A stretch of DNA of 61,911 nucleotides from Ignavibacteria bacterium CG1_02_37_35 (GCA_001871325.1 MNVA01000238.1:1-61911), one strand, 5' to 3'. Counted from the stretch's first letter, positions 1 through 61,911 are shown. Notes: generated by a model from the letters alone, not told the origin. Made by a program: numbers and translations.

Positions 1-106
1 TTCCTTTAGCTTTTTTCCCAAGCAGCGTCATGGGAAAAACGTAGGCTCTTAGATTCTTGTTAGCGCTAACATGTTAACGATAATTGAATAACGAATAATG
101 AACAAG
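1..106 (+). repeat. Intergenic repeat unit A, copy 1 (touches window edge)
   Basis: Same 106-nt unit recurs at 190-295 (95/106 identical, ungapped, hand alignment). Contains stem TTTTTCCCA (12-20) / TGGGAAAAA (31-39) and palindrome TAACATGTTA (67-76). Confidence 0.85.
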
Positions 107-189
107 AAATAATGAATTTCGAAGTGAATGCAATCCGTATTTTAACTTCATCATTCGAAATTCCTTGTTCGATATTCATTATTCATTTT

Positions 190-295
190 TTCCTTTAGCT
201 TTTTTCCCAAGCAGCGTCATGGGAAAAACGTAGGAACTTAGAGAATCACTAGTGCTAACATGTTAACGATAATTAAATATCGAATAATGAACAAG
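190..295 (+). repeat. Intergenic repeat unit A, copy 2
   Basis: Direct repeat of 1-106 with a 189-bp period. The first 45 nt are identical; differences cluster in the central 25 nt. Confidence 0.85.
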
Positions 296-380
296 CCCGC
301 CAGAGGCCGGTTGATCTAAGAACAAGAATTGAGTTGAGGCTACTCTTCCTCCATACAAAAAGTTCAAACATGCGGCGATA

Positions 381-413
381 TAAAAAGCGGTAGTGTTATT
401 AGCATTACCGCTT
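381..413 (-). terminator. Rho-independent terminator after the yceI-like gene
   Basis: Stem AGCGGTA (386-392) / TACCGCT (406-412). Read on the minus strand, the hairpin is followed by a T-run (plus-strand A-run 382-386). Lies just downstream of the stop at 435. Confidence 0.6.
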
Positions 414-434
414 CAGTCGAAAGATCTGTGGCGT

Positions 435-1019
435 TTATTTTTGTAAACCGAATTCCAATTTTAGACTGATATCAACATCTTTGCCGACTACAAGTCCCCC
501 GGTTTCTACCGCACTACTCCAGGTTAAGCCGTAATCAAACCGGTTTACAGCGGTTGTAGCAACCCAGCCGGACTTTGTATTTCCCCACGGGTCTTTTATT
601 TCTCCGTTAAATTTTGTGTTAAGCGTAACAGATTTTGTAACGCCACGCATTGTAAAATCTCCGGTAATTTTGTAACCGTTTTTCCCTGCTGCTTTAATTG
701 ATTTACTCACAAAAGTTATTTCAGGAAATTTTTCGGACGAAAAGAAATCATCTGATTTTAAGTGTTTGTCTCTGTCGGCATTATCGGTATTGATTGAAGA
801 GGTCTTTATAACCGCTTCAACTTTTTCTAATTTTCCTTTAGCATCGGTAGTTATCGTTGCATCGAAGTCCAAAAATTTTCCTTCGACTTCCGAAACGACA
901 AGATGGCTGACCGAGAAACCGACTTTTGAATGCGCTTTGTCAACTTTCCAAGTTTGTATTTGGGCAAAAGAGCTTGCCGAGAATAAAAGCAGCGTGGCTG
1001 CGAGAATGAATTGTTTCAT
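435..1019 (-). CDS. YceI-like polyisoprenoid-binding periplasmic protein
   Basis: Signal peptide, then the WKVDKAHSKVGFSVSHL... pattern typical of the YceI family; 194 aa. Confidence 0.85.
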   Translation of the reverse strand: MKQFILAATLLLFSASSFAQIQTWKVDKAHSKVGFSVSHLVVSEVEGKFLDFDATITTDAKGKLEKVEAVIKTSSINTDNADRDKHLKSDDFFSSEKFPEITFVSKSIKAAGKNGYKITGDFTMRGVTKSVTLNTKFNGEIKDPWGNTKSGWVATTAVNRFDYGLTWSSAVETGGLVVGKDVDISLKLEFGLQK

Positions 1020-1052
1020 GTTTTTGTTTCCTTTTGTTTGTTATTGATTTTG

Positions 1053-1754
1053 TTAAATTTTTACATCGAACAGCATTAGTTCGGTGTCACTTTTAGCCGA
1101 AAAGGTTACTTCGTTTTCTGCTGAAATTTCTACTGCGTCGCCTTGAGATAACAGAGCATCCCCAAGAAAAAATTCTCCGGAAATAGTATGAATAAAAACG
1201 CCCCTGCCATTTCTAATTTTATATTTTATTTCTGATTCTTTTTCCAGATTAGCTAAATAAAGATCCACATTCTGACTTATAAATATTCTCCCTTCGCTTT
1301 TTTGGTTTGAAGCAACAAGTTGAAGTTTGTTTGTTCTTTCATCTTTAAACAGAGTGATTTGTTCGTAAGAAGGCGTTAAATCAGCTTGATCGGGCGTAAT
1401 CCAAATTTGGAACAGATGCACCTCTTCAACACCCGATGGATTGAACTCGGAATGGAAGACTCCTTTGCCGGCGGTCATTTTTTGCAAGTCACCCGCGTTG
1501 ATAATCGAATGAGTTCCCGTGCTATCGCGATGCTCAAGTGCGCCCTGTAAAACATAGGTGATGATTTCCATGTTTTTGTGGGGATGGGTCGGGAAACCTC
1601 CTGTTGGTGAAATAAAATCTTCATTCAGAACCCTCAAAGGACCGAATTGCATTCTTTCTCTATCAAAATATTCCGAGAAAGAAAAAGAATGAAAGCTGTT
1701 AAGCCACTCAATTTTTGTTCGTCCGCGCTGATTGCTTTTTATAATGTTAATCAT
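1053..1754 (-). CDS. Pirin family protein (YhhW-like cupin)
   Basis: HPHKNMEIITYVLQGALEHRDSTG cupin metal motif; 233 aa, a typical pirin length. Confidence 0.9.
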   Translation of the reverse strand: MINIIKSNQRGRTKIEWLNSFHSFSFSEYFDRERMQFGPLRVLNEDFISPTGGFPTHPHKNMEIITYVLQGALEHRDSTGTHSIINAGDLQKMTAGKGVFHSEFNPSGVEEVHLFQIWITPDQADLTPSYEQITLFKDERTNKLQLVASNQKSEGRIFISQNVDLYLANLEKESEIKYKIRNGRGVFIHTISGEFFLGDALLSQGDAVEISAENEVTFSAKSDTELMLFDVKI

Positions 1755-1762
1755 ATTGGTAT

Positions 1763-2389
1763 CTAATTTTTTTGAAAATCATTCATTTCGAAAAAAGGAT
1801 TTCCCCAGGCATTTCTAAAAACAAATTCGTCGAGAGGTTTTCGTTTCCTTTTGGTAAACAGTTCCCTTGCACGTGCTTCAAAATCTGCATTTTCCGGAAG
1901 ATAGCCAATCGCCAAAACTGAGACCGGCGAATACATTTCCGGCAGCTTAAAAACAACCTTTGCGCTGTCATGATGAAATCCGCCCATTTGATGAACGCAG
2001 ATATTAAGCTCTGTCGCCTCTGTTGTTAAATTTGCGACACTCGCACCAAGATCGTAAAGTGCATGAAAGTTTTCTGATCCGCTATGCGAAGATCGTAGAG
2101 AAGCAACAGTTAAAACCAAAACCGATGCTTGTGAAGCCCAGGCTTTGTTTCCTGTCATCAGGATAGAAATGATTTTTTTAAATTCATCAGAATTTTCTTT
2201 GGTGGCAACGATAAAACTCCACGGTTGTTCATTGTATGAGGAAGGAGCCCAGCGGGCAGCTTCAAAAAGAAGATTGAGGTCTTCTTGGCAAATGTTTTTG
2301 ACGGGATCAAATTCTCTCGGGCTCCACCTCTTTTTAATTAAGGGAAGAATTTCTGTTTTTTGTTCGTTAATCGTAGATTCGAGCATCAT
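1763..2389 (-). CDS. Nitroreductase family protein
   Basis: RWSPREFD ... APSSYNEQPW motifs of the NADH/FMN nitroreductase fold. Confidence 0.85.
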   Translation of the reverse strand: MMLESTINEQKTEILPLIKKRWSPREFDPVKNICQEDLNLLFEAARWAPSSYNEQPWSFIVATKENSDEFKKIISILMTGNKAWASQASVLVLTVASLRSSHSGSENFHALYDLGASVANLTTEATELNICVHQMGGFHHDSAKVVFKLPEMYSPVSVLAIGYLPENADFEARARELFTKRKRKPLDEFVFRNAWGNPFFEMNDFQKN

Positions 2390-2445
2390 TTTATTATTCT
2401 TTAAGTTATGATATTTTAAGTTTAAAGTATTAACACAAAAAATTT

Positions 2446-2904
2446 TTATTTGGTTCCCGACAAACCGGTTCCAAGTTTTTTTAGTAATCTGGAGAGCTCC
2501 TCTTGCTCTTTTTCCGTAAGGATAGAGGCGAGCTTCTCAATATGTTTTGCATGCTGCGAAAAAATATCTTCGAACAGGGTTAACCCTTTTGGAGTAAGCT
2601 GAACAGTTATGGTTCGTCTGTCAACTTTATTATATATCCTCTCAACAAGCCCCTCTTTTTCAAGATTATCCACCACAAGAGTCATGTTTCCCCCGCTGAC
2701 GAGCTGTTTGGTGCAGAGCGTTCCAATTTTCATTGATCCTAGATGCCCCAAGCTTTCTAATACGCTAAACTGTGGTTCGGTTAAATTAAAACCGCGGATG
2801 TTTTCCAATGATTTTTTGCTGAAGGTGGTATATGCTCTTGCAAGCTTTACCCACATCGAAAGAGCAAGGTCCTGTTTTTTGCCGTATTTTTTAGTTGTTC
2901 TCAT
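2446..2904 (-). CDS. MarR family transcriptional regulator
   Basis: 152 aa, winged-helix pattern (LTEPQFSVLESLGHLG ... VDRRTITVQLTPKG). Heads a co-directional MarR-nitroreductase-pirin-YceI gene string. Confidence 0.85.
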   Translation of the reverse strand: MRTTKKYGKKQDLALSMWVKLARAYTTFSKKSLENIRGFNLTEPQFSVLESLGHLGSMKIGTLCTKQLVSGGNMTLVVDNLEKEGLVERIYNKVDRRTITVQLTPKGLTLFEDIFSQHAKHIEKLASILTEKEQEELSRLLKKLGTGLSGTK

Positions 2905-3048
2905 CGAGTTGTATTTAATGTTAAATATTTCAAGTTCAAAATACTTAAACGCAAAGGAATTGTCAAGAAAAAAAAGTTAGGTATCTTTGATCAATTAAAT
3001 TATTCGGATAACATTTATAGATTATTATCATAACAAGAAAGATCCTCT

Positions 3049-6000
3049 ATGAAAAAATTTTTTCTCTTCTTCGTTTTCTCTTTACTATCTTTTTCACTTT
3101 TTGCTCAAAAAGAAGAGTCAAAAGATAAGTTAACCAGCGGCACTTTTGGCGGATTAAAATTTCGCGGCATTGGACCCGCTTGGAACTCTGGCCGTATTGC
3201 TGATTTTGCCGTTAATCCAACAAACACAAGTGAGTATTACGTTGCAACCGCAAGCGGACATTTATGGAAAACCACAAACAACGGAACAACCTGGAACGCA
3301 ATTGCAGACTCGCTTCCGTATTCGCTTGGTGTGGTCAAATTAGATCCGAATAACGCTAACGTTGTTTGGGTCGGAAGCGGTGAGAATAATCATCAGCGTG
3401 CGCTTGGTTACGGAACGGGAGTTTATAAATCTACCGACGGCGGACAAAACTGGGCTTTTCTGGGTTTAAAAGATTCGCGGCAGATCGGAGGAATTTGTAT
3501 TGATCCTCGAAACTCAAACGTTGTTTTTGTTGCCGCAGAAGGCTCTGTTTGGGGATCGGGTGGTGACCGCGGTCTTTATAAAACAACAGATGCCGGGAAG
3601 ACATGGAATAAAGTTTTAAACATCAGCGAAAATACAGGAGTAAATAACATCGCTTTTGATCAGCGCAACCCTGAAGTACTTTATGCAACTTCGGAACAAA
3701 GACGAAGACATATCTTTACAAAAATCGGCGGCGGGCCTGAGACGGCAGTGTATAAATCAACTGACGCAGGCACAACGTGGGAAAAAATTATGAAAGGGCT
3801 TCCTTCTGTTGATCTCGGCGGAACAGGACTCGCGGTTTCTCCGGTTAATCCCGATATTATTTACTTAAGTCTTGATGCTGCAGAAAAAAGTGGCGGATTT
3901 TTCCGGTCAACAAACCGGGGGGCAAGCTGGGAGAAGATGAGCGATAGGTATGCTTCCGGTCAATATTTTAACGAGATTTATTGCGACCCGAAAGACGCCG
4001 ACAAAGTTTATTTGATGGATGTGGTTTCTAAAGTCACGGAAGACGGTGGAAAAACCTGGAAACCTATCGGCAACAATGCTCGCCATGTTGATGACCATGC
4101 TTTATGGATTGACCCTTCCGACACAAAACATTTATTAATCGGTGGAGACGGGGGAATTTATGAATCGTTTGACAACGGAGCGAACTGGATATTTAAAAAC
4201 AATTTACCGGTAACTCAATTTTACCGCGTTAGCCTTGATAACAGTTTGCCGTTCTATAATATTTTCGGCGGAACACAAGACAACCAAAGCATGGGCGGTC
4301 CTTCACGCACTCTCTGCGAAGATGGAATTATTAACAGTGATTGGCTCATGACGGTCGGTGGAGATGGATTTTTTCAAGCGATAGATCCCACAGATCCAAA
4401 CATTGTTTATTCCGAGTGGCAGTATGGAAATATTATTCGCTATGATAAAAGAAGCGGTGAGTTAATTGAAATTCGACCCGAGCCTGCAAAAGGAGAAAAA
4501 ACATTTAAATGGTATTGGGATACTCCTTTTCTTTTAAGCCCGCATTCTCCTACGCGTTTATACATTGCAGCCGAAAAAGTTTTTAGAAGCGATGACAGAG
4601 GCGAGAGCTGGACGGAAATCAGCGGTGATTTAACGGCTCAGACCGACCGGAATTCTTTTCCTGTTATGGGGAAATATTGGAGCGTGGATGCATTAGCAAA
4701 AGATGCAAGCACTTCCCAATTTGGGTTAATTGTTTCGCTCGCGGAATCTCCTTTAAAAGAAAATCTTTTATACGTCGGAACTGATGACGGTCTAATTCAA
4801 GTAACCGAAGATGCGAAGACGTGGAGAAAAATTGATAATGTTCCGGACATTCCGAAGTTTACTTTGGTAAGCGATATTCTCCCATCTCGTTTTAGTGAAA
4901 ATGTTGTTTATGCTTCTTTCAATAATCATAAACGTGATGATTTCAGTCCTTATATTTTCAAAAGCAATGACAAAGGAAAATCGTGGAAATCAATTGCCGG
5001 AAATTTACCGGTGAACGGAGCTGTGAACACGATAGTTGAAGATCCGGTTGATCAAAATCTTATTTTTGTAGGAACAGAATGGGGGGTCTTCTTTTCTCTT
5101 GATGGCGGCGATAAGTGGATTCAATTGAAAAATGGAATTCCAAATATCAAAGTAACCGATCTCGCAATTCAAGACAGAGAAAATGATTTAGTGGCTGCTA
5201 CGTTCGGCCGCGGATTCTATATTCTCGATGATTATTCTGCCTTGCGTTCTGTTTCGAAAAGTTCACTTGAAAGAGAAGCAGTAATTTTCCCTGTGCGCGA
5301 CGCTCTCCTTTATCTTCAAAGCCAGGGAAGATACGGGCAAGGTTCAACTTACTTTAAAGCTCCCAATCCGGAATTTGGAGTTGCGATTACTTATTACATC
5401 AATGAAGTTCCTAAAACTTTAAAAGCGGAGAGAAAAGAAAAAGAGAAACCACTTTTCAAAGATGGAAAACCAATTCCGCAACCTTCTTATGAAGAATTAA
5501 AAGCAGAAGAATCTGAAATAGCGCCGTATCTTATTTTTACTTTTACCGATGAATCCGGTAACGTAATTAGAAAACTTACGAAAGCTGCCGGTGCGGGGGT
5601 GAACCGCATTACGTGGGATTTGCGTTATGAATCAACCGAGCCGGTTTCTGCGAAAGAAAATAAATTTAATCCGTCGGCGAAACAAAATAGTGCGTTGTTG
5701 GTTTTACCGGGAAAATATAAAGTTAGCTTGTCAATGGTTGTTCGTGGCAAAGAAAAACAACTTGCCGGTCCCGTTGAGTTTAACGCCATACCTTTACACA
5801 ACACCACGCTACCTGCGGCTGATAGAAAAGAACTTGTTGCATTCCAACAGAAATCTTATGAACTTGCAAGGACGGTTTGGGGCTTACAAAGACTTGCTCA
5901 AGAACTTCAAAATAAAATGGAAACAATTAAGCAAACTTTAAATAATACACCGTCGGCTTCTTTTGCGTTGATAATGAGAGCCGATGCAGTTTCAAATAAA

Positions 6001-6297
6001 CTTGATGATATTCTTTTTACCTTTAGCGGAAAGCCGGGAAAAGCAAGCGCGGAAGAAATTCCTCCGCAAGAAGTCCCGCTGAATTGGCGGTTGGAAAAAA
6101 TGATTTACGCGCAAACAAACTCAACTTCTAATGTTACAAAAAATCAAAAAGTTGCTTACGACGTTTTGTATGCCTCAATGCAGCCGATTCTTCAACAACT
6201 AAAACAAATCAGCGGTGTTGAAGTAAAAGCGATTGAAAACGAAATGGAAAAACTTGGCGCGCCATGGACGCCGGGAAGAATACCGGAAGTAAAATAA
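3049..6297 (+). CDS. Secreted BNR/Asp-box repeat protein (sortilin/VPS10-like beta-propellers)
   Basis: Signal peptide plus repeated S-x-D-x-G-x-T-W boxes (STDGGQNW, TTDAGKTW, STDAGTTW, TEDGGKTW, SNDKGKSW). Confidence 0.8.
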   Translation: MKKFFLFFVFSLLSFSLFAQKEESKDKLTSGTFGGLKFRGIGPAWNSGRIADFAVNPTNTSEYYVATASGHLWKTTNNGTTWNAIADSLPYSLGVVKLDPNNANVVWVGSGENNHQRALGYGTGVYKSTDGGQNWAFLGLKDSRQIGGICIDPRNSNVVFVAAEGSVWGSGGDRGLYKTTDAGKTWNKVLNISENTGVNNIAFDQRNPEVLYATSEQRRRHIFTKIGGGPETAVYKSTDAGTTWEKIMKGLPSVDLGGTGLAVSPVNPDIIYLSLDAAEKSGGFFRSTNRGASWEKMSDRYASGQYFNEIYCDPKDADKVYLMDVVSKVTEDGGKTWKPIGNNARHVDDHALWIDPSDTKHLLIGGDGGIYESFDNGANWIFKNNLPVTQFYRVSLDNSLPFYNIFGGTQDNQSMGGPSRTLCEDGIINSDWLMTVGGDGFFQAIDPTDPNIVYSEWQYGNIIRYDKRSGELIEIRPEPAKGEKTFKWYWDTPFLLSPHSPTRLYIAAEKVFRSDDRGESWTEISGDLTAQTDRNSFPVMGKYWSVDALAKDASTSQFGLIVSLAESPLKENLLYVGTDDGLIQVTEDAKTWRKIDNVPDIPKFTLVSDILPSRFSENVVYASFNNHKRDDFSPYIFKSNDKGKSWKSIAGNLPVNGAVNTIVEDPVDQNLIFVGTEWGVFFSLDGGDKWIQLKNGIPNIKVTDLAIQDRENDLVAATFGRGFYILDDYSALRSVSKSSLEREAVIFPVRDALLYLQSQGRYGQGSTYFKAPNPEFGVAITYYINEVPKTLKAERKEKEKPLFKDGKPIPQPSYEELKAEESEIAPYLIFTFTDESGNVIRKLTKAAGAGVNRITWDLRYESTEPVSAKENKFNPSAKQNSALLVLPGKYKVSLSMVVRGKEKQLAGPVEFNAIPLHNTTLPAADRKELVAFQQKSYELARTVWGLQRLAQELQNKMETIKQTLNNTPSASFALIMRADAVSNKLDDILFTFSGKPGKASAEEIPPQEVPLNWRLEKMIYAQTNSTSNVTKNQKVAYDVLYASMQPILQQLKQISGVEVKAIENEMEKLGAPWTPGRIPEVK

Positions 6298-6410
6298 AAA
6301 GGCTTCGTGTCTCAGTGACTCTGTGGTGAAACAAAAGTACTTTAACCACAAAGTTGCGAAGGCGCAGAGTAAATTCTTGTAAAACTTTTATTCTGAAATA
6401 ATATTTTATT

Positions 6411-7355
6411 ATGAAAACTACAAACAGAATCACCTCTCTTTTCAATATTGAATATCCGATCATTCAAGCGGGAATGGTGTGGGTAAGCGGGTGGAAACTT
6501 GCTTCAGCTGTTTCAAATGCAGGCGGTTTAGGATTAATTGGTGCAGGTTCGATGAAACCTGGATTACTTTGTGAACATATTCAAAAGTGTAAAGCCGCAA
6601 CGCAAAAACCATTTGGAGTAAATATTCCACTTCTCCGTCATGATGCAGATGACTTAATTGCAGTTACCATTGAAGAAAAAATTGAAATTGTTTTTACTTC
6701 CGCCGGTCATCCGGGAAGACACATTGAAAAACTTAAATCAGATAACATCAAAGTAGTGCATGTTGTTTCGAATGTTAAACAAGCGATGAAGTCGGAAGAA
6801 GTTGGCTGCGATGCTGTTGTCGGCGAAGGAGTTGAAGCCGGCGGACACAACGGCGGCGATGAGATAACAACGTTTTGTTTAATTCCGCAGTTGGTTGATG
6901 CGGTTAAAATCCCCGTGATTGCCGCTGGGGGAATTGCAGACGGCAGACAAATTGCCGCAGTGTTTTGTCTCGGAGCCGAAGCGGTGCAAATTGGTACGCT
7001 GTTCGCTGCAACGGTTGAATCTTCTGCACATCAAACTTACAAACGAAAAATTGTTGAAGCGAAAGACAATGATACAGTTTTGTCTTTTAGAAAAGTTGCG
7101 CTGATGAGAATGCTTAAAAATGAATTCGCTTTAAAATCAGTTCAAGCGGAAATAAAAGGTTTATCAAAAGAAGAGATGATTTCTTTCCTCAATCATAAAC
7201 GGGAGATGAAAGGTATTTTTGAAGGAGACGAAATTGAAGGGGCAATGGAAGCGGGACAAAGTTCCGGCTTAGTTAAAGAAATTTTAACCGTGCAGCAGGT
7301 TTTTGATAAATTGATAAGAGAATATCTTGCTACAAAACAGAAATGGTTCTTGTAA
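6411..7355 (+). CDS. Nitronate monooxygenase / NMO (FabK-like) family oxidoreductase
   Basis: PIIQAGMVWVSGWKLASAVSNAGGLGLIGAG and AAGGIADGRQIAA motifs. Confidence 0.85.
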   Translation: MKTTNRITSLFNIEYPIIQAGMVWVSGWKLASAVSNAGGLGLIGAGSMKPGLLCEHIQKCKAATQKPFGVNIPLLRHDADDLIAVTIEEKIEIVFTSAGHPGRHIEKLKSDNIKVVHVVSNVKQAMKSEEVGCDAVVGEGVEAGGHNGGDEITTFCLIPQLVDAVKIPVIAAGGIADGRQIAAVFCLGAEAVQIGTLFAATVESSAHQTYKRKIVEAKDNDTVLSFRKVALMRMLKNEFALKSVQAEIKGLSKEEMISFLNHKREMKGIFEGDEIEGAMEAGQSSGLVKEILTVQQVFDKLIREYLATKQKWFL

Positions 7356-7374
7356 TATAACAGTTTCTTTTAAC

Positions 7375-8247
7375 TCATTCTTTTTCGCTCAAAAGAATTT
7401 CTTTATACTTTGTTAAATTTTGAATCTGTTCTTCGCTCAGCTTCGGATATTCGAGATTTAATTTTTCTAAAGTTTCAACTATCACTTCTGAAACAACTAA
7501 TCGTGCAAACCATTTTTTATCTGCGGGAATTATATACCATGGAGCTCCTTTGGCTGCTGTTCCGGCAATAGTTTCTTCATAGACTTTTTGATACTCATCC
7601 CAGAGTCCGCGTTCCTTTAAATCCGAAGAAGAAAACTTCCAATTCTTTGCGGGATTTTCAATTCGCTCGAGGAATCTTCTTTTCTGTTCTTCTTTTGAAA
7701 CGTTTAAGAAAAACTTTACTGTAAGAATTCCGTTTTCGTATAGATATCGTTCAAAGTTACTGATCTGGCGGAAGCGGTCTTTCCATAAATCACCGGTCAT
7801 GAAGAGAAACGGAAGCTGTGAGGATTTTACATAATCGTGAACACGAACCACAAGTACCTCTTCATAATGCGAGCGATTAAAAATTCCAATACGTCCTCGT
7901 TCAGGAAGCGATTTGGTGATACGCCATAAATAATCGTGATCCATTTCTTCGGCCGAAGGCTGCTTAAAGCTAAAAACTTGAGTTCCTTGGGGGTTTAACC
8001 CGCTCATTACATGTTTGATAGCTCCGTCTTTACCTGCGGCATCCATTGCCTGGAAAATGATAAGAAGCGCCCACTTATTATCTGCATAAAGTTTGTCTTG
8101 TAACTCGGCAGTTCGCTTAACGTTTTTCTCAAGCAACTTTTGTGCACTTTCTTTTGATTTGAGTTTACCTGAATAGCTTGGCGAGTAATGGGAAAGGGAA
8201 AACTTCTTTTTAGAAACAACTCTGAACTTTGAAAGATCAAGATTCAT
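7375..8247 (-). CDS. ppk2: Polyphosphate kinase 2 family protein
   Basis: LLIIFQAMDAAGKDGAIKHV Walker-like PPK2 motif. I prefer the internal ATG at 8247 (MNLDLSKFRV...) because the 36-aa extension in the ORF track looks non-coding. Confidence 0.8.
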   Translation of the reverse strand: MNLDLSKFRVVSKKKFSLSHYSPSYSGKLKSKESAQKLLEKNVKRTAELQDKLYADNKWALLIIFQAMDAAGKDGAIKHVMSGLNPQGTQVFSFKQPSAEEMDHDYLWRITKSLPERGRIGIFNRSHYEEVLVVRVHDYVKSSQLPFLFMTGDLWKDRFRQISNFERYLYENGILTVKFFLNVSKEEQKRRFLERIENPAKNWKFSSSDLKERGLWDEYQKVYEETIAGTAAKGAPWYIIPADKKWFARLVVSEVIVETLEKLNLEYPKLSEEQIQNLTKYKEILLSEKE

Positions 8248-8391
8248 AACTACCTCTAACTTGATTTGAAAATTTGGCACTTCAAAATTCAATTTATAAG
8301 AACAAGAAGCAAGAAAAATTTTTAATTGAAGTGAAATTTTTAATTCATTCTGCACTTCTTTATTTTTAAAAAAAGAAACAAGGATTATCCT

Positions 8392-9882
8392 ATGAAAAAG
8401 TTTTTTCCGGTTTTACTGCTGATTTTATGGATCGCAAATTGCTCAAAAGCGCAGACGCAATTTCAAAATTTTCTAAACTACGCAAACACCATTAGCGATT
8501 CACTTCAAAAAAATGCGGTGCTCGATAGCTTTATTACTCATCACAAAGCAATTCGTATTCCTATTGCCGAAGAACATTTTGCTATATTTCTTTACAAAGG
8601 AAATGCTTCAACCGTCTCGGTTGCGGGCGATTTTAATGGATGGCAGCCTAATTTATCGTTAATCAGAGTATCAAAATCAAATTTCTTTTATACGGCAAAA
8701 TATTTTGAATTGAATGCCCGGCTTGATTACAAATTGGTGTTGAACAACAACAACTGGTATCTTGATCCATTAAATCCCAACATTTGTATCGGGGGTTTCG
8801 GACCGAACTCCGAATTAGCAATGCCCGAATATGTTCAGCCGGAGGAAATAAAATTTGATCCAGCAATCCCACACGGAAAGATTGAGCTGAAAACAATTAG
8901 CAGTACAAATGTTAACGCAACGTATCAAATAAAAATTTATTTGCCCACGGGTTATAATCCCGCGGAAAACAAAGTTTACCCCACCGTTTATTTTCAAGAC
9001 GGATTTGAATACATTGATCTTGCCGGGGCAGTAAACGTGCTTGATAATTTAATTTCTGCGAAGAAAATTGAAAATGTTATTGCCGTTTTTGTTCGACCGA
9101 ACAACCGTAATGAAGAATATGCGCTTTCAAAGAGGGCGCAATACCGGCTCTTTTTTGTAAATGAACTTGTCCCGTTTATTGATTCGATTTATAAAACCGA
9201 ACAATCGCCAAAAAGAAGATTAGTGCTTGGCGATTCCTACGGTGGAAATATTTCAGCTTTAATTTGTTATTATCATCCCGAAATAGTTGGCAACTGCGGT
9301 CTACATTCCGGTGCATTTCAAGAAAACAATTATGAGGCGTACAATCTTTTTATTTCTTCACCGAAAAAAGAAGTTAAATTTTCGATGGTGTGGGGAACTT
9401 ATGAACCGCTTTATCCGAACATGCGTCATTTTAGAGATTCACTAGAAGCAAAAAAGTACGATTACAATTGGTCGGAACTACCGGAAGGACATAGCTGGGG
9501 TTTGTGGCGCGCTAACATTGATTTTATGCTCGAATATATTTTTCCTTTTGTACCAACAGGAATTAATGAAGGATCAAATATTCCACCTGATAAATTTGAA
9601 TTGTACCAGAATTATCCGAATCCGTTTAATCCTGAAACAGTTATAGGCTATCAGTTATCAGTAAACAGTAAAGTCAGCTTAAAAGTTTTTGATATTCTCG
9701 GGAAAGAAGTTCAGACATTGGTCAATGAAGAAAAACCAGCCGGCGCTTACAAAGTTGAATTTAATCCCGGACAAAGATCAACCAACAACAAACTGACTAG
9801 TGGCATTTATTTGTATCAGTTAAGAGCGGGTTCTGTGGAAGGTGGATTTGTCCAAACAAAAAAAATGGTAGTGTTGCGATAA
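8392..9882 (+). CDS. Secreted alpha/beta-hydrolase esterase (enterochelin-esterase-like, N-terminal E-set/CBM48-like) with T9SS C-terminal sorting domain
   Basis: GDSYGG nucleophile elbow; C-terminal YQNYPNPFNPETVIGYQL ... SGIYLYQL tail typical of T9SS cargo. Confidence 0.75.
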   Translation: MKKFFPVLLLILWIANCSKAQTQFQNFLNYANTISDSLQKNAVLDSFITHHKAIRIPIAEEHFAIFLYKGNASTVSVAGDFNGWQPNLSLIRVSKSNFFYTAKYFELNARLDYKLVLNNNNWYLDPLNPNICIGGFGPNSELAMPEYVQPEEIKFDPAIPHGKIELKTISSTNVNATYQIKIYLPTGYNPAENKVYPTVYFQDGFEYIDLAGAVNVLDNLISAKKIENVIAVFVRPNNRNEEYALSKRAQYRLFFVNELVPFIDSIYKTEQSPKRRLVLGDSYGGNISALICYYHPEIVGNCGLHSGAFQENNYEAYNLFISSPKKEVKFSMVWGTYEPLYPNMRHFRDSLEAKKYDYNWSELPEGHSWGLWRANIDFMLEYIFPFVPTGINEGSNIPPDKFELYQNYPNPFNPETVIGYQLSVNSKVSLKVFDILGKEVQTLVNEEKPAGAYKVEFNPGQRSTNNKLTSGIYLYQLRAGSVEGGFVQTKKMVVLR

Positions 9883-9906
9883 AAAAGCCGGCATTTATAT
9901 CCGGCT
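9881..9906. terminator. Hairpin between convergent genes (likely bidirectional terminator)
   Basis: AGCCGG (9886-9891) / CCGGCT (9901-9906), preceded by A6 on the plus strand, which is a T-run after the hairpin on the minus strand. Confidence 0.55.
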
Positions 9907-9934
9907 CTGCAATTAACAAAATAGTTATACAGGA

Positions 9935-10564
9935 CTATTTTATTGTTATAAATCTTTCACTTGGGGTCATTGAAATTCCGCATCGTTTAGGAGCTTTTGC
10001 ATCATAAGTATTTCCGCAAGTTGGGCAAACAAAATATAGACTTGCCAGAGTGTTTTCTTTTCCGGAGTTAAGTTGTTCAAGTGCATTTTTATAAAGCGCG
10101 AGATGTTTCTGTTCGGTTTTATAAGCGTAAGAAAAAGAGATTGTTGCTAACGTTACCTTCCCTTCTTCAGATGTTTTTATAAAGCCCGGATACATTGTAG
10201 AAACTTCATAACCTTCACCCTTTATGACATCTTGAAGATTTTCTTTTGTTGAATTAACTTCAAATTTTGGTGTTACTTTCGGTGTAACCTCACCCAATTG
10301 TTCTAAGACAGCACTATGATTTGTTGCATGAATGTTTTCTGATTTTGAAGCGGCTTCAAATAATAAAGCAACTTTAGAGTAACCTTCTTTTTTTGCTTTC
10401 TTTGCATAAGCGGCATATTTGGCGCTGGCTGTAGATTCGCCCTCGAATGCTGCCTTAAGGTTTGCAACTGTTTGAACTTTTGTGTCTAATTTTACTGCTG
10501 ATGCATTGCTAAATGCAACCACAGTTAAAAGAAGAACTGCTAAATAATTGATTATTGTTTTCAT
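9935..10564 (-). CDS. Rubrerythrin/ferritin-like di-iron protein with signal peptide
   Basis: Two E...ExxH-type halves (FEGES...SENIHATNH; GEGYE...EQKH). The C-terminal CPTC is present, but the second CxxC of a rubredoxin knuckle is missing (only RCG). Confidence 0.7.
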   Translation of the reverse strand: MKTIINYLAVLLLTVVAFSNASAVKLDTKVQTVANLKAAFEGESTASAKYAAYAKKAKKEGYSKVALLFEAASKSENIHATNHSAVLEQLGEVTPKVTPKFEVNSTKENLQDVIKGEGYEVSTMYPGFIKTSEEGKVTLATISFSYAYKTEQKHLALYKNALEQLNSGKENTLASLYFVCPTCGNTYDAKAPKRCGISMTPSERFITIK

Positions 10565-10612
10565 TTTATCTTCATTTAATTTATTGAAATATTGTTTTAT
10601 GAAAAGAATTTT

Positions 10613-11113
10613 TTAGTCTTCATCATCTTCGCCCGCAGTTGTGTTCTGACCGTTTGTGTTTTGATCCAATCCAAAATTAAATTGAACACCGGCAGCGTGT
10701 TTATAAACTAATTCACCGCCATAATAACCGGTTCGCGCAACCGAAAGAACTCCCGCAAGAAAAAGAACAAAAGCCGCATATTTTAATATGCCGTCCAATT
10801 TTTTCAGCCACACCAAGGCGATTCTTGCAATAGCTGCACCCACCATTAACCAAAGTGTAAACTGCGCTGCGTGCTCATGAGTTTCCAACGCGTTTTTTAA
10901 TTGCCCTGTTTCAGAAACGCCGTCACCGGCAATATCGCCCGTAATATAAGCTGCAACAACACCAAGCGTTCCCAATATCAATAAATAAAAGGCGGCTTTG
11001 GTAAAAAATTCTTTCTTCAAAGTGAGACCGATAATTTCAGAAAGAAACCCAACCATCAAAAGTGCGATCGGGAAATGAACGATCATAGGGTGAAGATGAC
11101 TTGTGTCAAACAT
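10613..11113 (-). CDS. DUF2231-like integral membrane protein
   Basis: HPMIVHFPIALL motif and 4 TM segments. ATG at 11113 is preceded by GGAG, so it is preferred over the TTG at 11149. Confidence 0.7.
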   Translation of the reverse strand: MFDTSHLHPMIVHFPIALLMVGFLSEIIGLTLKKEFFTKAAFYLLILGTLGVVAAYITGDIAGDGVSETGQLKNALETHEHAAQFTLWLMVGAAIARIALVWLKKLDGILKYAAFVLFLAGVLSVARTGYYGGELVYKHAAGVQFNFGLDQNTNGQNTTAGEDDED

Positions 11114-11305
11114 AAAAACTCCATTTTCTTTTTTCAAACATAATTTCAATTAGCTTAAAACTTTCTAAAAGATTGCTTAAAAAATTGTTAAAATTCTCGA
11201 CTCGAGACCCAAGAGTCTTAATCGTAAAACGAAATAAATTGACATTGTACACTGAATTGTTTACTTTCATTGCAGAGAACTAAATTTATTAGGAGATGTT
11301 TACAA

Positions 11306-12940
11306 ATGAATAAGTTCGCCGCAATACTATCTTTTTTTTTCCTCTTTTCCTGGATGGGTTTTTCTCAAATCAATCCCGCACATGATTATCTTTCAGTAAA
11401 CAATATTTTTATATGGATTTATAACGACGGAATGTCTTCACATGATCCAAGGACTGACGGCTCTGGATTGTATTGGCCCATCAGTCAAAACCCTCAAACG
11501 TCAGTATTTCAAGATGGATTAGTTTGGGGTGGAATAGTTGATGGTGAAGTTCGCGTAAACGGAAGCACTTACCGCACCGGCGTTAAACCGGGGTATATGC
11601 TCAATCCGCTTCTCTATGGAGATCCAAGCGATACGCTTTTCGGAATTTGGAAATTGAAGAAAGATTGGGAACAAACGACAGGAGACGAAAGAGCGCGTTA
11701 TGAATTTAATTACAATAATTGGCCCGGTTATATCGGCGCCCCCTTTGAAGATGTTGACAGTGACGGTAAATTTTCTCGGGGAATTGATAAGCCAAAGTTC
11801 CTTGGCGATGAAATGCTCTGGTTTATTGCAAACGACGGCGATTCGGCTCAATCAAAATATTGTTATGGCAGTGAGTCAATCGGTTTAGAAATACAATGTA
11901 CGGTTTACGGATACGCCCAAGAAAATTATTTAAAAGATGTCGTTTTCAAGAAGTATAAATTGATAAATAAAAGCCAAAACACCGTTGAAGATATGATGTT
12001 AAGTTATTGGTCTGACCCTGATTTAGGTAATGCCGGCGATGATTATATCGGAATTGACACCACCCTTCAATTGAGCTATTGTTATAATGGCGATAATAAC
12101 GATGAAGCCTTTTATGGAGAAAATCCCCCCGCAATTGGTTATTTATATCTACAAAATCCTTATGTTCAATCTGCCCAAAGCGATAGCGGTTTGTTTGACG
12201 GTAAATGGAGAAAGGGAATTAAGAACATTAGAATTGGAGCAAATGTACCGGGATTGAAATTTCCGTTAAGTTCTGACCCTCCACTTGGAGTTTACAAGGG
12301 AACGTTAAATTGGTGGAATTATTTAAATGGGTACTGGCCTTCAGGAGATACAGTTATTGATCCATCAACGAACGAGCAAGTAAAAATTGCTTTAGCCGGG
12401 GACCCGGTAACGCAAACCGGTTGGTATGAAGGTATTCCAACATGGCCAGATGGTGGTTCACCACCACCATCTGACCGCCGAATTTATACTTCCACAGAAA
12501 AATTTACTTTGGCGCCCGGCGACACACAGGAAATTGTAATTGCAATTTTGCTCGCAAGAGGAACCAGCAATATCAACAGCATAACAGAGTTAAGAAATGT
12601 TGCAACGCATGTGAAAGACTTTTACTCTTCACAAGTCTTAACCGACATTCAAGATAAATCTGTTCGTCCAAATGAATTTCTTTTGTTCCAAAATTATCCA
12701 AATCCATTTAATCCAAGCACAGTCATTAGTTATCAGTTATCGGTTTTCAGTAAAGTTAGTTTGAAAGTGTATGATGTCCTTGGGAAGGAAATTGCGACGC
12801 TTGTTACCGAGGAACAACAACCGGGCAATTATAATTACGAATTAGGAATTAGGAATTACGAATTATCAAGTGGTATTTATTTCTACCAACTGAGGGCTGG
12901 TAGTTTCATTCAAACTAAGAAGATGATAATTTTAAAGTAA
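11306..12940 (+). CDS. Secreted hypothetical protein with T9SS C-terminal sorting domain
   Basis: ATG 11306 with AGGAG 11 nt upstream, signal peptide, C-terminal FQNYPNPFNPSTVISYQL...SGIYFYQLRAG tail. Confidence 0.75.
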   Translation: MNKFAAILSFFFLFSWMGFSQINPAHDYLSVNNIFIWIYNDGMSSHDPRTDGSGLYWPISQNPQTSVFQDGLVWGGIVDGEVRVNGSTYRTGVKPGYMLNPLLYGDPSDTLFGIWKLKKDWEQTTGDERARYEFNYNNWPGYIGAPFEDVDSDGKFSRGIDKPKFLGDEMLWFIANDGDSAQSKYCYGSESIGLEIQCTVYGYAQENYLKDVVFKKYKLINKSQNTVEDMMLSYWSDPDLGNAGDDYIGIDTTLQLSYCYNGDNNDEAFYGENPPAIGYLYLQNPYVQSAQSDSGLFDGKWRKGIKNIRIGANVPGLKFPLSSDPPLGVYKGTLNWWNYLNGYWPSGDTVIDPSTNEQVKIALAGDPVTQTGWYEGIPTWPDGGSPPPSDRRIYTSTEKFTLAPGDTQEIVIAILLARGTSNINSITELRNVATHVKDFYSSQVLTDIQDKSVRPNEFLLFQNYPNPFNPSTVISYQLSVFSKVSLKVYDVLGKEIATLVTEEQQPGNYNYELGIRNYELSSGIYFYQLRAGSFIQTKKMIILK

Positions 12941-12958
12941 TATTTACTACAAATCAAA

Positions 12959-12996
12959 AACCTTGAAGGACTTTTATCCTTCAAGGTTAATTTTTT
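12959..12996. terminator. Bidirectional rho-independent terminator
   Basis: AACCTTGAAGG / CCTTCAAGGTT stem with a T-run after the hairpin on both strands; sits between convergent genes. Confidence 0.75.
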
Positions 12997-13010
12997 GAAA
13001 AAAAATTATT

Positions 13011-13919
13011 TTACTTTTTCTTCACTTCTATATCACCGCCGGAAGTACGGCAGATCAGATCTTTCCCCCCATTGTTTAAATCAGCTTCAAAACGGGAAGA
13101 AGAAATTTTTACAACGTTGTTTGTTGTGAGTTCGCAGCTTATATCGCCTCCGGAAGTTTTTAAATTCGCTTTAGCGCTAAAATCTGCAGGTAAATAAACA
13201 TCAATATCACCTCCGGAAGTCGTAAGGTCAATCCCAAGACTTTCACCCCAGTAATCTAATTTTATATCACCGCCGGAAGTAGACGCGTCAATTCTTGCAT
13301 TACCGCCTTTCAAATCAATATCTCCACCCGAAGTAGAGACATCAAGATCTCCGTCAAAATTAACAACAGAAATGTCGCCGCCTGAGGTAGAGGCTTTCGT
13401 GTTTCCTTTATTATTTTTAACAGTAACATTGCCGCCTGAAGTGGAAATGTTAGTATTTCCAACATTATCGTAAAGTTTTAAATCTCCGCCAGAAGTTTTC
13501 CCATCAATATTTCCGGTTAAATTTTTAACGCCGATATTTCCTCCTGCAGTAGAAACTTTTGCATTATAGGATTTTGGAACCATCACTTCAAAACGGACAC
13601 GTGGAGAGTTTCCCCAATTAAAAGACCAGAATCCTCCCTTTCGTTTTGAAGAAATATAAACGCCCCAATCTTTTTCCTCAAATTTGAACTCAAGTTTTTC
13701 TTTTGCTTTGTCGTTTCCTAAAACCTTGACGTAAACTTCATTTTTATTCCACGTTTCAATTTTCACGCTCCCATTTTGCGCTTCAATTTTTAACAGTTTT
13801 CCGGGATTAGTTGCAAAGGTTTTTTCGTGCAACACCGATAAATCTTGTGGAAGAGCGGTTCCTAAAAACAATGTTGCAAACATCGTTGTAATACACAACA
13901 GAATAGAAACTTTTTTCAT
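13011..13919 (-). CDS. DUF4097-type repeat protein (putative adhesin/beta-helix), secreted
   Basis: Nine spaced T/S-SGG-D/N-I repeats (STSGGDISVVN, STSGGDIDLKG ...) after a signal peptide. Confidence 0.75.
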   Translation of the reverse strand: MKKVSILLCITTMFATLFLGTALPQDLSVLHEKTFATNPGKLLKIEAQNGSVKIETWNKNEVYVKVLGNDKAKEKLEFKFEEKDWGVYISSKRKGGFWSFNWGNSPRVRFEVMVPKSYNAKVSTAGGNIGVKNLTGNIDGKTSGGDLKLYDNVGNTNISTSGGNVTVKNNKGNTKASTSGGDISVVNFDGDLDVSTSGGDIDLKGGNARIDASTSGGDIKLDYWGESLGIDLTTSGGDIDVYLPADFSAKANLKTSGGDISCELTTNNVVKISSSRFEADLNNGGKDLICRTSGGDIEVKKK

Positions 13920-14054
13920 ATCAACTCCTTTTTCTTTTTAGACCTATAAAAATGGCTAAGGTTACAGCTAATAAATTTCATTTATTTTAAAATCTTGTTG
14001 TCAATTTATTAGCTTTAAAGGAAAGATTCAATAATTTATGTTGAAAGGAAATTT

Positions 14055-14462
14055 TTGAAGATAAAAGTAAATAAAGCAGGGATATTTAACAGACTTGATA
14101 CCATCATTGTACGCGTTAAAAATTTGGAAGCATCAAAAAACTGGTACATCGATAATTTGAGTTTCTTCCCCGTTTACAGTGACGATGAAAGCAAAATTAC
14201 GGTGTTTGATTTGGCGGGAACAACGACGTTAACCCTTTGGCAGTTTGATGAAAACGATGCTACAAATAAGTCAAACCACGGGAACACGTATGCTGTATTT
14301 AATTGTGATAATGCAGAACAGGTCTTTAAATCATTAAAGAAAAAAGGAGTTGCCGTTAATAACTTTACTGCTTCGGGTGATGTCTCTCTTTTTAATTTTT
14401 ACGACCCAGATGGAAACAAATTTGAAGTTATAGAAATAAACGAGAAAGACGGCGAAGAATGA
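14055..14462 (+). CDS. VOC (glyoxalase/bleomycin-resistance) family protein
   Basis: 135 aa. LDTIIVRVKNLEASKNWY and the DPDGNKFEV end are typical of VOC. TTG start preceded by AAGGAAA. Confidence 0.65.
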   Translation: MKIKVNKAGIFNRLDTIIVRVKNLEASKNWYIDNLSFFPVYSDDESKITVFDLAGTTTLTLWQFDENDATNKSNHGNTYAVFNCDNAEQVFKSLKKKGVAVNNFTASGDVSLFNFYDPDGNKFEVIEINEKDGEE

Positions 14463-15100
14463 TCTCAAACTACAAACATATCATCTGGGATTGGAACGGC
14501 ACGCTTTTTAACGATGTCGAACTGTCTGTTTCTATCGTTAACAATCTCCTGATTAAAAGGAATCTGATTCCCCTTTCAGTTGAAAAGTATAAAGAAATTT
14601 TCACCTTTCCTGTGAAAGATTATTATGTAACCGCGGGATTTGATTTTGAAAAAGAATCTTTTGAAATTGTGGGCAAAGAATGGATGGATGAATACGAACG
14701 AAGAAAACATGGATGTGGTTTATCAAAATCAGCATTCCAACTCCTTGAAAAGATTTCTTCTTTAAAAATTGAACAATCAATACTTTCCGCTTATTCGCAA
14801 CATACATTAGTTGAAGTTGTTGAACATTTCGGTTTAACAAAATATTTTTCTCATCTTTTAGGGTTAGACAATATTTACGCTTCAAGTAAAGTGAAACTTG
14901 GTAAAGAATTGATGAAAAAATTGGCATTAAATAATGGCGAGGCGCTCTTAATTGGCGATACGATTCACGATTTTAATGTTGCCGCAGAAATTGGCGCTGA
15001 TTGTATTTTGGTCGCAAGCGGGCATCAAAGCCGTAAAAATCTTGAGCGATGCGGAGTTCCGGTTTTCGATTCGATAAAAGAACTTTTAGAGATAATTTAA
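14459..15100 (+). CDS. HAD-superfamily hydrolase (phosphoglycolate-phosphatase-like)
   Basis: Motif I region IIWDWNGTLFND, motif IV GDTIHD; ATGA overlap with the upstream gene. Confidence 0.75.
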   Translation: MISNYKHIIWDWNGTLFNDVELSVSIVNNLLIKRNLIPLSVEKYKEIFTFPVKDYYVTAGFDFEKESFEIVGKEWMDEYERRKHGCGLSKSAFQLLEKISSLKIEQSILSAYSQHTLVEVVEHFGLTKYFSHLLGLDNIYASSKVKLGKELMKKLALNNGEALLIGDTIHDFNVAAEIGADCILVASGHQSRKNLERCGVPVFDSIKELLEII

Positions 15101-15133
15101 CGGTTTCCCATTGAGCTTTTTGCAAATATTGAT

Positions 15134-16966
15134 TTATCGTTCTTTCATTGTTACTCTATTGCGAACCGCGGTTGAAAGAAGTTGATATAAACTTGTCAAA
15201 ATTGATTCATTGATTCCAAACGCTTTTAAAACTGTCTTGTCAAAATTAATTCTGTCTGGTTGCTTAACTTCTTCAAAAATTGGTTTAATTTTTCTTGTCT
15301 TCAATGGTTGAAATGATTTTTTTATTTCTTTTATTGAATTTACTGTGAGCAAAGCTGGATTTAAAACAAGAAGTGTTTTGATGTAATTTGCGTTCAGGTC
15401 TAACGCACCCAAGTTTCGTGATGTACCCCGCATTTCTACAGTTAGAAAAGTTACAATCGAATTAAGTAATGCTGCAATAAGTTCAACATCGCTTTTTGAT
15501 TTTACCGTAATAGCTATAAGTCGTTGGTCAATGGTAAATGGTTTTTCGGAAAAACTGAAGAAGAATCTTTCAAATGGATTGATTGCGGTCACGATGTTTG
15601 CTTGTTTGGGTCGCAACGAATACCAGAATGGTTTGTGTCCTTTACATGTTTCTTGAATTGTCTTTGACCCATTTTTATTTTTTTTGTTCTCAAATCTTTG
15701 AATCCATTTGTAAGCACCAGGGTAATTTGTTTTCAATTTGCCTAACGGTAAACTGCAAACGAAAAGATAATTTTTGTAGTTGCCACCAAATCCCAAAGCT
15801 TTCAATTCGGTTGGGCTTTTCACATATGGAATGAGGAATATATTTTCTATTCCACTTGTCAGAACTTCCTTTGATGAAACAACAAACATCTCATTCCAAC
15901 CAGTTCTTTCGCCTCTGAAAGCAGTAAAAATATTTGGATAAAGCTGTATTAATTGTTGATCGAACTTTTCTAATAAATCGGCTGAAATGAAAAAGGTATC
16001 CCAATTTTTTTGTTCAACTAAAGAATTTTCAAGTTGTTCTTTTGAAACAATACTGACACTTATTGAGTTGTCCGTTTTGTGATATAAATTATGGAAAGTG
16101 GTGTCATTCTTCCAACCCGAATGTTTTGGATTATTGCAATTATCGATGTCAGTATAGAAATCCTCAACCTCTTTCAGTTGTATTAAAATATTATCCTGGT
16201 TAAAAGTTTCAGCAAGTTTGAAGTTTATTGTTACAAACTTTGTTGACTCTGTGCTCTGCCCATGTTGTAGAACGGAAAATATTGTTGAAACTTTTGAATC
16301 ACTAAACCAATGCTCCGCATTGCTTCGAATTATATATTTGATGTGGAAATTGTCGAGCATAAATTTCTTGAATTGAAAACCGTATTCTTTTCCAAGCCAA
16401 GCATTTGAAGTAATTGCCGAAAGGAATCCGTCTTTTTTTAGAAAACGGATGGAATTGTAAATGCAGTAAGTAAAATAATCTGACCGTTCATTTATTTTAA
16501 ATGAGCGATCTTTTAAAAATGCTTTCTGCTTTGCTTCAAACTTTTCCCTGAAAAAAGTTGTCAAAACATCATTTGGAATATCCTCTTGCTGTATGAATGG
16601 GAAGTTACTTGCAATTGCATTAAATAAAGGTATTTGTTGTTGTATCTGGTTTTTGTAGTTATTTGAATCAGGAAACACAACTTTCATATTAGGTTCAAGA
16701 TTGAAATAGTCATCCCTTGTTACTCTCGGGAAATTGTCCGTTTGATTTTTTATTTTTTGTTTGTAGAGGTTGATTACCGAAAGGATTGCAGGAAAATGAG
16801 AAATATCGTTGCCCCAAATTTGATTTAATAAGTTAACATGGTCTTTGTTTCCGTGATAATTCAAAATCTGGTAGAATGAATTTAAGAATGTTCCCGTTCC
16901 CGATGTCGGGTCAAGAACAAAATCGTTTGCAGTTTGTATCACGGGGAATGAGACAAGATTTGCCAA
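15134..16966 (-). CDS. Gamma-class N6-adenine DNA methyltransferase (Eco57I/TaqI-like) with ~400-aa C-terminal specificity-like region; 5' end compromised
   Basis: Motif I VLDPTSGTGTFL and motif IV NFPF are present. The only start available is TTG 16966, which excludes motif X (see finding at 16964-17026). Confidence 0.8.
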   Translation of the reverse strand: MANLVSFPVIQTANDFVLDPTSGTGTFLNSFYQILNYHGNKDHVNLLNQIWGNDISHFPAILSVINLYKQKIKNQTDNFPRVTRDDYFNLEPNMKVVFPDSNNYKNQIQQQIPLFNAIASNFPFIQQEDIPNDVLTTFFREKFEAKQKAFLKDRSFKINERSDYFTYCIYNSIRFLKKDGFLSAITSNAWLGKEYGFQFKKFMLDNFHIKYIIRSNAEHWFSDSKVSTIFSVLQHGQSTESTKFVTINFKLAETFNQDNILIQLKEVEDFYTDIDNCNNPKHSGWKNDTTFHNLYHKTDNSISVSIVSKEQLENSLVEQKNWDTFFISADLLEKFDQQLIQLYPNIFTAFRGERTGWNEMFVVSSKEVLTSGIENIFLIPYVKSPTELKALGFGGNYKNYLFVCSLPLGKLKTNYPGAYKWIQRFENKKNKNGSKTIQETCKGHKPFWYSLRPKQANIVTAINPFERFFFSFSEKPFTIDQRLIAITVKSKSDVELIAALLNSIVTFLTVEMRGTSRNLGALDLNANYIKTLLVLNPALLTVNSIKEIKKSFQPLKTRKIKPIFEEVKQPDRINFDKTVLKAFGINESILTSLYQLLSTAVRNRVTMKER

Positions 16967-17023
16967 AGTTGAAGGCGTGAAGTAATGTCCAAACTCCTGT
17001 TTTTCTTCTTTAGGAACAAGTTT

Positions 17024-17026
17024 TCA
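17024..17026 (-). other. In-frame TGA separating the zinc-ribbon ORF from the methylase ORF
   Basis: Hand translation of the minus strand gives ...NRDDT-TGA-KLVPKEEKQEFGHYFTPST-(TTG)ANLVSF..., in the same reading frame throughout. Confidence 0.9.
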
Positions 17027-17239
17027 AGTATCGTCCCGATTTACATCAACTAAGTAGTCATCCGTTTTACATTCTGGACAACCTTTAAAAAAATATTCCC
17101 TAACATCCCAAAATAATGAAAGTGAATTATCATTTCTTTCATCAGTTATTTCTTCATAGAAAAAATTATCGCACCAATTGCATCTCACAATTGCCTCGTC
17201 TTTCGCGACTTTTAAAATATCTCTTATGCCGTAACTCAT
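17024..17239 (-). CDS. 71-aa zinc-ribbon ORF (possibly the detached N-terminus of the downstream methylase)
   Basis: CNWC ... CPEC pair; ATGA overlap with the upstream Mrr-like gene. Confidence 0.6.
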   Translation of the reverse strand: MSYGIRDILKVAKDEAIVRCNWCDNFFYEEITDERNDNSLSLFWDVREYFFKGCPECKTDDYLVDVNRDDT

Positions 17240-18225
17240 TTTTTTCTTAATCTTTCTAACGGATGAGTTTTTCCCGTTTTTGTGTCAAGGAACTTCCAAA
17301 ATTTCCAACCATTTACTGGCATGCCATTTTGAATTTTTGTTCCTGCTGCTGACGGTGATTTATACACCTCGTTTTCGAAAATAATTTTTGTTGGTGAAAA
17401 ATAAATAGCGAAGTGTTTCTGGTTTTTATAGTTAGTAAAAATTTCAATTCCTTTTCCAATACTTTCTGTCGCTTCTGGAAAATCAAAGTTCAGTTCATCT
17501 TTATCAATATCAAAAATTGTAACCTTTTCAAGAATTACCCCAAGTCCAAACTCACATAATAAATCAACAAGTTTATTTCCATTCATCATAGAAATTGGAG
17601 CCTTGTAAGGGTCATTTGCTTCTTCAGTTGCTGGTTTTGAAAAATCAGAAGTTGTAATAAATAAACCCGTTTGATGCGGTCTTAAACTTCCTCTCAACTC
17701 TGATATGTTGCTTCTTTGAACATTGTTTCTCCATCTTTTTACTTGAACACAAATACTATTCCTAATAACACCAGCAACAACCAATTCGCCTGTAACATCA
17801 ATTCCTCCATCGCCTGTTCTACCAGTTATTTGAACATTTTCAAAACCAAGGTTTCTTAAAACCTCACCACTCAATTCTTCAAACTTAGAAGGTTGCATTA
17901 CATGAAGCGCTTCAAGTAATTGCTGTTTTACCTCGTGATTTTTATTTCTGATGTCGGCAAAAATTCCTTTTGGCTCATGTTCATATAAACCATAAAGACC
18001 TTTTCCATAAGAAATAAACTTGGACTCTGTTCCTTGAGATTTTGCTTTTCTAATATCAGAGTTTATTGCAGAAGCAATATTCCCTGCAATAATTATATCA
18101 TCACTTTCTATGAGTTGTAATTCAAAAGATTTTCTTGTTAAATCGCGAAAATGAATTTGCTTTAGCTTAGGTTCTTCACTAAGAATTTTATAGGCGATTT
18201 CTAAGTAGGTTAAATTCTCTGCCAT
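17236..18225 (-). CDS. Mrr-family restriction endonuclease (Mrr_N wHTH + Mrr catalytic core) with extra C-terminal NGW-x-FW module
   Basis: N-terminus LTYLEIAYKIL...FISYGKGLYGLYE resembles Mrr_N. Core is GRTGDGGIDVTGE...VQVKRW (D...QxK as in E. coli Mrr). C-terminus is YKSPSAAGTKIQNGMPVNGWKFWKF. Confidence 0.85.
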   Translation of the reverse strand: MAENLTYLEIAYKILSEEPKLKQIHFRDLTRKSFELQLIESDDIIIAGNIASAINSDIRKAKSQGTESKFISYGKGLYGLYEHEPKGIFADIRNKNHEVKQQLLEALHVMQPSKFEELSGEVLRNLGFENVQITGRTGDGGIDVTGELVVAGVIRNSICVQVKRWRNNVQRSNISELRGSLRPHQTGLFITTSDFSKPATEEANDPYKAPISMMNGNKLVDLLCEFGLGVILEKVTIFDIDKDELNFDFPEATESIGKGIEIFTNYKNQKHFAIYFSPTKIIFENEVYKSPSAAGTKIQNGMPVNGWKFWKFLDTKTGKTHPLERLRKK

Positions 18226-18228
18226 TGA

Positions 18229-19032
18229 TTACGCTGCCTTTAAATAATTAATATTTTTATAGTCAATAGGATGAACTTTATGAAGCAGAACATTTTCGTT
18301 TTTTTCGATACCAACAAACTGTCTCCCCTCCAATATTGCAGAAAGTAGAAAACTTCCACTACCGCAAGCGTTGTCAAGAACAATGTCATTAGGTTTTGTA
18401 AAAGTCCTAATTAAGTATCTTCCCAACTCAATTGGCTTTTGTGTTGGATGAATTACCGCTCCTTCTGATTCCGCTGTCTTTATGTAAATATAATCATCAA
18501 TGTTTTGTTCTTCATAAAACAAGACATCGTTTGGATATCGTTGACCGTTGCTCTTGACATGTCTTGGCTTAAAGTCTCCGTAACTTCCAGTGTACTGATC
18601 TTTGCGTATTCCTTTATCATAAGGTACACCAGTTGTCATTTGAGGATTATATGTTGGTTGTTTTTTATAGAATATGCAAATATCCTCATGTTTGCGGAGT
18701 GGTTGAATTTTTGCATTCAAAAAATTAGTTGGTTTGGATTTAATCCAAACGATTTTATATTTAAAAAGTTTTTCGTTACTCAATATAAGTTTTGCAGTAA
18801 ATAGTCCTTGAGCCGTCAAAGCAATACAACCATTGTCTTTGATAACTCTTTCATATTGTTCCCAGAGTTTTAGCAGGTCGATTACAGAGTCCCATTTGTT
18901 TCGTGTCGTACCGTATGGTAAATCACTTAAAATCATATCAATTGATTTATCTGGAAAGTCTTTCATTACTTCAAGACAATCACCCTGTACGACTTTGTTC
19001 AAATATTTATCTATTGCCATTTCTTTTTTCAT
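18229..19032 (-). CDS. Beta-class N4/N6 DNA methyltransferase
   Basis: Motif IV SDLPYG near the N-terminus, HPTQKP, then motif I VLDNACGSGS near the C-terminus (circularly permuted beta order). Confidence 0.85.
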   Translation of the reverse strand: MKKEMAIDKYLNKVVQGDCLEVMKDFPDKSIDMILSDLPYGTTRNKWDSVIDLLKLWEQYERVIKDNGCIALTAQGLFTAKLILSNEKLFKYKIVWIKSKPTNFLNAKIQPLRKHEDICIFYKKQPTYNPQMTTGVPYDKGIRKDQYTGSYGDFKPRHVKSNGQRYPNDVLFYEEQNIDDYIYIKTAESEGAVIHPTQKPIELGRYLIRTFTKPNDIVLDNACGSGSFLLSAILEGRQFVGIEKNENVLLHKVHPIDYKNINYLKAA

Positions 19033-19458
19033 TTATTGTACTAATTTACACAAAAACAAAACGATAATTTTGTTTACATTATAATCAATGTTAACGGATT
19101 TTAATTCTAAGAAAAACCCCCAAAATTACTAGTTTTTTTCGGTGGTGTTATGATCTTTCAGTATCGGATCATTTTGTTTATCTGTTTGGTATTTTGTCAA
19201 CGTTACGTTTAGCAACATCCATCTAAAAAATTCTTGACACAATATTACTTATTCTACATTTTAATTGCAAGATTTGTTAAATGATAACTATGTTAATCAA
19301 TATCAATAGGTTAAGAGTGAAAAGAGCGGTGTCTCAGTCTTTGATTCAGTAAAAATGCTTTTAGAGAAAATATGATCCTTCTTTGATGAACTTTTTTCAC
19401 AGTTATTTCGTTTTAACAGTAAGGTTCTTTAAAATAAATCAATAAAAATGAGGTTCTT

Positions 19459-20040
19459 ATGAAAAAGCTTTCTTTGTTCGCGGCTTTGGGAATTTTGTTC
19501 TGTTCTATCACTTCTTTTGCACAAGAGATGAATCAAGAAATGACTCCGGAAATGAAAATGTGGATGGAGTATATGACACCAGGCGAGATGCATAAAATGC
19601 TTGAGAAAAGTGCTGGTCAGTGGAAAGCAAAAATTACGATGTGGATGGCTCCGAATACACCGCCAACGATTGCCGAAGGAAACTCGGTAAACGAAATGAT
19701 CATGGGAGGAAGATATCTTCAATCAAAACATTTAAGCAATTTTTCCGGCATGCCGATGGAAGGCATCGGACTTGAAGCGTATGATAATGCGAAAAAAACT
19801 TTCTACAGCACGTGGATAGATAATATGGGAACCGGAATTATGTTTCTGCAAGGCAAGTTCGATCCTGCCGCCAAAACGATTACTTACACAGGAACCTCTG
19901 TTGACCCGATGACTGGAAAGGATATGCAAGTCCGCGAGACGATGAAATATCTCGACGATAATCATAGTGAAATGGAAATGTTCACGATCGATGGTGATAA
20001 CGAGTTCAAAAGCATGCACATCGCTTTTGAAAGAAAATAA
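19459..20040 (+). CDS. DUF1579-like secreted protein
   Basis: Signal peptide and 193 aa. Family assignment is by recollection of the MGGRYL...EGIG..YD pattern. Confidence 0.6.
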   Translation: MKKLSLFAALGILFCSITSFAQEMNQEMTPEMKMWMEYMTPGEMHKMLEKSAGQWKAKITMWMAPNTPPTIAEGNSVNEMIMGGRYLQSKHLSNFSGMPMEGIGLEAYDNAKKTFYSTWIDNMGTGIMFLQGKFDPAAKTITYTGTSVDPMTGKDMQVRETMKYLDDNHSEMEMFTIDGDNEFKSMHIAFERK

Positions 20041-20112
20041 ATTATAAGAAAGAAACACATTTTTTGCGGGACAGTTTGAAAAAACTGTCTCGTTCACTAT
20101 TCAGAAATAATT

Positions 20113-20562
20113 ATGAGTAAAGATTACAACCCGCGCATGCATTCAGCAGAACATATTCTAAACCAAACAATGGTTCGGATGTTTAACAAAGGAAGATCAT
20201 TCAGTGCGCATATCGAAAAGAAAAAATCAAAGTGCGATTATCGTTTTGAAAGAAATCTTTCTGCGGAAGAGGTATCCGAAATTGAAAAAAGAGTGAACGA
20301 AGTTATTACAGCTAATCTTCAGGTTACGGAATCGTTTATTCCGAAAGAAGAAGCTTCCGCTAAATTCAATTTGGAAAGACTACCGGACGAAGCTGGCGAT
20401 TCTTTGCGCATTATTTCTATTGGCGATTATGACGATTGCCCCTGCATTGGTCACCATGTTAACAGTACAGAAGAGATCGGCGGATTTAAAATTATTTCAA
20501 CTGATTTTGGCGAAGGGGTGCTGCGGATCCGTTTTAAACTTTTAGAAACGGTTGAATCTTAA
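20113..20562 (+). CDS. AlaX-like alanyl-tRNA editing domain protein (tRNA_SAD)
   Basis: Zinc motifs HSAEHIL (HxxxH) and CPCIGHH (CxxxH). Confidence 0.8.
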   Translation: MSKDYNPRMHSAEHILNQTMVRMFNKGRSFSAHIEKKKSKCDYRFERNLSAEEVSEIEKRVNEVITANLQVTESFIPKEEASAKFNLERLPDEAGDSLRIISIGDYDDCPCIGHHVNSTEEIGGFKIISTDFGEGVLRIRFKLLETVES

Positions 20563-20606
20563 AACCAGTTTTATCATCCTATTTAGAAACTATTTTGGAG
20601 AATTAC

Positions 20607-21050
20607 GTGAAAACTTTATTTATTTCAATGGTCTTATTTTTTTCGGTATCATTATTAGGGTGTAAATCAACTTCTGACAACCTTTCATGGAAAGAAAATT
20701 TAGACGAAGCATTAAAAACCGCCCAGCTTGAAAACAAAACAGTTCTTGTGAATTTTACCGGCTCCGATTGGTGTATTTGGTGTAAAAGATTAAACGAAGA
20801 AGTTTTTTCAAAACCCGAATTTGCCGAATACGCAGAAAAAAATTTAGTCCTTGTTAAAATTGATTTCCCGCGAGAAAAAGAACAGACACAAGAAACAAAA
20901 TTTTATAACCAACAGTTAGCGGCGCAATATAAAATAGAAGGATACCCGACAATTGTTTTGCTCCGTAAAGACGGAAGCCAACTTGGCGTTACCGGATACC
21001 AAGAAGGCGGCGCTACAAGTTACGTTCAGCATCTACAAAGTTTTAAGTAA
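20607..21050 (+). CDS. Thioredoxin-fold lipoprotein (DUF255/thioredoxin-like)
   Basis: SDWCIWC CxxC motif. GTG 20607 is preceded by GGAG and gives the lipoprotein signal MKTLFISMVLFFSVSLLGC, so it is preferred over TTG 20595. Confidence 0.75.
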   Translation: MKTLFISMVLFFSVSLLGCKSTSDNLSWKENLDEALKTAQLENKTVLVNFTGSDWCIWCKRLNEEVFSKPEFAEYAEKNLVLVKIDFPREKEQTQETKFYNQQLAAQYKIEGYPTIVLLRKDGSQLGVTGYQEGGATSYVQHLQSFK

Positions 21051-21102
21051 GATGTTTTTTTAGAATAAAGAAGTAAGAAGTCAGAATTAAGAAGAAATTA
21101 AA

Positions 21103-21149
21103 TTCTGACTTCTGACTTCTGACTTCTGACTTCTGTCTTCTTACTTCTC
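21103..21149. repeat. Tandem heptamer array (TTCTGAC)x4 plus 2-3 degenerate units
   Basis: TTCTGAC at 21103, 21110, 21117 and 21124, then TTCTGTC, TTCTTAC. Its inverted complement AGAAGTCAGAATT (21076-21088) forms a 13-bp hairpin with 21101-21113. Confidence 0.9.
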
Positions 21150-21785
21150 CTATTTCAACTTCTCTTTAAAAACCTTTTCAAACTTTTCCACTTTCGGCGC
21201 AATTATAAAAGAACAATAACCCTGTGTAGGATTATTGGCAAAATAATTTTGGTGGTACGCCTCCGCCGGAAAAAATTTAGTGAAAGGAGAAATTTCGGTT
21301 ACAATCGGATCCGCCCATGCACCTGAATTATCAAGTTCTACTTTATAATGTTGGGCGATTTTTTTCTGTTCTTCCGAATGGTAAAAAATTACCGACCGAT
21401 ATTGTGTTCCTGAATCTGCGCCTTGTCGGTTCAACGTTGTTGGGTCGTGAGTTTTCCAGAAAATTTTTAGAAGATCGGCAAAAGAAACTGCCGAAGGATC
21501 AAACATAATTTGGCATACTTCCGCATGTCCGGTTTTTCCGGTACAGACCTGCTCGTACGATGGATTTTCTGTTGTGCCGCCGGCATAACCGGAAATTACT
21601 TCATGCACTCCTTTCACTCTCTCAAAAATAGCCTCGCTGCACCAGAAACATCCGGAGCCGAACGTAGCGGTGTCAAGTTTAGTTGTTGTTTCCATAATCT
21701 CCTGATCTTTAAAGTTGTTATTGTCTTTACTTTTATTACATGCCGTAAGAGAAATCAATAAAAGAAGAAAAATATATTTGGTCAT
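21150..21785 (-). CDS. msrA: Peptide-methionine (S)-S-oxide reductase MsrA, lipoprotein form
   Basis: GCFWCSEAIF active-site motif and GHAEV. Internal ATG 21785 gives the signal MTKYIFLLLLISLTAC. Confidence 0.9.
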   Translation of the reverse strand: MTKYIFLLLLISLTACNKSKDNNNFKDQEIMETTTKLDTATFGSGCFWCSEAIFERVKGVHEVISGYAGGTTENPSYEQVCTGKTGHAEVCQIMFDPSAVSFADLLKIFWKTHDPTTLNRQGADSGTQYRSVIFYHSEEQKKIAQHYKVELDNSGAWADPIVTEISPFTKFFPAEAYHQNYFANNPTQGYCSFIIAPKVEKFEKVFKEKLK

Positions 21786-21966
21786 AAACAGCTGTATCCT
21801 TTTTATTGGTAAACCAAAAGAAAACAAAAGAAGTTCAAAAGAGAAAACCCAAACCCGTTTTGGGCTGCCATGTAACTCAATAATCAGCGAAGGAGGGAAT
21901 TAATTTTTTTGTATTTGACGTTTAAATAATGAAGTTGTACTTTTGTCTTAGAACGAAGTATTTAAT

Positions 21967-22167
21967 TCACTGAACGGCATTAATTATATGCGGTGTTACT
22001 AAAAACAACACAATGAATACTACCGAAAAAATAAATACAAAAAAGAATTTGAACCAAGGATCATCTCGATAAAATAAATTTAGCACATTAATCAGAAGGT
22101 AATTTGGGAACTTCTCGTAACATGATTTGGCATAGTTTTTTGAATCAAGAAATGATCGAATAAACAT
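21967..22167 (-). CDS. Doubtful 66-aa ORF with a C-terminal hydrophobic segment
   Basis: ORF only. It lies in a repeat-bearing intergenic region, and a degenerate copy of its 5' end occurs at ~40488. Confidence 0.25.
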   Translation of the reverse strand: MFIRSFLDSKNYAKSCYEKFPNYLLINVLNLFYRDDPWFKFFFVFIFSVVFIVLFLVTPHIINAVQ

Positions 22168-22186
22168 TTATCGAAAAATGCTATCA

Positions 22187-22205
22187 TTAAGTTGACGCCT
22201 ATGAG
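22187..22205. repeat. 19-nt exact inverted copy of 40431-40449
   Basis: TTAAGTTGACGCCTATGAG is the reverse complement of CTCATAGGCGTCAACTTAA. Confidence 0.9.
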
Positions 22206-22245
22206 GCTGAAGTCTGTGCTACGCGGTACGCGCTTCGGTCTACGC

Positions 22246-24447
22246 TTAAAAGCCTAAACTCATTCCCACCACAACTGTTCTTCTACCGAAGTAACTTGAA
22301 ACTTCTTTTCTTTCAGAATAATCCGGCGAATAGTAATAACCGAAAATATTTTTTAGATCAAGAATGTTCAGTCCTTCTAAATAAAACACAGAGTTAAATC
22401 GATCAAACAGTGTTGTAAAGTAAGTAAGCCGCAAATCCAATCGTTTGTAATTTTGAAAACGTGATGAGTTTTTATCACCATAAACCGGTTCGTACACATT
22501 TTCCATTGCGCGATAATCAGCACCGATAACCGGTGTGTACGGTCTTCCGGTTGCATACTTCAAATTTATTCCAACTTGCCAATTGGACGCTATAAAATAT
22601 TTTGCGATCAACGAAAAGTTGTGGGTGATATCGAATGAACTGCTTGTTAATTGTTCAAAGTCCATCCATTTTCTTTTTGTGTTGATAAATCCGTACGAAA
22701 TCCAACCGCTCCACCCGTTGGATAACGCGCTTTTAAGAATTACATCAACGCCGTTTGCAAATCCTTTTCCGTTATTGTCATAATTGAGCAGCAAATTTTC
22801 CAGCGGGAGATTTTTATAATCTTTATGATAAAGCTCTATTCTGAATGAGTTGTCTTCATCGAAAAGATAATCATAAGAGAGGACGTAATGAACAGCTTTC
22901 ATTGATTTAAGATTCGGATTTCCTTCAACCGAACTGAATAACCGCGGATCCGGCAGTTGATTGAAAATTCCCCACGCAGTTTTTATTGTCGAGTGGTCGT
23001 TCAGTTTGTACGACAAATTTATTCGCGGATTGACCCAGCCAAGTTTTAATGAAGGAATGTTATCGTATCTAATTCCAATTGCGCTTGCAAAATTATTTAT
23101 GCCAAAAGTGGTTGCGGATTCCAGTTCCATATAACCCCCGATCCTTGAACCCAAAATATCGGCATCTATTACTTTCCTTTGTGCATCGGGACGAATGTTG
23201 TAATCGTTGTTAGGAATTTGCCCGAGATAATTTACTTTTCTTTTTTCATATTCAACTCCGGAAAGTAATCGGCTGCGCGAACTAATAAAATATTCAAAGT
23301 CATTTCTGAAAGAATAAACTTTATCGGTTTTTATCAGATCAAGAACACCAAGTTTCCATTGGTTTGAATAGTTGCTTACGGAAAAACTATTCTTCATTAC
23401 CAGTTTGGAAAAAAGAACATTTGAATGTTGGAGATTAATGAACTTGCTTTGCGTATTTCCATCAAATGTTCCTTCATACTCAGTTTGTTCAACACTAACA
23501 CCTTGAATATCTCGCGCGTAAATGCCGAATAATTTCAATTTGCCCGTTTTTGAATAGGCATAATTCACGCTTCCGGTAATATTTTTGGAAGTCGGCGCCG
23601 CGGTAAATTTTTCCAAACCGCCGTTTAACCAAAAAATCGGTTTAGTAAATGATTGATCAAAGTTAAAATTGAATCCGAGTTTATCTTCAATTAAAGGAAC
23701 TTCTGTTGAGAAATTTGTATTTGCCAATGAAATTCCAAAATTGCTGTGCATAGATGTTGGAACTCCTTTTGTTTCGATATCTAAAACTCCGGAGAGGACA
23801 TTGCCGTACTTTGCCGAGAATCCGCCGCTTGAAAAATACATTCCTTTTATGAACTCATTTTTCAGATTTGAAAACAAACTTCCGTAAGTAGATTCATACG
23901 AAAACGGGTGATAAATTAACGCCTGGTCAATCATCGTTATCGTTTCAATCGGATCACCGCCACGTACATAAAGTTCGGCACTTTCTGAAACTTGCGTAAT
24001 GCCCGGCATAGTTTTTAACGATTGAAATAAATCTGCAGCGCCGCCTGGAGTTGTTAAGACGTCAATCCGGCTTAAGACCAAGCCTTTCCCTTTTTCTGAG
24101 CCAAATGAACTTGCCGATACAACCGATTCTTTCATCTTCAGCGCAGATTCTTTCAATTCAATATCGATCGTAATTTTCTTTTGATCTCGCAATTCCAATT
24201 CTTTGCTGAATTTATCATATCCGATCAAGTTTGCATTCAAAATAATTTTCCCATTCAATTTTGTTGAGAAGGAATATTTTCCTTGATCATCGCTCATCGC
24301 ACCATCGCCAGAGTTCGATAAGAAAACCATCACCATCGGCAATGGTTTTTTATCTTCATCGAAAACATTTCCTTCAATTTTTATTTTGGTTTGAGAAAAT
24401 AAGTTTCCGAGCAACAACAGTACGCTTATAAAAATTTTAGATTTCAT
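22246..24447 (-). CDS. TonB-dependent receptor (CarboxypepD_reg + plug + beta-barrel)
   Basis: N-terminal IEGNVFDEDKKPLPMVMVFL carboxypeptidase-regulatory-like domain, 733 aa, ends in an aromatic residue (…GMSLGF). Confidence 0.85.
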   Translation of the reverse strand: MKSKIFISVLLLLGNLFSQTKIKIEGNVFDEDKKPLPMVMVFLSNSGDGAMSDDQGKYSFSTKLNGKIILNANLIGYDKFSKELELRDQKKITIDIELKESALKMKESVVSASSFGSEKGKGLVLSRIDVLTTPGGAADLFQSLKTMPGITQVSESAELYVRGGDPIETITMIDQALIYHPFSYESTYGSLFSNLKNEFIKGMYFSSGGFSAKYGNVLSGVLDIETKGVPTSMHSNFGISLANTNFSTEVPLIEDKLGFNFNFDQSFTKPIFWLNGGLEKFTAAPTSKNITGSVNYAYSKTGKLKLFGIYARDIQGVSVEQTEYEGTFDGNTQSKFINLQHSNVLFSKLVMKNSFSVSNYSNQWKLGVLDLIKTDKVYSFRNDFEYFISSRSRLLSGVEYEKRKVNYLGQIPNNDYNIRPDAQRKVIDADILGSRIGGYMELESATTFGINNFASAIGIRYDNIPSLKLGWVNPRINLSYKLNDHSTIKTAWGIFNQLPDPRLFSSVEGNPNLKSMKAVHYVLSYDYLFDEDNSFRIELYHKDYKNLPLENLLLNYDNNGKGFANGVDVILKSALSNGWSGWISYGFINTKRKWMDFEQLTSSSFDITHNFSLIAKYFIASNWQVGINLKYATGRPYTPVIGADYRAMENVYEPVYGDKNSSRFQNYKRLDLRLTYFTTLFDRFNSVFYLEGLNILDLKNIFGYYYSPDYSERKEVSSYFGRRTVVVGMSLGF

Positions 24448-24473
24448 TACTTTCCTTTTTATCTGTCAACTTT

Positions 24474-25271
24474 TTAAAAAGTATTCTTTGTCCCGTTTTG
24501 AGTTTTCTCTAATTTCGGAAGCAGTACATATTTAACCCAAGAATATTCCGGTTCAATCGAGAGAGCTTTTTTATAAACAAAGATTGCGGCATCGGTCATT
24601 TCCAGTTTTTCATTTGCAATACCAGTCCATGCTAACGCATCAAGGTATCCCCAATTAATTGTTAAAGATGTACTCTCTTCTTCTTCTTTTTCAAAGTAAG
24701 AAATTGTTTTGTTAAATTTTTCAAGTCCTTCTTTTACACTTCCGCCAAATGCTGCGGGAGTATTCAACTTCATTATTCCATGGATGAGATAGGCTCTTGG
24801 GTTATTTGGGTTAATCACTTCAGCTTCGCCAAGGAGTGCATTAATTCTCGGCGAAAGCGTCATTGCTTCCGCCCAATTGTAAGTTATTTTCATCATTAAG
24901 ATTGAAGCGAGCAAGGTTTTTCCTTCTGATCCAAAACCTTTTGCTGAAGAAATTTTTTCTGCGTGTTCAACTGCCTGGGTTACATATTTATCAAATAAGG
25001 CTTTATCGCGGGAACCCATTTCTAAAAAGCGATATTCAACGTAAGTTAAATTGTAAAGAGCCGGGAGGTTCGTTGAATCAGCCGAATAAATATTTCCGAA
25101 TATATCGTACGCTTTCTGAAACGTTTCTTTGTCATAGGAAACGTAAGCTTTTTGGGCGAGCGTTATCCCTTCTTTCATTTGTTCATTAGTTGTTAGCGCG
25201 AATGAAATGTGCAGAAGCGAGCCGAGCAGAAAGAAGAATATGAACAGTTTTGTTGAAATTGAAGTTTTCAT
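24474..25271 (-). CDS. Secreted TPR-like repeat protein
   Basis: Signal peptide from ATG 25271; helical repeats with an A/Y/L pattern (AIFVYKKALSIEPEY). Confidence 0.6.
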   Translation of the reverse strand: MKTSISTKLFIFFFLLGSLLHISFALTTNEQMKEGITLAQKAYVSYDKETFQKAYDIFGNIYSADSTNLPALYNLTYVEYRFLEMGSRDKALFDKYVTQAVEHAEKISSAKGFGSEGKTLLASILMMKITYNWAEAMTLSPRINALLGEAEVINPNNPRAYLIHGIMKLNTPAAFGGSVKEGLEKFNKTISYFEKEEEESTSLTINWGYLDALAWTGIANEKLEMTDAAIFVYKKALSIEPEYSWVKYVLLPKLEKTQNGTKNTF

Positions 25272-25340
25272 TTTTGATCCTTTTCTATTATTGTTATTAA
25301 ATAAAGTACTTTGATTTTCAAAGTTCATAGATAAAAAATT

Positions 25341-25637
25341 TTATTTTTTAATTAATTTTTCTAATTGAGCTACATACAATTCAAATGCTTTAATTCCGGT
25401 TTTTGTAAGTGAGTAAACAGTTTTTGGTTTACGGTCAATAAATTCTTTTTTTACAGAAATATAATTAGCTTCTTCAAGTTTCTTAAGATGAACACTTAAG
25501 TTCCCATCAGTTGCGTTTACTTTTTCTTTTAGAAAATTAAATTCCGCTTCTTCTACGGATAGTAGCAATGCCATTAATGCAAGACGAATTCTCGAATGAA
25601 TAACATCATCAAGTTGTTGATAATCAAAATCGTTCAC
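25341..25637 (-). CDS. Small winged-helix transcriptional regulator (ArsR/HTH_34-like)
   Basis: 98 aa; IHSRIRLALMALL...GNLSVHLKKLEEANYI pattern. Confidence 0.7.
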   Translation of the reverse strand: MNDFDYQQLDDVIHSRIRLALMALLLSVEEAEFNFLKEKVNATDGNLSVHLKKLEEANYISVKKEFIDRKPKTVYSLTKTGIKAFELYVAQLEKLIKK

Positions 25638-26230
25638 GATTTTGCCGTCATAGTTTGTTTGTATTTTCTATAAATAATTATTCCCGGTAGTGTTTGGAAA
25701 AAAAGCATCAACAATGCCATAATTAGAAATGAATGAATCGAAGTAACAAAGAGTAATACAATTCCGCCGATCCACCATCCGAAGGATAAATTACCGAGCC
25801 ACTTAACATCAACAATTTTCCCCGAAACGAAATAAGCGCTTCCCATTATTATACAAGCAATCGGACTTATCGCCATTGGCTTAATTGTTCCCATCATTGG
25901 ACCGACAAATCCTACAATTGTCATAGCGATTCCGGCAGCAGCCCAAACAGCGCCAATCAGCTTTCCGGAATATGTGGGAGGATGTTTCTCCTTTAACTTT
26001 ATTCGATTGTAGATGGAAAAAATCCAGCCGATTGGGATGAGCACAACCCAAATCCAGAAGTAGTTAAAATAAAGACCACTCAAATGAAATATATACGTCG
26101 ACATCATACCGACAATTACAAGGACGCCCCAAAAAATATAATCCTTGCCGTTATACACTACCGCCTTTTTGGTTTCCTCAATAACTTTTCTTATAAATAC
26201 AAGTTCATCAATTGCCGTTTTATCGTCCAT
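25634..26230 (-). CDS. Integral membrane protein of unknown function
   Basis: 5-6 TM segments; overlaps the downstream regulator by 4 nt; ATG 26230 preferred. Confidence 0.6.
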   Translation of the reverse strand: MDDKTAIDELVFIRKVIEETKKAVVYNGKDYIFWGVLVIVGMMSTYIFHLSGLYFNYFWIWVVLIPIGWIFSIYNRIKLKEKHPPTYSGKLIGAVWAAAGIAMTIVGFVGPMMGTIKPMAISPIACIIMGSAYFVSGKIVDVKWLGNLSFGWWIGGIVLLFVTSIHSFLIMALLMLFFQTLPGIIIYRKYKQTMTAKS

Positions 26231-26501
26231 TTCAACCTCATTAAATAAAGTGCTTTGTTTTACAAAGCAAACATACAAAACAAATTTCCGTTTGTCAAGA
26301 GAAAATTTTATTTTTTTTATCGAGCCTCTTTAAAATGCAAAATATTGTCTATTCTTTTTTCGGGATAAGCGGTTTTATTATTCTATAAATGCTACTTAAT
26401 AAACAGAAGGAATTCACTATTTTTTAATAGTAGGAAAAATTCTTTCTTCACCTTCACCAAAGATTGAAGAGGATAATTTTATCATCAAATAAAGGAGCGA
26501 T

Positions 26502-27851
26502 ATGAAAACTTTCTTTTCTTTTGCTTTGCCGATTTTCTTTTTTTCAGTAATCGGTTTAAGCAGTTATGCGGCAACCAAGCCGTTTCCTTATCCAATTGAA
26601 CAACATAAAATGGCTAACGGATTAAATGTTGTTACCGTAAAATTTGACAGCCCCGGAATAGCTTCGTTCTTTCTCGTCGTCCGCGTTGGTTCGCGTAACG
26701 AAGTTGAAGAGGGCGTAACCGGTTTCGCACATTTTTTTGAACACATGATGTTTCGCGGAACCGAAAAATATGATAAAGACAAATACAACGAAGAATTAAA
26801 AGCGATCGGCGCATCAGCAAATGCTAATACTTCGCTTGACAGAACAATTTATCACATGACCGGCAACGCACAAAAGTTGGAAAAAATGTTTGAGCTTGAA
26901 GCCGACCGTTTTCAGAATTTACATTACCCGATTCATGATTTCAAAACAGAAGCCGGTGCAGTTAAAGGCGAATACACAAAAAACATTGCTTCACCTTTTG
27001 CGCAGTTAGAAGAAAACATTGCAAATACTGCTTTCGATGCGCATACATACAAACACACTACGATGGGATTTCTGAAAGATATTATTGATATGCCGGATCA
27101 ATACGAATATTCTCTAAAATTTTTCACTCGTTTTTACAGACCGGAATACACAACGCTTTTAGTCGTTGGTGATGTTACACCCGATCAAGTGAACAAACTT
27201 GCGGAGAAATATTTTGGTAAGTGGGAACGCGGAAATTATGAAGCGAAAATTCCCGTTGAACCGGAGCAGAAAGCTACAAGATTCACGCATCTCCAAAACG
27301 GTAGTATTCCTCCTTCCCTCAGCTTAAATTTCAAGGGACCGGGTTTTGATGATAAAGGAATGGAATCGCCAGCAATCGATATTTTGTTCACCATGTTGTT
27401 TTCTCAAAATTCAAAACTCTATCAAAAACTTGTTCTTGAAGAGCAAAAAGTCCGCAGTATTAACGGCGGAATTTATGAAACCCGCGATCCTAATTTAATC
27501 TCCGTGGACGCTTCGATCGTGAATAAAAGCGATATGCAGTATGTAAAAGATGAAGTGATAAAAGCCTTTGAAACTGTAAAAGTAAGCGGTGTTGACGAAA
27601 AAATGCTCGCAGAAACAAAATCAAGATTGAAATACAGCTTTGCAATGGGAATTGATAATCCTTCTTCTATTGCAAATATTTTAAGTCACATCATTCAGCT
27701 TACAGGCGACCCGGAATCATTAAATCGTCTTTACGAAAACTATGAAAAAGTAACTGTTGAAGATTTAAAAGCAGTAGCTAAAAAATATTTAACCGCAGAA
27801 AGCTTAACTGTTGGAACGATCTCAGCCGACGCGGAAGGAGGAGTGAAATAA
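26502..27851 (+). CDS. M16 family zinc peptidase (active subunit)
   Basis: HFFEHMMFRGT inverted zinc motif HxxEH. Confidence 0.9.
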   Translation: MKTFFSFALPIFFFSVIGLSSYAATKPFPYPIEQHKMANGLNVVTVKFDSPGIASFFLVVRVGSRNEVEEGVTGFAHFFEHMMFRGTEKYDKDKYNEELKAIGASANANTSLDRTIYHMTGNAQKLEKMFELEADRFQNLHYPIHDFKTEAGAVKGEYTKNIASPFAQLEENIANTAFDAHTYKHTTMGFLKDIIDMPDQYEYSLKFFTRFYRPEYTTLLVVGDVTPDQVNKLAEKYFGKWERGNYEAKIPVEPEQKATRFTHLQNGSIPPSLSLNFKGPGFDDKGMESPAIDILFTMLFSQNSKLYQKLVLEEQKVRSINGGIYETRDPNLISVDASIVNKSDMQYVKDEVIKAFETVKVSGVDEKMLAETKSRLKYSFAMGIDNPSSIANILSHIIQLTGDPESLNRLYENYEKVTVEDLKAVAKKYLTAESLTVGTISADAEGGVK

Positions 27852-29383
27852 TGAAAACTTTATTGCTTGGAATATTCTTTTTCGGCTCGTTGCTTGCTCA
27901 AGAGGTAGTTGAATTAAAACTGCCGAATACAAACAAAGTTACTATAAAACTTATGTTCATGAACGGTTCTGTTTGTGACCCGGCGGGAAAAGAAGGATTA
28001 ACATACCTAACTTCCGCGTTGATAACACAGGGCGGAACGGGAAGTTTCACTTTCGCTGATATTCAAAATAAAATTTATCCGTGGGCGGCGGGTTATGGAT
28101 CTTCCGTTGATAAAGAAGTTTCCATTTTCACATTTGAAGTTCATCAAGATTTCCTAAATGATTTCTATCCCATTCTAAAAGGATTAATTCTTAATCCGTC
28201 ATTTGCCCAAAGTGATTTTGACCGCGTGAAAAGAAATCAACAGAATTATGTTGACCAGGTTATCCGCGCCTCTTCCGATGAAGAGTATTCAAAAAAAGCG
28301 TTGGAAGATTTTCTTTTTAGAGGAACAAAATATCAGCACATGGTTCAAGGGAAAACCAAAAGTGTAAAAGCAATTACCTTAGATGATGTAAAAAATCAAT
28401 ACAAGAATTTCTTCACAAGAAATAATTTGATGATCGGGATTGCCGGAAATTATTCAAGCGAGTTTCTTTCAACTTTGAAAAAAGATTTGCAAAATCTTTC
28501 GACGGTAAAACCTGTTCTTCCCGCACAGATAATGGTGGAAACGCAAAAGGGAATCAACGTTGAAATTATTCAAAAAGATAATGCGTTTGGTTCTGCAATA
28601 TTCGCCGGGTTTTCGATGAACCTTACAAGGAAGGATAACGACTTTGCAGCACTGATGGTTGCGAATTCTTATCTCGGTGAACATAGAAAGTCGTACGGGC
28701 AATTATACCAGAAACTGCGTGAGACCCGCTCGATGAACTACGGCGATTATTCTTATATCGAATGGTATGACAACGGCGGAAGAAATATGCTGCAGCCTGC
28801 AGGAACTCCGCGAACGACAAATTATTTTTCGTTTTGGATTCGTCCCGTACAAATTGCAAAGCAATTGAAAAATCAGTACAAGGAATTGGAAGATATTAAA
28901 ATCGGGCATGCACATTATGCTGTTCGTTTAGCTGTGCGCGAAATTGATAATCTGGTAAAGAATGGAATGACAAAAAAAGATTTTGAAGCGACGCGCACTT
29001 TTTTGAGAAGTTATATTAAACTCTATGTTCAAACTCCGTCAAGCCGTCTCGGTTATTTAATGGATTCTAAATTCTATGGCAAAAAAGATTACGTTAACGA
29101 GATGGATAAACAGCTTGCAAAACTTACGCTTGCAGATGTGAACCGCGCTATTAAAAAATATTGGCAGTCGGATAATATGTGTGTTACGATTATAACCGAT
29201 AAGAGTGAAGCGGAGCCGCTTGCAAAGAGTCTGAAAGAAAATCTTTCTTCACCAATGAGTTATTCAAACATTGTTAAAGCCGGTTTGCCGAAAGCTGTAC
29301 TGGATGAAGATGACGCTGTGGCTAATTTTAAATTGCATATTAATGAAGTGAAAATCATTAACTCGGCGGATACGTTTAAGTAA
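27851..29383 (+). CDS. M16 family peptidase (non-catalytic partner)
   Basis: Adjacent and overlapping the active M16 gene; M16 fold length and pattern without HxxEH. Confidence 0.8.
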   Translation: MKTLLLGIFFFGSLLAQEVVELKLPNTNKVTIKLMFMNGSVCDPAGKEGLTYLTSALITQGGTGSFTFADIQNKIYPWAAGYGSSVDKEVSIFTFEVHQDFLNDFYPILKGLILNPSFAQSDFDRVKRNQQNYVDQVIRASSDEEYSKKALEDFLFRGTKYQHMVQGKTKSVKAITLDDVKNQYKNFFTRNNLMIGIAGNYSSEFLSTLKKDLQNLSTVKPVLPAQIMVETQKGINVEIIQKDNAFGSAIFAGFSMNLTRKDNDFAALMVANSYLGEHRKSYGQLYQKLRETRSMNYGDYSYIEWYDNGGRNMLQPAGTPRTTNYFSFWIRPVQIAKQLKNQYKELEDIKIGHAHYAVRLAVREIDNLVKNGMTKKDFEATRTFLRSYIKLYVQTPSSRLGYLMDSKFYGKKDYVNEMDKQLAKLTLADVNRAIKKYWQSDNMCVTIITDKSEAEPLAKSLKENLSSPMSYSNIVKAGLPKAVLDEDDAVANFKLHINEVKIINSADTFK

Positions 29384-29403
29384 GGGATATTTAAAACAAT
29401 GGG

Positions 29404-29480
29404 ACGCAGATTTGTTAGGATCAGTTAAGATTGATTAAGATTATCATAAAAAATCTTAATCAATCTTAAAAAATCTGCGT
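29404..29480. terminator. Long hairpin between convergent genes
   Basis: Outer stem ACGCAGATTT / AAATCTGCGT. Inner 18-bp stem TTAAGATTGATTAAGATT (29425-29442) / AATCTTAATCAATCTTAA (29452-29469). T-run follows. Confidence 0.7.
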
Positions 29481-29491
29481 ACCATTTTTGA

Positions 29492-30250
29492 TTAGCTCTG
29501 CTTAAACAACTCATCAAATTTAATTGCTTTATACTTTAACAAGTCTTCAAGCATTCTTCGGCTTTCAATCACCGTAACGGAAGGGTCTAAATACTTAACT
29601 AAATCGTCCTGCGGGTTTTCCATTTCAATATAAATTTTTGCATGATCGTTTAGTTTTTTAATTCGTGAAAGAAGATGAAGCGTTTTCACATCCGGATCTT
29701 TAAAACGGATGTTAGAAAAAACGAAAACAAAATCGGCGTATTTAATATTCGCTTTTTTTAGGTTGAGGGGATTTATCGGAACGCCTCTAACAAAAAAGTG
29801 TTCCGGGTAGGGATTCATTTCCACTAAATCAGTAACGATAACTATTTCTCTTCTGCTGAATTTTTCAAAGTGCTGAATCTCTTGAATCAATTCATCTGCA
29901 AAAGCGGTGTATTCACAAATGATAATATGCTTTTTACATTTAACTTGTGCTAATCCGCGTTCGTGTTTTTCAAAAGCCTGGTGCACGGATTCGGCAATGA
30001 TGGTAATAATATTCGTGTAGAAAAACACTCCGACAATAATTGAAACAATTGCGGCAAGTCTTCCCGGCAGCGTAATCGGAACTATATCGCCATAGCCAAC
30101 AGTGGTTGAACTCACCATCCACCACCAAACGACATCACCAAAAGAATGAACAAGAGGATTAACCCCCCGTTCAAAATACCAAAAGATCGTAGTGGTAAGA
30201 GCAAAACTGACGATCAGTAAAAAGGTTAAAAAATAAATTCTTGATTTCAT
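29492..30250 (-). CDS. Two-TM potassium channel family protein with cytoplasmic C-terminal domain
   Basis: Selectivity filter TTVGYGD. Confidence 0.85.
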   Translation of the reverse strand: MKSRIYFLTFLLIVSFALTTTIFWYFERGVNPLVHSFGDVVWWWMVSSTTVGYGDIVPITLPGRLAAIVSIIVGVFFYTNIITIIAESVHQAFEKHERGLAQVKCKKHIIICEYTAFADELIQEIQHFEKFSRREIVIVTDLVEMNPYPEHFFVRGVPINPLNLKKANIKYADFVFVFSNIRFKDPDVKTLHLLSRIKKLNDHAKIYIEMENPQDDLVKYLDPSVTVIESRRMLEDLLKYKAIKFDELFKQS

Positions 30251-30900
30251 AATGTTGTCTTAAATATTTCTTTTAAAGTTAATAAATTATCTAAAACGAA
30301 ACCCGGATTTTCATTAATTAAAAACTGTTTAGAGCGATAGCCATAAGTAACGGCACATGTTTTCGTTCCGGCATTTTTGCCGCATTGCACATCAAGTTCA
30401 GAATCGCCAATCATAATTGTTTTTTCGGGTAAAACAGAAAGCGAATTACAAATAAAGAGCAGCGGTTCGGGCGAAGGTTTATGCCCGAATCCGTTTCGTC
30501 TTCCCATAATTTCATCAAAATACTTTTCCAATTTAAAATAGTGAAGTATGCGTTCAGCCTGATCCTGCGCTTTGGTGGTGAGCAGGGCAATTTTCTTCCC
30601 GTTTTTTTTCAGAGTTGAAATTGTTTCTTCTACGCCCGGGTAAAGTTTTGTAGTGCCGATAAAATCAAAATAAATAGTTTTATAGACATTAATATAGGCT
30701 TCAATATCATCAACGTGAATGTGCATTGCATCAAAGATTGTTTGGAAATGTTCGCCGATGCGTTTATCTAATTCTTCTTTCGGGAAATAAACCGATTGTC
30801 CGAAATGCTCAAACGTTTTTATGGTGGTTTGGTAAATGGTTTCCGAAGATTCAGTTAACGTTCCGTCAAGGTCAAACACAAATAACTGGATTGATTGCAT
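30247..30900 (-). CDS. HAD-superfamily phosphatase (Gph-like)
   Basis: FVFDLDGTL motif I, GDSELD motif IV. Confidence 0.85.
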   Translation of the reverse strand: MQSIQLFVFDLDGTLTESSETIYQTTIKTFEHFGQSVYFPKEELDKRIGEHFQTIFDAMHIHVDDIEAYINVYKTIYFDFIGTTKLYPGVEETISTLKKNGKKIALLTTKAQDQAERILHYFKLEKYFDEIMGRRNGFGHKPSPEPLLFICNSLSVLPEKTIMIGDSELDVQCGKNAGTKTCAVTYGYRSKQFLINENPGFVLDNLLTLKEIFKTTL

Positions 30901-30916
30901 TGTTATATTCTTTCTA

Positions 30917-30950
30917 TTTTCTGTTCTGACTTCTGTTTTCTGACTTCTAC
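30917..30950. repeat. Second heptamer array related to 21103-21149
   Basis: TTTTCTG TTCTGAC TTCTGTT TTCTGAC TTCTAC. Shares the 12-mer TTCTGACTTCTG with the other array. Lies between the LTD gene stop and the HAD gene start. Confidence 0.85.
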
Positions 30951-30951
30951 T

Positions 30952-33900
30952 TTAAAGTTTCCTTGCAACCACAACTACGGTTTTCAATTTATCAACCACG
31001 GCAGAAGCCTCATTCATCGCTTCAAGATAAACGATATAGATTCCGATGCGAAGCGGGTTCCCGTTATCATCTAAGCCGTTAAACACCACCGAGCCGGATT
31101 GCCCGCTTGCTTGATTATTGAGAAGTGTTCTCACTAATCTTCCTTTCGAATCAAAAATTTTAATCCTCGTCTGCGAAATGGTCTGTGATAAATTGTAATT
31201 GATAATAGTAAAATCTTCAAAGCCGTCGTTGTCGGGAGAAAACGGATTCGGTGAAACGGAAATGTTTGCGGCTCTGTTTGCGTTGGTTGTAAAAATGCTG
31301 TTTTGTTTTCCGGGAGTTGCGCCGCTAACCGCAACCGAAGTGCTCCAATTGCTGCTCAAGTTGCCGTCAATATTTGGATTTATTCTTTCAATCGATCTGT
31401 TGTTCGTATTTACAATATTTTTGTTGTGCCATTTACCCGAATAAAAAATCGAATCAACACTGCTGCCGAAAATATTTTTAAGTTGAATCAGTTCACCTGT
31501 ATTTGTAAAGCCAAGCGATGATGCATTTGCAATTGAGAGATTTGGAAATGAAAGTAACCCGGGATACTTTTTTAGAATGATTGAATCTGCCGCAAGGGCA
31601 AAAAACTCATTCGGCAGAAGAAGAAATCCTGTTTCGGAAAGTTTAAAGAAATTTCCCTTTTCATCTTCGATGCGCCAGCCGCCGATGTTTATTGAATCGT
31701 TTGAAATATTTTGAAATTCTATAAACTCGCAGTTGTCCGTACCGGGATCGAACATTATTTCATTTACAACAAGTGCATTCCGGTTTATATTTTGATTTGG
31801 AAGAAGATTTTCTTCTCCGGCGGAATTTCCATTTACCGCAAGTGAAGTAATCCAACTCAGACTATCAGCTGCACCGCTAATGTATTCGATAGAAAATCCT
31901 TTTTTGCCTGCCCACGAAGATTTATAATGCATCCTATCAATCAACGCATCGCGGAAATCATAGAGATGAATTCCGTCTTCCGTATTGCTGAGCGATGGAA
32001 GATTAACTGCAATAAATTTTATGTTTGCTGCCGGATGGAATGTAGAATAAAACAAAGAAGAATCTTTTGCCAGCACGACAAGTTCTTTCGGAAGAAGAGA
32101 AAAATCGTTGTACGTAATTTTTACTTTCGTTGGAGTTGAAAGCGAATCGGCAATTGACCAATTTTTTAAGTTAAGAGAATCGTTTGCTAAAAGCTCTATC
32201 CACTCCGGTGCGTTATCGTTGGGATTGTACATCACTTCGTTTATAACCAATGCCTGCAAGCGATAACCCGGTTCAAAATATTTTTCCACATAATTATTTA
32301 ATGAATCAGCGTCATTAGCAAAAATAATTTTTGAAGCAAACAGTGTTCGTTTGGAAATTGAACTAGATACTCCGGCAATAACTTTTATCGAATCTCCATT
32401 TTGCAATTGCGCTGTTACAGTTTGCGCATCGAACAAATTATCAGCGGTATTGTTTGAATCGCTATCAACAAAAAATTGCAAAGAAAAATCATCCACTGCT
32501 TTCGATCCGATATTTTTAACGACTGCATAAACCGGGAAGTTTTCGTTTTCACCAAAAGACGGCTGATCTGTCGCGAGAGACGAAATAGTAAGATCGAAAT
32601 CCTTCGGAGTTTGACTGTTAATTTTGCCCGGCGTGCTTTGTTCAATATCTAACGAGCTTGCCCAATTGTCAGAAGCATTTGCCGGCGCCGATAATAATTT
32701 TCTTTCAAGCGAATACCCATTTAACCCGCCCCAACTGCTACTGTAAAGAAGAGAATCCATCACAACCGTTCGATTATCTTTTAACACAACACCGTCAACA
32801 TCATTATTTAAAACCGGTAAATTAACTTTTGCAATTTTAGAAGGAATAACCCGGTGATAATTTATAATTGAAGAATCTTTTGCCAGGACTCCAAAAGTTT
32901 GCGGGGGTAAATTAAAATCTCCGGCAACCTTTCCATAAGCCGGAGTTGTATAAACATCGTTAATCGTCCAATCTTTTAAATTGATGGTGTCGTTTGACGC
33001 ATTAAAAACCTCAACCCACTCCGGCTCGCTGTTTGCTGGGGTGAACATCACTTCGTTTATCAGTACACTGCCCGATGGAAATCCGGCAGATAAAATTTTG
33101 TAGAAAGAATTATTTGTGGAGTCTTCATCCTGAAAAAAAAATCCTTTTACGAAAAACCCTTTTATTCCTTTGAAATTTTCATAAACATAATTGAACGGAA
33201 CAGTAAGAGAATCCAGCGGGTTAAGTGTAAACGAGTCGGAAAGGCTGACCCCTGCATCCGGAATTGAATCGAGATTTTCATCAAGATAAAGTTCAAGATG
33301 AAATGAGAGATTATTTTTGCCAATATTTTTTGCTTTGGCGGAAATGGAAATACTCTCTCCGGCGATTGGGTTTTGCGGAGAAAATAAAATTTCGGAAATT
33401 GTTCCGTCAAAATCTTTTTGCGTAACAGAATTTGTTTTCCCGGGAGTAGCTTTAAAATATCCCGTTGAAGTTTTCCAATTTGATTGATTTATCGCCGGTA
33501 GTTCTGCATCAATTCGTTCAAGCGATCTTCCGCCGCTTCCGCCCCACGATGAAAAATAATAGACACTGTCCATCAACACGTTAAGCGAATCTTTTAATAC
33601 GACCGCATCATCGGTGTTATTTAATGCAGGTATACTCAACACTACCATCTGCGAGGCGACATTATAATGATTGAGGATCGTTGAGTCTTTGCTCAAAACG
33701 ATATAAGAATTTGCCGGAACAAAAATATCAACACCACTAATGCTCACCGGAGTAGCGTTGTCGGAAATTTTCCACCTCTTCAAATTCTTTGTTTCATTCG
33801 AGCGGTTAAAAAGCTCTACCCATTCCGGTTCTCCCGTGGTTGGCGCATACATTATTTCGTTAATGATTAAATCATTAAAGGCATTCGGCTTAGGCAGAAC

Positions 33901-34806
33901 GGTAAACTGCAAAATCTTTTTGTTGTTGAAAAGATTTTCATCATTTGTAAAATTTACTTGCACAAGCAGTTGATAGCTGCCCGCCGGAAGAGTGGTAAGC
34001 TGCTGTGAAATGATTGCCGTATCAGAAGGAGCGAGCGATAGTGTTTCCGAATATATTTTTTCATTCACGGCGCCAATAGAATCTTTATTCCCATCGAAAA
34101 ATATTTCTGCCGTAAATGTGTTTGCGGATGAGACACCTAAATTTTTTATTACCGAATAAACGGTAACCGCTTCATTTAGAAACGGAAGTGCGGGAGAAAT
34201 AGTAAGCGCTGAAACCGCAACATCAAATGATAGCGGGGTGATGCTATTCTTAAATCCCGGCGTTCCATTTATTTGCAGTGCATTTCCCCAGTTAGCCGGG
34301 GAATTATCTTTATTAAAAATTTTCTTTTCATCCGAAATTCCGATTCCGTTGTTTGCAGAGTATTGATACGTTTCAAGCGTGTCGCCGGCGGGTGAAATGA
34401 GTTTTAGTTCGCGGTTGGTTGAGTTTGCCATTCCTAAAGTGCCGAAAGAATTGTCAGCGATTTTTAAGAGTAATGCTGAAGCCGGAATAAGGTTATTGTA
34501 GATGCCCGACACAAAATCATAATCGCCTTCAAAGATAATTGCGAAGCCGTTTGGCGGAAGTTTTATTCCTGATCCGGTTGAGACAAGTCCGTCCGGATTT
34601 GAGTTGTAATATTTTATTTTAAAATTTGTGAGGTCAATAGAATCTGTCTCGCTTGTGTTATATAACTCGACAAACTCGTTGTTGCCGGAGGCGGGATTGA
34701 ACATTATTTCTGAAAAGGTTAGCATCGAATCGCTCTGCGCTTGACTTGTTCCCGCAAAAATGATGGAGCAAAAAAACAAACAGGCAAACGCAAAAATCTT
34801 TTTCAT
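30952..34806 (-). CDS. Giant secreted lamin-tail-domain (LTD) / CARDB-like repeat protein with FlgD-Ig-like T9SS C-terminal domain
   Basis: Five LTD signatures (FSEIMFNP..EFVELYN, INEIMYAP..EWVELFN, INEVMFTP..EWVEVFN, INEVMYNP..EWIEL, VNEIMFDP..EFIEFQN); C-terminal NPFSPDNDGFED. Confidence 0.85.
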   Translation of the reverse strand: MKKIFAFACLFFCSIIFAGTSQAQSDSMLTFSEIMFNPASGNNEFVELYNTSETDSIDLTNFKIKYYNSNPDGLVSTGSGIKLPPNGFAIIFEGDYDFVSGIYNNLIPASALLLKIADNSFGTLGMANSTNRELKLISPAGDTLETYQYSANNGIGISDEKKIFNKDNSPANWGNALQINGTPGFKNSITPLSFDVAVSALTISPALPFLNEAVTVYSVIKNLGVSSANTFTAEIFFDGNKDSIGAVNEKIYSETLSLAPSDTAIISQQLTTLPAGSYQLLVQVNFTNDENLFNNKKILQFTVLPKPNAFNDLIINEIMYAPTTGEPEWVELFNRSNETKNLKRWKISDNATPVSISGVDIFVPANSYIVLSKDSTILNHYNVASQMVVLSIPALNNTDDAVVLKDSLNVLMDSVYYFSSWGGSGGRSLERIDAELPAINQSNWKTSTGYFKATPGKTNSVTQKDFDGTISEILFSPQNPIAGESISISAKAKNIGKNNLSFHLELYLDENLDSIPDAGVSLSDSFTLNPLDSLTVPFNYVYENFKGIKGFFVKGFFFQDEDSTNNSFYKILSAGFPSGSVLINEVMFTPANSEPEWVEVFNASNDTINLKDWTINDVYTTPAYGKVAGDFNLPPQTFGVLAKDSSIINYHRVIPSKIAKVNLPVLNNDVDGVVLKDNRTVVMDSLLYSSSWGGLNGYSLERKLLSAPANASDNWASSLDIEQSTPGKINSQTPKDFDLTISSLATDQPSFGENENFPVYAVVKNIGSKAVDDFSLQFFVDSDSNNTADNLFDAQTVTAQLQNGDSIKVIAGVSSSISKRTLFASKIIFANDADSLNNYVEKYFEPGYRLQALVINEVMYNPNDNAPEWIELLANDSLNLKNWSIADSLSTPTKVKITYNDFSLLPKELVVLAKDSSLFYSTFHPAANIKFIAVNLPSLSNTEDGIHLYDFRDALIDRMHYKSSWAGKKGFSIEYISGAADSLSWITSLAVNGNSAGEENLLPNQNINRNALVVNEIMFDPGTDNCEFIEFQNISNDSINIGGWRIEDEKGNFFKLSETGFLLLPNEFFALAADSIILKKYPGLLSFPNLSIANASSLGFTNTGELIQLKNIFGSSVDSIFYSGKWHNKNIVNTNNRSIERINPNIDGNLSSNWSTSVAVSGATPGKQNSIFTTNANRAANISVSPNPFSPDNDGFEDFTIINYNLSQTISQTRIKIFDSKGRLVRTLLNNQASGQSGSVVFNGLDDNGNPLRIGIYIVYLEAMNEASAVVDKLKTVVVVARKL

Positions 34807-35582
34807 TTTTTCAATGGTTTTTTAAGCTGGTTTTGTGCGATAAAATCAAACAACCAATTCGGAAGCGCCTTCAAAATTTTTATTCCCAATACAGCGCCGA
34901 AGGTAAACTGAATGATCTTTTTTTCTTTCTTAATTCCATCAACAATAATCTGTACGGCTTTTTCAACAGGAATAATGAACGGCATTTTAAATTCGTTTTT
35001 ATCGGTCATCGGGGTTTTGACAAAACCGGGCTTAACGGTTAGAACTTTTATGTTGTACTTCTTCAATTCAACACGAAGGCTTTCAAGATAAGTTGAAGCG
35101 GCGGCTTTGCTGGCGCAATAGAATCCGCTGCGCGGGAACCCCCTGCTTTCTGCAAGAGAAGAAATACCAACGATCATTCCCTTTTTGGCTTGAATGAAAT
35201 CCGGTATCACTTGCCCGGCGCAGTAGACCATTCCCAGCACATTCACTGCGAACGTCTGCACTGCTTTTGCGGATTCATCTTTTCTTACATCGGTTCGAAA
35301 ACTGACGCCTGCATTGAGTACTAAAACATCAATTGAGCTGAAAAATTTTTTTATATGAGCGAAAACTTTTTCAACTTCATCTTTATTGGAAACATCGCAT
35401 CTATAAACTTTTACAATTACGTTATATTGAGATGCTTGTCTGGCAACGGTTTCTAACTCTTCAACTCTTCGTGCAAGCAGCGCCAAACTACACCCTTCTT
35501 TTGCCAACTGAAGTGCAAGGCTTCTCCCTATACCGCTTGAAGCGCCAGTGATAACAACATTTTTTCCGGTTAATTTCATCAT
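34803..35582 (-). CDS. SDR family oxidoreductase
   Basis: TGASSGIG cofactor motif and YCASK catalytic motif. Confidence 0.9.
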   Translation of the reverse strand: MMKLTGKNVVITGASSGIGRSLALQLAKEGCSLALLARRVEELETVARQASQYNVIVKVYRCDVSNKDEVEKVFAHIKKFFSSIDVLVLNAGVSFRTDVRKDESAKAVQTFAVNVLGMVYCAGQVIPDFIQAKKGMIVGISSLAESRGFPRSGFYCASKAAASTYLESLRVELKKYNIKVLTVKPGFVKTPMTDKNEFKMPFIIPVEKAVQIIVDGIKKEKKIIQFTFGAVLGIKILKALPNWLFDFIAQNQLKKPLKK

Positions 35583-35732
35583 GTAAGTTCCAAAATTTAT
35601 CTTTTGAAATTTACTTAAATTTTTTAGAATAGAAGAATTTTTTACCGGGATAACGTTAATTCACTTTTTCCCCGTCAAAAAAAATTTACAATTCCTTAAG
35701 AAATCCTTATCTTTGGAACAAAAATTATTCCA

Positions 35733-36302
35733 ATGTTTAATAGCAATTTTATATCAATAAATAACGTTTTGCTTCGAAAAGAAGTCATAGAAACTCCTTT
35801 TTCTTGCGACCTCAGCAAATGCAAGGGAGCGTGCTGCACCCTGGAGAGCGAGTATGGCGCGCCGCTCAATGAAGAGGAAATAGTCGAAATGGAAAAAGTG
35901 CTTCCGCTGGTAGAAAACATTATCCCTCAAAAACATTGGGAGGAAATAGAAGAGGTTGGCTTTTATGAAGAAAAAGATGGTGAACTTCTAACTCGAAGCG
36001 TGAACAATAAAGCATGCGTTTTCGTTTATTATGAAGATAAAATTGCTAAATGTTCTCTCGAAAAACTTTTTTTTGAAAAGAAGTCTTCGTTTCAAAAACC
36101 GATTTCGTGTCATCTTTTCCCGATCCGCGTCTCGGATTTCGGGGGAGAAATTCTTCGATTTGAAAAATTTTCTGATTGTTCTTCTGCTCTCGAAAAAGGA
36201 GCCAACGAAAACGTAACCGCTTTTCAATTTTGTCAAAACAGCTTAGAACGTAAATACAGTAACAAATGGTACAAAAAAGCAAAAGAATTGACCGGTAAAT
36301 AA
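35733..36302 (+). CDS. DUF3109-like cysteine-rich protein
   Basis: CDLSKCKGACC cluster near the N-terminus. Confidence 0.65.
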   Translation: MFNSNFISINNVLLRKEVIETPFSCDLSKCKGACCTLESEYGAPLNEEEIVEMEKVLPLVENIIPQKHWEEIEEVGFYEEKDGELLTRSVNNKACVFVYYEDKIAKCSLEKLFFEKKSSFQKPISCHLFPIRVSDFGGEILRFEKFSDCSSALEKGANENVTAFQFCQNSLERKYSNKWYKKAKELTGK

Positions 36303-36304
36303 CT

Positions 36305-37753
36305 ATGCTCTCACTTTCTCAACGCTTATCGCAAACGCAAAAACTTTCGCCCCAGCAGATTCAATATCAAAAACTGCTTCAGCTAAATACCATGGCTCTT
36401 GAACAACGAATTAAAACCGAGCTTGAGCTAAATCCGATTCTTGAAGAAGACTTGGAATTAAAACAAGAAGAAAAAGACCCTGACGAAGTCGCTGAAGAGC
36501 CTGAAGATTCTGATTACAGCGAAGAGGACGAGTTCACCGTAGAAGATTACATGAATGACGAAGATTATTTTGATGATCCTTCATATAGCAACACACAAAA
36601 AGATCAGGAAACCTTTCATCCAACCGCACCGCAGCGCGAATCTCTCCAAGAACATTTGCTCGAGCAGCTTTACCTGCTTCAACTTGCCGAACCGCTTGTA
36701 CTCCTCGGTGAAGAAATTATCGGAAGCCTCGATCAAGATGGGTACTTGAAACAAGACCTGGAAATCATCGTCAACAATTTGGATGTGTTTGACCATCTAA
36801 AAATTAGTTTAGAAGATGCGGAAAATGTCTTAAAAGAAATTCAACTGCTGGATCCAATAGGAATTGCTTCGCGAAGTCTTCAGGAATGTCTCATCGTCCA
36901 GATTCAGAATGGAACTTTTGACCCTTATTATTCCTATTTAGCCGAAGAAATGTTGAAAAATCATTTTGAGGATTTTGTTCAGAAAAGATTTGATTCAACG
37001 ATGCAGAAAATGTCACTCACCCAGGAAACTCTTCGCGCAGTTCTTGATTTAATTCAGAAACTGAACCCAAAACCGGGGGAAGGAAATTTTGAAATTGCCG
37101 AACTCAACCAGATCACTCCTGATTTTCTGCTTGAGAAGGTTGACAATAATTATATTATCACTTTAAACGACCGTGCGATGCCTTCGGTTACCGTCAATGC
37201 AGCATACATTGAAATGCTTAATGCGAACAAAGGGAGAAAGAAAATTTCTGAAAGGGAAAAGAACACCTACAAGTTTTTACGCGAAAAATTTGAATCGGCT
37301 AAATGGTTTATCGCCTGTATTGAACAACGGCGAGAAACCTTGCTGAAAGTAATGCGTGCAATTCTTGAAAAGCAAGTCGCCTTTTTTGAAAAAGGTCCAA
37401 AATTTCTCCGCCCGATGATCTACAAAGACATCGCTGAAGAAATTATGATGGACATTTCCACTATCAGCCGGGTTGTAAATGGAAAATTTGTGCAGAGCAT
37501 GCAAGGCGTTCACGAACTGAAATATTTTTTCAGCGAAGGTTTGGCAACTGATTCCGGCGAAGAAGTTTCCAATAAACACATAAAAGAGCGCATAAAAGAG
37601 ATTATCATAAAAGAAGATAAACAATCGCCATTAAGCGATGATAAAATTGCCGAAATATTGAACGAAGAAGGAATACACATTGCGCGCCGCACCGTTGCAA
37701 AATACCGCGAACAGCTGCGGCTGCCGGTTGCCAGGTTGCGTAAAACATTATGA
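36305..37753 (+). CDS. rpoN: RNA polymerase sigma-54 factor
   Basis: N-terminal Q/L-rich region, acidic region, C-terminal RpoN box ARRTVAKYRE. Confidence 0.95.
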   Translation: MLSLSQRLSQTQKLSPQQIQYQKLLQLNTMALEQRIKTELELNPILEEDLELKQEEKDPDEVAEEPEDSDYSEEDEFTVEDYMNDEDYFDDPSYSNTQKDQETFHPTAPQRESLQEHLLEQLYLLQLAEPLVLLGEEIIGSLDQDGYLKQDLEIIVNNLDVFDHLKISLEDAENVLKEIQLLDPIGIASRSLQECLIVQIQNGTFDPYYSYLAEEMLKNHFEDFVQKRFDSTMQKMSLTQETLRAVLDLIQKLNPKPGEGNFEIAELNQITPDFLLEKVDNNYIITLNDRAMPSVTVNAAYIEMLNANKGRKKISEREKNTYKFLREKFESAKWFIACIEQRRETLLKVMRAILEKQVAFFEKGPKFLRPMIYKDIAEEIMMDISTISRVVNGKFVQSMQGVHELKYFFSEGLATDSGEEVSNKHIKERIKEIIIKEDKQSPLSDDKIAEILNEEGIHIARRTVAKYREQLRLPVARLRKTL

Positions 37754-38403
37754 TCCTTTTAGGAAATATTTTTCTTCTTGTTTTTCTTTTTTTAGTTTTT
37801 GGATGGCTGCATTCGTTATTTGCTTCAAATAAAATTAAAGAAGCCGTGAGGAGACGATTTCCGCAGTTCCTTCCATTTTACCGGCTTACCTACAATGTGC
37901 TTTCTCTTTTTACTTTTTTTCTGTTTTGGACTTTTTCGCCAAAGCCCGATGTTATTCTGTACGACCTTTCTTTTCCATTCGACTTTTTAATTCTCGTTCC
38001 TCAATTCTTTAGTTTACTCGGATTGATATGGACGTTAAAGTTTGTTGACGGAAAAGAATTTCTCGGCATCAGCCAAATACAACGATGGAAAACCGGCACA
38101 TACAAAGTAGAAGAATTGGACGAAACATCCGTGTTGCGGATTGAGGGTCCGTATAAATTCAGCCGACATCCGGTTTATTTGTTCTCGATATTTTTTCTTC
38201 TCTTTCGTCCGACGATGAATCTTTTCTCCTTTTTGTTCGTCCTATGTTCAACCATATATTTTTATATTGGTTCCCGGTACGAAGAAAAAAAATTAGTTGC
38301 ACGTTTCGGCGGTGAGTACGTTGCTTATCAGAAAAATGTATCTAAAATATTTCCAACAAAACCGCTGCTCAGGTTTGTTGTAGAAAGATTTATCTGGAAA
38401 TAA
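37750..38403 (+). CDS. Membrane methyltransferase family protein (ICMT/PEMT/NnrU-like)
   Basis: GPYKFSRHPVYLFSIFF motif; multiple TM segments. Confidence 0.7.
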   Translation: MILLGNIFLLVFLFLVFGWLHSLFASNKIKEAVRRRFPQFLPFYRLTYNVLSLFTFFLFWTFSPKPDVILYDLSFPFDFLILVPQFFSLLGLIWTLKFVDGKEFLGISQIQRWKTGTYKVEELDETSVLRIEGPYKFSRHPVYLFSIFFLLFRPTMNLFSFLFVLCSTIYFYIGSRYEEKKLVARFGGEYVAYQKNVSKIFPTKPLLRFVVERFIWK

Positions 38404-38467
38404 GGGAGCGCTATTCTAATTCACTTAAAAAAAAGTTAATTTTACCAAAAGATTTTAGAGGATTACC

Positions 38468-39010
38468 ATGCCAATAGATATTAGATCAACAACTATCATC
38501 GGGGTTATTCATAACGGCGAAGCGGCTCTTGGCGGCGACGGGCAGGTTACGCTCGGCAACACCGTGATGAAACACAACGCGATGAAAGTTAGAAAAATTG
38601 CAAACGGAAAAGTCCTTTGCGGATTTGCAGGCGCTTCTGCCGATGCTTTTACACTGATGGAACGCTTTGAAGATAAGCTTGAACAATTTCGCGGCAATGT
38701 AAATCGCGCAGCCGTAGAGCTTGCAAAAGAATGGCGCACCGATAAATATCTCAGAAAATTAGAAGCGATGCTGGCGGTAATTTCGAAGGACAGCGCTTTT
38801 ATTATTTCCGGCAACGGAGATGTAATTGAACCGGATGATAAAATCGTAGCTATCGGCTCAGGCGGAATGTACGCACTCGCAGCCGCGAAAATGTTAAAAA
38901 AATACAGCAAACTTTCTGCAAGTGAAATTGTTCTTCAATCGTTACAAACTGCTTCGGAAATATGCATCTACACTAACGATAAAATTCATGTTGAAACTCT
39001 TGAAAAATAA
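38468..39010 (+). CDS. hslV: ATP-dependent protease subunit HslV
   Basis: N-terminal TTIIGV after Met processing; 180 aa; adjacent to hslU. Confidence 0.95.
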
Positions 39011-39016
39011 TTAGAA

Positions 39017-40405
39017 ATGGAAAAAATTTTGCGAAATGAATTAACGCCCAATCAAATAGTAAACGAACTAAATAAATTTATTATCGGACAGAATGAAGCT
39101 AAACGTGCCGTTGCTATTGCTCTTCGAAACCGCTGGCGCCGTCAGCAAGTTACAGGAATATTAAAAGAAGAAATAATGCCGAATAACATTATTTTGATCG
39201 GACCCACCGGAGTTGGAAAAACAGAAATTGCGCGCAGACTTGCAAAACTTTCTGATGCTCCATTCATCAAAGTTGAAGCAACGAAATACACGGAAGTCGG
39301 ATATGTAGGTCGCGATGTTGAATCAATGATCCGCGATCTAACCGATGTCGCAGTCAATATGATTAAAGCCGAAAAAACAGAAGAAGTAAAAACAAAAGCC
39401 GAAGAACTTGCATATGAAAGAATTCTTGATCTTCTTATTCCTCCTGTAAAAAAGCCGGTTGAAAATGGAGATGAAAATAAAAATGAAGTTGCCGTAACTG
39501 GAGAAGACCCGCTTACAAACCAAAAAACACGCGAATGGATGCGCACCAAACTGCACAAAGGTGAAATTGATAACCGATTGATCGAGTTTGATATAACAAC
39601 TTCCGCGGTTGGTATGCAAGTGCTCGGTCCAATCGGCGGCGATGATCTGGGAATCAACATTCAAGAAATTATGTCCACCATGCTGCCGAAGAAAAAGAAA
39701 AAGAGAAAAACAACCATCGCGGAAGCGAAAGAAATTTTTTCCGCAGAAGAAGCGCAAAAATTAATTGATATTGATACAGTTCAAAAAGAAGCAATTGAAC
39801 GGGTTGAAAATTCGGGAATTATTTTTATTGATGAGATTGATAAAATTGCCGGAAGCGGCGGACGTTCGGGCGGTGGACCAGATGTTTCCCGCGAAGGTGT
39901 TCAGCGCGATCTGCTTCCGATTGTTGAAGGTTCAACCGTTAATACAAAATACGGACAGGTGCGTACCGACCATATTTTATTTATTGCTTCGGGTGCATTT
40001 CACGCTTCAAAACCTTCCGATCTTATTCCCGAAATGCAGGGAAGATTCCCCATCCGTGTTGAACTGAAAAGTCTGACCGAGGATGATTTTATAAAAATTC
40101 TTACGCTGCCGGAAAATGCTTTGTTGAAACAATACTCCGCTCTTTTGGAAACTGAAAACGTAACTCTTCATTTTACAGAAGAAGGAATAAAAGAAATTGC
40201 CCGCATCGCTTTTGAAGTGAATGAGCAAGTTGAAAATATCGGCGCGCGCCGTTTGCACACAATATTAACAACGCTTTTAGACGATATTCTTTTTGAAGTC
40301 CCGGACAAAATGCCAAAAGCTGCCGTTAAAATTGACGCTAAACTTGTGAAGAAAAAATTAGACGCGATTGTGAAGAATAGAGATTTGAGTAAATACATTC
40401 TTTAA
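39017..40405 (+). CDS. hslU: ATP-dependent protease ATPase subunit HslU
   Basis: [15 protein letters not shown] Walker [11 protein letters not shown] Walker B, C-terminal GARRLHT. Confidence 0.95.
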
Positions 40406-40430
40406 AAAATTTGTAATACAGGATACTATT

Positions 40431-40449
40431 CTCATAGGCGTCAACTTAA
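40431..40449. repeat. 19-nt exact inverted copy of 22187-22205
   Basis: CTCATAGGCGTCAACTTAA. Weaker flanking similarity (TGAATCAA, ATGTT..CGAT) continues for ~70 nt. Confidence 0.9.
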
Positions 40450-40653
40450 GAATATCAATTTTTGTTTTGATTCACAGTTAAATGTCTAAATGTTCGATTG
40501 ATTAAGCATTTTAATAATGTCATGCCTTCGGCATTTAGTTCCGCTCTTCTCAGGTGTTATTATAATAATTTCATCCTTTCGGGATTGAGAAAAATAAATC
40601 CCGAAGGGATGGAATGATTAGTGCGCCGGGCATGTAGTAAAACTAAAAGGTGC

Positions 40654-40892
40654 GTTGCTGGAAAAGCAACAAGTCCTAAGAGAGCCTTGATGACAGGAAT
40701 CTCATAGCCGAGAGCAAAGGTGTCCCAAGCGATCGCAAGGGCTAACTCCAGTCGGGCTACGCCTTCCTTCCGTTAGCCCTTGCGTAAGTAGTAAGAACGA
40801 AATTCTGTAAACTAAATTTAGGACTTGACAAAGTGGAAAGTTAAAAACCGGAACCACTAGTCACTTTCCACTTTAAACTTCTCGCTTTTTTT
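40654..40892 (+). promoter_or_regulatory. Candidate structured 5' leader / cis-regulatory RNA upstream of the MOSC gene
   Basis: Perfect helices: 40654-59/40665-70; long-range 40671-79/40818-26; 13 bp at 40734-46/40772-84; 11 bp at 40831-41/40863-73. GC-richer than the flanks. No ORF. Confidence 0.3.
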
Positions 40893-41681
40893 ATGAAAAC
40901 ACTCAAACAAATAACGGTTTATCCGATTAAATCACTTGGCGGCATCAACCTTGATAAAGTCGAAATAACTTCCGGCGGGAGTTTGAAATTTGACCGGGAG
41001 TTTGCCTTTGTTGATGAAGAAGGAAAATTTATTAACGGGAAGAAGTTTACGAATCTTCATCTTATAAAGACGACTTATTATTTAGTTGAAAGGCTTGTGG
41101 AATTTTCAATTGAACAAGAAAATTTCAAAAAGATTTTTCATCTTGAAAAAGAAAAACCAGGAATAGAGAAAATCTTTTCCGAATTTTTGGAAACGAAAAT
41201 TACCTTTCAACAAAATAAAGAAAGCGGTTTCCCCGATGACCGTAACGCTTCCGGACCAACGTTAGTAAGCTTTGCGAGCCTGCAAGAAGTGGCGAAATGG
41301 TTTCCCAACATTTCTGTTGAAGAGCTGTACATAAGGTTTCGTCCGAATTTAATGTTAACTGATACGCCGGCATTTTGGGAAGACAATTTGTTTGGCGAAA
41401 AGGGAGAAGAAAAACCATTTCACATAGGAGGGGTACAATTTCTCGGAATAAATTCATCTTCGCGCTGTGCAGTGCCAACAAGAAATCCACAAACAGGAGA
41501 AGTAATTCCTTTCTTTCAAAAACATTTTTCCGAGATGCGAAAGACGACTTTACCCGCTTGGTCAAACCTTTCGCAGTTCGATCATTATTACCGGTTTTGT
41601 GTGAACACAAAAATTCCCGTTACAGAAGTCGGAAAATTTTTATCTGTCGGCGTTATCGTTCGTATCGCACCACAATATTAG
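40893..41681 (+). CDS. MOSC domain protein (MOSC_N beta-barrel + MOSC)
   Basis: ITVYPIKSLGG N-terminus and the conserved-cysteine region SSSRCAVPTRNPQTGE. Confidence 0.85.
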   Translation: MKTLKQITVYPIKSLGGINLDKVEITSGGSLKFDREFAFVDEEGKFINGKKFTNLHLIKTTYYLVERLVEFSIEQENFKKIFHLEKEKPGIEKIFSEFLETKITFQQNKESGFPDDRNASGPTLVSFASLQEVAKWFPNISVEELYIRFRPNLMLTDTPAFWEDNLFGEKGEEKPFHIGGVQFLGINSSSRCAVPTRNPQTGEVIPFFQKHFSEMRKTTLPAWSNLSQFDHYYRFCVNTKIPVTEVGKFLSVGVIVRIAPQY

Positions 41682-41703
41682 TACTCACTTATCAGGAAAA
41701 AAA

Positions 41704-42189
41704 ATGAATTCAGAATTAAGTATAAGGCAGGCAGCCGAAGAAGATATACCGCGAATACTTTCTTTTATAAAAAAAATTGCCGCGTATGAAAAACTTTCGC
41801 ACGAAGTAATTGCAACGGAAGATATTTTACGCAAATCTTTATTCGGCGAAAAGCCAGGCGCCGAAGTTGTTTTTGGTTATGTAGAAAATGAACCGGTTGC
41901 CTACGCAGTTTATTTTTATAATTTTTCTACCTTTATCGGGAAGAAAGGTTTGTACTTAGAGGATCTTTTTGTGCTGCCGGAGCTTAGGGGAAAAGGCGTT
42001 GGAAAAAAAATGCTTCTCTATTTAGTTCAAAAAGCCATGGATGAAAAGTGCGGAAGAATGGAATGGGCTGTTCTTGACTGGAATGAACCTGCAATTAATT
42101 TTTATAGATCGCTCGGGGCAAAAGCAATGGATGAATGGACAACTTTCCGTTTGGACGAAGAGGCTTTAAAGAAAATTGATTCACGTTAA
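41704..42189 (+). CDS. GNAT family N-acetyltransferase (diamine acetyltransferase-like)
   Basis: LRGKGVGKKML acetyl-CoA binding motif; 161 aa. Confidence 0.85.
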   Translation: MNSELSIRQAAEEDIPRILSFIKKIAAYEKLSHEVIATEDILRKSLFGEKPGAEVVFGYVENEPVAYAVYFYNFSTFIGKKGLYLEDLFVLPELRGKGVGKKMLLYLVQKAMDEKCGRMEWAVLDWNEPAINFYRSLGAKAMDEWTTFRLDEEALKKIDSR

Positions 42190-44384
42190 TTCTTTCTCGG
42201 TAAACACGAAGTAAGTTTTTCGATTATTTCAATTTTATCAAACGGTTTGGATATATAGTCTGTAAATCCTGCAGCCAACAAAGTTCGTTTTTCGTTATCA
42301 AGCGCATAAGCGGTAACGGCTATAATTGGGGTTTCCCTGTTTAACGAATTTTTTTTAATAACTTCCATTGCTTCTTTTCCATTAGGACCATTTCCTAAAT
42401 TGATATCCATCAAAATCGCACCATATTTTTTCTCTGCCGCTTTTTGCATAGCTTTATCAGCGCGGTTCGCATATTCTAGCCGGCAAACTTTACGCAAGAA
42501 AATAGTTATCACATCGCTTGTTGAGGGATCGTCTTCTACCAATAAAACAACGGGCAGATCGCTTTCGGTTTTTGTTTCCTTAAAAAACTCGGTGAGGCTG
42601 AACGGCTTTTTCTCCTCCACAAGAAGTGGCTGAATTCCGGAATGCGCTGACTCGCTCACCGGCAAACGAAGAATAAATGAAGATCCTACACCAATTTCAC
42701 TCTTTACTACAATAGTTCCTTTAAGTAATGAAGCATATCTATTAACAATTGTTAATCCTAGTCCCAAGCCTTCATAACCACGGCTGATCCCTTCGCTCAC
42801 CTGCCGAAATTCATCGAATATTATTTTACAGTTCTCGGGAGAAATCCCAATTCCGGTATCTTTAATTTCAACGGTAAAATATTTTACTGCACTATCTTCC
42901 TCTTTTCTCAGAACAACAATCACTGTTCCCTCTTCGGTAAATTTAAATGCGTTATTTAAAAGTTGAGAAAGAATTTCTTCAAATAACAGTTTGTCGGTCT
43001 CCGCATAACATTCTTCTGCGTCATTCTCGAAAAAGAGTTTCAGATTTTTCTTTTCAGCAAACTGCTTATACTTTTCGAGTAATTTCTTGATCACCGAAAC
43101 GACATCGAACAACTCGGTTGAGAACGCAGCTTTTTCCGCTTCAATTTTAGAGAATTGTAAAATAACATTCAGTGTTTCGAGAAGTCGTTTCCCCCCGTAC
43201 AAGATGTTTCGTGAAGAATCTTGAATAAATGGGTCTTCGGAAGAATCAATTAAAATTTCAGCAAAACCAAGAATAGAGATCAGCGGTGTGCGGAGTTCAT
43301 GGCTCATATTTGCCAGGAGGTTAGATTTTAGCCGGTTCATTTCTTCAGCTTTATTCTTCGCGTCAATTAAGGTTTGCTCTGTTTTTTTAAGAAGCGAAAT
43401 GTCTCTTACCACGCCGATAATCAACGAGAATTTTTTCTTTGCATCAATCAGCGCTTTTCCATAAAAATAAACCGGGATAACTTCTCCGTCTTTACGCTGC
43501 ATGGTTAGTTCGGTTTCATAAAAATCCTGCTTTGCATAGATCGAAAAAGATTTTTTAATAAAAGAGTCAAACTTCCCTCCATCACCGAAAAGAATTTCAC
43601 TTCCGTGTTCGAGCAATTCTTCTTTTTCATATCCGAACATTTTTATTGCCGCATGATTAACGTTTTCAATTTTCCTTTCTGTCGGATTAATAAGAAAGAT
43701 CGCTTCCTCCAAACTATCGAACACTTTTTGGAGTAGGGTTTGTGAGAATTCAAGTTCTTCAACGATCTTATTCTTCTCGGAAATATCACGGATACTATTT
43801 TGTATTAGCGTTTCTCCCCCAATTTCTATTAAGCGTGCAGATATTTCAACCGGAAATTCATCACCGTTTTTCTTTCGATGCACCGCTTCGAAGATCACTC
43901 CTTCACGGCTCTCAAATGCTTTTACTATTTTGGACATTCCCCGGATACTCTTCGGAGCGAAAATGAGCACAACGTTTTGATTAACAATCTCTTTCCGCGT
44001 ATAACCGTATGTTTTCAGCGCCTGATGATTTACTTCCACAATCAGTCCTCTCTGATCCATCAATAAAATAATATCGTTTGCATACTTCGTTAATATTTGA
44101 TAATGTGAAAGAAGCGCTTTTTCCTTCACTTCGGAATTAATAAAACCTTTCAACCCAAGTACCCATTTTTTTTGATAGATGAGCGCCAGTAAGAGTGCGA
44201 AAATTGCGATGAGTAAAACTACATAGGAAAAAAGCAAGATGTATTTATTCTGCAACACGAACGGAGAGGAGTGTACGTTCAAGTATTGCAGGTAAAAATA
44301 AGAAGCGGTAACGATTGTAATTACGAGAAGAAAGAAAATTCCAATGAAGGTCTTTTTGTTTTTCTTTAGTTCTGTTGTATCCAC
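42186..44384 (-). CDS. Hybrid sensor histidine kinase (2 TM, PAS x2, HisKA, HATPase, receiver)
   Basis: H-box MSHELRTPL, G-boxes DTGIGI / GLGLGL, C-terminal receiver with VLLVEDD...DINL. Confidence 0.9.
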   Translation of the reverse strand: MDTTELKKNKKTFIGIFFLLVITIVTASYFYLQYLNVHSSPFVLQNKYILLFSYVVLLIAIFALLLALIYQKKWVLGLKGFINSEVKEKALLSHYQILTKYANDIILLMDQRGLIVEVNHQALKTYGYTRKEIVNQNVVLIFAPKSIRGMSKIVKAFESREGVIFEAVHRKKNGDEFPVEISARLIEIGGETLIQNSIRDISEKNKIVEELEFSQTLLQKVFDSLEEAIFLINPTERKIENVNHAAIKMFGYEKEELLEHGSEILFGDGGKFDSFIKKSFSIYAKQDFYETELTMQRKDGEVIPVYFYGKALIDAKKKFSLIIGVVRDISLLKKTEQTLIDAKNKAEEMNRLKSNLLANMSHELRTPLISILGFAEILIDSSEDPFIQDSSRNILYGGKRLLETLNVILQFSKIEAEKAAFSTELFDVVSVIKKLLEKYKQFAEKKNLKLFFENDAEECYAETDKLLFEEILSQLLNNAFKFTEEGTVIVVLRKEEDSAVKYFTVEIKDTGIGISPENCKIIFDEFRQVSEGISRGYEGLGLGLTIVNRYASLLKGTIVVKSEIGVGSSFILRLPVSESAHSGIQPLLVEEKKPFSLTEFFKETKTESDLPVVLLVEDDPSTSDVITIFLRKVCRLEYANRADKAMQKAAEKKYGAILMDINLGNGPNGKEAMEVIKKNSLNRETPIIAVTAYALDNEKRTLLAAGFTDYISKPFDKIEIIEKLTSCLPRKN

Positions 44385-44614
44385 GTTATTGATAGAGATT
44401 TAATTTTCTTTTATTACAAGATAAGTAATTTATACTGTTTTATAGAACAGTATTGTGAATTTTCAAAGTTCCGCGCCAAGATGTATTTTATAAGTGTTGA
44501 CATAGCGCTGGATAACGGAAATGCACGCTAATCGCAAAACTAAAATTTATCTTGAATTTACCGCTTCTAAATTACAAATAATTAAAACATATTTGAACAT
44601 AGGACAAAAGTCTC

Positions 44615-44782
44615 TAACCCGGATAACCCCCGCAACAAGCTGGATAAACCGGAAATCACAAAAAACAAATACCAAATAATTTGGGATGAATGATTGTATG
44701 GATGAATGAAAAACATCCATTTATCCATTCATCTTCATTCAGTCATTCTATTGCTTTATTTGTCTCATTCATATTCTGCCAA
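44615..44782 (+). repeat. Intergenic repeat module B, copy 1
   Basis: Alignable by eye to 49183-49466: the TAACC..GGATAA.CC..GG(A)TAAACC.GAAATCA.AAAAAA block, a GAATGA-rich hairpin, and ...CATTCAGTCATTCTAT..TTTGTCTC..ATTCTGCCAA. Confidence 0.8.
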
Positions 44783-44814
44783 ATATTACACGAACTTTAG
44801 TGGCTAGGGATTAC

Positions 44815-44870
44815 ATTTTTCTCAAGACGATGCCTGGGAAAAAAGCGACCTGCCCGCCAGATTACCGGTA
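44815..44870 (-). repeat. Inverted partial copy of the unit-A hairpin module
   Basis: GACGATGCCTGGGAAAAAAGCGACC resembles the reverse complement of 9-40 (GACGCTGCTTGGGAAAAAAGCTAAA). It is followed by CCCGCCAGA..CCGG, as at 296-310. Confidence 0.6.
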
Positions 44871-45133
44871 GAGAGGCAGGCGGGAAGCAAAAAATGAAAA
44901 TCAAACAGCACATTAATTTGTTTTGTTAAGGTATTTTCTGTCAGCAGCCCACAGATTCATCTGTGGGTAATTTAACAGAAGGAAACCCTTAAAACCGATT
45001 TATCGGTTACAATTTGAAAGCTCAATTATTACTCATGTCTGCGACATTGTTCCTCTCTTTGCTAACCCGCCTGCGGCGGGAATGACCTTTTTATTTAATT
45101 CCACCCCATAGCTGAAGCTATGGGCTGCTCTTC

Positions 45134-45160
45134 CCGGCAATTATCGTTAACATGTTAGTA
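45134..45160 (-). repeat. Inverted partial copy of the unit-A palindrome module
   Basis: CCGGCAATTATCGTTAACATGTTAGTA is the reverse complement of a ...CTAACATGTTAACGATAATTG... sequence. Confidence 0.7.
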
Positions 45161-45212
45161 ATAACAGTTTTCTGAATCCCTAATTTTCTTCCTCAAATAT
45201 GATGCAGCCCTT

Positions 45213-47744
45213 TTGTTTTTGAAACGTAGTTTTTATAAGTTTTCAGTCAACAAAACAAAACTTCGGGAAAGAAGAGTGCCAATAAAAAAAGCCGTGTTGC
45301 CCCAACCCCTTAAGATCAACGATCTCCGCTGGTTTTGTAATCCACAGATTTTCGATTTTGAATCAACCAGCGAACTTGAACCTAATGAAAGTATCATCGG
45401 GCAAGATAGAGCATTGCGCGCTATCAAACTCGGTGTAAATCTGCGCAGTCCAGGATATAATATTTTTATTGCCGGACTTTCGGGTACGGGCAAAGCCACC
45501 GCAGTAAAAAAAATGCTTGAATCTACTTCGGCTAACTGCCCGGTGCTCAAAGATTATGCTTATGTAAACAATTTCAATGACCCGGATGCGCCTATTCTTC
45601 TTACTTTCCCCAAAGGTCAGGTGAAGGATTTTAAAAAAGAGCTGTTAAGTTTAATTCAATATTTGAAAGACCGAATCCCGCAACAATTGGAAAGTCAAAT
45701 TTTTACTAGGAAGCGAAAAAAAATTCTAGGGGAATACGGTAAGAAAGAAAAAGAATTACTTACCCACTTTCAAAAGAAAATTAACAAAGATGGGTTTGCT
45801 CTAGGGGCGATGCAAGTTGGTGAAAACGCCAGACCGGAAATTATTCCTGTAATTAAAGAAAAACCTGTTCCGGTTCAGCAGCTTGAAAAAGTTATCCTTG
45901 ACGGGACGATAACAAAGGAAAACGCTGAAAACATTATTCGGAAGTATAACGAATACCAACTTGAATTGGTTAATCTTTATAAAAAAGGATTAAAATTAAG
46001 TCAAAAACTTCAAATTGAATCACTCGAACTTGAGCGAAAAGAAGTTGGGGCGGTCGTTAAAGGTTCGTTAACCGCTTTTTATGAAAAATATCCCGATGAA
46101 AAAATTTCTCTTTACTTGCACCAAGTAGAAGAAAGCATCTTAGAGAATCTTCAAATCTTTAAAGGACAAAAACCTGAAAACGAAGAAACTCAGGAAGGGT
46201 TTGTCATTGATTATTTCCGCGAGTATGATGTTAATATTGTTCTTGATAACTCGAACACAACCTCGTGCCCTGTTGAAGTGGAAATTACGCCGACCTACAC
46301 AAACCTTTTTGGAACAATTGAAAAAGTGAATGACGGCAGAGGGGGCTGGTACGCTGATTTTACACGCATCAAAGCCGGATCGTTACTAAAAGCCAATGGT
46401 GGGTTTTTGGTTTTGAATGTTTCCCATCTTTTTGAAGAACCGGGCGTTTGGAAAACCCTAAAGCGTATTTTAACATTTCGTAAACTTGAAATTCAAGATT
46501 CTCAAAATTTCTTCCAGTTTCAACCATCAATTATAAAACCGGAACCGATTGATGTGGACCTAAAAGTTATCCTCATTGGAAGCAATTCTATCTATTCAAT
46601 GCTCGCAGAGTTTGAAGACGATTTCAAAAAAATATTTAAAGTGAAAGCAGACTTTGATTACGAAGTAAAACGAACAGGCGAAATAATAGATGAGTATGCC
46701 CGTGTAATTAAAAAAACCATTAAAGAAGAAAATCTTTTAGAATTTGATAAAACGGCAATTGCCTCTTTACTCGAACTTGCGGCTCGGTATGCCGGGCAAA
46801 AAGACAAATTGACAGCACGCTTTTCTGTCCTTGCCGATTTAGTTCGCGAGGCTCATTATTGGGCTAAAGAAGAAAATGTTCAAATCGTTTCTGCAAGGCT
46901 TGTAAAAAAAGCATACGAAATGGCTAAAGACCGCCACGCTTTATATGAAGAAAAACTTTCCGACATGATCCGGGAAAAAACTATTCTTATTGATACGTCC
47001 GGTGAAAAGATTGGACAGATAAATGGACTTGCGGTTTACGGTTCCGATTTTTATTCATTCGGAAAACCGTCCCGCATCACCGCTTCGGTTTCAATCGGTA
47101 ACGGAGCTATTATCAATGTTGAACGCGAAGCCGGTATGAGCGGAAAAACTTACGATAAAGGAGTGCTGATTATTTCTGGTTATTTCAAAGAAATGTTTGG
47201 GCAGCAGTTCCCTCTTTCATTTTCCGCAAATTTGGTTTTTGAACAATCATACGGAATGATTGACGGCGACAGCGCTTCGGCGGCGGAAATTTTTACTTTG
47301 CTTTCAAATCTTTCCGGACTTCCAATTAAACAGTCATTTGCTGTAACCGGTTCGCTCAATCAAAAAGGAGAAATTCAACCTATCGGCGGAGTGAATGAAA
47401 AGATTGAAGGGTTTTACAGTGTATGCAAAATGAACGGATTCACAAAAACGCAGGGCGTTATTATCCCTATTCAAAATGTAAAAGATTTAATGCTAAGCGA
47501 AGAAATAATCGAAAGCGTAAAGAAAAAAGAATTTTCTGTTTTTGCTATTTCTAAGATTGATGAAGGAATCGCTCTGCTCACCGGGGTAAAAGCAGGACTA
47601 AAAAATAAAAATGGAATCTATGAACAAAACACAGTTTTCGGGATGGTTCAGCAACGGTTAAAAGAGATGTATAAAAAAGGAAAGAATCCTTTCAAAGAAA
47701 AAACTGCACGTTCAAAGAAAAACTCCCGATCAAAAGGAAAATGA
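45213..47744 (+). CDS. Lon-related AAA+ protease (AAA_32-like ATPase + Lon C-terminal protease domain)
   Basis: IIGQDRALRAIKLGV...GYNIFIAGLSGTGKAT Walker A; C-terminal GPSAS-like region IDGDSASAAE and Lon_C pattern. Start uncertain (TTG 45213 or GTG 45276). Confidence 0.8.
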   Translation: MFLKRSFYKFSVNKTKLRERRVPIKKAVLPQPLKINDLRWFCNPQIFDFESTSELEPNESIIGQDRALRAIKLGVNLRSPGYNIFIAGLSGTGKATAVKKMLESTSANCPVLKDYAYVNNFNDPDAPILLTFPKGQVKDFKKELLSLIQYLKDRIPQQLESQIFTRKRKKILGEYGKKEKELLTHFQKKINKDGFALGAMQVGENARPEIIPVIKEKPVPVQQLEKVILDGTITKENAENIIRKYNEYQLELVNLYKKGLKLSQKLQIESLELERKEVGAVVKGSLTAFYEKYPDEKISLYLHQVEESILENLQIFKGQKPENEETQEGFVIDYFREYDVNIVLDNSNTTSCPVEVEITPTYTNLFGTIEKVNDGRGGWYADFTRIKAGSLLKANGGFLVLNVSHLFEEPGVWKTLKRILTFRKLEIQDSQNFFQFQPSIIKPEPIDVDLKVILIGSNSIYSMLAEFEDDFKKIFKVKADFDYEVKRTGEIIDEYARVIKKTIKEENLLEFDKTAIASLLELAARYAGQKDKLTARFSVLADLVREAHYWAKEENVQIVSARLVKKAYEMAKDRHALYEEKLSDMIREKTILIDTSGEKIGQINGLAVYGSDFYSFGKPSRITASVSIGNGAIINVEREAGMSGKTYDKGVLIISGYFKEMFGQQFPLSFSANLVFEQSYGMIDGDSASAAEIFTLLSNLSGLPIKQSFAVTGSLNQKGEIQPIGGVNEKIEGFYSVCKMNGFTKTQGVIIPIQNVKDLMLSEEIIESVKKKEFSVFAISKIDEGIALLTGVKAGLKNKNGIYEQNTVFGMVQQRLKEMYKKGKNPFKEKTARSKKNSRSKGK

Positions 47745-47748
47745 AACG

Positions 47749-49185
47749 ATGAACATTTTAGCCCCGGAAATTTTTGCAAAAACGAAAATACTCGCCACTC
47801 TTGGTCCCGCAACTTCTTCAACAGAAATGATCAAAGCTATGATGGGAGTGGGCGTTGATGGTGTACGTCTTAATTTTTCGCATGGTGAATACTCTTCGTT
47901 CGAGGAGATTTTTAACAATATTAATCAAGCATGCGTTGAAACAAAACAACCGCTCGCCACGCTTTTAGATCTCCAGGGACCCAAAATCCGGATCGGAAAA
48001 TTAAAAGAAGCTTTTTATGAAATTGTTTCCGGTGATGAACTTGAAATAACCATTGAGGATGTTTTGGGAACAAAAGAAAAAGTTTCAACATCTTACAAAC
48101 TGCTTGCACAGGATGCGCAGCTCAATGATATCATTTTAATTGATGACGGTCTGCTTCGCTTGCAAATAAAAAAGAAAACCGGCTCATCCGTGCTTTGCAA
48201 AATTTTAAACGGCGGAATATTAAAACCGAAAAAGGGGATGAACCTTCCCGGAATGAAACTTTCAACACCTTCAATTACTGAGAAGGATTTTAAGGATCTC
48301 GAATTTGCACTTCAGTTTCGGGTTGATTTTATTGCTCTTTCTTTCGTTCGTCAAGCAGACGATATTTATCAACTAAAAAAATGGTTGAACGGGAAGGGGA
48401 AAACCATTCCCATAATTGCAAAAATCGAAAAAAAAGAAGCTGTTGATAATTTGGAGGAAATTTTAAAAGCATCGGATGGAATAATGGTAGCCCGGGGAGA
48501 TCTAGGGGTTGAACTAGAACCGCAGGAGGTTCCGCTTGTTCAAAAAAATATCATCCGCAGATGCAATGAAATCGGCAAAATCGTTATTACGGCAACGCAA
48601 ATGCTGGAGTCAATGATAACTAATCCTGTTCCCACACGTGCGGAAGCTTCCGATGTTGCAAATGCCGTCTGGGATGGAACTGATGTTGTTATGCTCAGCG
48701 GCGAAACTTCTGTTGGTAAATACCCGGTTAAAGCAGTTGAAATAATGAATAAAATTATTTTAAATGCCGAAAAGTTTGTTCCCCCAAAACAGTTGAATTA
48801 CTTGATCCCTGAAAATATTAAAGAAAATCTTTTCGATTCGATGAACCAGGGTATTGTTTCAATGAGCCGTCAAATTCATGCAGACGCCATTGTCGGGTTT
48901 ACTTCTAAAGGGAAAACACCCCGCGGACTTTCTAAATACAGACCCGCATGTAAAATCATAGCTCTATCAGATAGTTTTGAAACTATGAACACGCTTTGTT
49001 TAACTTGGGGTGTTACTTCTCTTTACTGTGAAGAAATTGAACAAAAGGAAGTCGCCATATTTCTTGCAAGAAAATTAATTCTGGAAACAAAACTTGTTGA
49101 ACCCGGCAACACCATTATCTTCACCGCCGGGGGAGCTAAAGCTGAAAAAACCCGTGAAAATTGGATCCGCTTTGAAGAAGTTTAA
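47749..49185 (+). CDS. pyk: Pyruvate kinase
   Basis: KILATLGPA, GVDGVRLNFSHG, MVARGDLGVE motifs. Confidence 0.95.
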   Translation: MNILAPEIFAKTKILATLGPATSSTEMIKAMMGVGVDGVRLNFSHGEYSSFEEIFNNINQACVETKQPLATLLDLQGPKIRIGKLKEAFYEIVSGDELEITIEDVLGTKEKVSTSYKLLAQDAQLNDIILIDDGLLRLQIKKKTGSSVLCKILNGGILKPKKGMNLPGMKLSTPSITEKDFKDLEFALQFRVDFIALSFVRQADDIYQLKKWLNGKGKTIPIIAKIEKKEAVDNLEEILKASDGIMVARGDLGVELEPQEVPLVQKNIIRRCNEIGKIVITATQMLESMITNPVPTRAEASDVANAVWDGTDVVMLSGETSVGKYPVKAVEIMNKIILNAEKFVPPKQLNYLIPENIKENLFDSMNQGIVSMSRQIHADAIVGFTSKGKTPRGLSKYRPACKIIALSDSFETMNTLCLTWGVTSLYCEEIEQKEVAIFLARKLILETKLVEPGNTIIFTAGGAKAEKTRENWIRFEEV

Positions 49186-49466
49186 CCGAAGCGGGATAAA
49201 CCTTGCGGAAGGTGTGGTAAACCAGAAATCATAAAAAATAATTTCTAAGTCACCTTACGCAGAATTTGTAATACGAAGCGGTAGCTTCGTAAAAAACAAG
49301 CATTTTATCGAAGCTTCGCTTCGATTTACAATATAATTTCTCACTTTTGCGTAACGTGAATTTCTAAATAATTTTGGGAGAATGTTTGAATGAATGAACA
49401 AATAACATTCATTCGTTTTGATTCAGTCATTCTATCGTTATCTTTGTCTCGTTACTATTCTGCCAA
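49183..49466 (+). repeat. Intergenic repeat module B, copy 2 (interrupted by a 111-bp insertion)
   Basis: Begins on the pyk stop codon (TAACC...). Collinear with 44615-44782 apart from the 49249-49359 insert. Confidence 0.8.
49249..49359. mobile_element. MITE-like palindromic insertion
   Basis: Terminal inverted repeats TCACCTTACGCA (49250-61) / TGCGTAACGTGA (49348-59), 11/12 matched. Flanked by direct ATTTCTAA (49241-48 and 49360-67). Absent from the paralogous B copy at ~44660-44685. Confidence 0.6.
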
Positions 49467-49473
49467 TTGCCGG

Positions 49474-49530
49474 GGTGAATTATTCGATATTCAATTATCG
49501 TGAACATGTTAACAATAGTGATTCACTAAG
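49474..49530 (-). repeat. Inverted copy of repeat unit A (3' two-thirds)
   Basis: The reverse complement CTTAGTGAATCACTATTGTTAACATGTTCACGATAATTGAATATCGAATAATTCACC aligns to 237-292. Confidence 0.8.
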
Positions 49531-49607
49531 CGCCCAACTGCATTTGCTAATTTGTTAGAGAATGTTTTCACCTATAACTTGCTTTTAAAATTTAGAAAGA
49601 AATCACA

Positions 49608-50531
49608 ATGACCATACCTCCATCAAAAGTTGTAAATATTATAGGTTTTCCTGTTGACCTAGGCGCCGGGAGACGCGGCGTTGATATGGGACCTTCCGCT
49701 ATGCGCATCAGTCATATCTCAGAGCGGCTACAACGTTTAGGCTATCAGATAATTGACGATGGAAATATTCAAATTGAAATTATCGAACGGCAAATAGTCG
49801 GTAACCCTCAAATGAAATATTTAAAAGAAATTTTAAAACGATCGGAAATTCTTGCAAAGAAAGTTGAAAAAAGTTTATCGGAAGGGAATTTCCCTTTAGT
49901 CCTTGGCGGAGATCACTCAATGTCTATCGGCTCTGTAGCCGGTATTGCTTCTTTTTGCAAGAAAAATAATTTACGTCTCGGCGTAATATGGATTGACGCA
50001 CACACAGATATGAATACGGACGAAACTTCTCCCTCGGGAAATATTCATGGAATGCCTTTAGCCGCACTCCTGGGTCTGGGAAATAAAAGTCTCACTCACT
50101 TTTATGGATTTGCTCCAAAAGTTAAACCCGAAAACTGTGTTGTCATCGGGGCAAGAAGTATTGATCTCTTAGAAAGAAAAAATATTCAACAAATCGGTTT
50201 AAAAGTTTATACGATGGCTGACGTTGATAAAATTGGAATCCACCGGATTATTTCACGCGTACTGAAGCAATTTAAAAAAAGCGTAGATCATATTCATATT
50301 AGTTTTGATGTTGATAGCGTTGATCCATCTGTTGCCCCCGGGGTCGGAACCCCTGTTCCGGGCGGATTAAGCTACCGAGAAACTCATTTATTAATGGAGG
50401 CTATTGCCGAATGTGGGTGTATGTCTTCGTTGGAAATAACGGAAGTAAATCCGATACTTGACCATAAAAATCAAACCGCTCTCTTTGCTGCAGAAGTTGT
50501 TGCTTCAAGTATGGGACAAAGAATTTTATAA
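49608..50531 (+). CDS. Arginase
   Basis: GGDHSMSIG, IWIDAHTDMNT, SFDVDSVDP...GTPVPGGLSYRE manganese-ligand motifs. Confidence 0.9.
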   Translation: MTIPPSKVVNIIGFPVDLGAGRRGVDMGPSAMRISHISERLQRLGYQIIDDGNIQIEIIERQIVGNPQMKYLKEILKRSEILAKKVEKSLSEGNFPLVLGGDHSMSIGSVAGIASFCKKNNLRLGVIWIDAHTDMNTDETSPSGNIHGMPLAALLGLGNKSLTHFYGFAPKVKPENCVVIGARSIDLLERKNIQQIGLKVYTMADVDKIGIHRIISRVLKQFKKSVDHIHISFDVDSVDPSVAPGVGTPVPGGLSYRETHLLMEAIAECGCMSSLEITEVNPILDHKNQTALFAAEVVASSMGQRIL

Positions 50532-50542
50532 GCGGCACAACC

Positions 50543-51067
50543 ATGAAATTCCCAAATCAACTCGTTAAATACGCGTTTCTTTTTTTTCTTCTTCCTATAT
50601 TTCTACAAATCTTCGGATTCATAGATGTTTCATTCTTCTCGATGGTTGCCTTCATAACTTTCTTTGTCGGGTTAACAATATTTTATTATTCGTTTGGAAC
50701 AAAAAATTTTCTCGCGGTATTTTTCAGTTCGGTAATCTTTTTAACCGGTGTTTTAACCTTTCTTGTGCAATCGTTTTTTATCGAACTTACTTTCCCATTA
50801 ATAATTGCGGGCGTGGTTTATATAACAGGTTTTTCTTTGTTCATGGTTTTTATTGAAGAAGTAAAGAGAAAAAAAGTTTTGTATGCAGCAGGACTGTTAA
50901 TTTTTACAGCTACACTAGTAAGTTTATTCGCAGGAAATTTACAATTTAAAAGTTTCTTCTCATCTCTTACTGAAGTTTTAAAAGAATATTGGCTTCTCTT
51001 AATAATAGCTTTAGTTACCGTCCTTCTGCTCTATCTTGAACAACAGCAATCAAAAAAGGGGCATTAG
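50543..51067 (+). CDS. Integral membrane protein of unknown function
   Basis: 174 aa, 5 hydrophobic segments, no recognised motif. Confidence 0.55.
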   Translation: MKFPNQLVKYAFLFFLLPIFLQIFGFIDVSFFSMVAFITFFVGLTIFYYSFGTKNFLAVFFSSVIFLTGVLTFLVQSFFIELTFPLIIAGVVYITGFSLFMVFIEEVKRKKVLYAAGLLIFTATLVSLFAGNLQFKSFFSSLTEVLKEYWLLLIIALVTVLLLYLEQQQSKKGH

Positions 51068-52407
51068 AAATCAATCTGTCCGGCTAAATAAACATCCTTC
51101 GAAGGTTTTACTCCCCCGGTTGAAATTTCTTCGGTAATAAGAAAAGTTGTTTGACCGCTTAAATTTAAATTACTGAAATTTGTAACAGGAAAATATTGCT
51201 TAGAAGCAGTAACCTCGTACATACCTGAAGATAAATTTTGTTTGTTTGAGATCACCCATAGCTGGTATACTTTATCGCTGGAGAGGACAGGAAGATTAAC
51301 TACCTGCAGCATTGCATTTCTTGTAACAGAATCGAACAATAATTTACCGTATGCGCCTGCAGCTTTTGGGGTGCTCTTTAAGGCTACCATCTGCAAATTG
51401 ATTGAAGCAAGGAGCTCGTCAACCTCTTTTGTGCTTGATAATTCACTCTTCAAGCCATGCACGATAGTCTCATATTTCGCAGATTGTCTTTCCGTAGCAA
51501 TTTTAAAATTGCTCGACAGGTAATAATAAACAATTGCTATTGCACCCGCCAAAACAATAAACGTTAAAGCAAAAACAAACGGGCTAACGCCGGACTTTAC
51601 TTTTTCCACAACCACGGGGGCTTCTTCTTTGTCAGCAGCTGGCTCTTCGATCATCGTTTCTGAAGTGAATGAAGAAAATGCTTCATCTGTTTTAGGCGAA
51701 GATTCGTGGCTTAGTGAATAGTTTGAAAGAGAAGATTCAAACGAAAACTCATCTTTACTTTCGTCAATCTCTTTGTTCCCGCTTTCAATTTCATCAAAAT
51801 TACTTGAGAAACTCGAATCAGATGAACCGGATGAATAAGGTTCTTCTTCTTTTGAATCTTCGTCGGCGCTGAATGGAGAACTGTAATCCGCGGAAGGAGT
51901 GACTTCCTTCTCCGGTTCAAATGTAAAGCTGTCTTTCTCGCTGCTTACGGGTTCAAAATCCGAAGTTTTATTAACGCTCGCTGCCACAGATTCAAACGAT
52001 TCATCAATTGACTGCGGCTCCGGTCCGGTTTTTTCTTCTTCGGAGAGAGGAGAAGAAATTTGTGAGAACAATTTCTGTTCCGGCGTTTCAATTCTTTCAA
52101 ATAAATTTTTATGTTGAGCCGGCGATCCGGGCGGAATAATTTGTGTTGTTCGCTGGGGTCTTTGCTGATCCCTCAAACGATAAAGCTTACGGGCAACCAT
52201 ATCTTTTACCCGCGGCTCGGGGGCTTCAATAGTTAAGAACGAAGGGAGCAGCGCAACCAGGTTTTGGTATTCTCCAAGCTCCTGCCACGGATAATCCTGG
52301 TTGCTTTTAAAATATTCCATCATCAAATCATAATCCTCGCGCTCTAGGCATCCAAGCGCAAAGGCATGTAAAAGGGAAGCAAAATCTTGTCCGGTTCCGG
52401 TATTCAT
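51064..52407 (-). CDS. Anti-sigma factor (RskA-like C-terminal domain) with a long acidic Ser/Glu/Asp-rich linker
   Basis: 1-nt overlap (TAATG) with the upstream ECF sigma gene, single TM, C-terminal ...KVYQLWVISNK... pattern. Confidence 0.65.
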   Translation of the reverse strand: MNTGTGQDFASLLHAFALGCLEREDYDLMMEYFKSNQDYPWQELGEYQNLVALLPSFLTIEAPEPRVKDMVARKLYRLRDQQRPQRTTQIIPPGSPAQHKNLFERIETPEQKLFSQISSPLSEEEKTGPEPQSIDESFESVAASVNKTSDFEPVSSEKDSFTFEPEKEVTPSADYSSPFSADEDSKEEEPYSSGSSDSSFSSNFDEIESGNKEIDESKDEFSFESSLSNYSLSHESSPKTDEAFSSFTSETMIEEPAADKEEAPVVVEKVKSGVSPFVFALTFIVLAGAIAIVYYYLSSNFKIATERQSAKYETIVHGLKSELSSTKEVDELLASINLQMVALKSTPKAAGAYGKLLFDSVTRNAMLQVVNLPVLSSDKVYQLWVISNKQNLSSGMYEVTASKQYFPVTNFSNLNLSGQTTFLITEEISTGGVKPSKDVYLAGQIDF

Positions 52408-52988
52408 TATTCTCCTCCCTTTAATAAATTTTCTTTCAAGTTGGAGAGTGCAATTTTCATTTTAGATTTAACGGTCTGTGGAGGGATGCGTAAATGCTGC
52501 GCTATTTCACCTTGTGTCTGCCCCTCGTAATAACCAAGAAAGAGAACATACTTTTGGGCGTCTGTTAATTTGTTCAATGCTTTTTCGATGTTATCCTTAA
52601 TGCTGATCGCCGTTTTCAGGTCAAGGTCATCAATTTGAGGAGAAAGACGCGGAACGATGTAAAAGTTTTCGTAATCGTCATCGTAAGCATCGGGAACCAG
52701 ATTCTTGCTTCGCCGAACGGAATCAATGGCTTTGTTTCTTGCAACTGTGATAAGCCAGGTATAGACGTCACCGTTTTTGATGTCGTAATAATTTATTTTC
52801 CGCCAGATAATTACAAAGACATCTATTAAAACATCTTCCGAAACTTGTAAATCACCGACGATCTTTTTTATCAGCGTATAAAGTATCGGTGAATAGCGAT
52901 TATATAATGTTTCTAAAGCGCGCGAATCGTAATTCGCTATACGCTTCATTATCTCCGCATCAGTTAAACTTGTCAATTGCTCAGCCAA
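52407..52988 (-). CDS. ECF-type RNA polymerase sigma factor
   Basis: Region 2 (DVFVIIWRK..YD....VYTWLITVARNKAID) and region 4 (GQTQGEIAQHLRIPPQTVKSKM). TTG start with GGAG upstream. Confidence 0.85.
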   Translation of the reverse strand: MAEQLTSLTDAEIMKRIANYDSRALETLYNRYSPILYTLIKKIVGDLQVSEDVLIDVFVIIWRKINYYDIKNGDVYTWLITVARNKAIDSVRRSKNLVPDAYDDDYENFYIVPRLSPQIDDLDLKTAISIKDNIEKALNKLTDAQKYVLFLGYYEGQTQGEIAQHLRIPPQTVKSKMKIALSNLKENLLKGGE

Positions 52989-53076
52989 TGGATTTTCTCC
53001 TTTCTCATTATCAATTGCAAAACTAAGACGAATGTTTCAAAAAAGCAATGAAAGTAGTTGAAGAAATCATCTTTTG

Positions 53077-53508
53077 TTAATTTAAGCCTAATAAATAATC
53101 AGCGATCTTTCCCAAGTCTTTTACGTCTTTATTTCCGTATGCAGGCATTACGATGTTCTTAAATTTACCTTTGTATTCCTTAAAACGATCTTGTTCCATA
53201 TAGTCGTTCGGACTGCGTAAATAATTTATCAACTTATCCCTATCGTAAAATGCGCTTAAACCAACTAACGCCGGCGCCATGTTTGTCCCTTTCAGATCAA
53301 CACCGTGGCAGGTAATGCAGTTAAATTGCTTTGCCAACACTTCACCGGTTGCATTGGATGAAGCCATTGTTTCATTAGGTTGGCTTTGCGACTCGCCCAT
53401 CCCCATACTTGGTGATGAGCCATATTCAGTTCCCGCTAATTTTTGTAGAAAAAATAGAATGACGAATATTCCTAAAAAAGCTGCGCTCCAGATTTGTGTT
53501 TTTGTCAT
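53077..53508 (-). CDS. Membrane-anchored c-type cytochrome
   Basis: CITCHG haem-binding motif and a downstream Met ligand region. Confidence 0.8.
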   Translation of the reverse strand: MTKTQIWSAAFLGIFVILFFLQKLAGTEYGSSPSMGMGESQSQPNETMASSNATGEVLAKQFNCITCHGVDLKGTNMAPALVGLSAFYDRDKLINYLRSPNDYMEQDRFKEYKGKFKNIVMPAYGNKDVKDLGKIADYLLGLN

Positions 53509-53560
53509 TGACCTTCCGAGTTATAAAAATTTGATGTCTTAAGTTAAAAAATAATTTCCT

Positions 53561-55081
53561 CTATTCTGAGTCAATTACCTTGTCATAGTAAGATTTAAAA
53601 GATTTGATTGCACTAACGATTGAACGGGCAAGCTGCAGCTGTCCTTTTTCGCTTTTGATGAAGCTCGCATCTTGAGGGTTAGAAACATATCCTGTTTCAA
53701 TCAATACACTTGGCATTGAAGCACCTACCAAAACGTAAAAGCCCGCTTGTTTAACGCCCCGCGGTGTAAGTGCCAGATTTTGTTTGAACTGCCGGTGAAC
53801 CATATCCGCAAACTTTTCCGAATATTTCATTGAAGCGCTGTGCGCCATACTAACAAGAATAAAATTTTCATCTGTCAATTTCTGATAACGCGTTGGGTCG
53901 TCCTCGTACTCAATTACTTTGTTTTCACGCTCGGCAATACCGATAGCTTCTTCTGTCCTTCCCGGACGGAGAAGGTAAACTTCAAATCCATTTGGATCCC
54001 TTTTTTTCTTCGGTGCGGCGTTGCAATGAATTGAAATAAAAAGTTTACCGTTGTTTTCATTTGCAATTTTTCCGCGTTTATACAATTCAACAAAATGATC
54101 ATCCTTTCGGGTATAAACTACTTTTACATCCGTTAAATTTTCATTTATCAGTTTGCCGACTTTAAGAGCAATTGCGAGATTTATTTCCTTTTCAACCGTA
54201 TTATTAATACCGATTGCACCGTAATCTTTTCCGCCATGCCCGGCATCAAGAACGATAACGTCAAAATTCCATTTCTCTTTTTTTAACCCGGAAATTGCGG
54301 CAAATTTTTTATTATGAATGGTGACGAGAAATTCCTTACCGGGAACTTCTTCAATAAACTCGTAAGCGGAATAATTTTTTCGAAGCGATAATGAGAGGTT
54401 GCTTCCATTTTCTGTGTTGATAGCCTTAACAGTTTTAACTAACCCGGTTTGAAAAGTCTTATCAAGTTTCTTCTCGTCAAGAGAAACATCCGGAAAAGTG
54501 ATTTTAATGATGTCGCCGGAAATTGTGTGTGTCACTTTACTTACTTTTTTACTTGAAAGGATTTTCACCAGTGTTCCGTTCGCTTTCTCGCTTACCGAAA
54601 CACTAACCGCGCTTAATTCCGGCGCAGAAATTTCCTTTTCCTCAGTTTTTTTTGGTTCTCCCTTCACTGCCTCTTCTTCAACACGCTTATACGTGATCTT
54701 TCCGCCGATACATTTTTCAAGAATTCCCTGCGCATACTCAAGCGGAAGATAGATCGTGTTTTTCAAGCTAATGGTAGAGACCGGAAACTGCAAAACTTTT
54801 TCTGTTTTCTCTTTTTTCGATCGAAGAATTACGAATGAATTTCTCGGGCGGACTATTAAAACATATTCGGGAAAAGTAATCTCAAGCCGTTGTGAAGCGG
54901 CGTTGGTTTTGTGTTTGAATTGCAATGCGTCGGAAAATGATTCTACCGGCATGTACGTTAATCCGTTTTTGCTGAACGCCACAACTGTTATTTCCTTCCC
55001 CTCATTACTTATTTCAAGTTGATGAAACTGCTGGGAAAAGATTTCCAACGCAAAGAGAAACAAAAATAAACTTGCTTTCAT
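53561..55081 (-). CDS. N-acetylmuramoyl-L-alanine amidase (Amidase_3) with N-terminal extra domains
   Basis: VLDAGHGGKDYGA ... SIHCNA ... ETGYVSN motifs. Confidence 0.85.
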   Translation of the reverse strand: MKASLFLFLFALEIFSQQFHQLEISNEGKEITVVAFSKNGLTYMPVESFSDALQFKHKTNAASQRLEITFPEYVLIVRPRNSFVILRSKKEKTEKVLQFPVSTISLKNTIYLPLEYAQGILEKCIGGKITYKRVEEEAVKGEPKKTEEKEISAPELSAVSVSVSEKANGTLVKILSSKKVSKVTHTISGDIIKITFPDVSLDEKKLDKTFQTGLVKTVKAINTENGSNLSLSLRKNYSAYEFIEEVPGKEFLVTIHNKKFAAISGLKKEKWNFDVIVLDAGHGGKDYGAIGINNTVEKEINLAIALKVGKLINENLTDVKVVYTRKDDHFVELYKRGKIANENNGKLFISIHCNAAPKKKRDPNGFEVYLLRPGRTEEAIGIAERENKVIEYEDDPTRYQKLTDENFILVSMAHSASMKYSEKFADMVHRQFKQNLALTPRGVKQAGFYVLVGASMPSVLIETGYVSNPQDASFIKSEKGQLQLARSIVSAIKSFKSYYDKVIDSE

Positions 55082-55085
55082 TCGG

Positions 55086-55664
55086 TTAGCCTAAAAATGG
55101 GATGAAGAAGCCGGTCTTCTTTTTATAGGCTTCAAAGTCTTCTTTAAAATGTTTTTGTAAAAGAGCATCTTCGCGCTTTGCTCTTAAAAATAAAAAAGGG
55201 ATCTGCACCATCGCCAAAGGAGCAACCAGAAAGCTCAACGTTGCGGCGGCGGCGGCGACCTCAATAATTATTTGCGAAAGATACTGAGGGTGCCGAACAA
55301 CAGCATAAATTCCTTTGGTTACTAATTGATGCTTTTGCAAAACAACAATGTCCTGCGAATAGTTAGTTCCCAATAATTTAAACGACCAGATTTGCACCCA
55401 GGAAAATACAAGATAGAATGTGAGTCCAATTAACCGAATTGTAAAATTGATTTCTTCGTAAGGAAATGTTCCGACTTGAAAAAGTGAAATGATGAGCAAG
55501 ATAAGAGAAATTGTTGCAAGTGTTGTCGGCAATTGCTGCAAATAGGTCTTCGGCTTTTCTTTAACCTTAGTTATAGATGACTTAAACCCCTGTTTTGCCC
55601 CGGAGATATTGGCTCCGAACGTTGCAAGGATATTTATTCCGATGATAATATTTATTGGATCCAT
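55086..55664 (-). CDS. Isoprenylcysteine carboxyl methyltransferase-like membrane protein
   Basis: VVRHPQYLSQ motif; TM-rich. Confidence 0.7.
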   Translation of the reverse strand: MDPINIIIGINILATFGANISGAKQGFKSSITKVKEKPKTYLQQLPTTLATISLILLIISLFQVGTFPYEEINFTIRLIGLTFYLVFSWVQIWSFKLLGTNYSQDIVVLQKHQLVTKGIYAVVRHPQYLSQIIIEVAAAAATLSFLVAPLAMVQIPFLFLRAKREDALLQKHFKEDFEAYKKKTGFFIPFLG

Positions 55665-55722
55665 TTCATTTAGATTTTTTTTTCAAATATAAGGAAAAAG
55701 CAAGACTCCCCTTCAAGAAAAT

Positions 55723-57024
55723 TTATTTTCTAAACTGCGCGCGTAATGTTTCTAAATATTTTTTTTGCACTTCAAATGGAGGAATTTCTTCATCACTTTT
55801 AAAATCAATTTGAACTTCCATTTCTTTTAAAAGTTGATTTAGAGAATCAAACATTGGCTGTAGCGAAAAACCATGGTCGCGAAAGTAATGAATAAACTTT
55901 AACGTTTTGAACCCGTCAAACCAGATACTTTTTTGCTTCTGTAATTGTTCGTCAGTTTTTGTTGTACGTGATATTTCGCTCCACGCTTTTTCAAACTTCT
56001 GCTCTTTTATAAATGCAGGAAGACCCGGATGAATTTTTTCTGCTTTTGCAAGATATTCTTCAACCGTAAGATTGGTTGACAAAAATAATTGCAGCCAATC
56101 TTTCAAGATCATAAATGAATCGAAATTGTAAAGAAGGTATTCGTTCTGTACTTGGCTTAAAAACCGGTTTATCCGTTGCCCCGTTCCGAACGGAACCCGC
56201 CACGATCCGCGTGAAGAAGGAAAAACCACCGCGTTTTTTATTTCACCGATGGAAACATTTTTCGCTAACTTTTCAAGAAAATAAAAATCCTCCGCCGCTT
56301 TTTGTTTGTTCATTCCTTCAATTTTTAGGTAGCTTTCAACATCGCAGATCATTGTAGAGCCGATGGTATGAAACGCATAAGGCGAACCGGCAAATCGCAA
56401 ACTCAATACATAATAGCGGAGAAATATTTCATAGCAACAAATTGCTTCACGGTTTTCCTCCTTCGATAAAGAATGCCGGAACGCTGTTACCGCAGCATGC
56501 AAATTCTCCCGGTTGAACGCTTCATAAATTTCTGTAAAATAGTTCTTAGAAACCGTGCAATCTGCATCGAGACAAACAAGTATTTTTTTCTTTGTGGGTC
56601 CGTAATTATAAAGTGAGAGCGCCGCGTCCATACCTATTTTACGTGCTAATCCTACTCCACCGTTTTTTTCATCCAACTCATTTCCTTCACTCGAGGCGTC
56701 AATAAATCCGACAGAAAAATTGTTTTGTGTTCCTTTCCCGGGCAGATACGACCGCAAAAACTCAAGAGTTTTTTTGTTGTCCGCTTTTACCTCCTCACCG
56801 GAGGATATCAAATTATTAACTACGCAAAGAACAAGAATTTTGTCTGAGCAGGTGTTATCTGCGGCTTCAAGAGAGATAAGTAATCTTTGAATATTTTCAT
56901 ATTCACTTAGAGCGGGAACAACAACGATCAGTTCGAATTGACCGGAAGAGTGCAATTCTAAAGGACGAACTCCGGTTCCATATTTCTCTAAATATTTTTT
57001 TACTTTTACCGGAAGAGCAGGCAT
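55723..57024 (-). CDS. Glycosyltransferase (family-2-like)
   Basis: IVVVPALSEYENI N-terminal beta-strand pattern and CLDADC DxD motif. Confidence 0.65.
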   Translation of the reverse strand: MPALPVKVKKYLEKYGTGVRPLELHSSGQFELIVVVPALSEYENIQRLLISLEAADNTCSDKILVLCVVNNLISSGEEVKADNKKTLEFLRSYLPGKGTQNNFSVGFIDASSEGNELDEKNGGVGLARKIGMDAALSLYNYGPTKKKILVCLDADCTVSKNYFTEIYEAFNRENLHAAVTAFRHSLSKEENREAICCYEIFLRYYVLSLRFAGSPYAFHTIGSTMICDVESYLKIEGMNKQKAAEDFYFLEKLAKNVSIGEIKNAVVFPSSRGSWRVPFGTGQRINRFLSQVQNEYLLYNFDSFMILKDWLQLFLSTNLTVEEYLAKAEKIHPGLPAFIKEQKFEKAWSEISRTTKTDEQLQKQKSIWFDGFKTLKFIHYFRDHGFSLQPMFDSLNQLLKEMEVQIDFKSDEEIPPFEVQKKYLETLRAQFRK

Positions 57025-57920
57025 TTGGATTCGATAAGGTTTTTTGCTTCTGATAAATCAGTTTCGCAAAGCCAATAAATGGGAACTCCTTCGCGTTCCA
57101 TTTTTTTAAACCAGGTCATTTGCCGTTTAGCGAATTGATTGATGGCGCCGCGTAGCTTCTGAAACATATCGTTGTATGTTAGTTTCTTTTGAAGATACAA
57201 AGCAATATACCGGTACTCCAATCCGAAGTAATTTAATTTTTCATACGTGATTCCTTCTGCAACAAGCTGCTCAACTTCTTCAATCATCCCGTTTTGTAAA
57301 CGCAATTTTAGGCGTTCTGAAATTCTCTCTCTTAAAATTTTTCTATCCGGTTGTATCCCGATTGTAAAAGAAGATACTTTTACTCGACCGGTCGGTTCAT
57401 CATCCGCGTTTGCTTCTGCCACAAGGATAGCTTTGATGAGTCTTTTTTTATCAAGCAAATCGGTAGTGTTATGCAGATTGGGATTAAGAGAAAGAAGCAA
57501 GTCTGCCAAAGTTTCCGCCTGAATTTTTTCTAACTCATTTTTTCGTTTGGAATTAAAATCAGTTTTTGCCAATTGGTAATTTTGAAGTATGGAAGAGAGA
57601 TACATCCCGGTTCCGCCCGTTAAGAAAGGAATTTTTTGTTTTTCTGTTATTGAATGAAACGCTTTAGAGAAATGTTCGGTAAATAAAAACAAATTAAATT
57701 CTTCTTCCGGTTCAACAATATCAATGAGATGATAAGAGATTTGCCTTCCGTTGAGAAAAAACTCATGCAAGTCTTTTCCTGTACCGATGTTCATTCTTTT
57801 ATAAACCTGGCGTGAATCGGCGGAGATGATTTCACCGTTAAAATAATCTGCAAGTTGTGCGGCTAACCTGGTTTTACCGCATGCAGTGGGACCAAGAACA
57901 GTAATAAGATTATAGATCAT
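57006..57920 (-). CDS. miaA: tRNA dimethylallyltransferase
   Basis: GPTACGKT P-loop, ISADSRQVYK, and a typical MiaA C-terminus (QFAKRQMTWF). Confidence 0.95.
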   Translation of the reverse strand: MIYNLITVLGPTACGKTRLAAQLADYFNGEIISADSRQVYKRMNIGTGKDLHEFFLNGRQISYHLIDIVEPEEEFNLFLFTEHFSKAFHSITEKQKIPFLTGGTGMYLSSILQNYQLAKTDFNSKRKNELEKIQAETLADLLLSLNPNLHNTTDLLDKKRLIKAILVAEANADDEPTGRVKVSSFTIGIQPDRKILRERISERLKLRLQNGMIEEVEQLVAEGITYEKLNYFGLEYRYIALYLQKKLTYNDMFQKLRGAINQFAKRQMTWFKKMEREGVPIYWLCETDLSEAKNLIESKCLLFR

Positions 57921-57931
57921 GTAGGGAAGAA

Positions 57932-60091
57932 CTAAACTTCAACCGGGAGTGAAATTGAGAAAATCGCTCCTTCTCCCAATTCGCTTTCTACAGAAATAGT
58001 CCCACCATGTTTTTTAATAATATTTTCAGCAATCGGAAGCCCTAACCCCATTCCCTCTTTTTTCCCCTGACTCATAAACGGTTCAAATATTTTTCCCAAC
58101 ACGCTCTGGGGAATTCCAATTCCATTATCTTTAAATGAAATTTTAACCGAATGCATTTCAACATGAGTTGAAACGTAGAGCTTTCCGCCATCGGGCATAG
58201 CATCGCAGGCATTCTTTGCAATTTGGTAGCTTGCTTGATACAATTCTTTTTTATCAACATTAACGGTTATGTCGCGGTCAAATTTCTTAAACAGCTTTAC
58301 ACCGCGGTATTCAACATACTCTGCAAGTTTGGTCACAATTTCATCCATCACGGCATTTAACGCCCTCTTTTTCAGTCTGTAAAATGTTTTCCCTTCGGCA
58401 TAAGCAAGCGTTGATTGAATAATTTCATTTACGTTTCCAACTTGTTCAATCATCAAATCCATAACCTGCTTTATATCCTCCGAAACATCTTTCCTTTTAA
58501 TATGTTCGGCAAACTGTTTAATGGTAAGTACAGGTTTTTTAATATCCGAAAGAATAAAGTTCGTCAGTTTGCCGAGCGAAACAAGTTTGTCGGTTTTAAT
58601 AAGCTGCTGCATTAATTCCGCATTAGTTAATGCGAGCGCCGCATGCACGGAAAGCGCTTCGAGAAAATCAAGATCAATCTGGTCAAACTCGCCGTGGGTG
58701 GAATTTAATAGTTGAATAACGCCAATAATCAGCCCTTCGCGATTTTTGATCGGATAACAGATCATGGATTTGGTTGTGTAGCCTGACAACCTGTCAATTT
58801 CGCTGTCGAACCGTTCGTCTTCATGAACGTCAGGAAGATTAATTATTTCTCCCGTTTTTGCTACCCAACCGGCAAGCCCTTGTCCTACCTTCAATCGTAT
58901 TTCTTCAATGTTTTCTCCGCGCAAAACCTTGGACCACAGTTCCCCTTTATCGTAATCCAAAATATAAAGCGTTCCGCGATCGGCTGAGGTAAGAGAAGTT
59001 GCAGCTTCAACAATCGAGCGGAGGACTTCATCAATTTTAATGTTTGAATTTACTTTTTCTGCGGCGGCAATGATAAGTTTGAGTTGGTCAGCCGTTAAAC
59101 CGACAGCTATTTTGTTTTCATTCTGGACAAAAAGCGAGTTACTATCTTCAGAAGAAAACAGAGGTTTTTGTTCGGGAAGCGGCTCTTCGTTAAATGTTTT
59201 GTTTTCTGAGGACTCGGAAACACCCCAAAAACTTTCTTCAATCGGCTCATGGGTAAGTGGAGGTTTTGCTTCCAGTTCTTCCGAAGGAGATGGCTCCTCC
59301 TCCGCTTCCAATTCTTCTATAGGAGCTAATGAAAAATCCCAACTTGAGCTTTCGGGTTCCACCGCTTGTGTTTTAGAAAAATCTTTTTGAGCCGCATCTT
59401 CAATTTTTATCTCGTTAAAAGTGGATTTGAATTTATCGGTATCAAAAGAAATTTCAGGTTCATCTTGCGATGGCGGCTCGGCAGGCAGAGCAAGATTGTC
59501 CCATGATAAAGATTCGTCTTGAAGAGGGGTTTCGTCGGGAACCTCAAGTTTTTCTTCTGAAATAGGAGATGGTTTGTCGTTCGAAGCAGGAGAAAACGAA
59601 TCGAAATCAAACGATTCACGGGTAATATTTTGAAATTCTTCTACAGTTTCCGTCGAAGGGGTTTCTTCACCAAGGGACAAGCTTTCCAATCCTTGAAGAT
59701 TATTTGAAATTATCCTGTTTGAGGTTATCAGATCATTTAATTCTTTTCGTTTAAGAAGATAAAGGGTGGAGTTTCTTTCAGCTACCGCAGAAGAGTTACG
59801 TGAAGTCATAGCAAGGAGTTCTTTCTCACCAAAAAAATCAGCTGCAGTTTTTAGAAAAATTCTTTGTCCGTCAATCGGTACCGAAAATTTAATTTTTACC
59901 TCCCCTTCTAAAATCAGATAAATGTTTTCTGCAGAATCTCCCGCTTTGTAGATAATATCGCCTTCCTTGTGTTCAACAATATCTTTAGGATTAAAGGAAA
60001 TGGAGTCCGGAGATTCGGGAACATTTGAGAAAAGTTTATTTGCTTTTAAGAGTAATATCGGTTTTATTTGGGCTGCCATTTTAAATACCAT
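57932..60091 (-). CDS. Sensor histidine kinase with N-terminal cNMP-binding domain, acidic linker, GAF domain and HATPase
   Basis: cNMP-binding pattern (GEVKIKF...FFGEKELL), GAF (DRGTLYILD...), G-boxes DNGIGI / GMGLGL. Confidence 0.8.
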   Translation of the reverse strand: MVFKMAAQIKPILLLKANKLFSNVPESPDSISFNPKDIVEHKEGDIIYKAGDSAENIYLILEGEVKIKFSVPIDGQRIFLKTAADFFGEKELLAMTSRNSSAVAERNSTLYLLKRKELNDLITSNRIISNNLQGLESLSLGEETPSTETVEEFQNITRESFDFDSFSPASNDKPSPISEEKLEVPDETPLQDESLSWDNLALPAEPPSQDEPEISFDTDKFKSTFNEIKIEDAAQKDFSKTQAVEPESSSWDFSLAPIEELEAEEEPSPSEELEAKPPLTHEPIEESFWGVSESSENKTFNEEPLPEQKPLFSSEDSNSLFVQNENKIAVGLTADQLKLIIAAAEKVNSNIKIDEVLRSIVEAATSLTSADRGTLYILDYDKGELWSKVLRGENIEEIRLKVGQGLAGWVAKTGEIINLPDVHEDERFDSEIDRLSGYTTKSMICYPIKNREGLIIGVIQLLNSTHGEFDQIDLDFLEALSVHAALALTNAELMQQLIKTDKLVSLGKLTNFILSDIKKPVLTIKQFAEHIKRKDVSEDIKQVMDLMIEQVGNVNEIIQSTLAYAEGKTFYRLKKRALNAVMDEIVTKLAEYVEYRGVKLFKKFDRDITVNVDKKELYQASYQIAKNACDAMPDGGKLYVSTHVEMHSVKISFKDNGIGIPQSVLGKIFEPFMSQGKKEGMGLGLPIAENIIKKHGGTISVESELGEGAIFSISLPVEV

Positions 60092-60111
60092 TTTTTTCTA
60101 TAATAATTATA

Positions 60112-60723
60112 ATGAATTCTTTAGAAATTAGAAACGGAATTAATCATTTAAATGATAGTGATCCTGTCTTAAAGCGAATTATATCACATGCACAACTTTG
60201 CAGCTTGAAGCCCCGGAAAAACTATTATCCATCGCTTATTCAATCAATTATCAGCCAGCAGCTCTCGGTAAAAGCCGGGGAAAGCATTTACAAACAATTT
60301 TCCGCTTATTTCGGTAAAAATGTTAGTCCGGTACATGTTGCTGCAACACCCGTTGAGAAACTGCGTGAATTTGGTCTTTCAAACGCTAAGGCAATTTATG
60401 TAAAAGATCTGTCTGAAAAAATTCTCTCAAACCAGCTTTCGTTTAAAAATATTTCTAAAAAATCGAACGACGAAATTATTGACGAACTGACAAAAGTTAA
60501 AGGGATCGGCGTCTGGACCACTCACATGTTTTTAATTTTTACTCTTGGGCGATTGGATGTTTTGCCTGTCGGTGATCTTGGAATAAAAAACGCCATCAAA
60601 AAGAATTATCGGTTAAAGGAATTACCGAACGAATCTCAAATAGCCGCGCTTTGCAAAAAGAAAAAGTGGAAACCGTACCAGTCAATTGCAAGCTGGTATT
60701 TATGGATGAGTCTGGAATTATAG
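60112..60723 (+). CDS. DNA-3-methyladenine glycosylase II family (AlkA-like HhH-GPD)
   Basis: LTKVKGIGVWTTHMFLIF...LPVGDLG helix-hairpin-helix/GPD motif with the catalytic Asp. Confidence 0.85.
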   Translation: MNSLEIRNGINHLNDSDPVLKRIISHAQLCSLKPRKNYYPSLIQSIISQQLSVKAGESIYKQFSAYFGKNVSPVHVAATPVEKLREFGLSNAKAIYVKDLSEKILSNQLSFKNISKKSNDEIIDELTKVKGIGVWTTHMFLIFTLGRLDVLPVGDLGIKNAIKKNYRLKELPNESQIAALCKKKKWKPYQSIASWYLWMSLEL

Positions 60724-60781
60724 TACTCGAACAATTTTCACTATTTTAAGAATCGAAAATCCAAAATTTACATCTTACAGC

Positions 60782-61342
60782 ATGAATGAAGAACAATTAA
60801 TAGCTTCCGCAAAAAACGGTGATAAAAAAGCACTTGCCGAACTCGTAAAAAAATACGAGCAGACGGTTTATAGTTTCGCTTTTAAAGTCTGCCGCGACCG
60901 CGAAAAAGCCGAGAACATGATGCAGGAAACTTTTTACAGCATGATAAAATCTCTGCACCAGTTCGACGGAAACTCAAAACTTTCCACATGGCTTTACCGC
61001 ATTGTGGTAAATCACTGTTTAATGGAAGCAAGAAAAAGCAGCCGTTATACTTTTGTTGAACAAGAAACCGACGAAAGCCTGTTTGATGAAAAATATATCG
61101 CCGATTGGTCAACGCTGCCGATAAAAAATTTAGAAACAAAAGAACTGCGAAACATTTTAGATGCAGCTATTGAGAAATTACAACCGGAATACCGCGTAGT
61201 GTTTACTCTGCGTGATGTTGAAGAATATTCCACCGAAGAAACGGCAAAGATGCTCGAACTCTCCGTACCGGCTGTAAAATCGCGGCTGCACAGGGCGCGG
61301 TCGTTTTTAAGAAATGAAATAACAAAGGCATTTCAGGAATGA
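60782..61342 (+). CDS. ECF-type RNA polymerase sigma factor
   Basis: Regions 2 and 4 recognisable (STWLYRIVVNHCL; YSTEETAKMLELSVPAVKSRLHRAR). Confidence 0.9.
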   Translation: MNEEQLIASAKNGDKKALAELVKKYEQTVYSFAFKVCRDREKAENMMQETFYSMIKSLHQFDGNSKLSTWLYRIVVNHCLMEARKSSRYTFVEQETDESLFDEKYIADWSTLPIKNLETKELRNILDAAIEKLQPEYRVVFTLRDVEEYSTEETAKMLELSVPAVKSRLHRARSFLRNEITKAFQE

Positions 61343-61581
61343 ACGAAGAAAAAGTATCGTGTAAAGAAGTGATGAGCCATATTTGCGAAAGTCTCAGTGA
61401 AGAGATGGACTCGCCAAAATGCGTAGCAATTAAAGATCATATAGAAAATTGCGAAGGTTGCAAAAGTTATTTCTCCTCGGTTGAAATGACGATTGACCTT
61501 TATAAAAAATGTACGGAAACGCTGCCCGAGGATGTTCATAAAAAATTAATGGCGTTTTTAGAATTAACCGATGAAAAATAA
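61339..61581 (+). CDS. zf-HC2 anti-sigma factor
   Basis: H-x3-C-x2-C motif (HIENCEGC); ATGA overlap with the sigma gene. Confidence 0.8.
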   Translation: MNEEKVSCKEVMSHICESLSEEMDSPKCVAIKDHIENCEGCKSYFSSVEMTIDLYKKCTETLPEDVHKKLMAFLELTDEK

Positions 61582-61605
61582 AAAAAGATAAAGAGGAAAT
61601 TAGTT

Positions 61606-61854
61606 ATGCCCGTTTTTGAATACCGCTGCCAAGCTTGCAATGAAAAATTTGAAGTACTTCATAAATCTTCAACCAAAATAGACGATGTTACCTGTCCGAA
61701 ATGCCAATCAAAAGAGAATAAAAAACTTCTCTCTTCTTTTGCTGCTTCGGTAAGCTCCGGTTCTTCCTACGATGGCGGATGTTCAACCGGAACATGCGGA
61801 ACAAATTACAACAGCGGCGGCGGATGCGCTTCCGGTATGTGCGGATTAAATTAA
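61606..61854 (+). CDS. FmdB-family zinc-ribbon protein
   Basis: MPVFEYRCQACNEKFEV ... CPKCQS, with a Gly/Cys/Ser-rich tail. Confidence 0.85.
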   Translation: MPVFEYRCQACNEKFEVLHKSSTKIDDVTCPKCQSKENKKLLSSFAASVSSGSSYDGGCSTGTCGTNYNSGGGCASGMCGLN

Positions 61855-61911
61855 CCGAATTGCATCAACCGTGAAAATTTATTTACTAACAACGCTATTA
61901 TTTATGTTAAT

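Follow-up and report, generated by a model that had tools for sequence, protein, structure and literature searches.

The anticodon nuclease gene prrC is nested in the EcoprrI Type Ic restriction-modification (R-M) operon, whose own R-M genes are intact and regulate PrrC, and the free-standing homing endonuclease genes of phage T4, seg and mob, undergo 'intronless homing'. Among nucleases thought to recognise modified DNA, the domains HARE-HTH and RAMA have been proposed as readers of modified bases (PMC4738411, PMC11037411), a role that is disputed in the literature. The authors who defined both domains considered such nucleases restriction components of N6A R-M systems, and it was the N6A methylase neighbourhood that gave RAMA its name (PMC4738411); RAMA-nuclease fusions have also been flagged as uncharacterised Type IV candidates (PMC11037411). 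Here we analyse a locus from Ignavibacteria bacterium CG1_02_37_35, situated in a 61,911-nucleotide stretch of DNA (the window), in which an Mrr-type nuclease lies between two methylases. We favour, with some reservation, the reading that two unrelated defence units make up this locus as a mosaic, in place of a single methylase-nuclease-methylase machine.

Results

The locus consists of four tightly packed minus-strand genes (M1, NUC, ZnR and M2), all of which were confirmed together with their motifs, the 3-nt gap between M1 and NUC (taa-tca-ATG), the ATGA overlap between NUC and ZnR and the in-frame TGA that follows ZnR. Pfam, PADLOC and NCBIfam agreed with the initial domain calls for M1, NUC and M2, and the remark that a nuclease of the Mrr type between two methylases is not a textbook arrangement and corresponds to no named system also held.

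Both methylase genes can be traced, by homology, to an Eco57I-like Type IIG operon. In its canonical form this operon encodes a ~300-aa beta methylase, followed by an overlapping gene for a ~970-aa fusion (RM), in which a PD-ExK nuclease at the N-terminus is joined by a linker to a gamma methylase, with a specificity domain after it; a homologue of M1 lies directly upstream of RM in 6/6 distinct uninterrupted loci. M1 (18229..19032, minus strand; 267 aa) is a beta-class N6A/N4C DNA methyltransferase with the motif order SDLPYG, then VLDNACGSGS (Pfam N6_N4_Mtase, 1e-27; PADLOC MTase_II, 1.8e-63), and shares 77–84% identity with the ~300-aa M1 of six uninterrupted Type IIG operons. In the alignment, homology to canonical M1 stops after ...HPIDY, leaving the last ~40 residues missing, and the tail KNINYLKAA plus stop (left junction, 18229..18258, minus strand) is not homologous to canonical M1. 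The final ~12–15 nt of this junction are common to other cassette copies, the sequence ...gcagc(a/g)taa... being found just upstream of the NUC ATG in the window and in loci L001, L009, L010, L011 and L016. Judged by its homologues, M1 is the orthologue, C-terminally truncated, of the separate methylase gene of the Type IIG operon (PDLC03606), and here a putative enzyme.

M2 (15134..17023, minus strand) is a remnant that covers residues ~346–971 of the 970-aa Type IIG nuclease-methylase-specificity fusion. It comprises 629 codons open from 17023, or 610 aa from a TTG (15134–16966), and contains motif I (DPTSGTGTFL) and motif IV (NFPF, the same as in intact relatives), whereas motif X of the gamma methylase (GHYFTP) falls after the TGA but ahead of the first ATG, GTG or TTG of M2 (the TTG at 16966). 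Pfam classified M2 as N6_Mtase/Eco57I, and the PADLOC profile REase_MTase_IIG matched it (5e-91) over positions 336–926 of 935; intact Type IIG relatives span positions 8–924, and P0123 aligned with the whole of the PADLOC Type IIG profile (1.4e-125). Among the best 120 of 921 M2 homologues (E<=1e-10), 105 are at least 900 aa long, most of them 965–974 aa, and cover the whole query. The N-terminal 345 aa of RM (nuclease and linker) are absent throughout the window, NUC and ZnR being unrelated to that part, and M2 does not unite nuclease, gamma methylase and specificity domain in a single polypeptide. Comparison with the intact operons shows that a 1.2-kb promoterless cassette, NUC plus ZnR, has taken the place of the M1 3' end and of the ~345 codons with which the fusion gene began. 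On its gene content, the Type IIG operon in the window has lost its own nuclease, and with it the ability to restrict through that enzyme.

Comparison across genomes revealed what is evidently the same replacement, at an unchanged position in the operon, in many other bacteria. Of 59 NUC-bearing loci, 34 are composite, 19 solitary and 6 unassigned, where solitary denotes flanks of at least 1 kb without M1 or RM and refers to the flanks only, on contigs of MAGs. The composite loci carry the replacement with flanks eroded to differing extents: RM remnants begin at residues 295–893 and invariably retain the 3' end, those of M1 stop at residues 27–272 and invariably retain the 5' end, and at none of the loci surveyed do RM residues below 295 adjoin NUC. 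Most RM remnants begin at residues 295–421, the start of the methylase domain, and in at least eight loci RM is reduced to its last 36–390 residues. In about 30 loci, just a few nucleotides separate NUC from a remnant of M1. Linkage of nuclease and methylases is conserved (34/59 loci), so their adjacency is no accident; its source, however, is replacement that happened repeatedly within a pre-existing operon.

The histories of cassette and flanks are discordant. M2 of L001 is 97% identical to the intact P0171/P0169 and has a dS of 0.07 to L074, whereas the M1 genes of L001 and L074 differ by a dS of 2.6. L010 and L104 share a block of 97–100% identity that runs from the M1 3' end through the accessory gene, whereas the flanks around it are 72–88% identical and M2 of L010 resembles that of L011 instead (92–98%); nearly identical cassettes adjoin flanks diverged by dS >1. 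In the window, the first 37 codons of M2 (16913..17023, minus strand) form a recombination tract, imported along with the cassette: in comparison with L084, from the same species, 23 of 24 differing codons fall within M2 codons 1–37 and one in the other 592, and the L084-type tract is present in L071. The cassette occurs at one and the same gene pair in genomes that are unrelated, with a history discordant with that of its flanks and with co-converted tracts, as a locus-specific mobile cassette should. Since the cassette and its flanks have different histories, recombination within the methylase remnants appears to be what moves it between operons.

NUC (17236..18225, minus strand; 329 aa) is the conserved core of the cassette. 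Its central domain is Mrr_cat (17557–17904, aa 108–223; PF04471, 2.8e-26), with the core motif GDGGID...VQVKRW and a PD-QxK site (D139/D143...Q161-V-K163), and thus has the conserved PD-(D/E/Q)xK catalytic domain of the Mrr family. The complete Mrr architecture claimed in the original prediction was borne out for this core but not for the N-terminus, where Pfam gave no match to Mrr_N at E<=0.01 and residues 6–82 (17980–18210) scored as HARE-HTH instead (28.1 bits, cut-off 25.9). The extra C-terminal module of ~95 aa was recovered as a RAMA region (aa 259–328, 17242–17451; E 9.6e-07, yet at 29.2 bits below the cut-off of 35.2); RAMA is among the precomputed Pfam matches of most NUC homologues, and residues 259–328 alone match many other loci. 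NUC thereby joins HARE-HTH and RAMA to a nuclease, as in a reader-nuclease fusion. PADLOC returned PDC-S02 (9e-39) and mREase_IV (5e-20), and the sole PDB matches of the NUC profile were the catalytic domains of MspJI (4F0P) and AspBHI (4OC8), the MspJI alignment placing the NUC catalytic domain on D...QxK.

Homologues of NUC form 324 clusters, many of them 60–88% identical across the full length, and none of D139, D143, Q161 and K163 varies among 16 homologues. The gene is uninterrupted in every one of the 59 loci, with omega of 0.03–0.08 at dS about 1, and solitary copies are similarly constrained (0.03–0.06 among five with measurable dS). NUC is intact beside M1 genes without motif I (L010, L011, L104, L107) or nearly vanished (L013, L014, L016), and it stands alone in the 19 solitary loci, whose genomes may still encode a methylase elsewhere. 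It is not confined to the company of an intact cognate methylase, M1 often being absent or truncated within motif I or ahead of it. Because the domains fit and the nuclease survives without methylases, the cassette is probably best read as autonomous and Type IV-like; from the same two observations we infer that NUC is modification-dependent.

The principal rival to this autonomous nuclease is an exchange of nuclease modules, in which the truncated M2 would recognise DNA, NUC (possibly via ZnR) would cleave and M1 would protect, as in a split Type IIG or Type III-like system. We consider such an exchange unlikely, even though the lost segment is exactly nuclease plus linker and similar in size to the cassette, the bulk of the remnants start where the methylase domain starts, and several loci have a start codon exactly at the junction (L009, L097, L107, L008). 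Roughly 16 RM remnants are still open for about 390–680 codons; pairs with a shared junction (L001/L019, L002/L086, L010/L104, L007/L008) have omega of 0.05–0.08 at dS 0.3–1.1, values remain at 0.05–0.1 even without motif I (L002/L086, uniform along the gene), and by polarised counts composite branches are no more relaxed than intact sister genes. Such open, constrained remnants fit frequent hopping of the cassette into fresh operons, and would equally fit a selected, non-catalytic role for truncated M2. Against the exchange, the remnants have highly diverse specificity regions (47–97% identity) beside a NUC that hardly varies, near-identical cassettes sit beside strongly diverged flanks, the frame relation of ZnR to M2 is not conserved, and NUC is strongly constrained when alone, where it can have accessory genes too, and persists where only the last 36–390 residues of RM are left. 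In L001, L086, L104, L106, L110 and L007, a conserved stretch of 49–271 codons without a stop comes ahead of the first possible start; as these codons precede every start codon, their conservation must be inherited and not maintained by translation. Nonsense alleles occur in L011 and in the window's own population, where a polymorphism at 16750 (K92*) is carried by L069 and L073, 2 of 10 assemblies. M2 in the window is, on these comparisons, probably a dispensable remnant.

A classical Type II pair, in which a methylation-sensitive NUC is held off by M1, HARE-HTH and RAMA check methylation and M2 is irrelevant, seems to us quite improbable. M1 remnants do lie a few nucleotides from NUC in so many loci, SNP codons in M1 are all synonymous in the window's population (9/9), and RAMA/HARE-HTH nucleases have been generalised to N6A-modifying R-M systems (PMC4738411). 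However, the regular partner of M1 is the 970-aa RM protein, M1 is missing from the 19 solitary loci, and at many others an intact NUC sits next to an M1 that is nearly gone or is cut within or ahead of the AdoMet-binding motif; a toxic R-M pair could lose R before M, but not M before R.

These results also bear on the three readings offered originally. The case for a Type IIS-like R-M1-M2 system with a recruited Mrr-fold nuclease is weakened because NUC is intact and under purifying selection without methylases or with both largely deleted, and a deliberate combination of self-methylation and methyl-directed cleavage found no support. Decay came closest: M2 is 5'-truncated and nonsense alleles segregate in the population.

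ZnR (17024..17239, minus strand; 71 aa) is a four-cysteine zinc ribbon (CxxC...CxxC) for which neither Pfam nor PADLOC has a family. Its homologues form just 16 clusters, all of them stand-alone proteins of 62–95 aa, six of which lie on contigs equal in length to contigs that carry NUC; a ~100-aa protein stands in its place at other loci, and accessory genes also lie beside solitary NUC (L012, L018, L020). By its position and the ATGA overlap, ZnR is the putative accessory gene of the cassette, translationally coupled to NUC. Its stop codon, TGA (17024–17026, minus strand), is the right edge of the cassette and all that separates ZnR from M2, which is in the same frame. Sequencing error does not account for the TGA, which 10 independent assemblies of one organism show unchanged. 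Full-length RM homology begins immediately past it, at LVPKEEKQ, and relatives of ZnR end in a TAG, TAA or TGA of their own, in frames that vary relative to M2; neither homology across the stop nor an in-frame stop conserved in relatives was found. TGA is an ordinary stop in 8/42 long frames of the window, which contains no other in-frame TGA junction of this kind. The in-frame stop turns out to be ZnR's own, abutting codon ~346 of a truncated gene, and the shared frame is, as far as these alignments indicate, a coincidence of the junction and not recoding. Readthrough of the TGA (as Sec or Trp, or by suppression) into a 701-aa ZnR-methylase fusion is scarcely credible: the common frame, a motif X without a start of its own and the fixation of the TGA in the population would suit it, but RM homology breaks exactly there, the ZnR frame differs from that of M2 in L019, L008 and L009, no ZnR-methylase fusion is found among the best 120 of 921 homologues (E<=1e-10), the 702-aa P0121 lacks ZnR and represents another allele, and the codon is an ordinary stop elsewhere in the window.

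Discussion

We propose that the truncated methylase genes serve as homology arms, and that recombination through them would transfer the cassette between operons, with loss of the resident nuclease domain at every transfer; the remnants would then erode. NUC, probably transcribed from the M1 promoter with ZnR as a co-translated accessory, would use HARE-HTH and/or RAMA to read modified bases of incoming DNA, and its Mrr/MspJI-type PD-QxK domain to cut. The methylase genes are, on balance, not the partners of the NUC cassette, and with that the paradox of an Mrr nuclease between methylases vanishes.

Among known systems, the fusions of Iyer, Zhang and Aravind (PMC4738411) likewise combine putative modified-base readers with an REase fold in an N6A methylase neighbourhood, although here the methylase neighbours are explained by insertion into, and truncation of, an R-M operon already in place, and not by any evident partnership in function. 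NUC resembles Mrr/MspJI-type (Type IV/IIM) enzymes in its Mrr_cat PD-QxK domain (GDGGID...QVK), its N-terminal winged-helix-type DNA-binding domain and its occurrence as a stand-alone gene in many genomes, MspJI and AspBHI being its only solved relatives; it differs in having HARE-HTH at the N-terminus in place of Mrr_N or an SRA-like reader, and in adding a C-terminal RAMA and a coupled small accessory gene. The Eco57I-like Type IIG operon (PDLC03606) is represented by orthologous M1 and M2 in unchanged order and orientation, but the fusion gene in the window is without nuclease, linker and start codon, and M1 without its C-terminus. By analogy, the cassette may be likened to the intronless homing of seg and mob: without a mobility enzyme it recurs at one target locus, with short co-converted flanking tracts and disagreeing cassette and flank phylogenies. 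Cleavage of the cassette-free allele by NUC is hypothetical, however, and ordinary homologous recombination after DNA uptake could explain the spread. In placing a second defence nuclease inside an R-M operon, and presumably in its co-transcription, the locus may also be compared with prrC; unlike that of prrC, the host operon in the window is cut short to either side of the insert.

Organization of the locus

The original prediction placed four minus-strand ORFs at 15134-19032, and all four were found there with the packing claimed for them: M1 and NUC are separated by 3 nt, NUC and ZnR overlap by ATGA, and a single in-frame TGA (17024-17026) lies between ZnR and M2. Family searches assigned domains to every product except the 71-aa zinc ribbon ZnR (17024-17239), which matched no family. 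M1 (18229-19032) is a beta-class N6_N4 methylase, the 329-aa nuclease NUC (17236-18225) combines HARE-HTH, Mrr_cat and RAMA domains, and M2 (15134-16966, open from 17023) belongs to N6_Mtase/Eco57I. Motif X (GHYFTP) of the M2 gamma-methylase lies past the TGA but ahead of TTG 16966, the first codon at which translation could start. Ten independent assemblies of the organism, from several groundwater samples, carry the same TGA, ruling out a sequencing error; the window has no other in-frame TGA junction and otherwise uses TGA as an ordinary stop, ruling out global recoding. What reads as an 'in-frame stop' is where ZnR itself ends, at its junction with a remnant gene. G+C is 0.33-0.34 over 15001-19000, below the 0.36-0.40 of most of the window, as would fit DNA acquired horizontally. 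The neighbouring genes encode a HAD hydrolase (14459-15100) and a DUF1579 protein (19459-20040). A promoter and terminator scan of 14.9-19.6 kb gave no enrichment relative to shuffles, and the window has no HTH/C-protein gene upstream of M1.

The parent Type IIG operon

The best PADLOC match of M2 was a Type IIG nuclease-methylase fusion, of which it covers only profile positions 336-926 of 935. A search of a large protein collection retrieved 921 M2 homologues; among the best 120, 105 were at least 900 aa long (most 965-974 aa), at 66-82% identity and with all 629 query residues covered. One homologue, P0123, matches the Type IIG profile along its whole length, and its N-terminus is PD...ExK-like by inspection (FPDVLLF...GWELKFPD). 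In all six distinct uninterrupted loci (L074-L083), an M1 homologue (~300 aa, or ~420 aa with an HTH fusion) lies directly upstream of, and overlaps, the 970-aa gene, here called RM; therefore the ancestral unit was an Eco57I-like operon of M1 and RM.

In the window, homology to RM begins at LVPKEEKQ, the codons right after the TGA, and the first ~345 RM residues are found nowhere in it. M1, 77-84% identical to canonical M1, ends after ...HPIDY, ~40 residues short. Thus, 1.2 kb carrying NUC and ZnR stands in place of the M1 3' end together with the RM nuclease and linker. Derivation of ZnR or NUC from the missing RM N-terminus was ruled out, as neither resembles it, and a tblastn extension of RM upstream of the TGA was dismissed as a weak gapped artefact. 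Both methylases of this operon family are putative adenine methylases. Their motif IV is unusual, with NFPF in M2 (16589-16600) and SDLPYG in M1 (18910-18927) instead of NPPF/Y and DPPY, and the intact relatives examined share this (NFPF in the proteins P0123, P0133, P0136 and P0169; DLPY in L074-L083).

Recurrence of the replacement

NUC homologues formed 324 clusters, many 60-88% identical across all 329 residues; Bacteroidota, Ignavibacteria, Acidobacteria, Sulfurovum and several CPR phyla are represented. Scans of genomes and metagenomes at a NUC identity of at least 55% gave 59 loci including the window. Thirty-four were composite, with NUC between remnants of M1 and RM, 19 were solitary (flanks of at least 1 kb with neither M1 nor RM) and six were left unassigned. 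Composite loci always keep the 5' end of M1, which stops at residues 27-272, and the 3' end of RM. The RM remnants start at residues 295, 315, 346 (the window), 355, 360, 364, 369, 375, 378, 394, 401-405, 421, 456 and 473, or, where shorter, at 580, 712, 715, 815, 842 and 893; no RM residues before 295 were seen beside NUC among the composite loci examined. Among the composite loci, erosion of M1 is slightest in the window, whose RM remnant is also one of the least eroded. NUC itself was intact in all loci save two low-coverage assemblies. The cassette, that is, NUC with its accessory gene, probably has no promoter of its own, because merely ~12-15 nt before the NUC ATG are common to the loci. 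Sequenced plasmids and phages yielded domain-level Mrr_cat matches of 32-42% and no close relative.

At locus L020 (6656-9220), a more distant NUC copy (60% identity) and a different, 76-aa zinc ribbon follow a 440-aa Eco57I/MmeI-type methylase fragment; thus, the cassette also adjoins a different adenine-methylase gene. In two CPR genomes (L004:542-1675 and L006:6853-7989), a solitary NUC starts ~10 nt after a LexA-like gene encoding LexA_DNA_bind and Peptidase_S24 domains and an unexplained C-terminal extension of ~180 aa.

The nuclease and its accessory genes

For NUC, the dN/dS ratio (omega) was 0.03-0.06 among the five solitary copies whose dS could be measured (about 1-1.4) and 0.03-0.08 between composite copies. 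The protein is thus extremely constrained, solitary copies included, and would work without adjacent methylases. It is intact where M1 has no AdoMet motif (L010, L011, L104 and L107), where M1 is interrupted by a stop (L014) and where M1 is cut to 27-47 residues (L013 and L016). A classical R-M pair does not tolerate losing its methylase ahead of its nuclease. The only solved relatives of the catalytic domain are the modification-dependent MspJI and AspBHI, and the PADLOC Type IV model also matches NUC; PDC-S02, from the same tool, is an uncharacterised candidate label. Reading of modified bases has been proposed for HARE-HTH as well as for RAMA, a role that is disputed, and fusions of RAMA to a nuclease appear among the uncharacterised Type IV candidates (PMC4738411, PMC11037411). 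An AlphaFold model built with 16 close homologues had a mean pLDDT of 50.8, too poor for a fold search. We predict, with moderate confidence, that NUC acts on its own as a Type IV-like enzyme.

The gene after NUC encodes either a zinc ribbon or an unrelated protein of ~100-118 aa, and both kinds also follow NUC in loci without M1 and canonical RM (L012, L018 and L020); therefore the accessory gene belongs to the cassette and not to RM. The ZnR stop is TAG, TAA or TGA in relatives, with the RM remnant then in varying frames. ZnR homologues comprise only 16 clusters, all small stand-alone proteins that gave no clue to function, and six of the 16 lie on contigs equal in length to NUC-bearing ones. 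The unannotated ~100-118-aa family (L010:8994-9296, L014:8990-9307, L018:5544-5900, L107:3793-4101 and L111:1384-1704) has the consensus …PNYGKDGRNYGELFDFLGD(Y/F)DIITASE…F(L/Y)(K/Q)WY, and the three members searched (L010, L014 and L018) had no Pfam match. Locus L106 has yet another protein, of 73 aa, at this position. In L072, an assembly of the window's organism, a 1-nt deletion in a T-run (~6100; window 17095) frameshifts the ZnR gene; misassembly or a natural loss of function could account for it.

Separate histories of cassette and flanks

The RM remnant of locus L001 is 97% identical to the intact proteins P0171 and P0169, with a dS of 0.07 to L074, compared with 0.29 to the remnant of L019, which has the same junction; between the M1 genes of L001 and L074, dS is 2.6. 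The flanks of L007 and L008 are each nearest a different intact operon (L082 and L083, respectively) by amino-acid identity and dN, an affinity that is clear in dS for L008/L083 only. L010 and L104 are 97-100% identical over a block that begins ~70 nt ahead of the left junction and takes in the whole accessory gene, compared with only 72-88% in their M1 and RM flanks; the RM remnant of L010 is 92-98% identical to that of L011. In L084, a second allele from the window's species, the downstream flank is shared and RM residues ~283-971 remain. This allele differs from M2 of the window at 23 of the first 37 codons and at one of the next 592, and assembly L071 carries the L084 version of the 37-codon tract. 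These discordant histories and the L084 tract therefore indicate that homologous recombination, crossing over ~110 nt into M2, brought in or exchanged the cassette. The truncated methylase genes would act as homology arms that let the cassette move among operons of the M1-RM family, each move passing on the junction.

The first ~107 nt of L084 (1-107), where the contig ends, show no relation to RM, to the cassette or to any part of the window; an origin as an IS transposase end was unsupported, with no Pfam match and no copy in the window. Two assemblies of the window's organism, L070 and L071, carry six synonymous SNPs within 58 nt of M1 (18439-18496), and also one at 18921; the cluster resembles another short recombination tract, with a related M1 allele as its source. 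Copies of the Flavo-1 RNA motif (Rfam RF01705) occur in pairs in L001 (7901-7979 and 9168-9258; 55.8 and 37.3 bits), L002 (1645-1738 and 2934-3010) and L021 (1509-1597 and 2802-2873), and singly in L010 (7913-7934), L011 (7919-7940) and L019 (~880-965); the window has none. They sit right at the two junctions on either side of the cassette, in inverted orientation, and are translated through as the M1 tail and the head of the RM remnant. By eye, differences between copies in the central hairpin look compensatory. This suggests a mobile MITE-like repeat or an aid to cassette exchange.

Relics or functional genes

The status of the M1 and M2 remnants is the weakest point of this explanation. Several facts count for relics: erosion is graded across the remnants, a nonsense change (K92* at 16750) interrupts M2 in two of the 10 assemblies, stops occur in M2 of L011 and M1 of L014, the frame relation between ZnR and M2 is not conserved, and in L001, L086, L104, L106, L110 and L007 conserved stop-free stretches of 49-271 codons precede any ATG, GTG or TTG. 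Others count for function: about 16 RM remnants are open over ~390-680 codons, omega is 0.05-0.08 between remnants with a common junction and uniform along the gene even without motif I, no relaxation is seen on composite branches when they are compared with intact sister genes, and some junctions have start codons exactly at them. As a test of function, however, dN/dS is confounded here by recombination with intact operons, and the start-less stretches are equally conserved; the low omega of M2 is therefore not decisive either way. Frequent moves into fresh intact operons would account for both sets of facts. A module swap, in which the truncated M2 keeps a selected non-catalytic role, for example as DNA-recognition partner of NUC, would explain the function-side facts but not those on the relic side. 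We therefore prefer to read the remnants as relics and keep the module swap as an unlikely rival.

Implications and relation to known systems

The mosaic make-up of the locus dissolves the apparent paradox of a methyl-directed type of nuclease coupled to two methylases, and it is a caution for automated defence annotation, whose output here would be two methylases and a restriction enzyme. A compact, apparently promoterless cassette repeatedly replaces the nuclease part of one R-M operon family in Bacteroidota, Ignavibacteria and Acidobacteria and also stands alone in Patescibacteria (CPR) genomes, with recombination tracts directly visible at its loci. This bears on how defence genes move without transposases and on how R-M operons die, perhaps losing restriction first and the methylases later. 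Addiction logic predicts that restriction is lost before the methylases in dying R-M operons. The locus also bears on the 'guilt by association' behind the m6A-reader roles given to RAMA and HARE-HTH, and the 329-aa NUC is a tractable candidate for testing whether these domains read modified DNA.

More speculatively, and we consider it rather improbable, the cassette could be selfish or competitive, an element specialising in a single Type IIG operon family, with the truncated methylase genes as natural 'targeting arms' for recombination into any related operon, each event deleting the resident nuclease and swapping an m6A writer for a nuclease that reads modified DNA. If NUC attacks DNA marked by the operon it replaced, this would amount to a methylation-directed drive between defence systems, and conflict, not partnership, would underlie part of the 'association' that RAMA/HARE-HTH nucleases show with adenine methylases.

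NUC is of the same known kind as the Mrr/MspJI-type nucleases, with predicted reader domains, and M1 and M2 are parts of an Eco57I-like Type IIG operon, likewise a known kind. What appears undescribed in the literature searched is the recurrent, recombination-borne swap of one operon family's nuclease part by a NUC cassette, and the possibility that the methylase neighbourhood of RAMA/HARE-HTH nucleases reflects invasion and not partnership.
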